A stretch of 63,047 nt of DNA, the filler included, from Reticulomyxa filosa (lineage: Eukaryota > Protista > Foraminifera), in NCBI GenBank assembly GCA_000512085.1. It is 9 parts of 9 records of this genome, joined end to end, with 100 filler letters (N's around TTAATTAATTAA, not from the genome) between each part and the next. Parts side by side here need not be neighbours in the genome. Positions count along the whole stretch, not along the records: positions 1 to 22,247 come from ASPP01000586.1; 8 more parts are not named here. One strand, written 5' to 3'. A program made the translations under genes and the position numbers. The notes under the pieces are model-generated. The model ran no database searches. It was not told the origin of the DNA and saw only the letters and a list, made by a program, of their open reading frames with translations. Below are positions 1 through 63,047 of the stretch, piece after piece. Every line of letters starts with the position of its first letter. The stretch's first letter is position 1.

Positions 1-169
1 AAAGTTTATATCGATGATGAATGATATTAAAATGAATTTTTTTTGTTTTTAATTGCTATCCAAGACTAAAGATGTCGTTAAGATATTGAAAGACAATGAT
101 ATTCAATTGTGCCATTCGACAAAAGCAATCAAGACCAAAGTCACATTTCAAGCAACCATATTGCTTGTG

Positions 170-300
170 AATGCCCAAAGAAGCGCAAAATGTAAGTATT
201 GCGGACTGGCAAATCATGAAGCAAATTGCAAAAACAAGAACGAGAAACAGACATAAATGTGTATTATGCCGAGAGCATCGTCTAAGAGATTCATTGCAAT
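170..300 (+). mobile_element. Degenerate non-LTR retrotransposon ORF1 (gag-like) zinc-knuckle fragment
   Basis: KCKYCGLANHEANC (CCHC-like), followed after a frameshift by HKCVLCREH; tandem knuckles are typical of LINE ORF1; lies upstream of RT/RNase H debris. Confidence 0.55.
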
Positions 301-1841
301 ATGACAATGAATGAAGATGCATTCATGAAGAAAAAAGTATATCAAGTCAAATGTGCAACAAGCAAAGAATTATTATCATACTGATGCTACCAAGAAAAAA
401 GATTAAATTGCGACTACCAATATGCAAGCAGATCTATGACCAGTAGGTCTATTGGTATTCCCAGAATAATACCAAACATTAGAACAAAACTTTCATCAGC
501 ACATCTGTTTATTTGCAAGAAATATTCACAAAGAAGAATATTATAATTTAAAAAAAAATTCATTTAAACATATAAACAATTTTTGTCTTCAACAAACGAA
601 AACAGAAACAAAGACAAAGAAAACAAACTTTTCAAACTAATAAGAAAATTTTTTTTATCGTAGATGTTTATACTAGTTGAAAATTTCATATCTGATCTTG
701 CGATATTTCGTAAAATCATATAGCGGACAACGAGTATACCAAGCGAAATTTCTGAAAACAGCTATTGAAACAGAATAGAAAGACCAAACAAAGTTTGCAA
801 GCAAAAAATTGAGTAACTTTCCATTGAATAATTGCAATTAAACATTCACACACAATTGATTATTTTAAGTATTAAATTTTAATTTTTGTTTTAGTTTTTT
901 CTAATTTGTTAAAAGAAGCGAATTTAATATCAATATTTTATGAGACTTCGACAATTCGAAAACAAGAGTCAAATTGTTTTCACAACCGTTGATTGATCGC
1001 AACATTTAATTTTTGAAATTTACTTTGCTCTTTTGATATTTTAAATTTAATTAAGACTTTAAATTGATATTTTTGCTTGTTGTGTTAATTGTGAGTGAGT
1101 TTTAACAATTTTGTAGAGCTTTTCCTTTGCTTTTTGTTTTTATTTTAGTACTGTGTTCCTTTTGGGATGAGGTGCTCTTTAACTAGGAAAAAAAAAATTA
1201 TAATTTCTAGTATCTTTACGTTCATCGGATTGATCTGGAGTATTATTCGAATCAAAAGAAACCGTTGTTATTCTGCAGTTTCTATTGAAACTTGCAGTGC
1301 AAGCAACTCAATATTCAGCATCATTGATCAGTAATTGAAGAACAGATAATGTGGAATTAGATACAATCATTTCCCAATATCTTCACCACGAATTAAACGA
1401 TAAAAGATCAAAATTCTTTGGACAAAGCAGTCGAATCTTAGACTAAATGTGTTATTGAAGCTGGAGAAGCGACAATTTAAGTCGGTTCAAAGCATTGAAT
1501 ACCAATAAGGTATGTATTATTCTAGTATTGATGAACAAAGAGGTAAATTCAGTGGCGATCATTGGCAAACACTTTAGTGAAGGAACAAAAATGTCCCATG
1601 GCGGCATGGCAAAAATAAAAGTTCATTAACATGCGAGGATGCGAAGGCATCCGCTCCTTCTGCTCCGAGCGCGATAAGGCCATCAAGCAACGATCAAACT
1701 CAAACAAGTGGTTAAAACAAAAACAGCTCCTTAGAAACTCAGTCCGAAAAAAACAAAACGGACGAAAAGAATAGTCAAAAAAAAATTAAGATGCTTCAAC
1801 TTGTTGATTTTTGTTTTGCTTTGAGTCGACAATTTACCATT

Positions 1842-2400
1842 CTATGAGATATTGTTCAAATAAGTCTTTGGTTTCCAAATCTTGTATGCCAACACAAGAT
1901 TATGACCATTGAATCGACCTGTCCATCTGACGCACTTGTGGTATAACTTCACCTTTTCTTTCCTTCGTTGTAATTCAAGAGGGAGTTGTGAAATAACATT
2001 GACTGTGTCATAAGCAGTCTGGTTCATTAAACCAAAAATTCGACAATCCTTTGTATCCTTTCCAATATTATCTTATGAGTCTACTTCACCATTCCAAAAT
2101 GCAGATGCATACTCTAGACTCGGACGAATAATTGCTTATATAATAGATTATATTTGGATAAACTTTCATATGTGTTATGCCACTATTGGAATCCTGCTTG
2201 TGTTTGATGTAATAATTACTTATCATTCAACCACTACATGAATCCCCTTGTGATGATCATTTCCATTAATTTACTAACGCTTGATAACAATGCGATCGGC
2301 CTTGATCCTTGCACTGACTATGGAGACAAATGTATCATAGTCTCAATAACTTCTTCTTTTGTAATATCACTCCCATCAATAAAATCATCGCTCAATTCCA
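1842..2400 (-). mobile_element. Degenerate LINE reverse-transcriptase fragments (minus strand, internally deleted)
   Basis: Manual minus-strand translation gives ITKEEVIETMIHLSP, RPIALLSSVSKLMEMII, QAGFQ (RT N-terminal motifs) and IRPSLEYASAFWNG (post-RT region), with stops and frameshifts. Confidence 0.75.
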
Positions 2401-2469
2401 ATAGTTTAGATATCTTCAATCATTTCATAATATTTTACATCCACATCTTTTGGATGCTGATAATGTTCT

Positions 2470-2712
2470 GTAGATGTCTTTTTTTTAAATAGAAAGAATG
2501 TTATAAGTTGAATTCACAGAAGAAAATATTGCAAAACAAGCACTTGAATACAGTACTAAGTATTACAATATGTTACAAAAGTAACCAACAAACAGCATTC
2601 TAGCTTCAACTTTGCAGCTATAGCTTTAATTTAAAAATTGTTTGAATGAAAATCATCTATCTCATTGTAAAAAGGTTTCAATTTATTCTTCAAACTTTTG
2701 TTATCATCACTC
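2470..2712. repeat. Diverged direct repeat, copy 1 (copy 2 at about 4200-4462)
   Basis: Collinear shared blocks: aaaatattg, caagcac, ttgaa.acagtactaa, tacaata.gttacaaaa, gtaaccaacaaa, cttcaac, atcatcac. Confidence 0.7.
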
Positions 2713-2729
2713 GGTTGATTGCCTTTGTC

Positions 2730-3760
2730 TCACAGGATTATTCCTGTTATACATTAATGACATTGTGTATTCAGTTCAAGATTCAATTCAATGTTGGATG
2801 TTTGCAGATGATGTTGCATTGCGGACATCTATTTACACAAGAAGGGATTAAAGTTGTAAAGGGAAACACTATCAAGAGTATACATTTATGCTTTGAAGTT
2901 GGTTTTCCGAGATACAGCCTGATCAATATCCACATCAAGGCAAATTGCCAATACAGATTGCAAGGCTTTCATATTCCAGCAAATCGCCTTTCGAGAAATG
3001 AAAGGGGTTAACATCAGATATTAAACGTTTGATGAAGATAGAAGTTGCAAACCTGATCCAAGACTTGGAGGAGCAGTATTTGTCATTCAAGTTCCGTCTC
3101 AATCACAATAGATCGAATTGGAGTTCCCAATCAAAGGAATCACAACAATAATTGTCAGTGAAATAGACAAGCATTGGAAAAAATTCAATTCCAGTACAAA
3201 GATGAAAGAGTTATTCTATATTTGCTTTGAATGCAATTCACAACAAATACAACTCGGAAACTTATAATTTTCCAATTGCAGAATGCCAAAGATTGATTAA
3301 AGGACTTGGAGGAAATTGTGTTCCTGAGATTTATTGGATCAAAGGACACTCCGGAATTTCTATAAATAAAAGAGCAGACGCAGTGACAAAGTTAGTAAGA
3401 TTCCAAGCAGAATAGATAAATCGGCACCATTTCTGAATTTCCATGAATTGAATCCGTTTTTCACAGAAGAATAGAATCGATATTGGGCAAATGAAATGGA
3501 ACCACACAATGTCCCAAACGATATTTACGCAATCTGATTGAAGCACAATCATTCGAAAAGATTGCTTTGCATCGATTTGAAGTATAAGCGCAGAGATGTT
3601 TGCATGGCAAGCAGCAGTCAAGAATTTGTTGCCTCAATTTCAATTCAACATATCAAACCTGAGAAATTTGGTTATTGGAGACAAGATATGTGAACATGAA
3701 ACAATGACAAAAATTGTCAAAGAACTTGCGAAGTTAATCGTTGCAACTGGAAGAATTATT
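2730..3760 (+). mobile_element. Degenerate LINE ORF2: RT catalytic motif plus RNase H fragment
   Basis: LFLLYINDIVYSVQDSIQCWMFADDVAL (FADD motif) in ORF 2642-2851; YWIKGHSGISINKRADAVTK (RNase H WVxGHxGxxGNExAD-like) in ORF 3227-3415; ends ELAKLIVATGR. Confidence 0.8.
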
Positions 3761-4199
3761 TAAAAATAAATTTTTCAACTAAATAAAACTATTTCAAAAA
3801 ACATCTATTTTGTTATTTGGTTTTATATTTATACTTTTCTTTTGTATCATTTAGTGCCATGTCCTATTTTGGACCAGGTGCTTTTTCAATTTGCTTTGCA
3901 CTTTGTGACATTAACAAAATGAACAAATAATGTCCGGAAATTTCCATAAAATTTATGCATTACTACTTTTCTAAACAACACACTTTTATTTCTCAATCCA
4001 AGTAACTGAAAAACTGATTTAAATTTTTGTGACAACAATCGTTGGCGTATTCGTACACAAGAATTGTCTTGTGACACATTCAATGTTATTTCCCAAATTC
4101 CCCCTCTTAAATTACAACGAATACAAGAAGATGTGATATTTGCCACAATAGCTGGAGTTATAATATACAATCAAGAGCATTATAACAAACATTGATCAT

Positions 4200-4462
4200 A
4201 GACTTTTTTTTAATTGAAGAATGTAATTGTTAAATTGACAAAAAGGCAAAATATTGTAAAGCAAGCACCTCACTCAAACTTGAACACAGTACTAAATAAT
4301 ACAATACGTTACAAAAAAGTAACCAACAAATAATATTCAAACTTCAACATTGAAGCAATAATTTTATTTTAGAATTTGTTTAGAGGAAAATAGAGAATGT
4401 ATCCTTTTATATCACTTCAAAATGATCTCAATTTAACCCATAAAACTTTTTGATCATCACAC
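4200..4462. repeat. Diverged direct repeat, copy 2
   Basis: Same collinear blocks as 2470-2712, with small insertions. Confidence 0.7.
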
Positions 4463-4979
4463 AGTAGCATTGCTCCCCTTTGTGCAGATCAGGTGGAATC
4501 CAAGGGTCCCTTTGGGACTCAGACTCTACGAGACTTCAGCAAACAGTGAAGTCATATTCTTCGAATGTTAAATATCAATCAAATTAAAATAAAAAAATTC
4601 AACATTCTCAGTTATCACCTTACAAAACTATATCACTCAAAAAACAAATCAAAACAAACATAAAAACTGTTGAAGCATTTTATTTTTTTAGTTTCCGTCT
4701 TTTGTTGCCTTTTCATTAACCTCTTGGCCTTTGTGGACCTTTTCGTTGGTTTACTGTCCTGGCTCGTAGCCTTATGCTTTTATCGTGTTTTTGGTACATA
4801 GTCCGAAAACATTTGTTAATGAGATACCTAATCTCGATTGAAAGATATATTTTGGTATTTTTACTAATCCCTTTCGCTTCGTCATTTGCTCATGTTGGCT
4901 TTTTTAGTTATCTAATGATTACGAAGGTCATATGAATTTTTTTATCATATACTTAATCAATAATTAATCATTAAATATC

Positions 4980-5700
4980 TTATTGTTGAATGTTGATTAT
5001 TCTAACTTATTGCAAGTTCGTGATTAATTCTATATTCAACAAATAGTATTCCAACATATATAAATCACCAATTGTCAGAAAATTTTGATATTACTTAATG
5101 TTCTATATATTGTATTAAATGTCATTATGTGATACCTTTAAATGATAAAGTTTATCTTGTTGCAAATAATTCTCGCAAGAAAGCACATCAATTGCAACTA
5201 GATTTGATTCAATAACATAATATTCAACAGCATACACAAAATTTGTAGTTAATTGGACACTTGAATTTGTTTACCAGATCGAATATCCTACAAACGAATA
5301 CTTTTATCTCTAAATCCAGATAATATTATATTTGCACCATTAATTCCTAATTTATTTGTTCCATTTTATACTAATAATTAAATTTTTTCGTCCTTTAAAT
5401 AAAACTAATTGTTTAGTTGTTTCAATATCACATGTACTAGTTCCATCAAATGATCCAGAACAATTTGTATATCCACTGCCAGCAATCAAATCAATATTGT
5501 TACTTTGCAGCGTTGAAATATCCAACATACAATGCAACATTCATGTCCATTGGAATCATGTAATGATTTGGATGTTTTAGTATCACATAAACGAACAGTT
5601 TTGTCCAATGATAAAGGACAAATAACATTACGGTAATTATTATAATAATGATATTGTGAAAATTCACAAAATACACAGATGAACGAAATACTTCAAGCAT
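4980..5700 (-). pseudogene. WD40-repeat protein pseudogene (expanded family)
   Basis: LIAGSGYTNCSGSFDGTSTCDIETTKQLVLFKG and KLGINGANIILSGFRDKSIRL*DIRSGKQIQV; the conserved W of WD is replaced by a stop, plus frameshifts. Confidence 0.8.
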
Positions 5701-6052
5701 AAAAACTGTAGTGGCCTATGTTACATGTGATAATGAATAACATGCAAAATGGAAAATAGGCTAACATTTGTTTAATTTGGCGGCACTCTAAACGCATACC
5801 GACGCGCAAAAAAGAAAAAAAACACTTGGAAAATACAGCACAACAAACAGAAAAGCAAAAAAAGAACACATGGGCTTAGAAATAATGCCAAGATTACAAC
5901 GCAACCAACGACCAAGTCATATTGCAAACGCAAAATAGCTAATGAGAAGAACGAGAGAGGAGCATGAATGTACTCTTTTTGCCTCTCCCCTTTTTCTCTT
6001 TGTTCTTTGTAAAATCATTTCCTCAATGTTTGGAAAGACGGAGTCAGTATTT

Positions 6053-7595
6053 TTAGAAAGAACCCAAAAGAGAACTCCATTGCAACGCAAGTCGAAAGCC
6101 TGATCCTAAATCAGGTTGCAAAAGATCTTGATGAAAAGGATCAAACTTGCATTTTTCCAAGGTGTTTAAAAAGCGTTGCGCAGCGATTGATAATAGCAAA
6201 ATCGATTTGACTTTGCTATCAAGTTCGTTTTTTATATCCCTCGCCGCAAACAAATGTGCATACGCTTTTTCAGTCAAATCTTCGACTGCAGATCTCAACG
6301 CATCACTGCATTGCCCTTTTAAGATTGTTTCTTCATCTTTCCACACGCTGTATTTGTTCGCCACATCGTCTGGTAGCTTTGTTTTGCGTTATGCGCACAT
6401 GCACATACGTGTTCCAGAAGGGGAAAAGGAAAAAAAAGGGTGAGAAAGGGTGATGAGTGAAGTGAAAACAGAAAAAAAAAGAATAAACTGCAATAAAACC
6501 ATTAGCAGCAGCAAAAGGTATGGATTTCAAAAGTATGGCAAACTGCATAAAGGCCGCGATGTGCGACACTGCAGTAAAGTGTTTGTTAAGTGTATCATCG
6601 CCGTCTCCACTGCTAGCATTGCCATTGCTATTGCTATTGCTATTGCGATTGGGAACACAGCCCAATATTTGCATGGCCAAATATAGTAACACGGCCTGAG
6701 TGTTTTCGGCGTATTCCTCCATGTCCGAGATGGTGGCAAAAGTGTTACTCTGTAGAAACAGGTCACGACCAGAGACGAGACGCAATAGCCATTGGCCGTT
6801 CAAATGGTAGCGATGGCGGACCACGCGAAGTGCGACGAGAACGGGTGTGTCGGGGATGTGCTTTTGATATGCCGTGTTTTGCAACATCGCTTCACGACGC
6901 TCTTTCTCCTCATTCGCCAAATCGCTAACGGCGGAGAGCCACCAGTGCAATCGCATTTTCGCCGCGTCCGTGCCCTTGGCCTCGCTGCGAACACGTGACA
7001 ATTCCAAGTTGAAAGCGCGGGTTACTATCACGCCCAGTTTCTGCGTCTCATTGCATTTCAAGTGTTGCAACGCCAAAAAGGTTTGTGGTTCTTGTTTTCT
7101 GTTTTTGTTTTTGTTTTAGCTTTGTTATCATTGTTTATTGTTGAGTTGTTTTTTTTTAATCCCCCTTTTTTTTAACTTTACTTCTTCGATGCAATATTCA
7201 AAAGCCCTTTTGACTTGATCTTCCTTCTCCTTGGACAGAGGCTGTCGCACTCTTTTTTCTGAGTCTGGATTTTGTCTTGCTGTTGTGGAGGTCTTTCCTT
7301 GGCTTGGATTTTGTGGTGAAGTGCGCTCGCTTCCTTGCTGTGCTTGTTTGTGCGCGTCTTGTGGCGTGTTTGGTGCTGATGGAGATTGAGACTCGGTGAA
7401 GCAACGGCGCTGATAATTATTGCCGTACCTGTCCTTAGATTGATTTGAGTGGGCAAAGCTCACACTGCTTAAAGGATTTTGTTTGGGGCCTGTCTTTACT
7501 CCATTCACATTCACATGATACCGAATCGATGAGCATCTCAGTCGAACACTCGCCTCTCGACCTGCCCAATGCTTAAACATCAAGCATTGTTTCAT
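6053..7595 (-). CDS. NDUFAF6: Mitochondrial complex I assembly factor 6 (squalene/phytoene synthase-like fold), about 3 exons
   Basis: AFEYCIEEV, RAFNLELSRVR, KMRLHWW, PVLVAL, FATISDMEEYAENTQAVLLYL, FLNTLEKCKFDPF; basic transit-like N-terminus; introns at about 7100-7177 and 6395-6490. Confidence 0.85.
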
Positions 7596-8029
7596 TATTT
7601 CAACTCTCCAATTAGACGTTATTCGTATGCTGCCACTTTTACTGAAAATATCAATGGCCGTTCAATGGCCGATGTATAATTGGAGATAAAACTTTTTTCA
7701 ACTTTCCATTTCATTTCAAGAAGAAATACCAAATCATATCTTGATAGAGTATATTTATTTTGAAACAATTGCAATGCTTTTTACGCGTTCATTTATTGAT
7801 AACAATGATTATTTTCTCATGCACTTGTCAAAAGTCCACTCTATTTACTGTTTTTCCGTTTCTTTAGCTCCATTTATTCCTTCTTTTCTGCAATACTTTT
7901 AGAAGTTTGCACATTGAAAAGGATTCACTTTTCGATGGTTGCAATTTGTTCAACCAAAAAAAACACTGCTTCATTGTAAAAAGAGGGCAATCAAATAATG
8001 CCTCAATTGATTAAAAAAGCAAATAAATA

Positions 8030-10964
8030 TCAATCGTGCAATTTTGTTTTTGATTTTTCTATTCTGTACTTTTTTTGATCCCTTTCCCTTTCCCGACTTC
8101 TGCTGTGGCTACGTTTCTTTTCTTGTTGAAACCTGCTTCCATTGCGACTGCTTGTGCGGTGGTATTTGCCTTTGTTGCGAGAAGTAGATCTGGAGGATGA
8201 GGTTGACCTTGATTTGCTTTTTGATCGTTTTGTTTTTTTGAATTTATGCTCTTTTTTGTTACGATAGTCCTTATTGGATGAGCGTGACGAGGATGAAGAT
8301 TTACTGCTGTGTCGCATTCGTTCCCGACTACGACTGCGACCTTTGTGTCTATAACTTTCAGTATTTTTTTCTTTGGAGACATTTCTCTCATTACTTCTGT
8401 CATCTCGATGTCGTGATCTGCTGCGATCACGTCTCTTTTTGCTAATGCTGCTGTTGCTCCTGCTCCGGCCTCTGCAGGATGTGAGATTGTCCCCGTTGCC
8501 TTTTGTGGAAATGAGAGATTTGTCGCGTTTGCCTGTCTGTGTGGGCGACGAGTCATCCTTTTTAACACCATTTTTGGATCTCCTCTGTCCCTTCCTGTCT
8601 TGTTCGTTGTGTTTATTGGCTTCACTTGAGATCGAACGCGACCGAGACGTGGACCGCCTCGATTTGCGACTTTCGTTATCGTCTTTGTTTTCGTTTTTCA
8701 GCATCTGTGATCCAACAAACATACTTGTTCGAATGGATGCACATCACTCCAAGCCAAGTGAGACAGACACAGTTTAACTTTGAATTTGATTTGAAGTTTG
8801 ACAATTTTCCATAGATAATACAAGTGATAAGGATTGTCCGAGTCCAAAAACGCCATGTCTTTGTTGTGTTGGTTATAGGTTTTGATCTATTGTTCGTCAC
8901 AACATTATTCCGCGTGTTGTGCTCACGACTATTGCCACAGTTATGTTTGTGGCATCGCCCTCTCTCCCTCTCCCCTTTTGGTAGTTCCAAACAAAACAGT
9001 TACGCAACTACTTGCTCGTAGTCTTTGCCAGACTTGACCACATTTTCCGCTGTTTCTTCGATCAGCGCAACAATCTGTTATTTGTTTCATTTGCATTATT
9101 ATTATTATTAATGTGGATTGCTATTTCAATTAAAAAAAAAAAAAAACAGACAAATAACAACAGCGTTTCATGTAACGTACGTGAGAAGCAGGCCTTTCTC
9201 CTTGAAATGATCCGTCGCTGTTGGTATCTGCATCTTCTTCCTGTTTGGATTTGTCTTGAAGTGGCTTGAAGAAATCATTGGTGGTTTCGACGGTGGGATG
9301 TTTGAATGTGCTGTTGGGCGAAAACCCAGGTGGCTTGGAAGGAATTGTCGCTTCTGTTTCTGGCCCGCTTTCATCATCCGAATTGTAGATCGCTAGCGCT
9401 GCCAATGCCGACTTTGTGTCGTTTGCAGTATCCGATGGCTTTGTTGTTTTCTTTCTCGTCTCCTCACTCTCCACTTTTTGGGTGGGCTATTTACCAATTT
9501 GATGCAAGTATGTTTGTGTGCGGTGGGCTCGAATGTGTGACACCAACTCTCATTTAAAAAACACATAAACAAATAAATAAAAAAACAATCAAACTAAACT
9601 CACGACGCAAACATATGATTCCAAAAAACAAGAAAGGGGACAATAGAATAGCACACAAAGTGAATTGTTTGGACAAGCAAGCAAACATTCAAAATCATGA
9701 CACCCACACAATGAATGAACCCCCGCCCCCCTCCTCTCCTTCTCTTTCATAACACCAACAACAATTAAAAAGGTGATGCACGGAACACAACGTCGATAAA
9801 ACAACGACAATAACATGTGACCACCCTTTTCTTTTTATCTTGTCTTTTCTTTTCTGTTCTTTCTCACCCTTTGTCTCTCTCTCTCCCTTCCCTTGGCAAT
9901 GTAAAGAAGAGGGGATAGTGAAGCCATACCATTTGTGTTAATCTCTTTTTGAGAAAAGTGTAATAAGGATATAATTGATCCATTGGATCCATAAAATTGA
10001 ATTCTGCATTGTTTGCCTATGTATCACAACGCCCACAAACAAACACACAAACATGCTTCTCAACAGTACTGACTTAACAAAAAAAATAAATAATAACAAT
10101 AATAACAGCATTTTTTGAACGTGTCACAAAAAAAAGATTAGAGAGAAATGGCAAAAGTTGAGAGAAAAGGGGGGAAGAAGGAGGGAAGAAAAATAAAAAA
10201 ATTTAAAAAAAAGTTCATTTGCCATATGATCGACAAGTTTAACTTATTATCAATACATTACTTATTATTATGCCAAAAGAGCCTAGGAATTGACTATGTG
10301 GTTTTTAATACGTATACACATATATGCTGTATTTTGGACGGCCTTTGTGCTCGTATGTTACCCTTTTATTTGTCGTACCTGTTTGATTTGAGCATAATTT
10401 CAAATTGTAATCCTTTTTCGTGGACCCATTTGGCCGTTTTTTCAATCAGTTGATGTTTTGCCAACGTAGGTGGCTGTGATTGTTCATTGCCATCAAAGAA
10501 AAAAATTGGTTGGTTGTTTAATTCATGTAAATACGCGCACATACAAAAAAAAAAAAAAGAAAATCTGCTGTGCTAACCACCGGAATTGTTGGCAGTACAT
10601 AAAAAGGGGGGCAAAATGGCTGGGTCTGAGAATGTTCGTTCTTGCTGGGCAAAACGAAGCCTGGCGGGAGATCTTTGTGTATAAAGTTTTGGGTTGGGAC
10701 ATCAAAGTGCAAATACGTTGAATTCGAGAGCGAGGACGTGGGAACACTACAAACAAAAATCAACTTACTAGGCTCAGGATTATGATTTTTTTGAGTATAC
10801 TCTTGTTCTAGTGCATCCAACTCTGCTAAGAGTTTTGATTCTTCTTCTTCAAGTGAAAGCATTAGCATATATTCGAAAGGAACCACTCTTTTTTTTTTTG
10901 CATTAAGGTTCTGTTCAACTGGTGTTACAAAATCCTTTTTGTTCTGTTTTCTAGTTCGGTACAT
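8030..10964 (-). CDS. SFSWAP: Suppressor-of-white-apricot-like splicing factor: two SURP domains plus RS-rich C-terminus, multi-exon
   Basis: Manually spliced SURP1 PPTLAKHQLIEKTAKWVHEKGLQFEIMLKS / ANNAEFNFMDPMDQLYPYYTFLK (about 10490-9935); SURP2 IVALIEETAENVVKSGKDYEQVV / MAFLDSDNPYHLYYLWKI (about 9075-8790); RS-dipeptide tail in ORF 8030-8722. These exons are too short for the ORF track. Confidence 0.75.
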
Positions 10965-11164
10965 TATCTTGAGGAAAAAACGATAAACTACTTTGAAGTT
11001 TGCTTATACTTCAAACGTGAAATCATAACTTCACTGAGGCTACCCTGTTTCATTTTACTCAGTAACAGTGTGGGGCTTCCCAAAAGATCAAACCAGATTT
11101 TTTTTAAAGAAAAGCAGCACTCTGAAATTTTGTCTTAATATTATCAAATAAAGCCACATACAAA

Positions 11165-12989
11165 ATGTCGCGATTTTCCAGTTATTTTTGGAAATTTCGG
11201 TGGAGGGCACCGATAATGCAACGGCCCAGAATTTTCCAACAAATGACTGCAGACACGACCGAAAGCATTGCAGAGCGCTCTTTTCAATCGAAGACCGTTC
11301 CAGGGATGGAAGCCTCAGCGCTGTTTCCGCCACTAAACGGTCGATCGAATGCATTCAAATTTGCAGGTTATTCATTTGGAACAATTCTGTTGATCGTATT
11401 GGGACCCATTGTATTGTGGCCAGTTGCAGACGTGTATATACTGCCTTGGGTGTTATGCAAATCTCTGGAAAGAACACCAAAACATAAGACGCAAATTTGG
11501 GGTCGGGAACATGAGATCGAGCAGATATCGGAAATGCGAAAGAGACCAGCAAACAACGTAAGCTTTTTTTTTTTGTGTGCATACACGTACATGCCTGTGT
11601 GCATACACGTACATGCATATCTGCTAACCTATCGCTGCAAAGACAAGATTTGGGTGAATGTTTTTTGCAAACAGATTTGGATTTTGTCAGGCGTGACAAA
11701 TTCAGGCAAAACAGCATTGTTGCAAAAAATGGAAAGCGACAAGCACGGGATAATATATATTGACTTGCGTCATTTTTTCGATGGCAACGCCTTTGTGTTT
11801 GAAATGATTGACGCGCTGTACAATGAAAAGAAGACGGGTGGAATCGGCCGTTTCGTAGGCACATACGTGAAGTTGTTCACATTTGTCACGTCGTTAATGG
11901 CGCAGTCGGACCAGCAGATCACGGCCATGCTGTATTTCCACGCCATGTTGAACCACTTGCGCGCAGGTATCCGTCGGTATAACTCCAAGTACGGACTGCT
12001 GCCATCATTGTCGTCTCGAGTTACAGATACGCACTCCGATGGACTTCCTTTGATCGTCTTCGACCACTTTGAAGCCCTGGGCGAGGCGTACAATCGTTGT
12101 GACAGCTCCAAGAATCGTGAAATGCTCTCTTTCATCATGTACAGTCTTGGCCAGTTTGCCACCAGTCTGTGTCACGATCAAGGCCTCGCTCACGTCCTCT
12201 TTGTTGGAGATGAACTCTTCACCATTAACAAGGAGGCCAGAGGATTTCAACTGCACGAACAGAGGGCATTTAATCCCACCGAACACTTACAGAGCTTCCT
12301 AAAATATTTATCGAGTGACTCCAGTGACGGTATACATATATATATACATATATATATGTATACGTATATACTTAAATATATGTATACATATACATATGTG
12401 ATTAGAACATGCGCATTCGTCATTACCTGTTCTGAACCAGCATTGCGAGTATTGGAGTATCAGCGGTGTGGATCACAAGTCGGCGGTAAATGCTATGCTA
12501 TCGATGTGGCAATCGACATTTGGATGGGATCAACAGAACAAAGAAAAGTACGAGTGTCTGGTAAGCAATGCCAATAAACTAATTCGTGCCCTCGGCACCA
12601 AGCCTGTGAATATCGACAATTGTGTTCGCACCATTGCAAAGTACTTTATGCAGATTGACGCCAAAGAGCGAAGCATTTTGCGTTTCAATGGCATCGTCGA
12701 CGATTTTATCTCGAAACACGAACAAGCACAACATAGCAAGCTGTGGCCGCTAAAGTCCAATGCCCAGGCTTTTTTCAAGTCTTTGAAAAAAGATCGCAAG
12801 ATGGACTGGAGTACTGCTGTCACAAAGTACTTTCCTGAGGATAAAGATCTGTCGCTGTTGCTGCACTTGATTCGAAATGGCGTAATCCATCGTGTCCACG
12901 GCACAAACTTGGCACGAACCGATGATGAATTGCGTCAACGCTTGTTGCACGGCACAGATAGTGTCGTATATTTGGAAGCAACTGCATGA
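11165..12989 (+). CDS. Membrane-anchored P-loop ATPase (archaeal-ATPase/Yme2-RNA12-like), probably mitochondrial, 3 exons
   Basis: Arg-rich N-terminus, TM segment GTILLIVLGPIVLWPVA, Walker A GVTNSGKT, Walker B-like PLIVFDHFE, LAHVLFV; introns 11558-11674 and about 12330-12406. Confidence 0.65.
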
Positions 12990-13499
12990 ACCCTGACGGA
13001 ACGCCGTAATTTGTGAATTTTGCTATGTGGCAAAGAGAAGGCAGTTCAACTGCGCTTTGCTTTTTAAATGTGTAATAAGTATCCCTCCCTCTTGATTGTC
13101 GTCAATCCACTTTTTGTAACATCTTGCTAGCTCTAAAATGTGCACACTTTCTTTCTTAAAAAAAGATTGTTGGTTTTAAATTGCAATGATAGTGTGTACC
13201 TATTTGTGACAAACTTTTTTTTAAAAGTAATAAAATTTTTGGAGTGGACAACAAGATTCGTTTTTAAAAACGCTGTAAATCCCAATGACAAACTTATATC
13301 GCAAAAAACTTATCATAATAACTTTGAGAACGACATTGAAACGGATTTACTTGGGTTCCAAAAACACTGGAAGAGGGACAGTCCAAAAATCGAAAACAGC
13401 AAAATTTTTTTTTGAGGAAAAAAATAATAGATTACCTAAATCTGGTGATATTTTTGCTTTATCTTGTACTGTTAAATTGGAAGACTTGTTTAACGCACT

Positions 13500-15462
13500 A
13501 TGTCGCTTGTGACAATGCCATCGGACCCAATGTTTTTGATGGAGAAGAAGAGCAGTGAAAAGGGAAAAGGAAATACATTGAATGAGGTAAGCGAAGGAAA
13601 CGAGGAAATGACAAAGGACGAAGGAGAGAAAGAGACGATAAATGGGAGCAAGACAATGGAAGAGTGGTTGCAGCAGGAGAGTCTGATCGTGCATCCAGTG
13701 TGGATCGGGAATCTGCCAGCGCACACAAACGTGAAATCGCTACGAGACTTTATCGAATCGAAGATCGGCCAGGTGTTGGTGTCGTTGCATGTGAGTGACA
13801 ACGGGAGCAACAGCAACGACCGCAAATACGCATTTCTGAACCTGCCGTTTGCAGAGAAGCAGATGTTAGCGGCGACATTGTTGGACGGACAAATATTTAA
13901 CGACGAAAAGTGATTGTGAGACCGAAGCGAAGTTCCAAGTTCCCGCAGTCGTTCTTTGGGAGTTCGCCGATCAATGCATACTTTAAACAGTTTCGAGACA
14001 ACGTAGCCCCGCAGATCTTTAGCAATCCAGCGCTGTTGAACCTGCAAAGTGTGCGACAATCGTTGAAGGACAACAACATATCGATTGAGCACCTGCCCAA
14101 TCGCATGTGGTGTGTGCATTGCACGTTGGCACCTCATTGTCATCGATCGTATTGCTCGTTCTATCATAAGCCGCACGAGAAGGAGTTGGGACGAATCCTT
14201 TCGCTGCTCGCCGCCGAGCACTACGAAAGCAAGCATAGCGCTGCGCCTCTCAACGGCGTCGACTACCAGGGCACCAATACCCGAGGCATGCACAGCCATC
14301 ACACGTTGCTCGTACAAGGCCTGCCCAAACACATCACGTCCAACAAGATCCAAAAGTGGTTCGAGGTGTTTGGCGATATCGATCACATCAGCGTGCAAAC
14401 CAATCTCACGTATCTGCGCATGAAGCGAGCACAGGACGCTACCAAAATTGTGCATCTGCTCAAAGGGAACAATGCCAAGATACTCATCTCCTTTGCCCCA
14501 CAGTTGAGAGCACTCGGATATGTTTGAGTATTTTAATTCCTTCTTTTTTTTTGCTTATTTGTTTGTCTATATGTATGTGTGTGTGTATGTAATTTGTGCT
14601 GTGAATTAGTGGCTCACAAGGAGAATCTCAGCCACAGATCCAGTCCTCGGATGAATATTCCACAAAGAACAAAGACGAGGATGTCATGGATTCCTCGTCG
14701 ATGCATAAAAAGCCCTTTCGAACCAATAAAAAACGCAAATATCACAAAACGGAAACAATGAATGGAGAGTGGAACATAAATGGCGGGGATGTGGGCACTA
14801 GCAAAGTCAATTCCAATGTCACGCTCACTTCCAATATCAAAGCAAATGTCAACTCGCTGCCTAATTTGAATATCGTCGCTCTGTCCAACTCCACTATCAA
14901 GTCAATGCCCATTTCCATGCCTTTTCAAACTATCTCTCCTATTACTGCTATTCCCTCGGGTCAATCCATTGCATTTCCTTGGCAACTTATCCCGACGCAA
15001 GTCTTTCCTGTATTGTCAAATGCTTCGCCTACTTACATCTACTCGGATCACACCACGCCCATCCAAACCACACATCCGACTTCCAACTACATGTTCACTC
15101 AGACCACACCAAGCTATTGCTTTACTCCTCCGGAAAATAGTCAGTTTATTTCCACTCCCAATTTCATTCATGGACTACACAGTCCCTTGTCGCCTTTTGA
15201 TGTAGTAAACACCCCTCTTACCGCAATTCCAATGGCCACTCCCCTTCTCACGGGGCTGACAACCAGAAACATCAATACAAATACGGCTGCCAATTCCAAT
15301 TATATCCACACCCCTATCTTGAATATGCAACGTGAACTGTCACCAAAAAAGTTGAACGAACAACAACCACTTTTCCCTAAATTGCCTTTCATTTCCATGA
15401 CTGATACTCCACTCACTCCTATGGAGCAATTGTTATTGCCTGGCAACACCTCTCATGACTGA
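13500..15462 (+). CDS. RNA-binding protein with two RRMs, a CCCH-like finger and a P/S/T-rich tail; apparent 1-nt frameshift at about 13906-13910
   Basis: RNP2 VWIGNLP, RNP1-like KYAFLNL, second RRM LLVQGLP...FEVFGDI; CTLAPHCHRSYCSFYH; intron about 14519-14609. Confidence 0.7.
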
Positions 15463-16127
15463 CAGTATTTTTCGCATTCGGGGAAAGGGGGATGTTATCT
15501 CATGTTGGTCATGTTGCCAATCATCAGCTCATTATCAAGATTTTTGTGTATTGGTCATTCATCTTTTGTGTATCCACAGCTTTGGTGTAATATATTTTTA
15601 GTCTAATTTTTTTTTCCTCATTTTATTGTCCATCATTGACATGTATTTTTGGCAATGTTTTTTGTGTTGTTAAAACAATTACTTTTCATTTTGGTTTTTC
15701 TTCATTTTTTGATTGACAGCTCTTCTTCTCTTTCTTGTGGGCAAATCTAGGTCCAAAGGTACTCTTCTTCTAAAAAATTTTTTGGCAATGAGTGTATTTT
15801 TTTTACCTTTACACCATTTTCAAAAAAATTCTCGGTTTTTTCTAAGATTGGATTACCTAATTGATTCATATTGCAAAATGAATGAGAAAGAATTATGCAT
15901 TCAAAAGAAGCGTGCTCACTTTTATTGCTTTTCAACAAAAAAAGCACTAGATAAAAACTATACAAGAATTAATGTGATTGCAAAAAAACAAACACAAAGA
16001 AAAAGAGAAAATGCTGAGTCATGTGGTTTGGCAATAAATGATGATGCAAAAGGGAAATAGGAAGGAAAAAAAGCAATTCAGCCAAAAAAAAAAGAGAAAA
16101 ACAACCCAAGACAACAGACAAAAAGAA

Positions 16128-18207
16128 TCAATGGATTTGTTCATCCAATATTTGCAATTGCCTAGCATAGTGGTCTTCTAATTGTTTTTTATCTTTTTGA
16201 TATTGCTTTTTTAAATCATTCCATAACGCAATTAGATCAGGTTTTTGTATTGAAGCAGGGATAACTAATTCCGTTTTCAAAATATCGGCTCCATCGAATA
16301 AAGATGACACAAGAACTGTTGAAACAATGTTATCAAGACATAAACATGTAAGTTATGCTCAACTCAAGACATTCAAGAGTTTTCCAGCTTTTTCAATCAC
16401 TCAACTTTGCCGACCAGTGTCACTCTCATCGATATCACTGGTAGGTTCTTCTTTATTCACAACCATAGTTCCATAGTTATCAAACGGTTTGTATTCTGCT
16501 CTTCCTTGAGCATTATTGTCATTATCACCATCCTCATTATCTGTTTCTGCACTTTTTTGGCTTGACTGCCCTTGGATAACCATTGTTGCATCGTTGTAGG
16601 GTCCAACCTCGTTATTCCCTTCAACACTCGGCTATATTATCATCCCAAACCAATAGTTGCCTTTTTATATACATGCATATATGTATATGAATATAAACAT
16701 AAATCGATGTAGTATTTCGCCCTCAATGTACTCAACATCCTCGGGGTCTGCATGTATTTGTTCCTCTTCCTCTTGCAGCGTTTTTCGTTTTTCGTCCAGC
16801 AAAGGTTTTACTTTGAAGAACAGTTTTTGGATGATTGGTAAGCCTTTTGCTTTTCGAATCCACGGATGCTTAAAAAAAAAAAATAAATTGTGTTTGCAAT
16901 TTTGTTAAAAAAACAGCATGCAAAGAAGAAAAACCAAACTCGGAACAATTGAAGCACAGTGGGTCTTTGGGAGGGATTTTTAGTCAAACACTTGGCAACA
17001 AAATCGTGAAAATGTAGAGAAAAGTTTCCATCTTTTGGCAACGTGGGTGGATCAGATTTGGTAATCGTGAATGCCGCTTTTAGTGGGGGCATTTGTGCCA
17101 AAGGTACTCTCCCGGTGGCCATTTCAATCGCAGTGATTCCCAATGCCCAAACATCGACCTTATTACCACTTTTTTCTTCATTTTCCAGCATTTCTTTTAA
17201 TATGTGTTTTTTATTATTTTATTTTCTATTCCTTGTATTGGTTATATGTCTTTTTAATGGCCAATGTGATTCGAAAATAAAAATAAATAAAAATAGGAAA
17301 AAAACCTGGCGCTTTCCAGTGTGCACCTCGAAAAGATGCATTTGATGACGTGTTTAAATTTTTTGAGACTTCGTGATCGACTTTTGATTATCCAAAAAAA
17401 GAAGGACAAACCAAATATCACTCAAAATTTATCATACAAAAAAAAAAAAAAAGAAGGAAAAAGAGATTTTTTTTTTAAATATACCAAGTTTGCATTGCCC
17501 TTTTTGTGTTATCATTATGTGACTGGCTCGAATACCTTTGTGCACTACTTTGTTTTCATGCAAGTAATGTAGTCCCTTTAAACTTTCCCTTTTTTTTTTG
17601 TTTTTTTTTTAAAAAGGGACAAGGAATCCAAATTTTATGTGGCCACATAAATCGAGAACGAAATATGATACATAATTAATTATACATATAATGAAGTCCA
17701 GAAGTGGCTCACCTCATAATGACTTGTATTTGTTCCTCTTTCAAAGATTCTTTTGTTATATTCAAAATATCTGCAACTGCGCCGCCTTCACAATATTCCA
17801 TTAACCACTAGATCCAAATCCCCCCCAAAATTTTTTTTTGTTAACATGGACACATACGCCTAGCATTGCACATACCCATGTCGCTCCTTGCCATATAAAT
17901 GCATCTTGAAACGTGACAATGTATGGAGATTTCAACGTTTTTAGTATTTTTATATCCTCTTCCAATCCTTTTTTGTCTGCTTCATCTGTCATTATTTTTA
18001 CTGCCACTGTGCCGCCATTGGCCAAATCTTTTGCTTGATATACCGTACCAAATGGTCTTTCATGTGTTGTATCACAAAGTTGTTGTACGTTCTTTTCTAA
18101 CAAATAAGCATTGTCTTGTCTTAGAATTCAACTCACCCTTTACTTAGAGGTTGAATGAATTTAAATCTTTCTTCCGGATTTTGTGTTGCGACTACTTTTG
18201 AGGCCAT
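16128..18207 (-). CDS. STE20/MST (Hippo-like) kinase-fold protein, predicted pseudokinase, with SARAH-like C-terminus; multi-exon
   Basis: Spliced: NPEERFKFIQPLSKGPFGTVY, VAVK, WLMEYCEGGAVADIL, KGLHYLHENKVVHKGIRASHIMI, KLVDHEVS, HWKAPE, KVDVWALGITAIEMATGRVP, FHDFVAKCLTKNPSQRP; tail DKKQLEDHYARQLQILDEQIH. Confidence 0.85.
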
Positions 18208-18998
18208 TTCTTATGAAGTATTAAAAAAAAGTTTGAATATAAAACCCTTTTTACCCACTTCGTTTAGCGGCTAAAAAAGTCAAAATTATTCGATTCACCA
18301 ACAATACGTTTATTTGAACATTATGTCTCACAACTGATTGTTCAATAACTTTATCTACTCCGCACACATTCTTGAATTTCCGACAGGTTGGTACAGAACA
18401 AACATTTGAACTAAACAAAAGAAGACACTTTAAAAAAAGTAATGTTGTTTTGAATAGATTGATACTGATATATTACAAAAACTGTGTGAGGCAGAATCAT
18501 AATGAACTCTGTCATTTGACGTAAAAGTTCTATTGTTTTACTATTTAGATTTCATTTTACATTCTCACTCTAATTTCTAAGACTCTATCTAAGTACTAGT
18601 TTCCCTACATTGAATTGGATAAAAATACCTCAAAAACTCCTTTTACAGAAAAAGAACAATAATTTGTTTACTCCATAAAAAATTCTTTGTCCGACAATTA
18701 TCAGAAAACTATAGCAACAATTTTTGGCCAAAAAAAGGATTGATTTATTGATGAATAAAATGAAATTGAATTTAATACAGCGCCAGAATTATTGCGATGC
18801 ATTTTGATTACTTAGTGCGAGAGAATGAAAAAATTTACAAATATCTTTGTTTTGAGATAACTCTCAAAGAAATATTTGCAGTAGGTAATCTTTTGTTCAC
18901 TGCGACAGGAAACTCAATAAAACCAGAGTTTGAGCCGTCACTTCTGTGCATTATTATTTTTGCTACCATTTCAGTTAGAACAATTATATTTGCACGAA

Positions 18999-19232
18999 AT
19001 GGGCTGCTGTTTTGGCTTTGACCATCATCACCGTCACCATGGACATCACGATTACCACGAACACCACCCTCCCCAACAAACGTACGTTGTTGGTCCTGGT
19101 TATGTCCCGACTGCTAATCAACCAACCATAGTTGCCGCGTATCCACATCAGCAGTACACTACCTTTGGCCATCATGACCACCATCATGACCATCATGATC
19201 ACCATCATGACCATCATTACGACCACCACTAG
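18999..19232 (+). CDS. Small (77 aa) His-rich peptide with MGCC N-terminus (predicted myristoylation and palmitoylation)
   Basis: ATG at 18999: MGCCFGFDHHHRHHGHHDYHEHHPPQQTYVVGPGY...HHDHHHDHHDHHHDHHYDHH; GC-richer than flanks; mixed CAT/CAC codons. Confidence 0.7.
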   Translation: MGCCFGFDHHHRHHGHHDYHEHHPPQQTYVVGPGYVPTANQPTIVAAYPHQQYTTFGHHDHHHDHHDHHHDHHYDHH

Positions 19233-19703
19233 CGGACCAAGGATTTGCTTGAGATTTCAAAACTCGGTAGTGTAACAGCTTTTGAGATTAGTGTGCTACT
19301 AAAGCAATTTTGTTTGGGTTTCATTGGGAAATTGACATTTTTTTTGCACAATATTTTTGAAAGTTAAATAACGCTAGCCAAAAATATCTTTTGTTTTGCT
19401 TCTTGCATCTTGTTCAAGATAAAAAATTTAGTTGATCTAAACTTTTGAGTTGTTTTTTAGCAATTTCAATTTTTTTCTTAGCTTTTTATTTTCGTCAATA
19501 ACTTCTTTGGCGTCCTGCTACATTTTTTGGTATCTAAATCGTTGAAGACATTTCAGATGAATGCATTTTTTGTTTTTTTACAGTGGCGTTCCAAACTGCC
19601 TTAAAAAGCCAAAAAGGAAATGTACAACAATATAGCATGATCCTTTAAAAGGAAAAGCAAAAACTACAATTGTAAACGGATCATCAACAAGCATTGAAAA
19701 AAC

Positions 19704-21523
19704 TCAATCAGAATTGTTGAATGGTTTCAACAGCGATACGACGTCCTCTGTTTTTCCTAAGCGACGGGCCATTTCGAAAGGTGTCTCTTCGAGCTTTAAA
19801 AAAACAAGTAAACATATAGGTAACACACGAGTAAATAAGAAAACAAAAAACACAATACCAATGATTTGTCTTCATCTCCAACAGCTCATTCCAGACTTTT
19901 GGAGGCATTTTCATTCGCAACGCCTTCAAACTATTCGATTCATTTTTTCTTTATTCAGTAAACTTAAGTGAATCATATTCATTCCTCGTAAGTCATCGAT
20001 TTCATTCTTTCATCACAATCAACAAAGTGTTTCAAAAAAAAATATATATATAAATATGTGTATGCACGTATTGTATAAAATTACATTGGCAAGCAATTTC
20101 CAAAATGTGGTATCTACGTTCTTTGGAATCAGCAAGGAAAGAATATTTTCGTCCATTTCAGGAGATCGAAAGAGTCCGTCCATTAACGGAGATTGTCCGT
20201 GCTATAGCATCAAATAAAGCAAAAATTTTTTTTGTTATCGTTGTTGTTTTCCCTCTCCATCTCTTTTTTTTCTCTCATAAAAAAAAACCAACTCTGAACA
20301 GTATCCGTGGAAATAGTCAATCTTTCCCACGATTGCTGCGGCACATATTTGCTGAGCAATTGCAAACGAGCCCACACATTCGGTAAGGATTTGAAAAACA
20401 CAAAATGCAGCAAGTTTCTCTCGGCCTGTATTTGTGTTGCAACCCCCCCATCATCATCATTTCATTTGATTCTGTTTCTCAAGCCAAAGTAAGACAGCAG
20501 GAAAAAAAGGAACATACACCTACACACACAACCTAACTCCACGACTCGAGGCCTTGAGTTCCCAAAACGAGTAGTTTTCTTTGTAATTAATGGGAATAAG
20601 TGACTCGATGGCAAATTCGCTGAGTTCGGGTTGACAGTTTATTGCGCTTATCAACGGAGTGCCTCTTTGCTATGTCATTTATTATTGAATAATAAATAAC
20701 AAAAACGCTAATCTTTACATATATATGTATAATAGTGTGTGCATGTAGATAAAATTAAACTCGTTTATCGCAGGTTTGAATAAGCGTCTGCCATCTATCT
20801 TCGTCTCGAATATTGTCTTTCAATAACTTCAACATGAGTAACAAATTCACCCGGATGTTTCGAACTCCAAACTCGATGCAAGAATGATCATCCTAAAGGA
20901 GGAAAAAAGATGAAAGAAGTCCAAGAGGAAAAGAGAAATAAAGATAACCTCGTCTAATTTGTTCCACAACTCTCTGGCTTGGTCAGGGTCGATTGGGACA
21001 AAGAGTTGAATACATGGGATAGACGACTGTTTCCACAGGGCTAACATCAAGGGATAGACACCGATGAGATCGGGACGCATCAATTGGGTTTGGACGATAT
21101 CGCGAGGGATGAACATATTACTGTGCAAGAGCGCCTTGGCATAACCGAACTTGACTTGAGAGCTGTTGGCCATTTGGATCATAAAGTTGCCTCCGCCAAA
21201 GTCGAGTGATTCACGAATAAACGAGGACGACGCAAATTGTCTGGGGAAAAACAGCATCAGATTGGCCATGTCAAAGGCATAAAACGAGGCGATCTGTAAT
21301 TGAATGTCAAACGACAGCTCCTGGATCACTTTGAACGTGTCCGTCATGAACGAGTGTTGGCGTGCGAGTTCATAGAAGGGATGTGCCTTGAGTTTGAAGT
21401 TGGACATTGTCTTTAGCAGAAATTGCACTTCTGTTACAATGCTTTGGTTGTTGTTCATAAACAATATGTTCATTTTCACATCTTTGTATTCTTTTGGAAT
21501 TGGGATTGGAATTGCATCCGTCA

Positions 21524-21554
<31 letters not shown>

Positions 21555-22206
21555 GTTGTTGATACTCGTGCCACTCTCAAAGAAGCCATTCTTGAAACGT
21601 ACCACTTTAAACTTCTTTGTTTGTTGAGGGGTAGGAGGAGACGACATGACGTGGAGAAAGTGATTCAAGCCATACACCAACTGGGACACATTGGTAAAGG
21701 TGACCTGACAACGGATAATGTCAATGATATGAGCTGACTTGGGATAGCGCTCGTGCTTGTAATCCACTTGGGCTTTCAGCTTGCATCGATCGTGGGTTTT
21801 GATAGGTCCTTCCTCGAAGGTGCAGCCCTGGCAATCTTTGAAGATGCTGCGCATTTCCGTTTGGAAGGTCTCGTTCATCGAGTGCGCACGGGTCAATAGC
21901 TCGTGCAGGTAAATGTCAAAGTCGTACACGTGTTTGGGATGGAATAAAATATCTGCGCTGTTGATCTGAATCGATAGGAGCTCCTTTTCTGTCAGCTTGC
22001 TCCGCACTCCCCATTCGTGATCGTCCTGTCGGCACTTGGAGTTGGTCGTTTTCATCTCTTTGTCTTTCCACTCCAAACACATCAGCTGCTTATATTCGTC
22101 TTTGTACTTTTCAATCTCCACTCGCATTTCCTCTTGAAAATTTTCCATTGTCCGAAGCGATTCGCTGTCTGATATCGCTTTGATTTTATTCCATTGAATT
22201 GATGGT

Positions 22207-22247
<41 letters not shown>
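19704..22247 (-). CDS. RelA/SpoT synthetase-like nucleotidyltransferase domain fused to C-terminal ankyrin-like repeats; multi-exon, 5' end lost in linker
   Basis: GPIKTHDRCKLK, IIDIIRCQVTF, VVRFKNGF, EYKDVKMNI, TEVQFLL, AHPFYE in synthetase motif order; downstream GVYPLMLAL, GTPLISAI, GMNMIHLSL, ETPFEMARRLGKTEDVVSLL; frame stays open into the (AAT)n at the contig end. Confidence 0.7.
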
Positions 22248-22347
22248 NNNNNNNNNNNNNNNNNNNNNNNNNNNNNNNNNNNNNNNNNNNNTTAATTAAT
22301 TAANNNNNNNNNNNNNNNNNNNNNNNNNNNNNNNNNNNNNNNNNNNN
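22248..22347. other. Artificial contig linker N44-TTAATTAATTAA-N44 (also 25167-25266, 39191-39290, 50483-50582, 52575-52674, 54603-54702, 58451-58550, 61912-62011)
   Basis: Eight identical 100-nt blocks; the palindromic core gives stop codons in all six frames. Confidence 0.98.
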
Positions 22348-23827
22348 TATTCAATAGTAAACAAACTTTATGCAATAGAAAAAGAGACGATATAAAAAAA
22401 TATCGAAAGAAGCAGAATTAAGAAAATGAACATAGATGATGTAGCAACGAAATTAAAATGGAAGTGATCCAAATTTTTTGTGACGCGAAGAGATTTTTTA
22501 GACGCTGATAAAAAAGCATTAACTTCATGAAAAGGTCTTGGCACTACCGAAAACAATTGTTTTCATATTATTTGCAGGCCGTTTCGACTATCTTGTTACT
22601 TCCTTTGTTACTTTACGTCTTGCACTTTATTACAAACACTTGCGACTGTCAGACTTTGGGATTCAATCTAGTTATTTGCTTTTCCTTAATTAATTTTCCA
22701 ATTTTCTAAAAGTCATTTTAGACATGCGATCTTGCCGTCGCCATTGACTACGGTATAATTATTTCATTTGCATTCGTTTATTCATATACATGCTCATAAA
22801 TACATTTCAATTATTTGTGTAAGTATTATTTTTGTAAATATCTAAAAAAAATCAAAACTTGTCGTTGAATAGAAACAAATTTGAAAATTATCACAATGAT
22901 ATAAACAATATTCGAATTTTAGATCTTCTAAAATTAGATCTATATGAGAATAAAAAAGAAAGCTGACACATAAAACAGCACTTTATATAAATTATTGATT
23001 TTCTTCATGAAAAATAATATTTAATCAAATCTTTTTTTGAAAAATATCTACGAATGTTGTAGTTTTAAAATATCGTTTTGGTGTTTTATTTTATCTTTCG
23101 AATTTTTTCAAAAATTAGATCTTTTATAAAGTTTATTTACATTTTTTTGTCTTTATTACTTTAATTGCTTTATGCAATTTTCTTTGATTTTTTTTTGTCT
23201 TGCATTTTAATTATTTGGTTTTTTTATAAATGTTTTTTACGAGAATATTTTGTTTTAAAAAAAAAAGGCTTGATGTAATTGCTTTTGGAACGACAAACAC
23301 TTAATTAAAGATTTTATAGAAACGTTAATTTTTAATTAAAAAAGAAAGATAAAATAAAAAACCAAAACTACATGATTCGAGATATTTTTTAATAAAAAAA
23401 ATTTTGATTAAATGCCGTTGAGAAAATAAATCGTATTCATAAAGTGCCGTCAGGTGTCAAATTTTTTCAAAATTTAAATATTTTGGGTTTGTAGCTTGCT
23501 TTTTAAATAAAAATTGTTTAACATAGGCTCCTGAAACGACAAATGAAATACGTTATTCTAAAAATTGTTGCGAAGACCACATTACCACGTAATATACGTT
23601 TTTTATGTGAAAGTTTGAAATGATGAATAGCAAAAATTCAACGTTGTTTGGTCATAGTTTTGATCAAAAAAACACTATATTGAGTTACAAAAAAAATTAT
23701 TATTTTTTTGAGTAAACGCATCTTTATGTAGTGAAATCATGACACCAGAGAAAATGGAAAATCGGAAAAAAAGAGATAACATTAATTTAAGAAGATAAAC
23801 ACAACACTTTTAAACCAAAAAATTTCT

Positions 23828-25140
23828 TTAGCTATGTTTCATCGCATTAAAAAAAAGATGCCACCTTTTGAGTTGCTCTTTAGTTGTCTTGTCCTTTAGG
23901 TTATACTTTTTGAATTTAGTGTAGAGATATTTGATAGCTGTCAAAAAGTCTTCGATTTCTTCAGGTGTGAAATCTTTTTTGCTCGAACGGTTTCCCATAG
24001 GTTGAACAATTTTTTTTTGGAAATCCTTGTTCAAATGGATCAAGTCATATTTTTTATTTTTGTCCTTGTTTTTGGATGACGACGGAGGATGTTTTGATGA
24101 TTCGTGTACTTTCTGCTCATGCGACTCTTCAAAGTGTTCGGACTGCACTGCGGACATGGAGGACTCATGTTCTTTTCTTTCAGAAGTGATTTGTTTTCTA
24201 GAAAACCAACACACAAAAATGTGGAACATGATATATGTATTCGAAAGTGGTTCTCAACTTCGTGGCCACAGTTTTGGAGTCATCAGAGACTTTTTCATCA
24301 GACGCTTCGGAAGAGGAACTGTAACCATATTTCTGCCTGTAAATTAATAGCGTTTTGAGGACAGCATTTTGGTCGACTTCGAACTGCCTCTGTTTGTGTT
24401 CCGCACTCAATCTATGAGCAGCCATAGCACGGTAATTGCGGTTCTCAAAAGAACAAATATCACATTTCCAGCTTCTTTCCTGTTTGGAAGCCTCGGTGGT
24501 GGCCCTTTCATGGTCAGTCCGACGAGTGACTTGGGAGTAGTCTTCTCCAGTGTCCAGCAAATGGCATTCTTTGATATGCCATCTACTCAAAAACAGTTTG
24601 TCTTGTTTCAATGGTTTGGGAATATTTTGAATCAAACGATCAAAAATTTTACCTTGTTTATTATATTATTATTGTTATGATTATGGTGATGATAATGATG
24701 ATGATTATTATTATTATTATTGTTATTGTTATATTGTTTATATTTGGAAAATGTATGTATTAATGAAAACCTTTTATATTGGTGGAATGTTTGGTAATGT
24801 TATTGGGCTGATGGGACATGTAATGTGGGAAAATGTCAGTGTCGTAGCAATACCATTTATAAAAAGGATAAGGCTTATTGGGAGCAACCAAAGAAGGGAC
24901 TTTGATGACATTGGGACTATGTTGCGTCTGCAAGACATCTGGAATTTGGTTGATGAAGTACTTGAACTGGCAATTGACGCGCATGATGTCGAACAGAATG
25001 TCGAGGCAGTTTTCGTGTCCGATGCCTTTCGTGCACCACTCACTGAGCGATTCATGAGCCAGTTGCAAGTGATGGCGAATGAACGAGTGTTGATAGTCAA
25101 TGAAATAGCCGCCCATCGAGCACCGAACGGTCAAATAGTC
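23828..25140 (-). CDS. Hypothetical protein with a C2H2-type zinc finger, 5'-truncated, multi-exon
   Basis: WKCDICSFENRNYRAMAAHRLSAEHKQR in ORF 24198-24635; collinear ORFs 24760-25134 and 23828-24229. Confidence 0.55.
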
Positions 25141-25266
25141 TTTTTTTTTTTTTTTTTTTTTTTTTTNNNNNNNNNNNNNNNNNNNNNNNNNNNNNNNNNN
25201 NNNNNNNNNNTTAATTAATTAANNNNNNNNNNNNNNNNNNNNNNNNNNNNNNNNNNNNNNNNNNNN

Positions 25267-25836
25267 ATATATAGTACACACACACACATACTTTTTCATG
25301 GCAGCCATCCACAGAAATCCGGTTGTGATACCCACCAATGCTAAGACGACAATGATAAAGATGGTGTTGCTTTCGCCAGTGACGTTGATCGAGTCTTCAG
25401 AACTTCCGTACAAATGAATTAGCCCATAAAACATCAATGCCATTGCCACTAACCACAAAGCCAATGCCAACACGTCACGGCATTTTCGATCCTTAAAGTT
25501 CATTCGATTCCCAAACTCACCTGATCCACAATTAAAATCGCTCTCACCTTCTTTGGGATAACCACCTTCTTGATACTTTTTTTTTTTTTTGAACAGGCAC
25601 ACAACCACTCATGTTGTCCTTTACCATTCCACTTTGTATCAATTCATATGTATTCCACACAACACACAAACATTCGTAGGCTGTTCATTGTTTTGAGCAT
25701 ACGCCGGCTGCACATATGTTGGCTGCGCATATGTCGTTGGTTGAGCGTAGGTAGACTGTGGATATTGCTGATAGTGATAATCAGAATCCTCACTGTATGG
25801 TGGCGCGGTTGGGGCCTGATCAGGATATGTTTGCAT
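25267..25836 (-). CDS. Choline-transporter-like (CTL/PNS1 family) protein, 5' part only
   Basis: P/Y/Q-rich N-terminus, then RKCRDVLALALWLVAMALMFYG and a second TM IFIIVVLALVGITTGFLWMAAMK; cut by linker. Confidence 0.65.
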
Positions 25837-28800
25837 CTCTTTTGTTGTTATATTGGTTCTTTCGAAAAGCAAATATATCAGTTATAAGCACAGTGGCTCC
25901 AAATTATTTTCTCTACCCTTCGCTTCTTTTTTCAGACACACAAACTTATAACGAGAAAATCTGAAACAAAAAAGAATCTAATTACAAAGAATCAGAAAAA
26001 TTTTGAAATATCACAACAATATTAATGTAAGATAGTTACTTCAGTTTATCGCTATCAATATTTTCTAATGTTTATCCATACGTGATCATAAAGCGTATTG
26101 CTTTTAAAAAATTAATCCAAAATACTTTATTCAAATTTTGTTTTATTTTCTTTACAGTTTTTCTTGTGCGTTTACTGACACGTTCAAAATTTTAAAAAAG
26201 GCCCAAAAACTTCAAATAACTCAGTCAAGAAAAGATGATTAAAAAAGTATTGTTATCAGCACTACTTTTGTTAGTACGTTGTGTGTATTGAAGTGAAGAT
26301 GTGCAAGTTGATCTTAGTGGGAATCACTAGCTTGTTAGTAACTGTTGTATGTAAGCTGTAACATCTAATGTTCCATTTGACGTTTGTAACATAATCTTTA
26401 TATGTTTTACAATTATATTAATCTTGACATTGTGGTTGTTTGCACAGATATATGCTGGGATCTTGGATGATCCTTATTACAAAAAGAAGATATTATGACG
26501 GAAGCACCGAAAAGAGAAGAAAAGTGGCTTTAAAAAAAAGGATTGAACTAGTAATTTAATTGATTTTATAAAGTATTGATACACACTCTTTAATATATCT
26601 TAATTGCTATTTGTGATTTAAAAATGACAACATGTTTTAAGTTTAATTTTTTCATCTTTTTTTTTACATAAAATATAATCAAATGAAACAACATGAAACA
26701 AAAGATAAATCGATTATTGAGATAAAATTCCAAATTAAGTCATGATTTGCATTTGACGATGCCAACCTGACATCCTGATTATAGCGATTAGCAATGTCCA
26801 ACGCAATGTCTATCTGACTATTACCACAGTAATTTCATTCGCACTTAGCTTTGTTCTTTTTCTTGAGTTAGTATATCTATCTATTTAATATATATAATTT
26901 ATTGTGTTATGACTGTTGACCAGGTGCGTATACCTATAATGGTAAACGTATGCAGTCGCTTTGCCATTTACAGTGTAAAACATGTTAAACAGTTTGTCCG
27001 ACATATAAATAAATCAACATTATCAAACAAATCAAAAAAAGGTTTGCACCGGTAGGTGTGTTTCAAGAAATCTGTTTACAATATTACGATTATGCAGTAA
27101 CCATTGATGCTTTTTTGATTATTAGTCTACTCATTCGAAAGTCTAGTTATTTCACAAACACTTCAGCAGCTATTCTTGCTTGAAGAATATCACCAAAACA
27201 TAATTCGAGTCTGGTGACGGTGTGCGTTTATCAAAGAATCTATTTTTATAATTTGGTTGATCGAGTATGTGAGTTTTCTTGTTATATCGTATATATATTA
27301 TTATTATCATTATCACTATTGGATTCAACATATAAACATATTATATAATATCTTGTTCTTTGGCAGATAGTACTGTATGATGATATGTGAATGCACTGTC
27401 TGTTTTTTTGTCTTGTTGATATTTTTGATAATTGGAACTGATTTTCAAATGAATTGCATTTTTTGTTGTGCGATTTTGTAATATATGAACTGATATCTAG
27501 ATATATTATGTGTTTTTTGCTTGTTTATCTATTTTGCATTAAGAGAATGAATACGTACTATATACATATATGCATATGAATATATATATGTAAAATTATA
27601 TGTTTTTAGTATATATGTGGGATTGCGCAGATTATTGGGTGGGTCATAGTCTTCGGCAAAAGGACTTGGGATAATGTCTGCATACTTCAGTAATAGATCT
27701 TAATTTGTGCAGAACAATGGCAATTATCGTACGACAAACACATCTGGAGATGAACATATCGTCAATTGTAATTTGGCAATATTTTAAACAACATCACTTC
27801 GTTGGACAGCACAAGTCATAACGTTGCATCATCACCTTCAAATGGCGACGAAACTGAACAATTCTTGCAGTAATAATCAGTAAAATACTTTCTATTGGAT
27901 GTCTGTCCGTTCGTTATTTTTATTTATTAGTTGCTGGAATGTGCGTTTGTAGCGACTACGCTTTATGAGTTAGTTTAGTTGCAATTATAGTCTTTTTTAT
28001 TCCAAGTTGATTAATTGAGTTGGACTATGCTCTTGTTGCTAGTTTTGTGCATATGTTGCATATGTTGATGTAATGTAAAATATTATTATTATTTTGTGTT
28101 TGTTTATTTTAAAAAAAATTAGATGACAACATCATCCTGATATTTATCAAAAATAAAAATAGAATATCAATGCTTATAACACAATGATAATACATAACAA
28201 TATATCAATTACGAAAGTTGCAACATGGTCCAAATTTATTGGCAAACTATCGATATTTGGCCTTGTCCTTCTTGGTCTGTCATTGATTGGACAGATCTGT
28301 ACAAATTGTTTCAATATTATGATAAGTGTCGCCATCATCAATATTGTTATTATTCCTGGCTCAATCGCTACTTTTGTCATTGTCTTTCGCTTTGCTTGCG
28401 ATTTGGAAACGCGATAGTTACCGACGTTGGACGCAAACGAAGTCACAGATTCTTGTCAGTTATAATAACAATTAGTCATAAATGACAATGTAAATCAAAT
28501 AGTTATATATACATATATAAATGTATGTGTATGTAAATGCATATATAAAACTGATTATATTTGAATATGGAACAGTAAAATAAATGAAAAGTTGTTTTGC
28601 GATGCAGTGAGATCATCCAATCAGCATTTTGGCTTTCCTCTTTGACAAAGGCGCAAAAGGGTTTCCAAAAGATATCTTTGAATTCGGGTTTTGTTGGGTT
28701 ATCACATCGATGCATTGGATGCAGTTTCGATTTTACCAATTCGTTGTCTTTTATACCAACTAACCTTTTTTTAATCGTTTGTTGGTGTTTGATTAGTCCA

Positions 28801-29216
28801 ATGAAAAAGAAATACAAATACACAACATGAACAATTTTTGTGTATTATCATTTTTTAGCATTGTGTGCGAGGTCGGAAAGACGTAGTTTTGCGTTGTCAA
28901 GTAAAACTTTACATTTGGAGTAGAAGAGCTTTTTGCGGACAATTACATAGTCACCAATTTCCTTCAAATACGTGACAACGATTTTTGCGATCATTTCATC
29001 TTCATTTGAGTTATAAGAAAAAATTAATTTTTGTATGTCCCCTACTTTGGACGAACTTTTTCTTACCGTTAAATTCCATTTTTTTAACAAGTAGATTTAT
29101 GTAAAAAAAGGAGGAACCAGAAAAGTACAAGAGTCATGTATTGTTCTAGCTGAACATTTTATTTTTTTTAAGATCGAAAAATAGTTTGCAAACTGGACAC
29201 CTTTTTACAACATTTA

Positions 29217-30622
29217 TCAACGAAAAGAATCTTTTGTTTGTGAAAACTGAGTTCCATATATTTGAGGTGAAATTTTCATTACTTGTATTGCTGTGTCTTT
29301 TCTGTGAAAATTGAAATGAGGAACTAGTGCTAAATTTTTGTATTTGTTGAATGTCGTGTTGTCTTTTAAGGCGTATTCTTTTCCACTTCCGTCTTCAGTC
29401 ACCTGTTTCCATTTCAGTTCTTTTTTGTCCATATCCAGATACATATCTAAGGTGTATTCTTTTATGTTCCACCACTCCAACTGTGTGCTTGAATCTTGTG
29501 TCTGTTTGGAATCATTCCACTCTGCAGGGGTGCATCCATCAATTCCCCACACTTTTTTTTTTTTTTTTTTTTTTTTTTTTCCCAAACAAAACAATTTTTG
29601 TTTGTTTGTTTGTATTTGCCTGTTGGCAATGTTGCATATTTGTTTGGCAAGACTGAACATTCATTTTCGTCATATGACTCATTTGCAAACGACTTGTTGT
29701 TGTTCCCAAGGCCGACCATAACGAATCCAATGAAGCTACCACTATTGCTCATCTATTTTCAAGTTGTAATGTATGTGTGTGTGTGTATGTGATATGGTTA
29801 TTTGCAGAAGTAAAGTCGTTGTGCAAGCAAAACAGAAGATAACTTTGACACGCCAGCAAGCCACACCACTGTTCACCCCATTCGACTTTGGCAAAGAAAT
29901 GCTGACATTTCCACCTGATTTTTTTCGAATCAAAGTGTTGTCATTTTCCAATACGACATCTTTTTCACTTGAAATGCGATCACGGCCAAAGGATAACAAA
30001 GCAGGTGAGGTACCTAAAAATATGTATATGTGTATATGTGTGTATAATATAAATGTGTATTATATGTATAAAATTAATACAATGATAAAGTTAAACCTGT
30101 TTTGCACGTGATTACGTTGGAATATTTAGAAAAGCAATCAACAAAAATGGAATGTTGTGCTTTGATTCGAAAGTGATAAGTGGTATTGGGACGCAATTGT
30201 GAAATGGAATGCTCCCATTTGAGTTTATTTTTTGCGACTTGGATTTCATTCCATTTTTCTTCTTTCTCTTCGTCCGCCGATTGATACTCAATCACAAATG
30301 CATCGCCAGTGATCACTACTGATGTTTGTCCTTTCTCGTCTTTGCGCTCTTGTGTTTGCCACGCTAATGTGACGCTATCATGCGTTTGCGCTTTCAGTGA
30401 CAATGCCACATCGTCAATCATTTTGTCACCTGTTATACTTCCATATTGTTTGAGCAATCCTTCCAGTCCTTTGATGTTTTCAAAGTCCACTCCTGCATCT
30501 TCGTTTATTGAGTCCAGTGCTATGTACTGTGCTATCCGAGCATTGGCTTCGTTTATTATCTCTTCTTGTCGTTTTATTGGTGCTAATGCCTTGTTATTCC
30601 ATAATTCTTCGATTTTTTGTCG

Positions 30623-30655
<33 letters not shown>

Positions 30656-30983
30656 GTTTGTTTGTCACTATTTTAAATTTTTTTTTTTGGATACACAAAA
30701 CTTCTTGGAGGTCTTTGTGACAATATTCCAAATGATCCAGGTATTTTTGACAATATTTGCTTTGCTTCATTGTTACTGCTGTCACATTTTCAAGCAACTC
30801 TTTTCTTCTTTCATTCGCTTTTTCTATTATCTCATCCATTTTTTTGTTTATCGCGTTCTTCGATTTTTCGCTTCTTTCTTTGGCACCTGCTAACCATTCT
30901 TTCGTCTTTAAACTCCTTTCTTTTATTTCTTTTATTTTCGCTTCCAATTCTTTTGCCTTTTCTTTTTCTTCGACGGATATCAT
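29217..30983 (-). CDS. Coiled-coil + fibronectin type III + SPRY-like protein (TRIM/FSD1-like C-terminal architecture), about 5 exons
   Basis: Coiled coil MDEIIEKANERRKELLENV; FN3 THDSVTLAW...ISQLRPNTTYHFRIKA...FSKYSNVITCKT; SPRY-like GVACWRVK, VMVGLG, TLDMYLDMDKKELKW, LVPHFNF. Confidence 0.65.
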
Positions 30984-31349
30984 CGCTTCTTTGAGTTTTA
31001 AGATTTACTTAACAATGCAAACGGGTCAACAAAAACAACAAAAAATCTTCTAAAATATTGAAAAACAAAACAATGTGATATGCTGCGTTGTTTGTGTACA
31101 AGACAATGTATCTCAATTAGATTGAAATCGAATACAAAATGTAGAAGAAAAAATAAAAAAGCTGCAATTGAGATTTTTTAATATTATTGAAGCATTTCAA
31201 CTATTATGCTAGTGCATTTTTTAAAAAAAATGAAGAGGAATGTGGGTAAAAACACGAGAGAGTAGCAATGAATTGTTCCAGCACATAGACTGTCAAAAGA
31301 AACCCAAAAAAAATGCACAAGAAAAGAGCCTGTTCTATTTTCTGTCAAT

Positions 31350-32708
31350 TCAAACAGGATAAGCAATGGGAGGATATAAGAATTGCATGGGTATCCAAAA
31401 CCTGGCCCCCCAACTCGCTTCGTTATGTTGTCCGGTTGGGTCGAAATAGTATTTCAAAGTTTGATTCAAGACGTATCCCAAGGCGACCAAATGATCGCGA
31501 ACGGCAATAGCACCGACAATTTGCTGTTGATAAGGTTCAAGCGCACCAACATCAAGGTAAATATAATTGGGCCGAATGGAATACGTTTGATACAAAATGG
31601 TCGTATTGAAACCAAAGTTGTTCCACCAAAAGCTGCTGGACATGCACCCAAGCTTGTTAAATGTATCTGCGCGAGTCCAGCCGCAATAGCACGAGACCAG
31701 GCCACCTAAGCTACTGCCGATCATCCCAAAGGTCTTCAAACTGGTCGGAATGCGTCCAGGGTAGCGATCATCACGAATTGTTGGGATTGCTGTTTGTTCA
31801 ATAAAATCCAAGTAATAATCTGCGCCACCACCGTCGCCTATCCAAGCATCAAAATCGTAGCTTCGCCATTTTTGCAATCACATCAAAAAAAAAAAAAAAA
31901 AATTTAGTAAAAAAAAAACTTAAAATTTTTTTTTAAAAAAAAAAGGGGATACTTCATACTCGTATTCATAAGTTCTAGCTGGAGTGTTATCAATACCAAT
32001 GACAATGACCTCCTCCATGTTCCCCTCCACCACTTGTTGGTTGATGGTATCTTGGACGTCCCAAGCTACGCCTGCAAAGCTCGTCGAGGCATTAAACAGG
32101 TTCTGTCCATCGTGCATCACCAACACGTTCGTGTATTGCTTCAGTGTGTTTTCGTAGAAGCTCGGCGGCAGGTACACTACTAAGTCACGATAGTTGTTCA
32201 GCTGCGGTGAATACACGTTGCGCGTGTACTCGTAGTCCCCGCTGTACGTGTAAAACCATGGATATGTTGTCAAGTTCACGCTGCTTGGACTGTTACTGTC
32301 GAACGAATACATCGAATTTGCGCCCTTAATTTTTTTATCCTTTTTTTTGCACCCTTTTTTTTTTTTTTTGAGGATGTTCCCTTCCCCTTTTTTTAAGGAT
32401 TTTGCTCCTGTTTTTGTTTTTTTTTTTGGACGTAACAATTTGCCATGTTTTATCGTCAACTAGACATTTGAAAGAAAATACTCCACTCTTCGTTCCAGAC
32501 AAAGTTATTGTAAACACATCGTCGACTGGGTTTGCCATCGACTTCCCAGAGTTCCAGTTCAAACCGAACGAGTCTCCTCGGATATACATTGTATGTTTGT
32601 TCATTTTCGACTGCGGATAGAGGCATTGATTGTAACAACGAAACCCGTTGCCTTGTGGACATGTCCCAACAAAAGCAGAATTAGGGTAAACAGCATTTGC
32701 GCGATCAT
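31350..32708 (-). CDS. Secreted Fes/IroE-type alpha/beta-hydrolase (putative esterase) with N-terminal CBM20-like domain, 3 exons; apparent 1-nt frameshift at about 32622
   Basis: Signal peptide MIAQMLFTLILLLLGHVHKATG; YIRGDSFGLNW...FKCLVDDKTWQIGANS; RDLVVYLPPSF, VMHDGQNLF, nucleophile elbow GSSLGG, IYLDVG, HNEASWGARF. Confidence 0.85.
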
Positions 32709-33456
32709 CTTTTTTTTGAGAACTTTTCAAAATGCGACGTCGCTAAAGAACTGTTTATTTATTGCACGTTTTATCGTGCAACTTATATCTTAAAATTTAC
32801 CGTTGTTCCATCTTAAATGTTTTGACTATAATACTCACAAATGCTTTATTGTTTTTTGTAGCTGTAGGACTTTTGTCATAGCGTTTAAACGTAATAATTG
32901 AATTTAAATTTATCAAAGAGCAGCAATCCAAAAGCTACTGGAGAAAACAAAAACTTTATTCGATATACTGCTCAGCCTAAATTATTTTGTTTTGGGAGCA
33001 GTTGCATTTTTTTTAGAAAAAGAGATGTCTTTTCATTTCTGAATAATGTCAGTGGTCGGTCTAGAATCGGAACCAGATCTTACCAAAATTGCGAATATCC
33101 CAAAAACAAGCAAAAATAATTTGTTATCAGCGCTTCGTCCGGTAAAATACTGTAGTGTTTTTGCAAAGCCTCGTTTTGAGAATGTAAATAACAATAGCCA
33201 AACACGTACACACACAAAATGCAGGGTGAATCACATTGGGAAAATGCATGTCTTGTGACGATTAACAATATATGCCGAATATATGATAAAAGACGACTAA
33301 CATGTATTGAATACTTCAAAGCAAAGTTTGACGAGAGATGGAATCGAAATAAAAAACAAACACAAAAAAAAAAAGAGAAGAATTGGAAAGCAAGTAACGA
33401 GGAGAATAGGAAAGAGGGAATACAAAGAAAAGATGGAGTCAATGGAAGTTGTTGGA

Positions 33457-34114
33457 TGGCGTCATGTGATGTTGGAAATATAAGCAAGCAAGTAACACAC
33501 GAGTCATTGGAACTGCTAATTGAAACGATAACCAAAGAAACGGAGTCTATTCCCGTGGACATGTCTGCCAATCAATTGGTCGACTTTTTGCTTTGCGCCG
33601 AGTTTTTTGCAGTGTCTCTATCTGAGGAGTGTTTATATCAATACTTGTGTCGATCTAAAAAATGCATATCCAAACGTGAGTTTGCCCAAATCAAAGTGGA
33701 CTCCAAAGCTCATTTGAGCGACGTATATGTCACCAAATTGCACAATGCTATCGACAAGTTCCAAATCAATGTCATCGACTTCAAACCGGATTTACTCAAA
33801 CACGTGGCGAAAGCAATCACTGACGGCAAACTCACGACCATTGAAGACCAGGTATCTAATATTTATATCGTTACCCTCTCTCTCTTTTGTTCATTTGCTA
33901 AGTGACATATCAATATACGTACATGGATATGTACACATATACACGTATATGTACGCATATGTTTTTTTGTTTGGTTTGAAAAATGCTGTTTGATAAGGAG
34001 GAAGAGAAAGAAAAGAAAGAAGAAACAGAAACACCTGTGAACTCACATATGAATCAAATATATCAAGAGTTGTTATTGCAATTGGAAAAGTTCAACAATA
34101 GTAATAATAATAAC

Positions 34115-34149
<35 letters not shown>

Positions 34150-34783
34150 TAACAATAATAATAATATTGCAATTGTCAATAACCAAGCAATACATAACGA
34201 TGTGTACGAGTATTGGCATGTCATTCGTGAGTGTTCGACTCTGTGGCAGAACAAAGAGTGGTGGGAAAAAACGTTTACGTATTTGAAAAAGCATCACAAT
34301 TTCAATTTGATTTTGGATATTTTCACGTTTGCTAGCTTTCATTCGAAAGCTCATTTGACGTTACAGCATCTTCACAAAAAACTTTGGAGTGACCATGACG
34401 GAGGCAGTAGTCGTGAAAACAATACCATTTCTGCTGTCGATTGGTTTTTATTTGTTCAATTGAAAGATTGTGGGGATGTCCAATTCAAAAAATCATTCAC
34501 CAAAATTGTCGCTCTAAACTTGGAAACTTGGAGCCAATGGGCAAATTACCCCTTCCTGACTGACATCCCTCACTACGGAGATTCTCCATGGACGCTCTAT
34601 TTAATGGCAGAAAGCACCAACAATTTCACCTTTTACCATCTTGCACACAAATGCTGTGCTTATTTCTTGAATCACTGTTTGCAAGACAAAACACAAAAAT
34701 GTCCCTATCTTTATGATATTTTGATGCAACGGGCTCTTGGTCTTAAAGTCAGATCTGCTTATGTTGAACAATATGTCATGTAA
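33457..34783 (+). CDS. Hypothetical protein with poly-Asn tract, 2 exons
   Basis: ORFs 33219-33905 and 33983-34783 separated by a GT-AG intron (about 33852-33997); (AAT/AAC)n encodes about 22 Asn. Confidence 0.55.
34097..34165 (+). repeat. (AAT/AAC)n coding microsatellite, poly-Asn (similar tracts at 21527-21560, 22210-22247, 24660-24730, 62808-62850)
   Basis: Directly visible trinucleotide runs. Confidence 0.9.
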
Positions 34784-35520
34784 ACAAAAAAAAGAGCTCT
34801 AAACATTTTTTTTCAAACAAAAGAAGTACATTCTTGGGAGTGAGATTCTAAATTTTTCAAATAATAATATAAGTTTGATACTTTTCAACAAAATTTACTC
34901 TAATTTTTCATATTAGTGACTTCCGTTTTTCTTTACTCCCTTCTAGTGCAAACGAATTAAAATTGTTTTGTCCTATCTCCGACAAAGAAAAACCTTAAAT
35001 CAACAAGCATATGAAACAATTTGCGATTTTTTAATTCTTGCCTCGTTCCTCGGCCGAGTTATTTTATTTCAATCCTTTAAGTTTCTGTCTTTTTCTTCAA
35101 AAAAAAAGGGAGTCAAAAAAAGTATAGAACTAAAATGAATGAGAGTTTAGATAATAGTTAAGTGGTTCTTTTCTTTATGAGTTCATTGTGTTGAAGAATA
35201 TACATTGAAAACCGTAGTTCAACTTCCAAGAGTTTTCAAATGACATGCAAAACGACTTGCTTTTTTGTCTTTTGCGAACTTTTTCACGATCGGCCGTGTG
35301 CATTTACTTTTTGATCTTTCAAAAAACTAGAATATGTACGTGGATCGTCTTTCTCAATAAAAAAACAAAACATAAAATTACATATTCCAATCAGAGAGCA
35401 ATATTCATAAACTTATACATATTGTTAAAAAAGAATCATGTAATGAAGGGAACAAAACAAAAAAAGCATTCAAATAAAACAAAAGTAAACCTAGAAGAAT
35501 ACAGCGATATTGACCAGACC

Positions 35521-36431
35521 ATGGCCTATGAACCAAAGGGGCATAATGTCTCAACCAGCTTCATGGGCCAAATAGAAGAAGAACAGAGAGAGTTGCAAAT
35601 GCAAAAAAGAAATTTCGAATTGGAAAAAAGTTAATCATTAAAAAAAATTTAATATTTTTGCATAAAAAAATTCTTGATTATATTTTATTTTGGAATGTCG
35701 CAGAAGCGTTTGAAGCCAGTATATTCTATAAAGGATTCCAACTTTCCAAAGGTAATGCTTTTTTTTTTAAAGTGCGATAAAAGGATACAACAAAACTACT
35801 TACAATATTTTTGAAAAAAAACAAAAAAAATGGGGGGCAAGGTTATAACTGCATTCCGCACATGGGAACGTTTTACGTGCTCGTGATACTATCGATAATA
35901 TGGACGATTTATGTAATGCGCCCCCGACACGACTTTGCGAAATCGTTGGATAGACTAACAACAGAGCAAGTGAGGATTCTTCAAATGCATGTATGTCGCA
36001 ACCCAATCCCTTACGAAGAAAAAAGGTCGGTGGAGCTAGGGAGCATTAATAAATGCAAAAGCGAATTGATGGCAATGAATAATACATATTTGCAATTGCA
36101 GCGTGAAAATGAAGTGTTGAAAGGGCAATGCTTTTGTGAGACCCAAATCAAAAAATTGAAAGAGGAAATGCAAGCATTACAGCAAAAAAACTTTGAGAAA
36201 AACTTGGCGATTTATGGTCAAAAAGAAGAAAATAATGCGATCCAAAAACTCAATGCCCAATTAAAAACTGATTACGATAGTCTTAAAAGCCATTGTGAGC
36301 AACTCAAACATGAAAAGGAATATCAAATGGCTAGAAATGACTCTTTTTGCATTTGCAATCCTGGACACAATGAAGTTTTGTCTTTGTTTTTTTTTATAAT
36401 CAGTGATCAGAATCAATTGAACAAGTTTTGA
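35521..36431 (+). CDS. Hypothetical single-TM coiled-coil protein
   Basis: TM FYVLVILSIIWTIYVM followed by a heptad-rich region. Confidence 0.45.
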
Positions 36432-37108
36432 TTTTTTATTCCAATGATCCACAGTGTTCGATATTTAAGACCTTATGGTGGAAAATTTGGTATTGGAACT
36501 AACAAGTATGCGCAAAGTTGCTTGCACTAGCATATTTCGTTCGTTACATTTATGTGTTCTTATTTTCCGAATAAACAAAAACTTTCTTTTCGACGTCCTT
36601 TCTTGTTTACACATAGGAAAAACAAATAAAAAAAGAATGGAGCCTGTTTCATTCAACATTTAAATTAATTTAAAAGTCTGATTGCACTATCATCGCAAAG
36701 AACAACGTGAGATTCAAAATCTTTTTTTTTTGGAAAGATGTTTAGATTTGCATTAAAAAAATTTGTAATTATTTTAAATCTTGCTTGATCCATTTATCTG
36801 GTTTAAACTTCGACTAGATTCGCGACAGTGATAACATAGAATGTGTCCGAATTTTAGAAGCTACTAAGCGCCTTCAGAAACAGTTTCCGGAAAAAAACGT
36901 TTTATATCAAATGTAATCAATTTAAGATTGTTTGTAGCAAAACATTAAATGTTTTGGGGTTTTTTTCAGTTTATTGTACACAACCACCATAAACTGTTTT
37001 GCGAAGAAATTAGTTAATTTTCCCCCCTTTTTTACACAATGAAATATAAGTTTTGCATTGTCCGCTTCTCTTTTCTTTAATTTAAGCTAGGCTAATTTCA
37101 AAATATGT

Positions 37109-39138
37109 TTACCCTGATACTTGAGTTTTGACTTGAGTGGCAATTTGATGGACAACGTTTTTAAATTTAGTTCGCACGCTATCTGGCGACTCTTTAATTT
37201 TTTTGGCAATGTACCTTGCAGCCTCTGCTTCAGTTTGATCCTCGACATGGAATATGCCCTGGAAGAATTCTTCCACTTCTTCGGGTTCGACTAAATAACA
37301 AAAAGCCATTTTGGCAAAAGCGAGAATTTCTTGGTAACGAGCACGTAAAATCAAATATGCTCGAACGCCCAATTGTATAAACTCTGGCCAGTAATTTGAC
37401 ATCAAGCGTTTCAAATCTTGTGTAATGGCAAACTTACTGGTATCAATTGAGACTGATTTACTTTATTGTTATCATTGCAAAAAAAAAAAAAAAAGATAAT
37501 ATTTAGTGATGATGTTGTCAAAAATGATGAAAGGAGGAATGGATAAAACGCAATAGGAAAAAATGAACAAACCCAAGAACATATCCAAAATCGATATGGA
37601 ACAAAGTGCAATCGCTAGCACGAATGAGGACATTATCGAAATGTCTGTCTCGAATTCCCATGACAAACGAGGCTATATAACTTCCGGCCGAAGAAGCAAT
37701 TAAATTAAATAGCTGTTTCACCGTAATATCTTCATCAATTTCTCCAACCAAACGTAAAGGCTTGCATCCGGGGATTAGTTCAATGCATCCAAAGTCAGGA
37801 GCCTTTGTATTTTATATTAAAAAAAAAAAAAGAATTCATGTAATGTATAGCGGTTTTTTTTTGTTTTTTTTTTTTTTGAAGTAGAATGGAATGGAAAATA
37901 CCATAGCAACACATTTGTAATAATGTGCTCTCACAGGACAGTCATTATATTCCAAGCCAGCTTCCCTCCATATTTTATTGAACAGTCGGAAGAGTTGGAG
38001 TACAGCAGCGTCGATACGAAGGTCGTCGCCTTGCTTCAAGATGACAGTGGAAGACAAGTACTCCTGTTTCGCGGACACATAGAGATCGACCAGCAAAGGT
38101 TTAGAATTGCTTTGGATAACCTTTCGGATTTCGATGCGTGACAAAGGTGGTGCATTGTCCTTTACCGGATCTCGAATGTTCGATTTTTCATTTATTTTGA
38201 TTTCCGTGCCCGGTTTCACCTTATTTTTGAAGATGTTTTTGAAACACGATATCGCCGTTTCCGCCTCCTTTTGGATTACCGTCGCCCGCTCCAAATTTTG
38301 GCTTGACGAGGTGTTCAATGTGCTTTCCGCGCTGTTGCTTATTGTCGATGTGCGGTAAGTGGACACCGTCGTTACGGTATCCGATCGACTTGTATCTGCC
38401 CTTCCACCACTATCACGAGGAGTGTTACCTTTATTTTCGCACACATTACAAATGGGAAGTTTAACCACGCCATTATTTGCATTTCATAATTGAATTGCAC
38501 CACCACATAAGTATTTTTAATTTTTTTTTTTGGTTGCCCCCTGCCCCCCCTTGGTATGTAACTGAGCTCAAGCGCAGAGGCTTCCGCCTTCAAGGATTCT
38601 CGCTCTTTCGCAGTAAGGGTTTTGGCAAAGGTCTTTTGCATGTCCGCACAGTCACGATACGCGTTCAACAGAAACTCGAGAGCCTGCTTACAGTCTGGTT
38701 CCGCTTTCGTGCGTTCCTGAATGGCCGCCAAAACATCGCCACTTATCTTTGTGTTTTGCGTCGACTTTGTTGCCATGATCGCACTTTGTAAGTGTTATGT
38801 GTGGTATGTAATATATAGATGATATGTTCTAAGTATCCTATTGCTGTCCTTGTAGTGGAACAAACTGCAGTTACAAAAAATGTGAGATAAACATCGAACA
38901 TAAGCAAATAAATAAAATGAAAGTAACGGAACATGAGAGGTAGATAAAAGCAAAACACGCCCGTGGTGGCAACTTCCAGTTCTTTGTCCAATGCCACGTC
39001 GTTCGAGTTGGGTTTCGACAAAGCTTGAATCAGGACGCTCAGCAACTCGTCCTCGAGCAACTCGTTTTGCTCCATTGGTACTTGAGATCGCCATTTCGGG
39101 GTCTCTGGACTCATTATTATCTGTTTTTCGTTTGGCAC
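37109..39138 (-). CDS. Phosphatidylinositol 3-/4-kinase family protein (catalytic domain), multi-exon, 5' end in linker
   Basis: [68 protein letters not shown]. Confidence 0.9.
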
Positions 39139-39290
39139 ACAGCATTAGCATTATTGGCATTCAAGAGATAATCATATGCACATATATATANNNNNNNNNN
39201 NNNNNNNNNNNNNNNNNNNNNNNNNNNNNNNNNNTTAATTAATTAANNNNNNNNNNNNNNNNNNNNNNNNNNNNNNNNNNNNNNNNNNNN

Positions 39291-39327
<37 letters not shown>

Positions 39328-42300
39328 TATGTATACGCATTTCTCCCTTCCACTCCCATTTCTCATCCCTTTTTTTTTTTTTTCTTCTCAAGTGCCTCAA
39401 TAAACTGTTTGTCCATCTCGAGCTTTCACAGGTACGGTCTTGTCGAATGCATCGGCAGTGTCGTCATGTGTGATGGCTTGATCTTTTGCTTGTGTCCACA
39501 CTTGCTTTTTGGACTTCCCTGTGACATCAACGCGGCTCTCCTTGTTGCTGCCACTGTATTGTTGTTGTCTCGGCGTCGTGCCTTTGTCCTGGTCGTATTG
39601 ACCATCATTATCACTTTCATTACCTTTCCGCGTTTCCATTAGGCCTCCGCGGTCCGATTCGCTTTCTGACTCTTCTGTTCAACCAAAATACAAAATATGT
39701 CCAAACCAAAGCAGACGCATATTATTTGCTTTTTTCTTTTTTATCAATAGCAACCAACCGTTGTGTTCCATGTATAATCGAAAATTTATAATGGGATACT
39801 TAAAGTTCTTTTTTTCTTGTGGTGAACGAATGCTGTTTAAAAAGCCTTTTATGAAAAAAAAAAAGTTAAAATCATAAAAACAATTTTCAAAACAAAGACA
39901 TTGTAAATATATATCCAACGGTTTGTGTTGTTAGCTTTTTTAAGTATTGATTCTGCATGTAGAAATCTATGAATTTATAATTTGGTAAAAACATGAGAAA
40001 AAAAGCATACAAATTAAAAGAACAGTTGAAGACTAGAACCACATTGAAGTGCAGATGAACAACATGTCAAAACAATTTGCAATAACAAACACACTTCCAG
40101 CTGTCTTTATGTAAAAAATGATAATTTTTCATTCACATTCAAAAAAGTAACATATAAAGGATAAATATTATTAAAGAAAATAAGTTGAAGGAGCTTTCCA
40201 ACTAAAAAAGTTCATCAAAAATGCATCGTTCAACAAATCCAAAGCTAAAGAAAGTAAAGAAATAAAAAAAGAACGAAAAACAAAAATGAAGATTGTTTGG
40301 GCAAACTTCGGGTAAGATCATAAAAAAAAATATTGTGCAAAAAATGAACGGTTATGCATTTCAATACACACATGCTCAATCTACTTACTTTTGTATGTAA
40401 AAAAAACAAACTTGTAAATACACAACATATACTGTGTTTGGACATTGACCTGCGCTGAAGAAATGTCCGTAGATCTTTTGGATCAAATGTACATAGACGA
40501 AATCACTAACGTCGATTATATAGATGTTGATCCAATTGAAATCACATCCAATCGGATTGACGCCGATTAACAATCGTCATCCGATACAAATATAACAATG
40601 ATTAAATTAATCAATGTGACGATGATTTGCACCAATGCTGGTCTCTAACACCACTGGAGACATAGATATAGTATATCTTTACATAATACTGCAATACACA
40701 ATCAGTAAGTGGACAGTATTGATACTTATACTAGCAAAAAAGTTTATAGCTAGTGATATCGGCCAATTCTGCAATGGGGAACCGCTTTCGAGGTCAATAA
40801 GTAATTATGTATACACTAGACAAAACATACTGTCGATATGTTTCTTTGTATTTATGCGTTTACAAATAAATACACAAAATAAAAAAACATGCTTTAAAAA
40901 TAAAAAATTTTAGGAGAAAATTATATCAATATTGTCTACTTGGGGGCTGGCAAAGCAAAATGATTTGTCAGTATTTTTCGTTTAATAAAAAAAACTAATG
41001 ACAAAAAAAAAGTATATTAAAAAAAAATCAATTAGACTTTGACTAATTTTAATTTTATTTTTTCTTATAGCTGTTTGTATATGGTACTTAGTAGCATAAA
41101 ATAATGCAGTTTTCACTTAATTTTTTTCTTTTTTTTTCTGGTGTTTTATATCTACTAATATACTGCATGAAATACCAACAGTTTTCAGTGCTAGTACTGA
41201 CATCGATATAGGTACTGTCGATTTGGTTAATTTGTGGTGCAGTGACGTATATGTCAGTCCCAGTGATTTGATACTAGTCTTTCGGGCTGGTATTGGTGTA
41301 ATAGTAAATGTGGATGGATGTGAATAGTATTTATGTGATTGTTGGGTGAGTATTGCAGATTGGTGAATTAGTTGTAGTGGTAGATGAAAAGTATATGATG
41401 TGATGATGTGTTGTAATTGCTGTCATGATACTCGCAATTGATGTATACAATGTCTGATGCGGTTATTGATGTCATTTTATCCATTCGAACGCGCATGAAT
41501 GTCTATTTTGTTTATGTAAAATTTTTTGTGTATAGTTTTAAAACAAATTGCTACAAGCAACATACAAATAACATAAATCAGGTAGCAAGGTCACTAAATG
41601 AGTTATTACAAAAACAAATTAAAACAAACATTAAATGTACAATTAAGTCATTATATGTACACTTATGTCTGCGTGTTTCATATACATTGTGCTACATTCT
41701 TGAATGGAGATATTGTATATATAATGTTACAATCAATTTATGAGTTGCTGTATCTGACCTTATCTTTGGTTACCTGATGTTGATTATATTATCGAAGAAT
41801 TTATTCAATAATTTTATTATACGATATGCTGAATTAATATTGATAAACAATTTGAAACAACAAATTTTCAAGATGAAAGCGAATAAAAGACTAAGATTGT
41901 GATTGATAGAAGAATGAATACGACGACAACACAAAAAATGAAGCATTGTATATTTTTTCGTTTCAATTCTTTAAGATTGTACACTTTGTAGTTTTTTTAT
42001 TTTGTTGGGTTCAAGTCTAAAATATTTTGTATTTCTTGTTTTTGTTATGTATTTGTTGTCTTTTTGAATGTTCAAATGCAAATTCTTTTTGCTGAAAATC
42101 TACAAAGTGTACAACTGCTTCTTTGGCTTTTATTTGTATCAGTTGGAGGTTATTACGATATGTTTTTTATACTTTTTTGTCCTATTTAGAAGAAAGCAAG
42201 AAATGTCAATTGCATAGCAAAGTTATTAACAGTACATAAATACTTTTGCAGATACTTGCGCTATTGTAACAGCGCACTAATGATTCCATTACAAATGGCA

Positions 42301-43109
42301 GTACGTTTCCAATGTTCACATAAATATTGATAGCTGCGGTAGTGCCTTTCCGACCATGTCTTTGGAGTACTCTACCCCTAACATATAAGGCACAACGAGT
42401 TGCCGAGTGGTCAGGTCCACCGAGCTTTGACTCCATATGCCGCAACTACTTGGAGCATCCATATCATAATAACACCATTCATTATCCTTGGCAGCTGATA
42501 CAAACAACTTTTGACAATCATCATCGTTCAAGGACATCACCGAACGTTTCAGTTGTAGTTTAACATTTGAAATTACCATAGCGGAAAGTACTTGTGCAAG
42601 GTAGGATCTAATAGAATTGAAACAATGACCTTGAGGCTTATTTCAATGCTTTCTGGAACAGTATAAATTATTGAAGAAATTTCTGTTGTCGACAAAATAT
42701 TCAAAAATTTTTTTAATTGATTTGTATCAAAATTTATAATTTGTCAGTTATTTAATTACAGCAAAACGAAGCTGAAGTGCTGGACGGGCTCCAATTCTGA
42801 AAATGAACGAGAAATTAGATAGCAAAAGAGCGATAAAACATGAGAAAAGCATAAGGATAAAAAGAACAGTTGAGAAATGGGATGTGTTTGACTTTATTTG
42901 ATATGGCTTGCTTTGGTTTTGGTAATGAGAGCGAGACTGTAGCACATTGAAAGATTTCGTGATTGTCAGTGTTACTCCAATGGAAATCTTTCTTTTTTGA
43001 ACAAACAAAATTGTAAACCAACAAAAAACAGAGGGAACAAGTCTCAAATGAAAACACCACCAAATTTGTTTCTCACAAAAAGAGTTTTTTTTATTATTCA
43101 AAGAAGTTT

Positions 43110-43953
43110 TTATTGGATCTTTTCGGCAGGTGCCATTTTATCAATTCCCAGCGATTGCTGTGCCTCCATGAGACAAACATACTCGGTCATGTCATTGAGC
43201 ATATTCACGTCCAATGGCAACTCTCGCTTGTTGTGGGCAATGACAATCACCTGTTTGTCTTTGGGGTCAATGGTCCAATTGTCCTGTTGAGAGACTAATG
43301 CTTCAATGTCTTTCACCGTAGTTGAATCCAAAGTTCCGCCCAAGTATGTCTCTGCCAACTCTTTCATACTAATGCTCGTATACGCCTGGTTCACAAGTTC
43401 CACCATACGTTGTCTGTGTTCCCTTTCCAATTCGCCCACAAATGGTTTCAAGTAACTGCTCCATTTAAATCCATTGATATTTTTCGCTACATTCGCAAAA
43501 TCTTCGCGCCACATACACTGGCCTATGGTCCACAGTGCTTGTATTTCGCTTGCATGCGCGCGAAACTTTGCATAGTAATCAGCTTTTTTAAAAAAAAAGT
43601 TCATTTTTTAACTTTATTATCCCGGACCATCAGAACGATCACCAACACACATTACATACACAACCAAAAAAAAGTCTACCTTTTGCAGTATCTTGTTGTT
43701 CACTTGCCAAGTTTGGATTTTTCAGTTCTGCTGGCAATCTCTTCCATAAATACTTGGCCAATGGCAACTCATTTTGGATCAAGTACGTCAACAATTGGAA
43801 CTTGTATGCTACTGCTTGTGCGTCAAACAGTTTGCTGCTCGTCCCAATCTCTGCTTGTTCACATAACTCACGTAAGCGATTGATCGGTCTTTTCCCACGC
43901 AACCATTCGCTTGCTGATTTTTCATCTGTTGGAAAGGTTGTATAAATCTCCAT
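43110..43953 (-). CDS. COPS8: COP9 signalosome subunit 8, 2 exons
   Basis: YKFQLLTYLIQNELPLAKYLWKRLP, EIQALWTIGQCMWREDF, VELVNQAYTSISM, LNDMTEYVCLME match CSN8 signatures. Confidence 0.85.
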
Positions 43954-44753
43954 TTTAGAAATTGTTATGTTGCTGGTTTTTTTTCCCTCTTCTCAGGGCC
44001 TTTTTTTTCCTCTTTCGAACAAGGTAATGCACGATTAAAAACACGCGTATTCCTCATTGTTGATATTTCTCATTAAGAAAATACTGAAGCATAGACATAA
44101 TTAATTTATTTGTCATCAGCACTAAAAAAGATGAAGTTTGTAATTAGTACGTCGATTTGAATTATGCACTTGAAAACAACATTGTAACGTCCGATTGTGA
44201 TTAGCATTATTGACTGCAACAAAGTTCTTAACTTCAAGGCATAAAGCTATGTCAACACTGACCTCAGTTTTTTAAAAAATTACTCTTGCTTTTGTTAATT
44301 AATGTCGTTCACATATTCCGTAATGTTTGAAAACATTGCTTTCCAACTTTTGCAATTTATGTCTTGGTTTTACAATTTACTGACTTACACTTACAGAAAA
44401 CTACTTCTTTGCTGCCAAACAAATTTAGCACTAACCTTCTTGATCAAAGCTGTTCAAAATTAAACATTGATATTCCATAAGCCAATTTTAAAAATTTTTA
44501 TCAAAGTGTGTAAATAGTGGAAGAAAAGTGAACATCTCCAAGTTTGATTATTTGATATATACGTGAGCTGCGAGATTGACAAATTTTGATATAACTTTTG
44601 CTCTTTGGGTAACGCTTCTTGATTTTCCGGATGATCAAATTAAACAATTTTCTTTGAATTTACGTGATTGAGAAAATTTTTTTTTAGTCATGCAAGTCAA
44701 ATATCAAAAATATTCGCGAAAACTAAAGAAAAGTAGATAGAACAAATATTTAT

Positions 44754-47700
44754 TCATTCCTCATTATCTTCTTCCTCTACTTCTTTTTTTGACTCTGTTT
44801 CTAACTCATGCGCTTCTTCAACATTTTCATTATTTTGTTTGTTTTCTTTGTCTTCGCTTTGTTCTGTGTTCTCTTCTACTTTTTTGTCTTTTTCGTCATT
44901 GACAATTCGCTTGAGCAAATAGGTCACAATACCTCGACTACACTGTGTTAAGAATACATCGCCAACATTACTGGTTGTGGGATGTCTGTCCCAGCCAACA
45001 AGACCAGCTGATCCTTTCATTTTGTCGATTGTATCACACAGAGTCTTGTTGTTGTATGAGAAAATGGCTTTTAATTCTTTTACAACAAATGCTGTGACAT
45101 CATTTGCCTGTGCAGCAATAATTTGTTCGGCCATGTCAGCTTTGAATGTCTGTCGTTGAAACATTTTTTCCTCGATGGTGCCTGTGGACAACAAACGATA
45201 GATATATGTGGGCTTTTTTTGGCCTGATCTCCACACTCTTGCCATGGCTTGGGCGTCATTAGCTGGATTCCAATCGGGATCATACATAATCAAACGATTG
45301 CCACCAATCAAGTTTAAACCACACCCACCGGCCCGATTGGACAATAATAAAACCATATATCCAGACTTTGCGTCATTGAATTGGTCAACGAACACTTGCC
45401 TTTTTTTTGTCGGAACACTGCCATCCAAGCGTAGATGCTGTATTTTATTGCTTGTCAACATACGACTCAGCAACGTCAACGTCTCCACGTAAACCGAGAC
45501 GATTACCACTTTGTCGTCCGTCTTCTGCTTCAATTGAAGTAGCAAATTAATTACAAATTTGCATTTCGAACTATGTTCTGGATTAAATGCCTGTTTGAGA
45601 TACTCTGCAGGGTACAATTCAAACAGACCTTCCAATTCAGTTCGAATACGACGTCCGTTCGAATCATGTTCGACATCTGTCCTCTCTGAAAAACTGCACT
45701 CCCTCCTTTTTTGTCTTTGTTGCCAGCATTTTTGCGAGAACTGGCACGACGTGCAACAACATTTGCAGACTCAACATTGATATCGCCTTCAATTAATGGT
45801 GGTACGCTAACGCCAGCAATTTCTGCAGCTGCTTCGTAAATCAACGTTGGATGGTTACATAATTTACACAGTATTCCACAAGCCAAAAATCCAAGTGCAT
45901 TTAGCCCTCCGTTGCCTTCTTCGCTGGCATTCTCCATTGCCTTTTTTTGCTTGCTTCACCGTTTTGGAATGCAAAAATTTCTATTCAAGCAAATTCCAAA
46001 AAAAAGAAAATTATGCCAGCATATATTTAGGCATATCTTTGTCCAAACTAAACTTCATATAGTTGCTCTTGCAGCGCATTTAATCTGCAAAATACTACAT
46101 ATTCCGATTTCTTTGGCAAATACTTTCTCATTACTTCGTTTGTCCTTTGCAGCAAAAATTGATTTAAGACCTTGCGAATCTCGTCCGTGGCTTCTTCTCC
46201 CTTGCTCCTAAGCTGATTGAATTTAACACATTCGAGCCACTCTGCTTTGAAATATTGTGTCTGTTTTAGTTGCTTGTGTGTTTTATAAAGTCAAAACTTT
46301 TTCTGAAACACTAAAGTCCATGGATCTCTCAATACTTCTTGCAAACTCTCGAAATTCTTGATAGCTTTCCCACACTTTGGGATTGACAAATGATACAAGG
46401 GAGTAGATTTCGTCCAGGTTATTTTGAATTGGGGTACCACTCAATAGCAATCTTCGTGAAGTGTCAACCTCTGCCACTGCTTTGAACAACTGTGATTTAT
46501 AGTTTTTCAACCTGTGGCCTTCGTCGCATATCACCACTCCCATGGGTTTGTTAGTTATCGATTTTGAATGCTCGCGGTAAGACTCATACGAGATTATTAA
46601 CACTGGATGCTTAGATTTGTGACATCTTTACGAAAGGAAAAAAAAAAAGAAAATGGGTTTTTTTAGTTTTGTGGTGACTGTCTTCTCAACAAGTTGTTAT
46701 CCACGTCCGTCAACACCGTGTGGTTTGTTCATTTTTTTTTAAGAGGGAGGGGAAAAGATAATATATGTTATTTGAGTTTTACACACCTGGAAAAAGAATC
46801 AATCATTTTTTTTGGATTTGCTAAACACACATATGTCGCAACAGCAGTAGGTCCAAGCCATTTTTTGATTTCATCGTCCCAATTTTTTACTAAAGATGCT
46901 GGACATAAGATCATCGCATTGTCGCACGTTGGTTCTCCATAAATTCCCTGGGTTAGTAGTGTCCACAGTACAGTTATTGCTTGCAATGTTTTTCCCAATC
47001 CCATATCATCAGCTATCATCACCAATCAACCGAAATATGTGCAAAATAAATAAGATTAAAAATAAAAAAAGAAACAAAGTACTCAATACCGAGGATACAA
47101 CCAGCACCACAATCATTTTTTAATTCCATCAAACAAGAGAAAACAAAGTCTATGCCGTCTCTTTGATGTGGTCGCAACAACTTGGTCAATTTTGGGTCTA
47201 TATACCAGTCAGCAACTCATATCTTGTTTAAAAAGTTTGAAATTTGGGTTAGAAAAAAAAGAAGTAACAAACAAAAATTTTTTTTTGATTGGTTGAGATT
47301 TGAGATTTTTGTAAGTGTAAAACGAAAGAAAAAAAAAGAATGTTTTTTTTGCACTCTTTTTTCTCATACCTACTACAATATGTACTTGTTGCTTGGCTTT
47401 TTTCTTTGATTTCAATTTATTCAACTTCTTTTCATCGTTGGCCTCGGTGTTGTCTTGAGCTGAAGTAGGTGATTTCTCTTCCTGGCCAGGATCATTTGTT
47501 TTGTCTGAGTCCTCTGCTTCCATTAATTCCTCTTCCATGTTATCTTTTTCTTCTTGAGGAGAATATAGTATTAGTGCATCCGGTGCCTCTGGGTCATGTA
47601 GGGATTGTACTACTTTTGGCTTTAATATTCCCAGTTGCCGTGATATATTATTGAATGCGTTGGAAAACTGGTCAACACTAATATTCAGTGCTTTCTCCAA

Positions 47701-48249
47701 TGCCTCTACCATCAACAACATTGTTTTTTAAAACAAATTACTTTTTTCTTTCTCCAACAATGAAAATTTTTTCTTTGGTTGTTGATTGGTGGAGACTTTT
47801 CTCTTTTTTTTTCCCCCAGCCAACAAAATGTGTACAGAAGTTCTTTTCTGCCATTAAAGGATAGACATACACAAACCAGGATTTGCAATTCGTGGCACAT
47901 TAAATCCTTTTTTCTTTTTTTGTTCAGGCTCGGATACGATTTGCGGCAACGATTCGATAGATATGTTTACCTTTTTCACTGGTAAGTTGACTGGTTTTCC
48001 ATTTTTGTTAGATGCTTTCGCAGCTGCCGACAAAGCTTTTTTAACTCGAATTGGTAGGTGATCTGAATTGTTGATTTTTGGAGGCCGGAAACTAAGCTAT
48101 TCCAGCACAAGTAACATCAAATATTGCATGTTGCCAATGCTTCTTAAAATTTGCACAGAGAAAAACAGCGCCTCGACTTTAGTCTTCTGAGAAGGTGGTT
48201 CGGTAGGGTCTTCCAACGGTCGTTTTTTCCCAAGCGATGATCTTCTCAT
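44754..48249 (-). CDS. RAD54: RAD54-like SNF2 DNA translocase, multi-exon
   Basis: MRRSSL start; LHDPEAPDALILY; ADDMGLGKTLQAITVLWTLLTQG; CPASLVKNW; ICDEGHRLKN; LSGTPIQNNL; KLCNHP; RLDGS; GGCGLNLIGGNRLIMYDPDWNPANDAQAMARVWRSGQKK; apparent 1-nt frameshift near 45715. Confidence 0.93.
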
Positions 48250-48796
48250 CTTTGTTTCAAAGGAAAGATGTTTATCAGAATAAACTAGATTGCTATCTCG
48301 TCTTGGAGTTTGGCACCTTGTTTGCGGTTTGTTCGCTTTTGTTTTTTCAAAAGATTCAGTTGTCACAGGTTTATATTTTTCTTTTTTCTCGTATTTGCCT
48401 AGCAAAAATATCTTATTAGTTTAAGTTACTGCAAATGGAATCGTGCAAAACTTATCGTTTTTGAGCTACCTGTTTAGTATGTATTGTCTTTGCAGCATCG
48501 ATGGAATACAGTTCTCTGTTGGGACGATCTAATTTAAACGAATCAAGTGATGATGCTCATCACAATATAAAAAAATCTTTAACAAAGATAAGAACAAACC
48601 ATTGTTATTTTTCGAGCACATTGCAAAAAGAATTGTGACGGTTAAATAGAAAAATTTATTTGAAGAAGGAAAATAAGAAACAAAAACAAAACCAAAACCC
48701 AATCAAGATCACCACGTCTGCATGAAGAAATAGCAAAAGAACAGTATATAATTTTGCGGAAGGGCAAGGGTAAAAAAGCAAAATAGAAAAAGAGGT

Positions 48797-50412
48797 CTAA
48801 TGTTTAACAAGAAAATTCATCAAAGTGCCTTGATTTAATTTCGGTTTTTTGATTTCTTCTGGAGGATGAGGATTGGAGTCATCATCAATTTTTTTGGAAC
48901 GCTTTGTTGTTTTTTTGCTTTTATTGGCATCTTCAAGCGCTGCATTTTTGTTAGGTTTTTCATTTTCTTTTCCGTCGTTATGCAGATTGGATGGACGCGA
49001 ATCAGCATCGTCATTTGTGTGACTTGGATCGGGTTGTTGAGGGACAACTTCGTCATCCGTGATTTCGACATCTACTGTGAGGAGTTCATCGTTTTGAGTG
49101 ACATACATTCGAGTTTCAATTTTTTTCTTTTTAGTTGGCACAATTTGCGTGTTATTTCCAAAGAAGAATTTTTTTGCGTTTTTCGAGCAATTTTTCTCGT
49201 TGCTCTTCTTTCTCTCGTTTTTTTTCTTGTCTTTTTGTCAATTTTTTTTCTTTGGGAGAGCTCTGTTGAGCCATATCCACATCATCATCCGCATGCACTT
49301 CTTCTGCTTCTGCTTCTTCTTCTTCTTCTTCTCTTCCTCGTCCCTCTTCATTATTCTTTGACCGTTTAGACTTGCTCTTTTTTTTTGTATTTTTTTCTTC
49401 ATCGTTCCTTTGCAATTCAAACAAAACATTTTTTTTTTTTTTGGTTGTGTGTTCCCTTTCTTTCCCTCACTTTTTTTTTTTCCGATTACAAACTGGGAAC
49501 AAGTCAAATCAACATCCACAGCATCGTCAGAGTCTGTCAATACCATCTTGCGTCGGTTGGCTTTGCGATGTTTTTGAAGCGCTTCCATTTCTTCGTCACT
49601 GCTGTTCCGGAGAGGTTCTTTAGCATTGTGTCTCGTGTTGCTGTTGTCGTCATCGTCGTCGTCGTTTTCGCTCACGGTGGATTCGTCATCAAATTCGAGT
49701 GCTTCCAATCCATGGCTTCCTTTCGTCTTTCCCTTTGACTTGTCGTCGTTCTGTTGCTTTTTGGATTTTGCTTTGGACTTTGCTTTCGACTTTGCTTTGG
49801 ATTGTGTTTTCGACAATGCCTTTGGTTTTGCTTTCGACTTTGCTTTTGAATTCTGTTGCGTTTCGTGTAATGTATTGTGATCTTCTTGAGAAAGTTGATC
49901 TTGATCATTTGCATTGGATTGAGCAACAGCTTGATCAGATTGGTGTTCTTGTTTTTCAGGGCTCTTGCGAGCTATCTCAGTCTTTTCTTTGATAGCAGCT
50001 GCTTTGGCAAACGAATCCATAATGGAAAATGCCTTCTTCGGACCCACTTGCTTCTTTGCGTCATTGGCGGACTTTTCATTGGGGTCAAAGGGTTGCGGTT
50101 TGACCACTGTTGCACTGCCATCGCTCCCGCGCATCTTTTTTACGCCATTATAATCGAACCTTTTTTTTCTTTATCTTTTTCTTTATCTTTAGTTTTATCT
50201 TTATCTTTAGTTTTGGTTTTCTCTTTTTTATTCCGTCGTTTGTTATTGTCATTGTCGCTGTCGTTGACGTCTTCCATTTCATGGTCACGACCATTTTCAT
50301 GCTCATGTCCGTGTTCATCCCCATTGACATGTTCATCACCATCATTGGGTGAGTCTCCCTTACTGGCTATGTTCATCGCTGCCAACTTTCTCTTTAACCC
50401 ACTCTCAACCAA
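48797..50412 (-). CDS. POLD3: DNA polymerase delta subunit 3 (Cdc27/Pol32) C-terminal disordered region with PIP box; 5' end lost
   Basis: Terminal PIP box QGTLMNFL preceded by KKKKIETRMYVTQNDELLTVDVE, matching the POLD3 KTYxDxDGYxVT-type motif; long charged low-complexity linker. Confidence 0.65.
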
Positions 50413-50444
50413 GGCTTTGTATTGTCATTATTATTATATTATTA

Positions 50445-50482
<38 letters not shown>

Positions 50483-50582
50483 NNNNNNNNNNNNNNNNNN
50501 NNNNNNNNNNNNNNNNNNNNNNNNNNTTAATTAATTAANNNNNNNNNNNNNNNNNNNNNNNNNNNNNNNNNNNNNNNNNNNN

Positions 50583-50705
50583 AGTCAGGACAACAAATAC
50601 AGGAATTAAAAGGACATTCTGAAAGTATTTTAGGAATTTACTTTTTATCTGATGGTAATATTATTGTGTCATGCTCTTATGATGGTACAATTCGATTGTG
50701 GGGAT
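50583..50705 (+). pseudogene. WD40 repeat fragment at contig start
   Basis: SGQQIQELKGHSESILGIYFLSDGNIIVSCSYDGTIRLWG*. Confidence 0.6.
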
Positions 50706-51548
50706 GAGTCATTAACATAAATAAGTTTGTAACAATTTAAATGTAAAATGGGAATAATGTCACTTCCCGATTTAGAATGAATCTTTTTTTATTCAACTTT
50801 ATTGTTTAAGCAGAATTTTCTAATGATCAAGTCAATAAAATTCCACACGAAAAGATTCAAAAGAGGCGGCCTGGTCATAATCACAAAATCAAAAAGCGTA
50901 AAAAAAATGTCCAAACAAACAAAAAATAATAATTCCAATTTGACGAATTTTTATTTAAACAAACTAACCCAGAAAAAAAGGGTATCAACAATTCAATCAT
51001 TGAAGAGTTTTATTTTCGAGCATTTCACAAAGCAAAGGAAAAAATGTTAGCTCTTTCGAATATATTAGGTAACATTTTCAATGGAAAAGAATGATAAGAT
51101 CACGTATTCTTTTTGTGACACGTGTGCTTCACAAAAAAGCCAAGGACAATGCCGTGGCTGAGAGTAGCAACTATATTTTAAACAATGATGTTGCGACAAA
51201 TTTAAACAAAGAAAAAAAAGAAAAAGAAAATGCGTGGGGAAACCAAAAGCAAAATTGCTCAAGGTAAAATTATATGAAATCATCTTTCATTTGGTGTATT
51301 ATAAATATGCATTTCTTTTTATCATCAATAAATCCAGGGAGAACAAAAAATTGCTATTATCTTGGATACTTGGCTTCATTCAATGTCAATTACTTTTGGC
51401 TGGATTGCCGATTTTAATCGAATCATTGCACAATACGTTCGATTTATATTTATTCATTTTTTTTTTTACTTTGTTGTTTGTTTTCTGATTACCTCTTCCT
51501 TCATTCATTGGTATATTTTCACAGACCAAATGGTTTAAGTTATCGGAG

Positions 51549-52415
51549 GTGTTGGATGGACATGTAAGATCAGTAAGAAGCGTAAAATTTTCTTGTGATG
51601 GTTCAAGAATCGTTTCATCTTCTTTTGATAATACTGTGCGAATTTGGGATGTCGTATCAGGCAAAATACTCAAAACTCTGGAAGAACATTCCAATTTTAT
51701 TTTTCATGCGCAATTTTCTCCTGATGACAATATGGTAATGTCATGTTCAGCGGATTGCACAATTCGATTGTGGGATACAAATTCTGGAGCCATGATACAA
51801 ATATTAAAAGGACATACAGGAGCTGTAAAAAGAGGACAATTTTCACCAGATGGAAATATGGTTGTATCATGTTCAGTTGATAGGACAATTCGATTATGGA
51901 ATATAACATCTGGAAAAGTGATAAAAATACTGAATACACACCAAGGCATAATAAATGACGTGCAATTTTCATCAGATGGTCAAAGTCTTGCGTCTGCCTC
52001 ACATGATACTACAATTATCATATGGAATATACAGCAAGGTATTCCAATGAAAGTATTAAGAGGCCATTCAAGTCTCGTACTGAGAGCATTATTCTCACAA
52101 GATGGTAGTACCATTGTATCTTGCTCAAGTGATAAAACAATTCGAATATGGGATGTAGTATCAGGAAAAGAAATGAAAAAATTCTTAGGACATACAAATG
52201 AGATAAGCGACATACAACTTTCCCCAGATGGACGAACAATTGTTTCATCTTCTCATGACACCACAATTCGGTTCTGGGACGTGAGATTGCAAGAAGAAAT
52301 ACAAAAATTAGAATTATTTGCATGTGGAGTATTAGGGGTAGATTTTTCACCTGGTGGTGATATAATGATTTCATCATCAACAGATCAAAAAATTTTATTG
52401 TGGAGTTCAATTTAA
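51549..52415 (+). CDS. WD40-repeat protein (about 7 homogeneous repeats, NACHT-WD40/HET-E-like repeat type)
   Basis: Repeated GH...V..AQFSPDG..IVSCS.D.TIRLWD units. Confidence 0.9.
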   Translation: MLDGHVRSVRSVKFSCDGSRIVSSSFDNTVRIWDVVSGKILKTLEEHSNFIFHAQFSPDDNMVMSCSADCTIRLWDTNSGAMIQILKGHTGAVKRGQFSPDGNMVVSCSVDRTIRLWNITSGKVIKILNTHQGIINDVQFSSDGQSLASASHDTTIIIWNIQQGIPMKVLRGHSSLVLRALFSQDGSTIVSCSSDKTIRIWDVVSGKEMKKFLGHTNEISDIQLSPDGRTIVSSSHDTTIRFWDVRLQEEIQKLELFACGVLGVDFSPGGDIMISSSTDQKILLWSSI

Positions 52416-52674
52416 TTACATAAATAACAAAACTAATTTTAGAGAGGACTGAATGGAACAACAAATTCAGAATATTAATAACGGACAATAACAGACTATC
52501 AATATATATTTGTCAATCTTTGTGAGAAATGGATTATTTTTCATTTGTATGTCCAAATCATGGAAGATTGGATANNNNNNNNNNNNNNNNNNNNNNNNNN
52601 NNNNNNNNNNNNNNNNNNTTAATTAATTAANNNNNNNNNNNNNNNNNNNNNNNNNNNNNNNNNNNNNNNNNNNN

Positions 52675-52935
52675 AAAAAAATAATCTAATTGTCCTTCTT
52701 TCAATATCATTATAAGTTGAGTTGCATAACAATCATAAAAATATGAAGGAAACCTATGAATCAAACATTGCAATGCATTATTCAACTGTTTTCCTTCCAA
52801 TTGTGATGAAATCGTTGCAAGTGCGTGTGCATATTCTTTACAAATTGTAATTTTTTCAATCTCAAAGACATTCATCAAAAATTCAATAGCATCATTCAAT
52901 TGTCGTTCATTTAAGTTCACTGATATCCCGCAAAG
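52675..52935 (-). pseudogene. HEAT-like alpha-helical repeat fragment
   Basis: Imperfect repeats NLNERQLNDAIEFLMN / QLEGKQLNNALQCLIH / ILKEGQLDYFF; no intact upstream frame. Confidence 0.55.
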
Positions 52936-53299
52936 TAAGTGTCAATGTGTTTTTTAAAATTTTGTTTGTAACATTGGACAACAACATCCGAAGTTTCTGT
53001 TGAAATACACAAATACTGTAATAAATCCAACCAATATTCCATTAATTCCTTATCATCAAGTGTATTGAATTATCTTAATTTGATCGATGATACACAAGTA
53101 GATACCTAGATGATACAAAAGATATTGAAAATTGGATAATGGCAGGATAAATAGTTACAAAATCCATAATCTTTTGCTCGTCATACAGCATCGTTTCACA
53201 AATGTATCCATTTTTTTCTGTATATCGTTCTTCATTGTTATTTTCCCTTTTCCATTTGTTCGAACGATAACAACGTTGAAGTTACGATACCAATATTAC

Positions 53300-54600
53300 C
53301 GATTACTCTCAGCAGTAAACCAACAAGATTGATATCAATGGAATAATTCCACAATGTGCAAATTTTCATAGCCGATCGAATCACTCTGCCATAGACCATC
53401 GATGTTAATAATATAACTAGGTATTATTATCTTCGCTCTCGATTCTAGAATACCATCGGGGGATTGTTTTATATGCGTTCGTGACATTAGTGTAAGGTCT
53501 TGAGAATATAATATGGCAATGTCTAAAGGGGAGTATCCATGACACATTACAACTAAATATCCCTTCGGCCGTCTCATGGAAGAATGAAAATGTAAAATGC
53601 ATCGTTGATCAGTTTAAGATGTTTGTGTATCTTGCAAAACATTAGTGGTACTTACATGACCGACAAAATATCCCGCACTGAGTTTATTAATATTTTCAAA
53701 TTTCACTCCTTTTAGCTCACAATACAAGTCCATGCTTCTTTCTTCTCGTCTTTCGTGTTTGGATAATATCGTAATAACACTTTGCAAATAGCTGTCCACC
53801 TGTTATGCTTAAAATCCATTTAGTCATAGCTGAATTCTGCACTACAGGATTTTCCACAATATAACAATATCGCACAAATATGATGCAATTCAAGTGGATA
53901 TCCCATGCATCTGTGGACATCACTGCGATACACTTGTTTCGCGTGACTTAGAATTGTTCTTGAAGATTTGTTATGTGTTGATCACACAAATAGCCATTGC
54001 TTATCACTTCATACAACAGACGTTTCAAAGTATTTTTGATTGTATGCTACCCAACGGTCAAATTATCTAGAATAAAATAGAGTTTGGCGGTATCACTTGA
54101 ATAGCTGGGTAATGAGGAATATGTTTGCATTCATTATGTAATAAGCCTTTCCTGTCAGCAGCAAAGACAGTTGATAATCCACTTTTGGAAAAATTAAAAC
54201 TGATCAATTCGCCTGTTTCATTACCCAAATACTCGATTATTTCTAATTTGTCTTTCAAATACTCCTTTGCATTCTCAAAAGTTGCAGCATAAGGATGCAA
54301 TGAAAATTTATATATGAAATCATCCTTCCATGTGACATTGAATGAATTAAACTCCTGTTCATATTAAAATGTGAAATAAAATTTTGTTGTAAACTGATGC
54401 AACATAATAAATGATCTTATCCAACTGCACAGAAATTTGACAAATACTTCCTTTCAAAAGAATCATTTGTACGGAAATGCCAAGAATTGTTGAGAATGAC
54501 ATGTCCACTTAATGCAATTCGCTTCAATATCATCAAAGTCATTATACCATTGAATATGAACATACACTTCTAATGACGACTTCTTTGGGTTTCCAACTTG
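53300..54600 (-). pseudogene. ADP-ribosyltransferase-fold-like family member, pseudogenised
   Basis: MGYPLELHHICAILLYCGKSC..., MDLYCELKGVKFE, GYFVGHVSTTNVLQ, CILHFHSSM, CNVSWILPFRHCHIIFSR follow the R...STS...ExE topology of ART toxins, with stops, frameshifts and a degraded ExE. Confidence 0.55.
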
Positions 54601-54709
54601 TANNNNNNNNNNNNNNNNNNNNNNNNNNNNNNNNNNNNNNNNNNNNTTAATTAATTAANNNNNNNNNNNNNNNNNNNNNNNNNNNNNNNNNNNNNNNNNN
54701 NNGTGCTAT

Positions 54710-55108
54710 TCACCAATATGGAATAAAGTCATGCAGATAGTCGATCACATTTTGGATCGATTTGACGGGTAGAAAGGCACTCACTGTGCGGTCGTCAGAC
54801 GATGGTAAACGCAACCATTCGTCGCATATTTGTGTCCATTCCATTCCCAATAACTCTTCTGACAGATTTTTATAGCGCTCAAGCTTACCACACTCTGAGA
54901 TTTGCTTGTGGATATACATCGCTGAAAAGTCTCGAAGCTCTTGCAATGAGTCTTGCGCACTGCTTGCTGATGTTATCTCCACGCGCATACCTGAACCATG
55001 GAGTAAGTAAAGTGGTAATGAGCCTCCTCCAACTGACCACAGTTTGTGATCACAAATTGCGCCCCCACAAAGTTTGAATGAACGAGATGACGAAAATATT
55101 AACATCAC
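54710..55108 (-). CDS. Hypothetical protein exon, truncated at linker
   Basis: 132-codon GC-richer ORF with no recognisable motif. Confidence 0.35.
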   Translation of the reverse strand: MMLIFSSSRSFKLCGGAICDHKLWSVGGGSLPLYLLHGSGMRVEITSASSAQDSLQELRDFSAMYIHKQISECGKLERYKNLSEELLGMEWTQICDEWLRLPSSDDRTVSAFLPVKSIQNVIDYLHDFIPYW

Positions 55109-55834
55109 TAGTTTGTCAATATTAATAATAATAATTTTAGAAAGGGGTCTCCATTTTCTGTTTTTTTCAAAAACAACTTTGAAGGCTAAAATTTTAGTTG
55201 CTTACAGTTGTTAAGATAAAGATATAAGTAGAAAAATGAAACATATTTAATATGTCCTGCCTGATTTTAGAACATGTTTCATCAATTGTTACAGTAAAAT
55301 CAATGATAACCTATTAAGAGTTTATAAAGCTAAATAAGAAACTCACCTTTTTAACGAAAAATTTGTCACTGTCTACAAGGTAAACAAAAACTCAAAACGA
55401 AGTTAAAGATTTCAAACGTAACGTATCAAAATACAAGAAAATTCTAGAAATTACCGTGACATGTCAAATACCTTTGGTATTGTGAGGTTTAAAAATTTAA
55501 TTTCATTTGTTTAATATAAGTAAAAAGCAGAAAAAGAGCAAAGTATTAAATCCCAATTCGAAAAACTTTAGAAACATTTTGAATTTTTGTTGTACGTTCG
55601 TTCTACAATAATTTTATCTAAATTATTACACATCCAATGTTTTAAAGATTGCTTTTGTTGATCTTGTTACGTTACTTTAGTTTCTTTTAAAAAAGACAGT
55701 GTTTTGGATTTAACTTTGTTTAACACGAAATGTAGTACATCATATAAGTTTTTTTGGTCAGATATTATTTTTGTTGTGATACTTTTTTTGTTGTTTTGAA
55801 AACGTGTTTGGAAATGGTGTATAGAACTTTGTCA

Positions 55835-57200
55835 CGCCGAAATGCTATAATAGGTATCAATCTGGGGACAACCAATAGTGTAGTAGAGATATATGAGGAA
55901 GCGCAAAAATTATTGAAAACAGTGAAAGTGGACGCAATACTCATTCAGTTGTTGCATTTGTTGCAAATAAACAAGGCCTGCAAAGCGACAATCGATAAAC
56001 AATCCAAAAAACACTTTCTACGCCACCATAGACAGTTTGTACTAAGAAAAGGTTCAGAAATTTTTAGAATTTTCTTGTCACAAAAGAAAAGGTGGATATG
56101 AATGAAAAAGTGTGGTAAATGAGAGGAAAAATTTTAAAAAACTATCTAAAATTACAATAATAATAAAAAAAAGACGATTTGAGGACCAGCAACACAAGGA
56201 ATTGCAAAATATTTATCTTACAAAGTCGTTCGAGGAGACAATGAGGCATGTGTTTATTACGATGTAGCCAAAGGAAATACAGACCATCGCAAATTGTGTC
56301 GTTTGTATTAGAAAAAATGAAAGAACTGCTGAATTGTACGTTGGATCAAAGGTCACAGACGCGATAGTTTTAGTACATGCATACTTTAATGATTCACAAA
56401 GACAGGCAACCAAAGATGTTTGTGCCATTACTGGACTGAATGTTACGTTATATAGATTGTATTGTTTTTGTTTTTTGAAATGTATTTTTGCAATTCAAAT
56501 ATATAGAGAAGGTTGAATGCAAAAAAGATTGTATGAAAACACTATGTCCTTTTTTGAATTGTGCAAACAGATAAAAAGATTGTTAAACGAGCCAACGGCA
56601 GCAACTTTGGCTTATGATATAGGTAAAGACTCAGGCGTGGCCGGTCCAAGAAAAGACGGTGTTTGAAGTGATGGCAACCAATGGAGACACAGCTTTGTGT
56701 GGAGATGATTTTGATCATGAATTGTTGAAATATATAGGCAATGAATTTAAAGAGTAACAGCAAATTGACTTGTTGCAAGATCCATTGGCAGTCCAAAATT
56801 GAAAGAAATTGCAGAAAAAGCCAAAATTGAGCTCTCCAGCGCTACTAAGACAGATTTGAGTATTGCTAATTCCAGTGGTCCAAAGCATTTGGATATGGAA
56901 TTGATCAGAGCCAAATTTGAAAGCTTGGTTGATAAATTAATCCAAAAAACAATTCCTCCTTGCGAATAATATGTGAAAGATGCTTCCATTAGAAAATCAG
57001 ATTTTAGTTGGATGTATGATACTTATGCCAAAAGTCTAAGAAGTTGCGGAAAATTTCTTTGGCAAAATACTTTCCAAATCAGTGAATCCAGATGAAGTCG
57101 TTGCTATGGGTGCCACAATTCAAGGAGATGTAATTGGAGGAAAATTAGATGGTATTGTGTTGATTGATGTTACTCAATTGTTATTTGTGTATTGAATGGC
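55835..57200 (+). pseudogene. Mitochondrial-type Hsp70 (DnaK-like) unprocessed pseudogene
   Basis: [85 protein letters not shown]; several stops, frameshifts and deletions; intron-like AT tracts retained. Confidence 0.9.
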
Positions 57201-58550
57201 CTAAGAGATAAACTGAATAAAACATTTGGCAAAATTGATGAAAAATTTATTGTAAGAGTCAAGGCACTCAACAATAAGTAGAAAACATCACTTAAAAAAT
57301 GATGAATTATACTTGATTTTGATTTTATACGAGCCAATTAAATAAAATTAGAAATTGTCTAAATATGTTAATATCAAACGATGAAATGTAATTTATGCAA
57401 CAGCAAGTTTAATATAGTGAGAGAAGTGAAATATAATTGGAAAAAATTTTTTTTGCATTACTTTCATGTTAAAGTATAACTAGAATGCTAAAAAATATCA
57501 TTAAAACAATTTTGAATAATACAACAATTCATTGAAAACGTAATAATAAAAATATTGAAATTTGAATTTAGAAAAATCTTACCTATTATGTATAAGTTGA
57601 TAATCTTTTTGAATTAAAATAAAAGTAAGCTTTCCAATATATAATAGCTAATAATTTAAAAAGTAACAATTGTGATGCAAAATTTTCAATTAAAGTGTTA
57701 TTTATATATTTTATTAATTATTCATTACAAATAATTTATTAAATGGAAAAATAAAACATATTCCAATGTAAAGATTATTGGATGGTTAAATTAAGGAAAG
57801 AATACAATAATTAATCAAAGATTACCCCAAACTTTTTAAGTTCAAAGAGGCAAGCCACTTCATGCTTTTCCTCTTCAAAAAAGCTTTGCAAGACATACTT
57901 ATTTTAAAGTTTAGTTATTATAAAGATAGTTTTTTTGTTCAACAGTTTTTAAACCCTTTTTTTTACCCTCACTTACAATTTTTTTTTATGTGATAAAAAA
58001 TAGTAATTATCAAAAGTGTTTCTCAAAAGTTACAAAGAAACCAACACTAAATTTAAAAGGATTCATATCACATTTTGTCATTAGATATATAATCTTTATA
58101 TAGATTGCATTTCATAAACAAGAATAACATAAATTAATATCATAATCATTATATATTCATGATGTGCTTTAATCATATACAATTCTTTCTTATTTTATCG
58201 AATATCTCAGTTGTTTATTTGTATATCTAAACAATAAACACTTTTTTTCACGTTCATATAATGATTTAGATGTTTTATGAAAATTAACAAGTTCATAGAA
58301 GTCATATTAAAAGTGACAAAAAATAATCAAAAATGATAAACAAATAAAAAAAGACTTGATTTTAAGAAAAACTATTTTCGAAAAATATCTATAAGTATTT
58401 AATTATTTATAAAATTAAAACAATAACTTTAAAAGCAATGTTTGTACTATNNNNNNNNNNNNNNNNNNNNNNNNNNNNNNNNNNNNNNNNNNNNTTAATT
58501 AATTAANNNNNNNNNNNNNNNNNNNNNNNNNNNNNNNNNNNNNNNNNNNN

Positions 58551-59160
58551 CACACTCGAATAGTTTTATCACGTGAGCATGACACAATCTTTAAACCGTC
58601 AAATGAAAATTGTGCTCCATTCACGACATGTTCATGTCCTTTCAGTGATTGGAGTTGTCTTCCTGAAGCGACATCCCATATTTGTACCGTTTTATCGATT
58701 GAAGACGATACAAGTTTTAAGCCATCAGGTGAAAATTGTGCCGCAGTTACCGCATAGGCATGTCCTTCTAAATAGGCATATTCTCCAAAGTAAATTCCAT
58801 TCATGGATGCATTTGTAAAATTAGCTTTATTTAAAAATGCTTGAAATAAGCTGATATGATCTAAATTGGCATTTTTAAAATTAGTCCCTTCAAGGAAGGC
58901 ATAATCTAAGATCGCGTGAGGAATACTGATATTGCTCCAATTTTGATTGTGCATATTAACACTCGCGGAATTGAGTATCGTAGCTGCATTTGCCGCACCA
59001 ATCTGAATTTTTTTTTTATTTCTTTTTGATGCCTCGATAATGCGGAATAACCTTGATTTTAGAGATTTGCAAATACTGGTTTGGAGTCATGAATTCGGTC
59101 CGCAATGAATTTGATAATCCCAGATTCCTCGTTCAATAATTTACAATTGCTATTATAAAT
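58551..59160 (-). CDS. Pentapeptide-repeat + WD40 protein fragment of the NACHT-pentapeptide-WD40 (NLR-like) type
   Basis: SRLFRIIEASK...IGAANAATILNSA, pentapeptides AILDY/AFLEG/TNFKN/ANLDH/AFLNK/ANFTN/ASMNG, then IYFGEYAYLEGH and WD40 repeats; cut by linker; upstream frame disrupted. Confidence 0.75.
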
Positions 59161-59759
59161 TCAAACCAAAACCAATGTTTCAAACTTCACTTTCTTATCT
59201 TTCAAATATTTTACTCAAATCAATAAAAACAAAACAAAACAAATGTATATTATTTACAATGGATGCTGCCATGCATTTAAAAGTACGTATGTCATTCCAC
59301 ATAGACTACGTGCACAACGAAATGGTAATATGCTGTTTTATGTAGCAAAAGAGAAATAGTACTTATATATTTAATGATATTGACGATCATTTGCACGTTT
59401 GGAAATAATTGGACTTGCGTGTTCACTTGCATATATATATTTGGCCAAGCTATCTCTTTGATTGATTATTCTCAATCTATATCTCTTTTTGTTGCAGTCT
59501 TTTTTTTTTTAATGTAAGCGCTTTCTATTTGGTTCCGACATTCATTGAGCGAAATTGTTGTTGTGATCACTCCTTCATCCATGTCTTCATTTTTGCCTAT
59601 GTGGTTTCATTCAAATCAAAGATCATACCAAATTCCAAAGTCTTTTTCTATTGTCATCGAACATGTATATACTAACAAAACATTTGCGTTTTGATTTGTT
59701 GTCAGCTTCTTCACACACACACACACACACACACTGTCGATGGAAATGAGCCAGTGTCG

Positions 59760-60228
59760 CGCGATACATTTGCTCTATCCAGTCTGCTGTCGTTAGTGTT
59801 GGCATTGATGATTAGTATTATCATAATGGCAAATAATCATCTTTCCTTTCACTCCATTGTCAATATTGTTTTATTGTGACTAAAATCACCTTGATAATTA
59901 TTATCTTCACTCAGATCACTTGCATGAGATAGTCAAGTAAGAGGTAATCACCACAGTAATAACATCTCGAAGCAATCGACATTGTCACATCTCCATGGAA
60001 AAGATGATGATCGCCACAGCATCGTCTCTTTTCTTTCCACATTTGCTTCAGCACGTTTTTATTTGTTTGTTTCATCCAATGCTTGTTCTCACTATTTTTT
60101 TCTTCTTTCAAGTTATGAGATAATTCTGTGCTTGTCTCTTTCGTTTCTTCTTTGTTCGTAGCTTTCTCCTTGTGAATAGATTCATCTTTCATTTCTTTTG
60201 GGGTAACACATGATCTGGATGGTGACAT
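59760..60228 (-). CDS. Hypothetical protein with Cys/His cluster
   Basis: ORF 59911-60228: charged N-terminus, then RRCCGDHHLFH...RCYYCGDYL. Confidence 0.3.
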
Positions 60229-60863
60229 CTTGTCTTTTTATGACAGGCTCGATGATGCAAGGGGTTTTTTTTAATCTCAAGCGACTTAAAGTCTTTTTAA
60301 TGTTTTATGCTTTTTTTCAAGTAAAATCATTCAGTATCTAATGGAAAAAAAACAAAAATTGAAATCAGTATTTTGCTTCAATTTTGTTTGTTTATTATAT
60401 CATTTCTCGATATTTGGATTTGGTCAATGTATATATCAATTTTCAATTCACAAAAAAGAGGGAGAGAGTGATAATAAAGCGTGCGCAAATCTATGCTCTT
60501 GTAGATGTCTTATTTTGATCAGTGATTAGCAGCTCAAATGATTTGCTTTCAGATGACGAAGAAAATAAAACATCAAAGGAAAAGAGACATCAAATAGAAT
60601 GAACCAAAAAGCGACGAAAACTACTGAAATTTTAGAATGAGTTCGGCAGTCGAATGAAAATTAAATATGAATTCATTAAAAAATTAGATAACATGAAAAA
60701 TACACTCAATTACTGTTCAAAATTTGAACAATCAGCTTTTGGAAGACCCAGCCAATTTGAAAGAAGGTTTTTGTATTTTACTCCTTAACAAGTTCTGTGA
60801 ACTTGCAGAGCGACTTCCTATTGGCATTACATTTTGACCCGATACATTTCCGGTGCTGTTTTG

Positions 60864-61900
60864 CTATGTCAAAATGTTTGGCTTGTCATTTCGTTTGCGA
60901 TACGTATAATGTTTGCTTGTATCATCATTTTCTGTGAATTCACTTCGTAGTTTCTCTTGTTGACTGGCTGTTGTTGATCCAGACAAAGACTCTCCTCCAT
61001 TGGCATAACCTTCATTTGCTATTACCGTATTTCGATTTGCTTGTCCTAAGGCAGTATTTTTTTACTCTATCTGCAAATTGTAATGAGCAAAAGGTTTCAT
61101 CTAAATCTCGGACAGATGGTGAGATGTTCACAAACATCAATGTCTTTGACTGACCTCCTATATTTATTTATTTTCAAAAAAAAAAAAAGTGTCATAAATC
61201 ATTTCAAATCAAACTACAAAAAGAAACATACCCAATGAATCTTGCAGCAAAAAAGTCAATTTACTGTTTCGATAAGGTACATGTGGATCTTTATTACGAA
61301 TGGCAGCAATAACATTGCTCAAAGCGGACAAGAAGCGATTAATGTTTCTTGCCTCTGTCATTCGTTCACCAACGGCTCCAAATCTCTCAGTTCGTTCACT
61401 TCCCGCCAAGTCAATCAAATGCAATTTGCCAAAGAATCTGTCACGAGTGACATGATTATCTCCAATCACTTCAATAGACAATATGCTATGAGATCGACTA
61501 CTATGTTCATTTAAATTGGTCACACCCACCCGTCGATTAGTCCCACCCGTTTTAATTGCACGAAACACATCCCCCCTATATCACGGCACTCTCTCTCTCT
61601 TTATCAAGTTATCAATTTGCAGCGTTCCATCTTTGTTTGTACCTTTGATCTTCAAACTCACAACTGGCTCTGGATGTTGTACATACATGCTCATCTGTGC
61701 ATGTCGATCTACCAACAAATCTTGAATCTTTTCATTGTAAATTTCAATCATTGACAGTTTCAAGTTGTACGTAAAGTTTTCTTGTCTCTGTTCAATCACT
61801 TCAAATAATTCCTTTATCGCTCGATAGTTGACTCCTCGGTCATGTGTCGGACCTTCCATTGTATACGTTTTGCCACTTCCTGTTTGTCCATACGCCTTTA
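60864..61900 (-). CDS. Kinesin-14 (KIFC3/KCBP-like) motor domain, 5'-truncated, multi-exon
   Basis: [80 protein letters not shown]. Confidence 0.92.
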
Positions 61901-62055
61901 TTTATGTTATTNNNNNNNNNNNNNNNNNNNNNNNNNNNNNNNNNNNNNNNNNNNNTTAATTAATTAANNNNNNNNNNNNNNNNNNNNNNNNNNNNNNNNN
62001 NNNNNNNNNNNTTGTCCATATATTTTTTTAAACAATAAAAAGTTGTGTTGAAATT

Positions 62056-62769
62056 TCATGCCAGTGTACACAATACATATGTTACAACCTCTTTTTTTTT
62101 TTTTTTGATTGGTTTGAAAAAAAAATCAAAAAAACATACGTCTTCGAAGGTATCAGCGGCAGAGCGGTCATTGATAATTGAGGACTGTGAAAACCCAGAT
62201 TGAATGAAGCCACATTTGGTGAAGTCGACACAAGCAGTATCCGAGTTGGAAAATGACTGCGACAACAAGTGCAAAGAATCCAAAGGGGAGGTCTGTAAAT
62301 CTGGAAGTCCCTGTTTACTAAAGACACTGTCGACTTGTTGTCCAATAGTTAGTGGTCTAAAGGATTCTCGATTTAGTCCAAAGAACCACTTTTGCTTTGA
62401 ATATTGCACGCTGTTTGGGTTGGCACCGCCGAGCCACATGTATTCGCGAGCTTCTGTCAACGCCTGATTGACGACTTTGTAAAGCATGTGTCTGCTATTC
62501 AAATAACGATGGTTCAAGTATATCCACTGATGTCTTTTGTGGGTGCCCGTTCCATTGACCAGGTCGCCAATCACCCCTTTCATCACAACGTCAGTATCGG
62601 AATGTAGCACTGTTGTGTCGTTGGCGTGCTCGTTCCAACAAAGCAAATACGGCAACAAATTCGGATCAATTGCATTCGCTATCGTCCATTTTGGAAGTGC
62701 ATCGGTCGCCAACGTCTTTAGCATTACCGCTGCATTTTTTTTGCCCTTTTCGTTTTGTTCGTTTATCAA
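62056..62769 (-). CDS. Hypothetical protein exon
   Basis: 237-codon ORF, GC-richer than flanks, preceded by (AAT)n and ending in a T/A-rich intron-like tract. Confidence 0.5.
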   Translation of the reverse strand: MINEQNEKGKKNAAVMLKTLATDALPKWTIANAIDPNLLPYLLCWNEHANDTTVLHSDTDVVMKGVIGDLVNGTGTHKRHQWIYLNHRYLNSRHMLYKVVNQALTEAREYMWLGGANPNSVQYSKQKWFFGLNRESFRPLTIGQQVDSVFSKQGLPDLQTSPLDSLHLLSQSFSNSDTACVDFTKCGFIQSGFSQSSIINDRSAADTFEDVCFFDFFFKPIKKKKKEVVTYVLCTLA

Positions 62770-63047
62770 TGTGAACGAAATGTTATGAAATCCAATACAC
62801 CATCTATTTTATTATTATTATTATTATTGTTATTATTGTTATTGTTATTATTCAAACCAATCTTTTTTTTTTTTTTTGTAATACGAACAAACTTAATAAT
62901 ATGAAAACGAATGCATGCCAATGTTTGCGATGGATTTCTTGTGTCTCGAAATTGCTGCTTTCGACGGATTGGAAAATTGAAAAAAATATCTTTGACATAA
63001 ATTAGTGTACCTTTTTCATTTGCGTTGCTTTTTTTTTTGTGTCGTTC

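Follow-up and report, generated by a model that had tools for sequence, protein, structure and literature searches.

RSH enzymes have a central role in bacterial stress signalling and, in the form of toxSAS, CapRel and Tas1, in bacterial conflict, and to our knowledge their eukaryotic members have been characterised almost exclusively in plastids. A locus on the minus strand of a 63,047-nucleotide stretch of DNA (the window) from the foraminiferan Reticulomyxa filosa, at positions 19704-22247, raises the question of whether a protist can carry a RelA/SpoT-synthetase-like domain in a nuclear gene of its own, coupled to ankyrin-like repeats, and of what such a protein might do. The answer that we favour, and consider probable as a whole, is that the gene encodes a diverged RSH-fold domain followed by ankyrin-like repeats, that the protein is an active enzyme with altered pockets and that it is one of many foraminiferal paralogues.

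The gene has six exons, and its 5' end is lost at the contig edge. Exon 1 (20949..22247, on the minus strand like every feature below) comprises 433 codons, is open at the contig edge, ends at a GT donor at 20948 and holds a coiled-coil/RQD segment, the RSH-like domain and the first ankyrin-like repeats. Intron 1 (20893..20948, 56 nt) separates it from the 44 codons of exon 2 (20761..20892), and after intron 2 (20670..20760, 91 nt) the 44 codons of exon 3 (20538..20669) carry a 'G-TPL..A' ankyrin-like repeat. Intron 3 (20202..20537, 336 nt) leads to exon 4 (20068..20201, 134 nt), which has a second, 'G-SPL..' repeat of this kind; intron 4 (19931..20067, 137 nt), exon 5 (19852..19930, 79 nt) and intron 5 (19794..19851, 58 nt) follow, and exon 6 (19704..19793), an ORF of 29 codons plus a TGA stop (19706-19704), bears the last ankyrin-like unit, 'ETPFEMA..G'. 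An alternative donor is possible for intron 3, 5 nt downstream, and the long form of exon 4 was preferred because paralogue conservation continues past ..FWK..N-V. All five introns run GT..AG and the coding total of 1866 nt stays in frame over 621 codons and a stop, as expected from the downstream exons and GT-AG introns of the original prediction. When the exons were searched singly, each of the five downstream ones was found again, with the order unchanged, at as many as nine paralogous loci in the R. filosa genome: exon 2 in nine (E down to 7e-16) as well as in annotated paralogues, exon 3 in eight, exon 5 in five and exon 6 in seven, with E down to 2e-14 for exon 4. The in-frame splice model and the paralogues within the same genome both bear out the claim of a native, spliced nuclear gene.

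The six sequence motifs on which that prediction was built can be read directly, in the order given, in the ORF at 20847..22148, which holds them all. The ATG at 22148, from which residue numbers are counted here, does not stand as the start of the gene: since the frame runs on without a stop as far as the contig edge at 22247, with 13 Asn codons at the edge itself and paralogue alignment from 22202, the N-terminus is missing. A gene cut off at a contig end could also be a decaying paralogue, or an artefact of assembly or annotation, with no function of its own. The gene is not in the deposited protein set, where its best match is 53% identical, at least one paralogous locus (L003) has in-frame stops (4 TGA), and there is no RNA run among the sequencing runs listed. 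Nevertheless we regard such an origin as very improbable, given that an open exon 1 of 433 codons is followed by five more exons whose frame is consistent and whose GT..AG boundaries are intact, that all family-invariant residues are retained, and that the truncation falls at an (AAT)n run on the contig edge, a likely assembly break point. The locus would rather be an intact nuclear gene whose 5' part is missing through assembly, with a strongly diverged RSH synthetase-fold domain at its core and ankyrin-like repeats behind it.

The gene does not stand alone. There are 70 matches in the R. filosa genome, the gene is one of at least about 60 paralogous loci, and the family as a whole has at least 1132 cluster representatives, of which all 13 that are named come from Foraminifera. 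It is a large gene family, so far Foraminifera-only and unrecognised by standard domain databases, and a literature search on Reticulomyxa NACHT proteins, foraminiferal alarmones and ankyrin-linked alarmone synthetases found nothing on it.

The RelA/SpoT-synthetase-like nucleotidyltransferase domain occupies 21294..21941 (residues 70-285). When 41 domain sequences with 26-61% identity to the window protein were aligned, K117, R121, K125, Y130, P136, D143, R146, R184, K186, N187, F189, D223, K225, N227, E240 and L245 were invariant or at least 90% conserved. Most of these conserved columns map to the Syn motifs, and the window copy retains every family-invariant residue; to judge from the alignment, the motifs are not chance. 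The Syn1-like basic motif, GPIKTHDRCKLK (21774..21809), lies where strand 1 ends and a helix begins and reads G-P-I-K117-x3-R121-x3-K125; its three basic residues, all among the conserved columns, align to RelA GRPKHIYSIWRKM in weak profile alignments. The K-x3-R-x3-K spacing of the clamp is thereby kept, while the first Arg of the canonical G-R-x-K-x3-S-x3-K is replaced by Pro and its Ser by Arg. At the start of strand 2, the Syn2-like D143-I-I-R146-C-Q (DIIRCQ, 21705..21722) contains the candidate Mg-binding Asp; D143 is invariant and R146 at least 90% conserved, and the motif aligns to FDIGRF of a second R. filosa family, linked to NACHT, which in turn aligns to FDVRAVRI of RelA. Strand 3 carries R184-F-K186-N187-G-F (RFKNGF, 21582..21599), with N187 invariant and R184 and K186 at least 90% conserved. 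Between strands 3 and 4 lies the poly-Asn insert that had been noticed from the start, a run of 11 Asn at 21560-21528 (21528..21560), in a low-confidence loop (pLDDT <50 at residues 193-212) whose length differs among paralogues.

In strand 4, the Syn3-like Y221-K-D223-V-K225-M-N227 (YKDVKMN, 21468..21488) stands in place of G-Y-x-S-x-H. The window protein reads E-Y-K-D-V-K here and keeps the Tyr alone, with Y221 aligned to the GYQSIH Tyr of RelA and D223, K225 and N227 each at least 90% conserved, so that the altered acceptor loop of the original prediction is confirmed as a change of Ser to Asp and of His to Lys. The Syn4-like strand 5, E240-V-Q242-F-L-L (21414..21431), replaces E-I-Q-I-R-T and provides the candidate catalytic Glu; E240, at least 90% conserved, lines up with EMQ in the NACHT-linked family and with EIQ in RelA. 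The Syn5-like helix A-H255-P-F-Y259-E-L-A-R263 (AHPFYE, 21360..21389) has H..YE..R as its aligned counterpart in the NACHT-linked family; across 43 distant members its H, Y and R hardly vary. Both catalytic acids appear to be kept, as had been claimed, D143 and E240 being almost invariant and paired with the Asp and Glu of bacterial enzymes in profile-profile alignments that are individually weak.

Several canonical residues are changed: Syn1 has lost its first Arg, DxxGxR its Gly, Syn3 its Ser and His, and Syn4 its Arg-Thr. Such changes could point to another chemistry or to nucleotide binding alone. The latter would make the domain an RSH-fold pseudoenzyme, a nucleotide-binding or structural module that merely scaffolds ankyrin-mediated complexes. 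The replacement of canonical Syn1, Syn3 and Syn4 residues and the zero match to the Pfam RelA_SpoT profile are in keeping with such a loss, and inactive nucleotide-generating domains have been reported from prokaryotic conflict systems (PMC7159879). We nonetheless consider it unlikely, since K117, R121, K125, D143 and E240, at the positions of metal and phosphate ligands, are kept across the 41 sequences despite identities of 26-61%, and since the replacements (R121, D223, K225, N227) are conserved in their turn and have polar or charged side chains, which fits a re-tuned pocket better than decay.

The fold itself was assessed with two structure predictions and three structure searches, which agree on a RelA/SpoT-synthetase-like architecture, as the original prediction would have it. 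The AF2 models, which cover 400 aa (pLDDT 75) and the domain (pLDDT 85.8), contain the helix and five-stranded mixed sheet of RSH synthetases. RSH chains top every structure search, about 3 Z units above the rest, the best 50 Foldseek matches are all RSH synthetases, and in the ESM Atlas a RelA_SpoT cluster is among both the nearest shapes and the nearest features. These models support a RelA/SpoT-synthetase-like fold of the domain. They also bear on whether the protein could be an active enzyme of the nucleotidyltransferase fold with another chemistry, for example the transfer of NMP to RNA or protein in the manner of MenT, TUTase or CD-NTase-like proteins, as a donor clamp that differs from that of RSH might suggest. 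Such an activity seems quite improbable to us: RSH chains would hardly come first and so clear of the rest in every structure search, and the protein has the RSH arrangement, with a single Asp where strand 2 begins and a Glu-x-Gln on strand 5. Classical Pol-beta nucleotidyltransferases are defined by the signature G[GS]...DxD, and the alignments show no sign of it.

Sequence comparison does not link the family directly to RSH. PF04607 (RelA_SpoT), the profile by which it was originally proposed to recognise the domain, has no match to the window protein even at E<=10 and none to its relatives at the thresholds used, and searches of Pfam, NCBIfam, PADLOC and PDB sequences with the window protein and the family profiles returned nothing relevant; in particular, the family profile found no RSH chain among PDB sequences. 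Matches to an EED insert and to pantoate ligase were discarded as poly-Asn low-complexity only. A bacterial RSH profile was built from 46 sequences of 30 Pseudomonadota genomes plus E. coli RelA; loci related to the E. coli RelA domain were from Enterobacteriaceae only, and diverse RSHs were therefore drawn from wider genome searches. In a direct hhalign comparison with this profile the window family reached E 0.66, which is not significant. By way of an intermediate, E was 8.8e-4 between the window family and the NACHT-linked family and 2e-5 (probability 77%) between the latter and the bacterial profile. A merged profile of the two foraminiferal families was colinear with bacterial RSH over Syn1-Syn5, a better colinearity than before, but at E 0.09 it too fell short of significance. 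The proposed residue equivalences to RSH enzymes rest on these weak profile alignments and on the matching order of secondary structure.

Among bacterial enzymes, RelQ/RelP (SAS1/SAS2; PDB 5DED, 5DEC, 6FGK, 6EWZ) and an exported SAS of Streptomyces (8VX3) have the same order of helix and five strands, and share the Lys-rich strand 1/helix motif, the Asp at the start of strand 2, the Tyr of strand 4 and the Glu-x-Gln of strand 5. However, identity to these proteins is only 12-15%, with no profile-sequence match; Syn1 is GPIK-x3-R-x3-K against their GRxK-x3-S-x3-K, Syn3 is Y-K-D-V-K against G-Y-x-S-x-H, Syn4 lacks the Arg-Thr and a long, variable poly-Asn loop intervenes between strands 3 and 4. 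Unlike these enzymes, the window protein is also eukaryotic, spliced and multidomain, with ankyrin-like repeats. It differs from the long RSHs (RelA, SpoT, Rel) and from plant plastid RSH1-4/CRSH in having no link to an organelle and no HD, TGS, ACT or EF-hand domain; a Pfam search of the sequenced part found no HD hydrolase, TGS, ACT or EF-hand, in line with the absence of HD and TGS noted originally, and no NTPase or other recognised sensor module was seen there. CapRel, going by PDB titles, joins its enzyme to a covalently linked regulatory or sensor domain, a parallel to the repeats proposed here. Together with Tas1, a (p)ppApp synthetase (6OX6), and FaRel (8PU1), the tRNA pyrophosphokinase CapRel (7ZTB, 9ERV) sets a precedent for RSH conflict effectors with acceptors beyond GDP/GTP; these are bacterial or phage-defence proteins, whereas the regulator of the window protein would be an array of ankyrin-like repeats.

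Eukaryotic RelA_SpoT domains outside plastids are not new: fungal NLRs with RelA_SpoT-NACHT-WD40/ANK architectures carry them as N-terminal effector domains (Dyrka et al. 2014, PMC4986451), and RelA-type domains are effectors in prokaryotic conflict systems (PMC7159879). The R. filosa genome has about 90 loci combining a RelA_SpoT-like domain with NACHT, and the single full ORF of this kind that was scanned reads RelA_SpoT-NACHT-WD40. Like the window family, the fungal NLR domains and this NACHT-linked family are RSH-type domains of non-plastid eukaryotes in expanded, variable families. The foraminiferal one, the nearest detectable relative of the window family, shares with it the derived K-x3-R-x3-K, D-x-x-R, E-x-Q and H..YE..R; it scores 20-32 bits against PF04607, while the window family lies wholly below Pfam detection. 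Because the profile of the window family finds none of the PF04607-positive R. filosa loci, the two families are distinct at the profile-sequence level. The window family also departs from the NLR-linked ones in its flanking ankyrin repeats and in having no NACHT: neither the window protein nor any of the family members scanned, some of them with complete N-termini, showed a NACHT, NB-ARC or STAND NTPase, so that the central NTPase of NLR/STAND receptors occurs only in the separate R. filosa family. Two strong PF04607 matches on contigs of 492-885 bp, with 61-65% GC, were rejected as a canonical RSH of the host; the canonical HD and RelA_SpoT fragments of the assembly, confined to sub-kb contigs, look like bacterial contaminants.

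The coupling to ankyrin repeats, also claimed originally, proves real at the level of the family: Pfam ankyrin matches occur in 35 of 43 distant and 6 of 11 close members (best E 1e-62), and repeats are likewise present on foraminiferal members from EukProt sets, one with MMETSP labels. For the window copy itself, the 'TPxxxA' units hold up as ankyrin-like repeats of about 44 residues that on their own fall below Pfam significance, its exons and residues 284-400 giving no Pfam ankyrin match at E<=1. The repeats of exon 1 (20949..21203, about residues 316-400) are modelled by AF2 as short helix pairs with pLDDT 87-92, and the homologous stretch of a paralogue, P0003 (352-438), passes Ank_2 with 28.6 bits against a cut-off of 27.3, its exon 3 equivalent (462-486) remaining sub-threshold for Ank_3 (18.6 bits, cut-off 22.3).

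Conservation across the family extends to K117, R121 and K125, at the positions of the RSH ATP-phosphate clamp, to D143 at that of the Mg-binding Asp, to Y221 at that of the acceptor-stacking Tyr and to E240/Q242 at that of the catalytic Glu-x-Gln. The protein is most likely an active, repeat-regulated effector or signalling enzyme of the pyrophosphokinase type. The domain would be Mg-dependent and would bind a nucleoside triphosphate, whose beta,gamma-pyrophosphate would pass to the 3'-OH of a nucleotide or of an RNA end, as in RelQ/RelP, Tas1 and CapRel. Since both the donor pocket (Syn1, with Pro for Arg and Arg for Ser) and the acceptor pocket (Y-K-D-V-K for G-Y-x-S-x-H) appear altered, the product need not be (p)ppGpp. 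More speculatively, the ankyrin-like repeats may hold the enzyme, or release it, upon binding a protein partner, and the protein might be a sensor-coupled effector or a generator of second messengers in a conflict- or immune-type system. We infer this role from the family expansion and by analogy, because the expansion is lineage-specific, the paralogues are divergent and a related RSH-like N-terminal effector is found in about 90 NACHT loci.

The RelA_SpoT domains of fungal NLRs are known from annotation; the present analysis adds a large RSH-fold family beneath Pfam detection whose members are usually fused to ankyrin repeats, with the practical gain of a better annotation for hundreds of 'hypothetical' foraminiferal proteins. 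Should the domain prove active, it would offer RSH enzymology a naturally re-tuned acceptor pocket, and would make tractable the question of whether alarmone-type nucleotides or tRNA pyrophosphorylation serve in the signalling or immunity of heterotrophic protists. It is conceivable, if rather doubtful at present, that Foraminifera possess a cytosolic nucleotide-pyrophosphate signalling or effector system with two related RSH-like families, one gated by ankyrin repeats and the other, NLR-like, by NACHT-WD40. On sensing a pathogen or non-self protein, such a system might produce an alarmone-like messenger ((p)ppApp, (p)ppGpp or a new pp-nucleotide) or pyrophosphorylate tRNA, and so close down or seal off a portion of the giant syncytial cell, as a protist counterpart of bacterial toxSAS/CapRel defence.

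The contig that carries the window gene (G000:C586, in an assembly of 101.9 Mb and 50,809 contigs) is present in its entirety as positions 1-22247 of the window. The gene is missing from the deposited R. filosa protein set, and the top matches of its product are all R. filosa 'RFI_' proteins with 38-54% identity. When we read the minus-strand ORF 20847..22148, we found an 11-residue Asn run together with the six motifs of the original prediction, in the same order, and the downstream exons and GT-AG introns that it proposed were likewise borne out. Exon 1, whose 5′ side is open at the contig edge, ends at 20949 and is followed on the minus strand by exons 2 (20892-20761), 3 (20669-20538), 4 (20201-20068), 5 (19930-19852) and 6 (19793-19704, TGA stop included). 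The exons sum to 1866 nt, or 621 codons and a stop, in a single frame. All five introns (56, 91, 336, 137 and 58 nt) have GT..AG borders, and G+C is lower in four of them than in the exons; the gene model is least certain at the exact donor sites of introns 3 and 4. Searched singly, exons 2-6 proved to be conserved, with their order unchanged, at paralogous loci within this genome, up to nine of them (E down to 7e-16).

Upstream of the ATG, tblastn with paralogues extended the homology to 22202, and the reading frame stays open to the contig edge across 13 Asn codons, so that the 5′ end of the gene is cut by the assembly. Complete paralogues have about 230-270 extra residues at the N-terminus. 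The contig end (22199-22247) is an (AAT)n microsatellite that gives the 13 Asn codons when read in the frame of the gene, and the assembly probably broke within this repeat, concealing N-terminal exons. Elsewhere on the contig, the minus-strand ORF 6333-7076 matches Pfam SQS_PSY (squalene/phytoene synthase; E 5e-19, profile positions 19-167 of 263) and is probably a single exon of a neighbouring gene. Within 7128-15462, several ORFs of 148-470 aa in a region where G+C is higher (0.40-0.47), such as 11165-12577 (+), 13490-14455 (-) and 14686-15462 (+), had no Pfam match at E<=1e-3, and a 100-aa ORF at 18930-19232 (+) has at its end a long stretch rich in His and Asp (HHDHHHDHH...), with a mirror low-complexity ORF on the opposite strand.

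The proposed RelA/SpoT-synthetase-like domain found its support in predicted structure, the sequence profiles being blank: the window protein had no match in Pfam, NCBIfam or PADLOC, PF04607 was absent from the reported families in all 54 relatives scanned, and neither phmmer nor two family profiles found RSH chains among PDB sequences. A 400-residue model from 11 input sequences reached a pLDDT of 75, and a model of the domain (residues 70-285), based on the 41-sequence family alignment A3, a pLDDT of 85.8 and a pTM of 0.78. The predicted elements run in the order long helix, strand, helix, strand, helix, strand, loop, strand, strand, long helix. With both models, the top 50 Foldseek matches in the PDB were without exception RelA/SpoT-family synthetases, including RelP, RelQ, an exported Streptomyces SAS, Rel, RelA, SpoT, CapRel and Tas1 (best E 1.3e-4 and 3.5e-6 for the two models), and a RelA_SpoT cluster appeared among both the nearest shapes and the nearest features in the ESM Atlas. 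The core domain thus very probably adopts the RSH synthetase fold, an assignment that is strong and, since the models are predicted, non-experimental.

Direct comparison by hhalign of the window's family with a bacterial RSH profile (E. coli RelA with a further 45 RSHs, both long and small, from 30 Pseudomonadota genomes) was not significant (E 0.66). A second R. filosa family, linked to NACHT, served as a bridge, matching the bacterial profile with a probability of 77% (E 2e-5) and the window's family at E 8.8e-4; the merged profile was colinear with bacterial RSHs across the five Syn motifs, yet with an E of 0.09. In these profile alignments, G-P-I-K117-x3-R121-x3-K125 of the window corresponds to G-R-P-K-x3-S-x3-K of RelA (Syn1), D143 to the Asp of FDVRAVRI (Syn2), E240-V-Q242 to E-I-Q (Syn4) and H255..Y259 to the H..YK region (Syn5). 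At Syn3, Y221-K-D223-V-K225 faces Y-Q-S-I-H, in agreement with the altered GYxSxH loop of the original prediction. Placement in the predicted models agrees: the Lys-rich motif lies where strand 1 passes into the helix, strand 2 begins with the Asp, and the Glu is found midway along strand 5. K125, D143 and N187 are invariant in A3, and K117, R121, Y130, P136, R146, R184, K186, F189, D223, K225, N227, E240 and L245, along with Y80, L81 and F95 of the N-terminal helix, are at least 90% conserved; Q242, H255, Y259 and R263 are nearly invariant among 43 more distant members. The Syn2 Asp and Syn4 Glu would thus be retained as predicted, the equivalence of D143 and E240 to the RSH catalytic acids being well supported, not proven.

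The ankyrin-like TPxxxA units held at the level of the family but not in Pfam searches of the window copy itself. Units of about 44 residues (G-x-TPL/SPL-x-x-A...LIP) occupy exons 3 and 4, with related ones in exon 6 and, past residue 316, in exon 1; no Pfam match was obtained exon by exon or with residues 284-400, and AF2 predicted short helix pairs over residues 316-400 (pLDDT 87-92). The homologous region of the paralogue P0003 exceeds the Pfam Ank_2 cut-off, and ankyrin matches occur in 6 of 11 close and 35 of 43 distant relatives. Strong arrays surround the RSH-like domain in two Nonionella stella EukProt proteins (Ank_2 E 1e-62 and 3e-25), and Atlas clusters of the same shape have ankyrin in 77% of their members, or TPR repeats in 99%. 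Coupling of the domain to ankyrin is clear for the family; the window's repeats are degenerate, and 'ankyrin-like' is a fair description of them.

The family is large, with at least 70 matches on about 60 contigs in its own genome. At least one of these loci carries in-frame stops: L003 (on G000:C12816; 51% identity with the window protein), where four TGA codons interrupt the frame of the domain match, may be a pseudogene or hold unrecognised introns. Among 1.84 billion cluster representatives, a profile search matched 1132 proteins with E<=1e-3, of which 198 reached E<=1e-30, and lengths of 800-1900 residues were common among them. Twenty members were looked up, and all 13 that were named belong to Foraminifera (Reticulomyxa, Nonionella, Elphidium, Bolivina). 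The Elphidium record bears labels of MMETSP, a transcriptome project, and the remaining EukProt foraminiferal sets are presumably transcriptome assemblies too; if so, relatives transcribe the combination of domain and ankyrin repeats. A look-up of sequencing runs listed none of RNA for the window copy. A 1642-aa intron-free member (1075-6003) lies on a marine plankton scaffold from the TARA Oceans metagenomes (L170), adjoining a gene (6666-12003) whose product has ankyrin repeats and exceeds 2238 aa; the scaffold's source may be a planktonic rhizarian or something else.

A PF04607 search of the genome gave 93 matches. The two strong ones (HD_4 plus RelA_SpoT; L013 on G000:C8583, 885 bp, and L014 on G000:C32270, 492 bp) have a GC content of 61-65%, against 29-39% at foraminiferal loci, and are probably bacterial contaminants, since both match long bacterial Rel proteins. 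A canonical long RSH of the host was accordingly rejected, the assembly offering only such fragments on short high-GC contigs. The other 91 or so matches scored 18-32 bits, 13 of them above the cut-off and many within long open frames. They include loci L015-L022 and L150-L169; in all four loci scanned, a NACHT NTPase follows the RelA_SpoT-like stretch at a distance of about 300 residues. A complete ORF of 1557 residues (L171:1700-6370, minus strand) encodes the RelA_SpoT-like stretch, then NACHT, then 12 WD40 repeats, a tripartite architecture listed for fungal NLRs by Dyrka et al. (PMC4986451). In conflict systems of prokaryotes, too, RelA-type domains are reported to act as effectors (PMC7159879). 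Our literature search found no paper on either foraminiferal family or on the tripartite NLR architecture in Foraminifera. Both families have derived sequence features that are absent from bacterial RSHs (K-x3-R-x3-K then ..DY; D-x-x-R; H..YE..R), which suggests that the two share an origin and that domains were shuffled between architectures gated by NACHT and ones flanked by ankyrin.

The biochemical and immune parts of the original prediction are hypotheses that go beyond the gene structure, predicted fold and active-site conservation documented here. The domain would be an active Mg-dependent enzyme in which a nucleoside triphosphate is held by a Lys/Arg clamp and catalysis falls to the Asp/Glu pair; by analogy with RSH chemistry, it would pass the beta,gamma-pyrophosphate to a 3′-OH. 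We consider catalytic competence somewhat more probable than its absence. Only the stacking Tyr is kept in the acceptor loop, where Ser and His give way to conserved Asp, Lys and Asn; with the donor clamp changed as well, GDP/GTP may not be the acceptor, and the donor might be different too. Within the superfamily, Tas1 and FaRel are known to use adenine nucleotides instead, and CapRel the 3′ end of tRNA. Judged by architecture, expansion and analogy, the repeats might gate the enzyme, and the family might serve in conflict or immunity; a sensor-coupled immune or conflict function seems less likely than not. The window gene would work most like small alarmone synthetases or toxSAS enzymes; unlike ordinary RelA_SpoT members, among which we do not file it for this reason, its product is missed by PF04607 and lacks the canonical Syn3. 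Non-plastid eukaryotic RelA_SpoT domains are known from fungal NLRs, so the category itself is not new, and within it we regard the window family as a eukaryotic branch of the RSH fold that is new and has diverged strongly.
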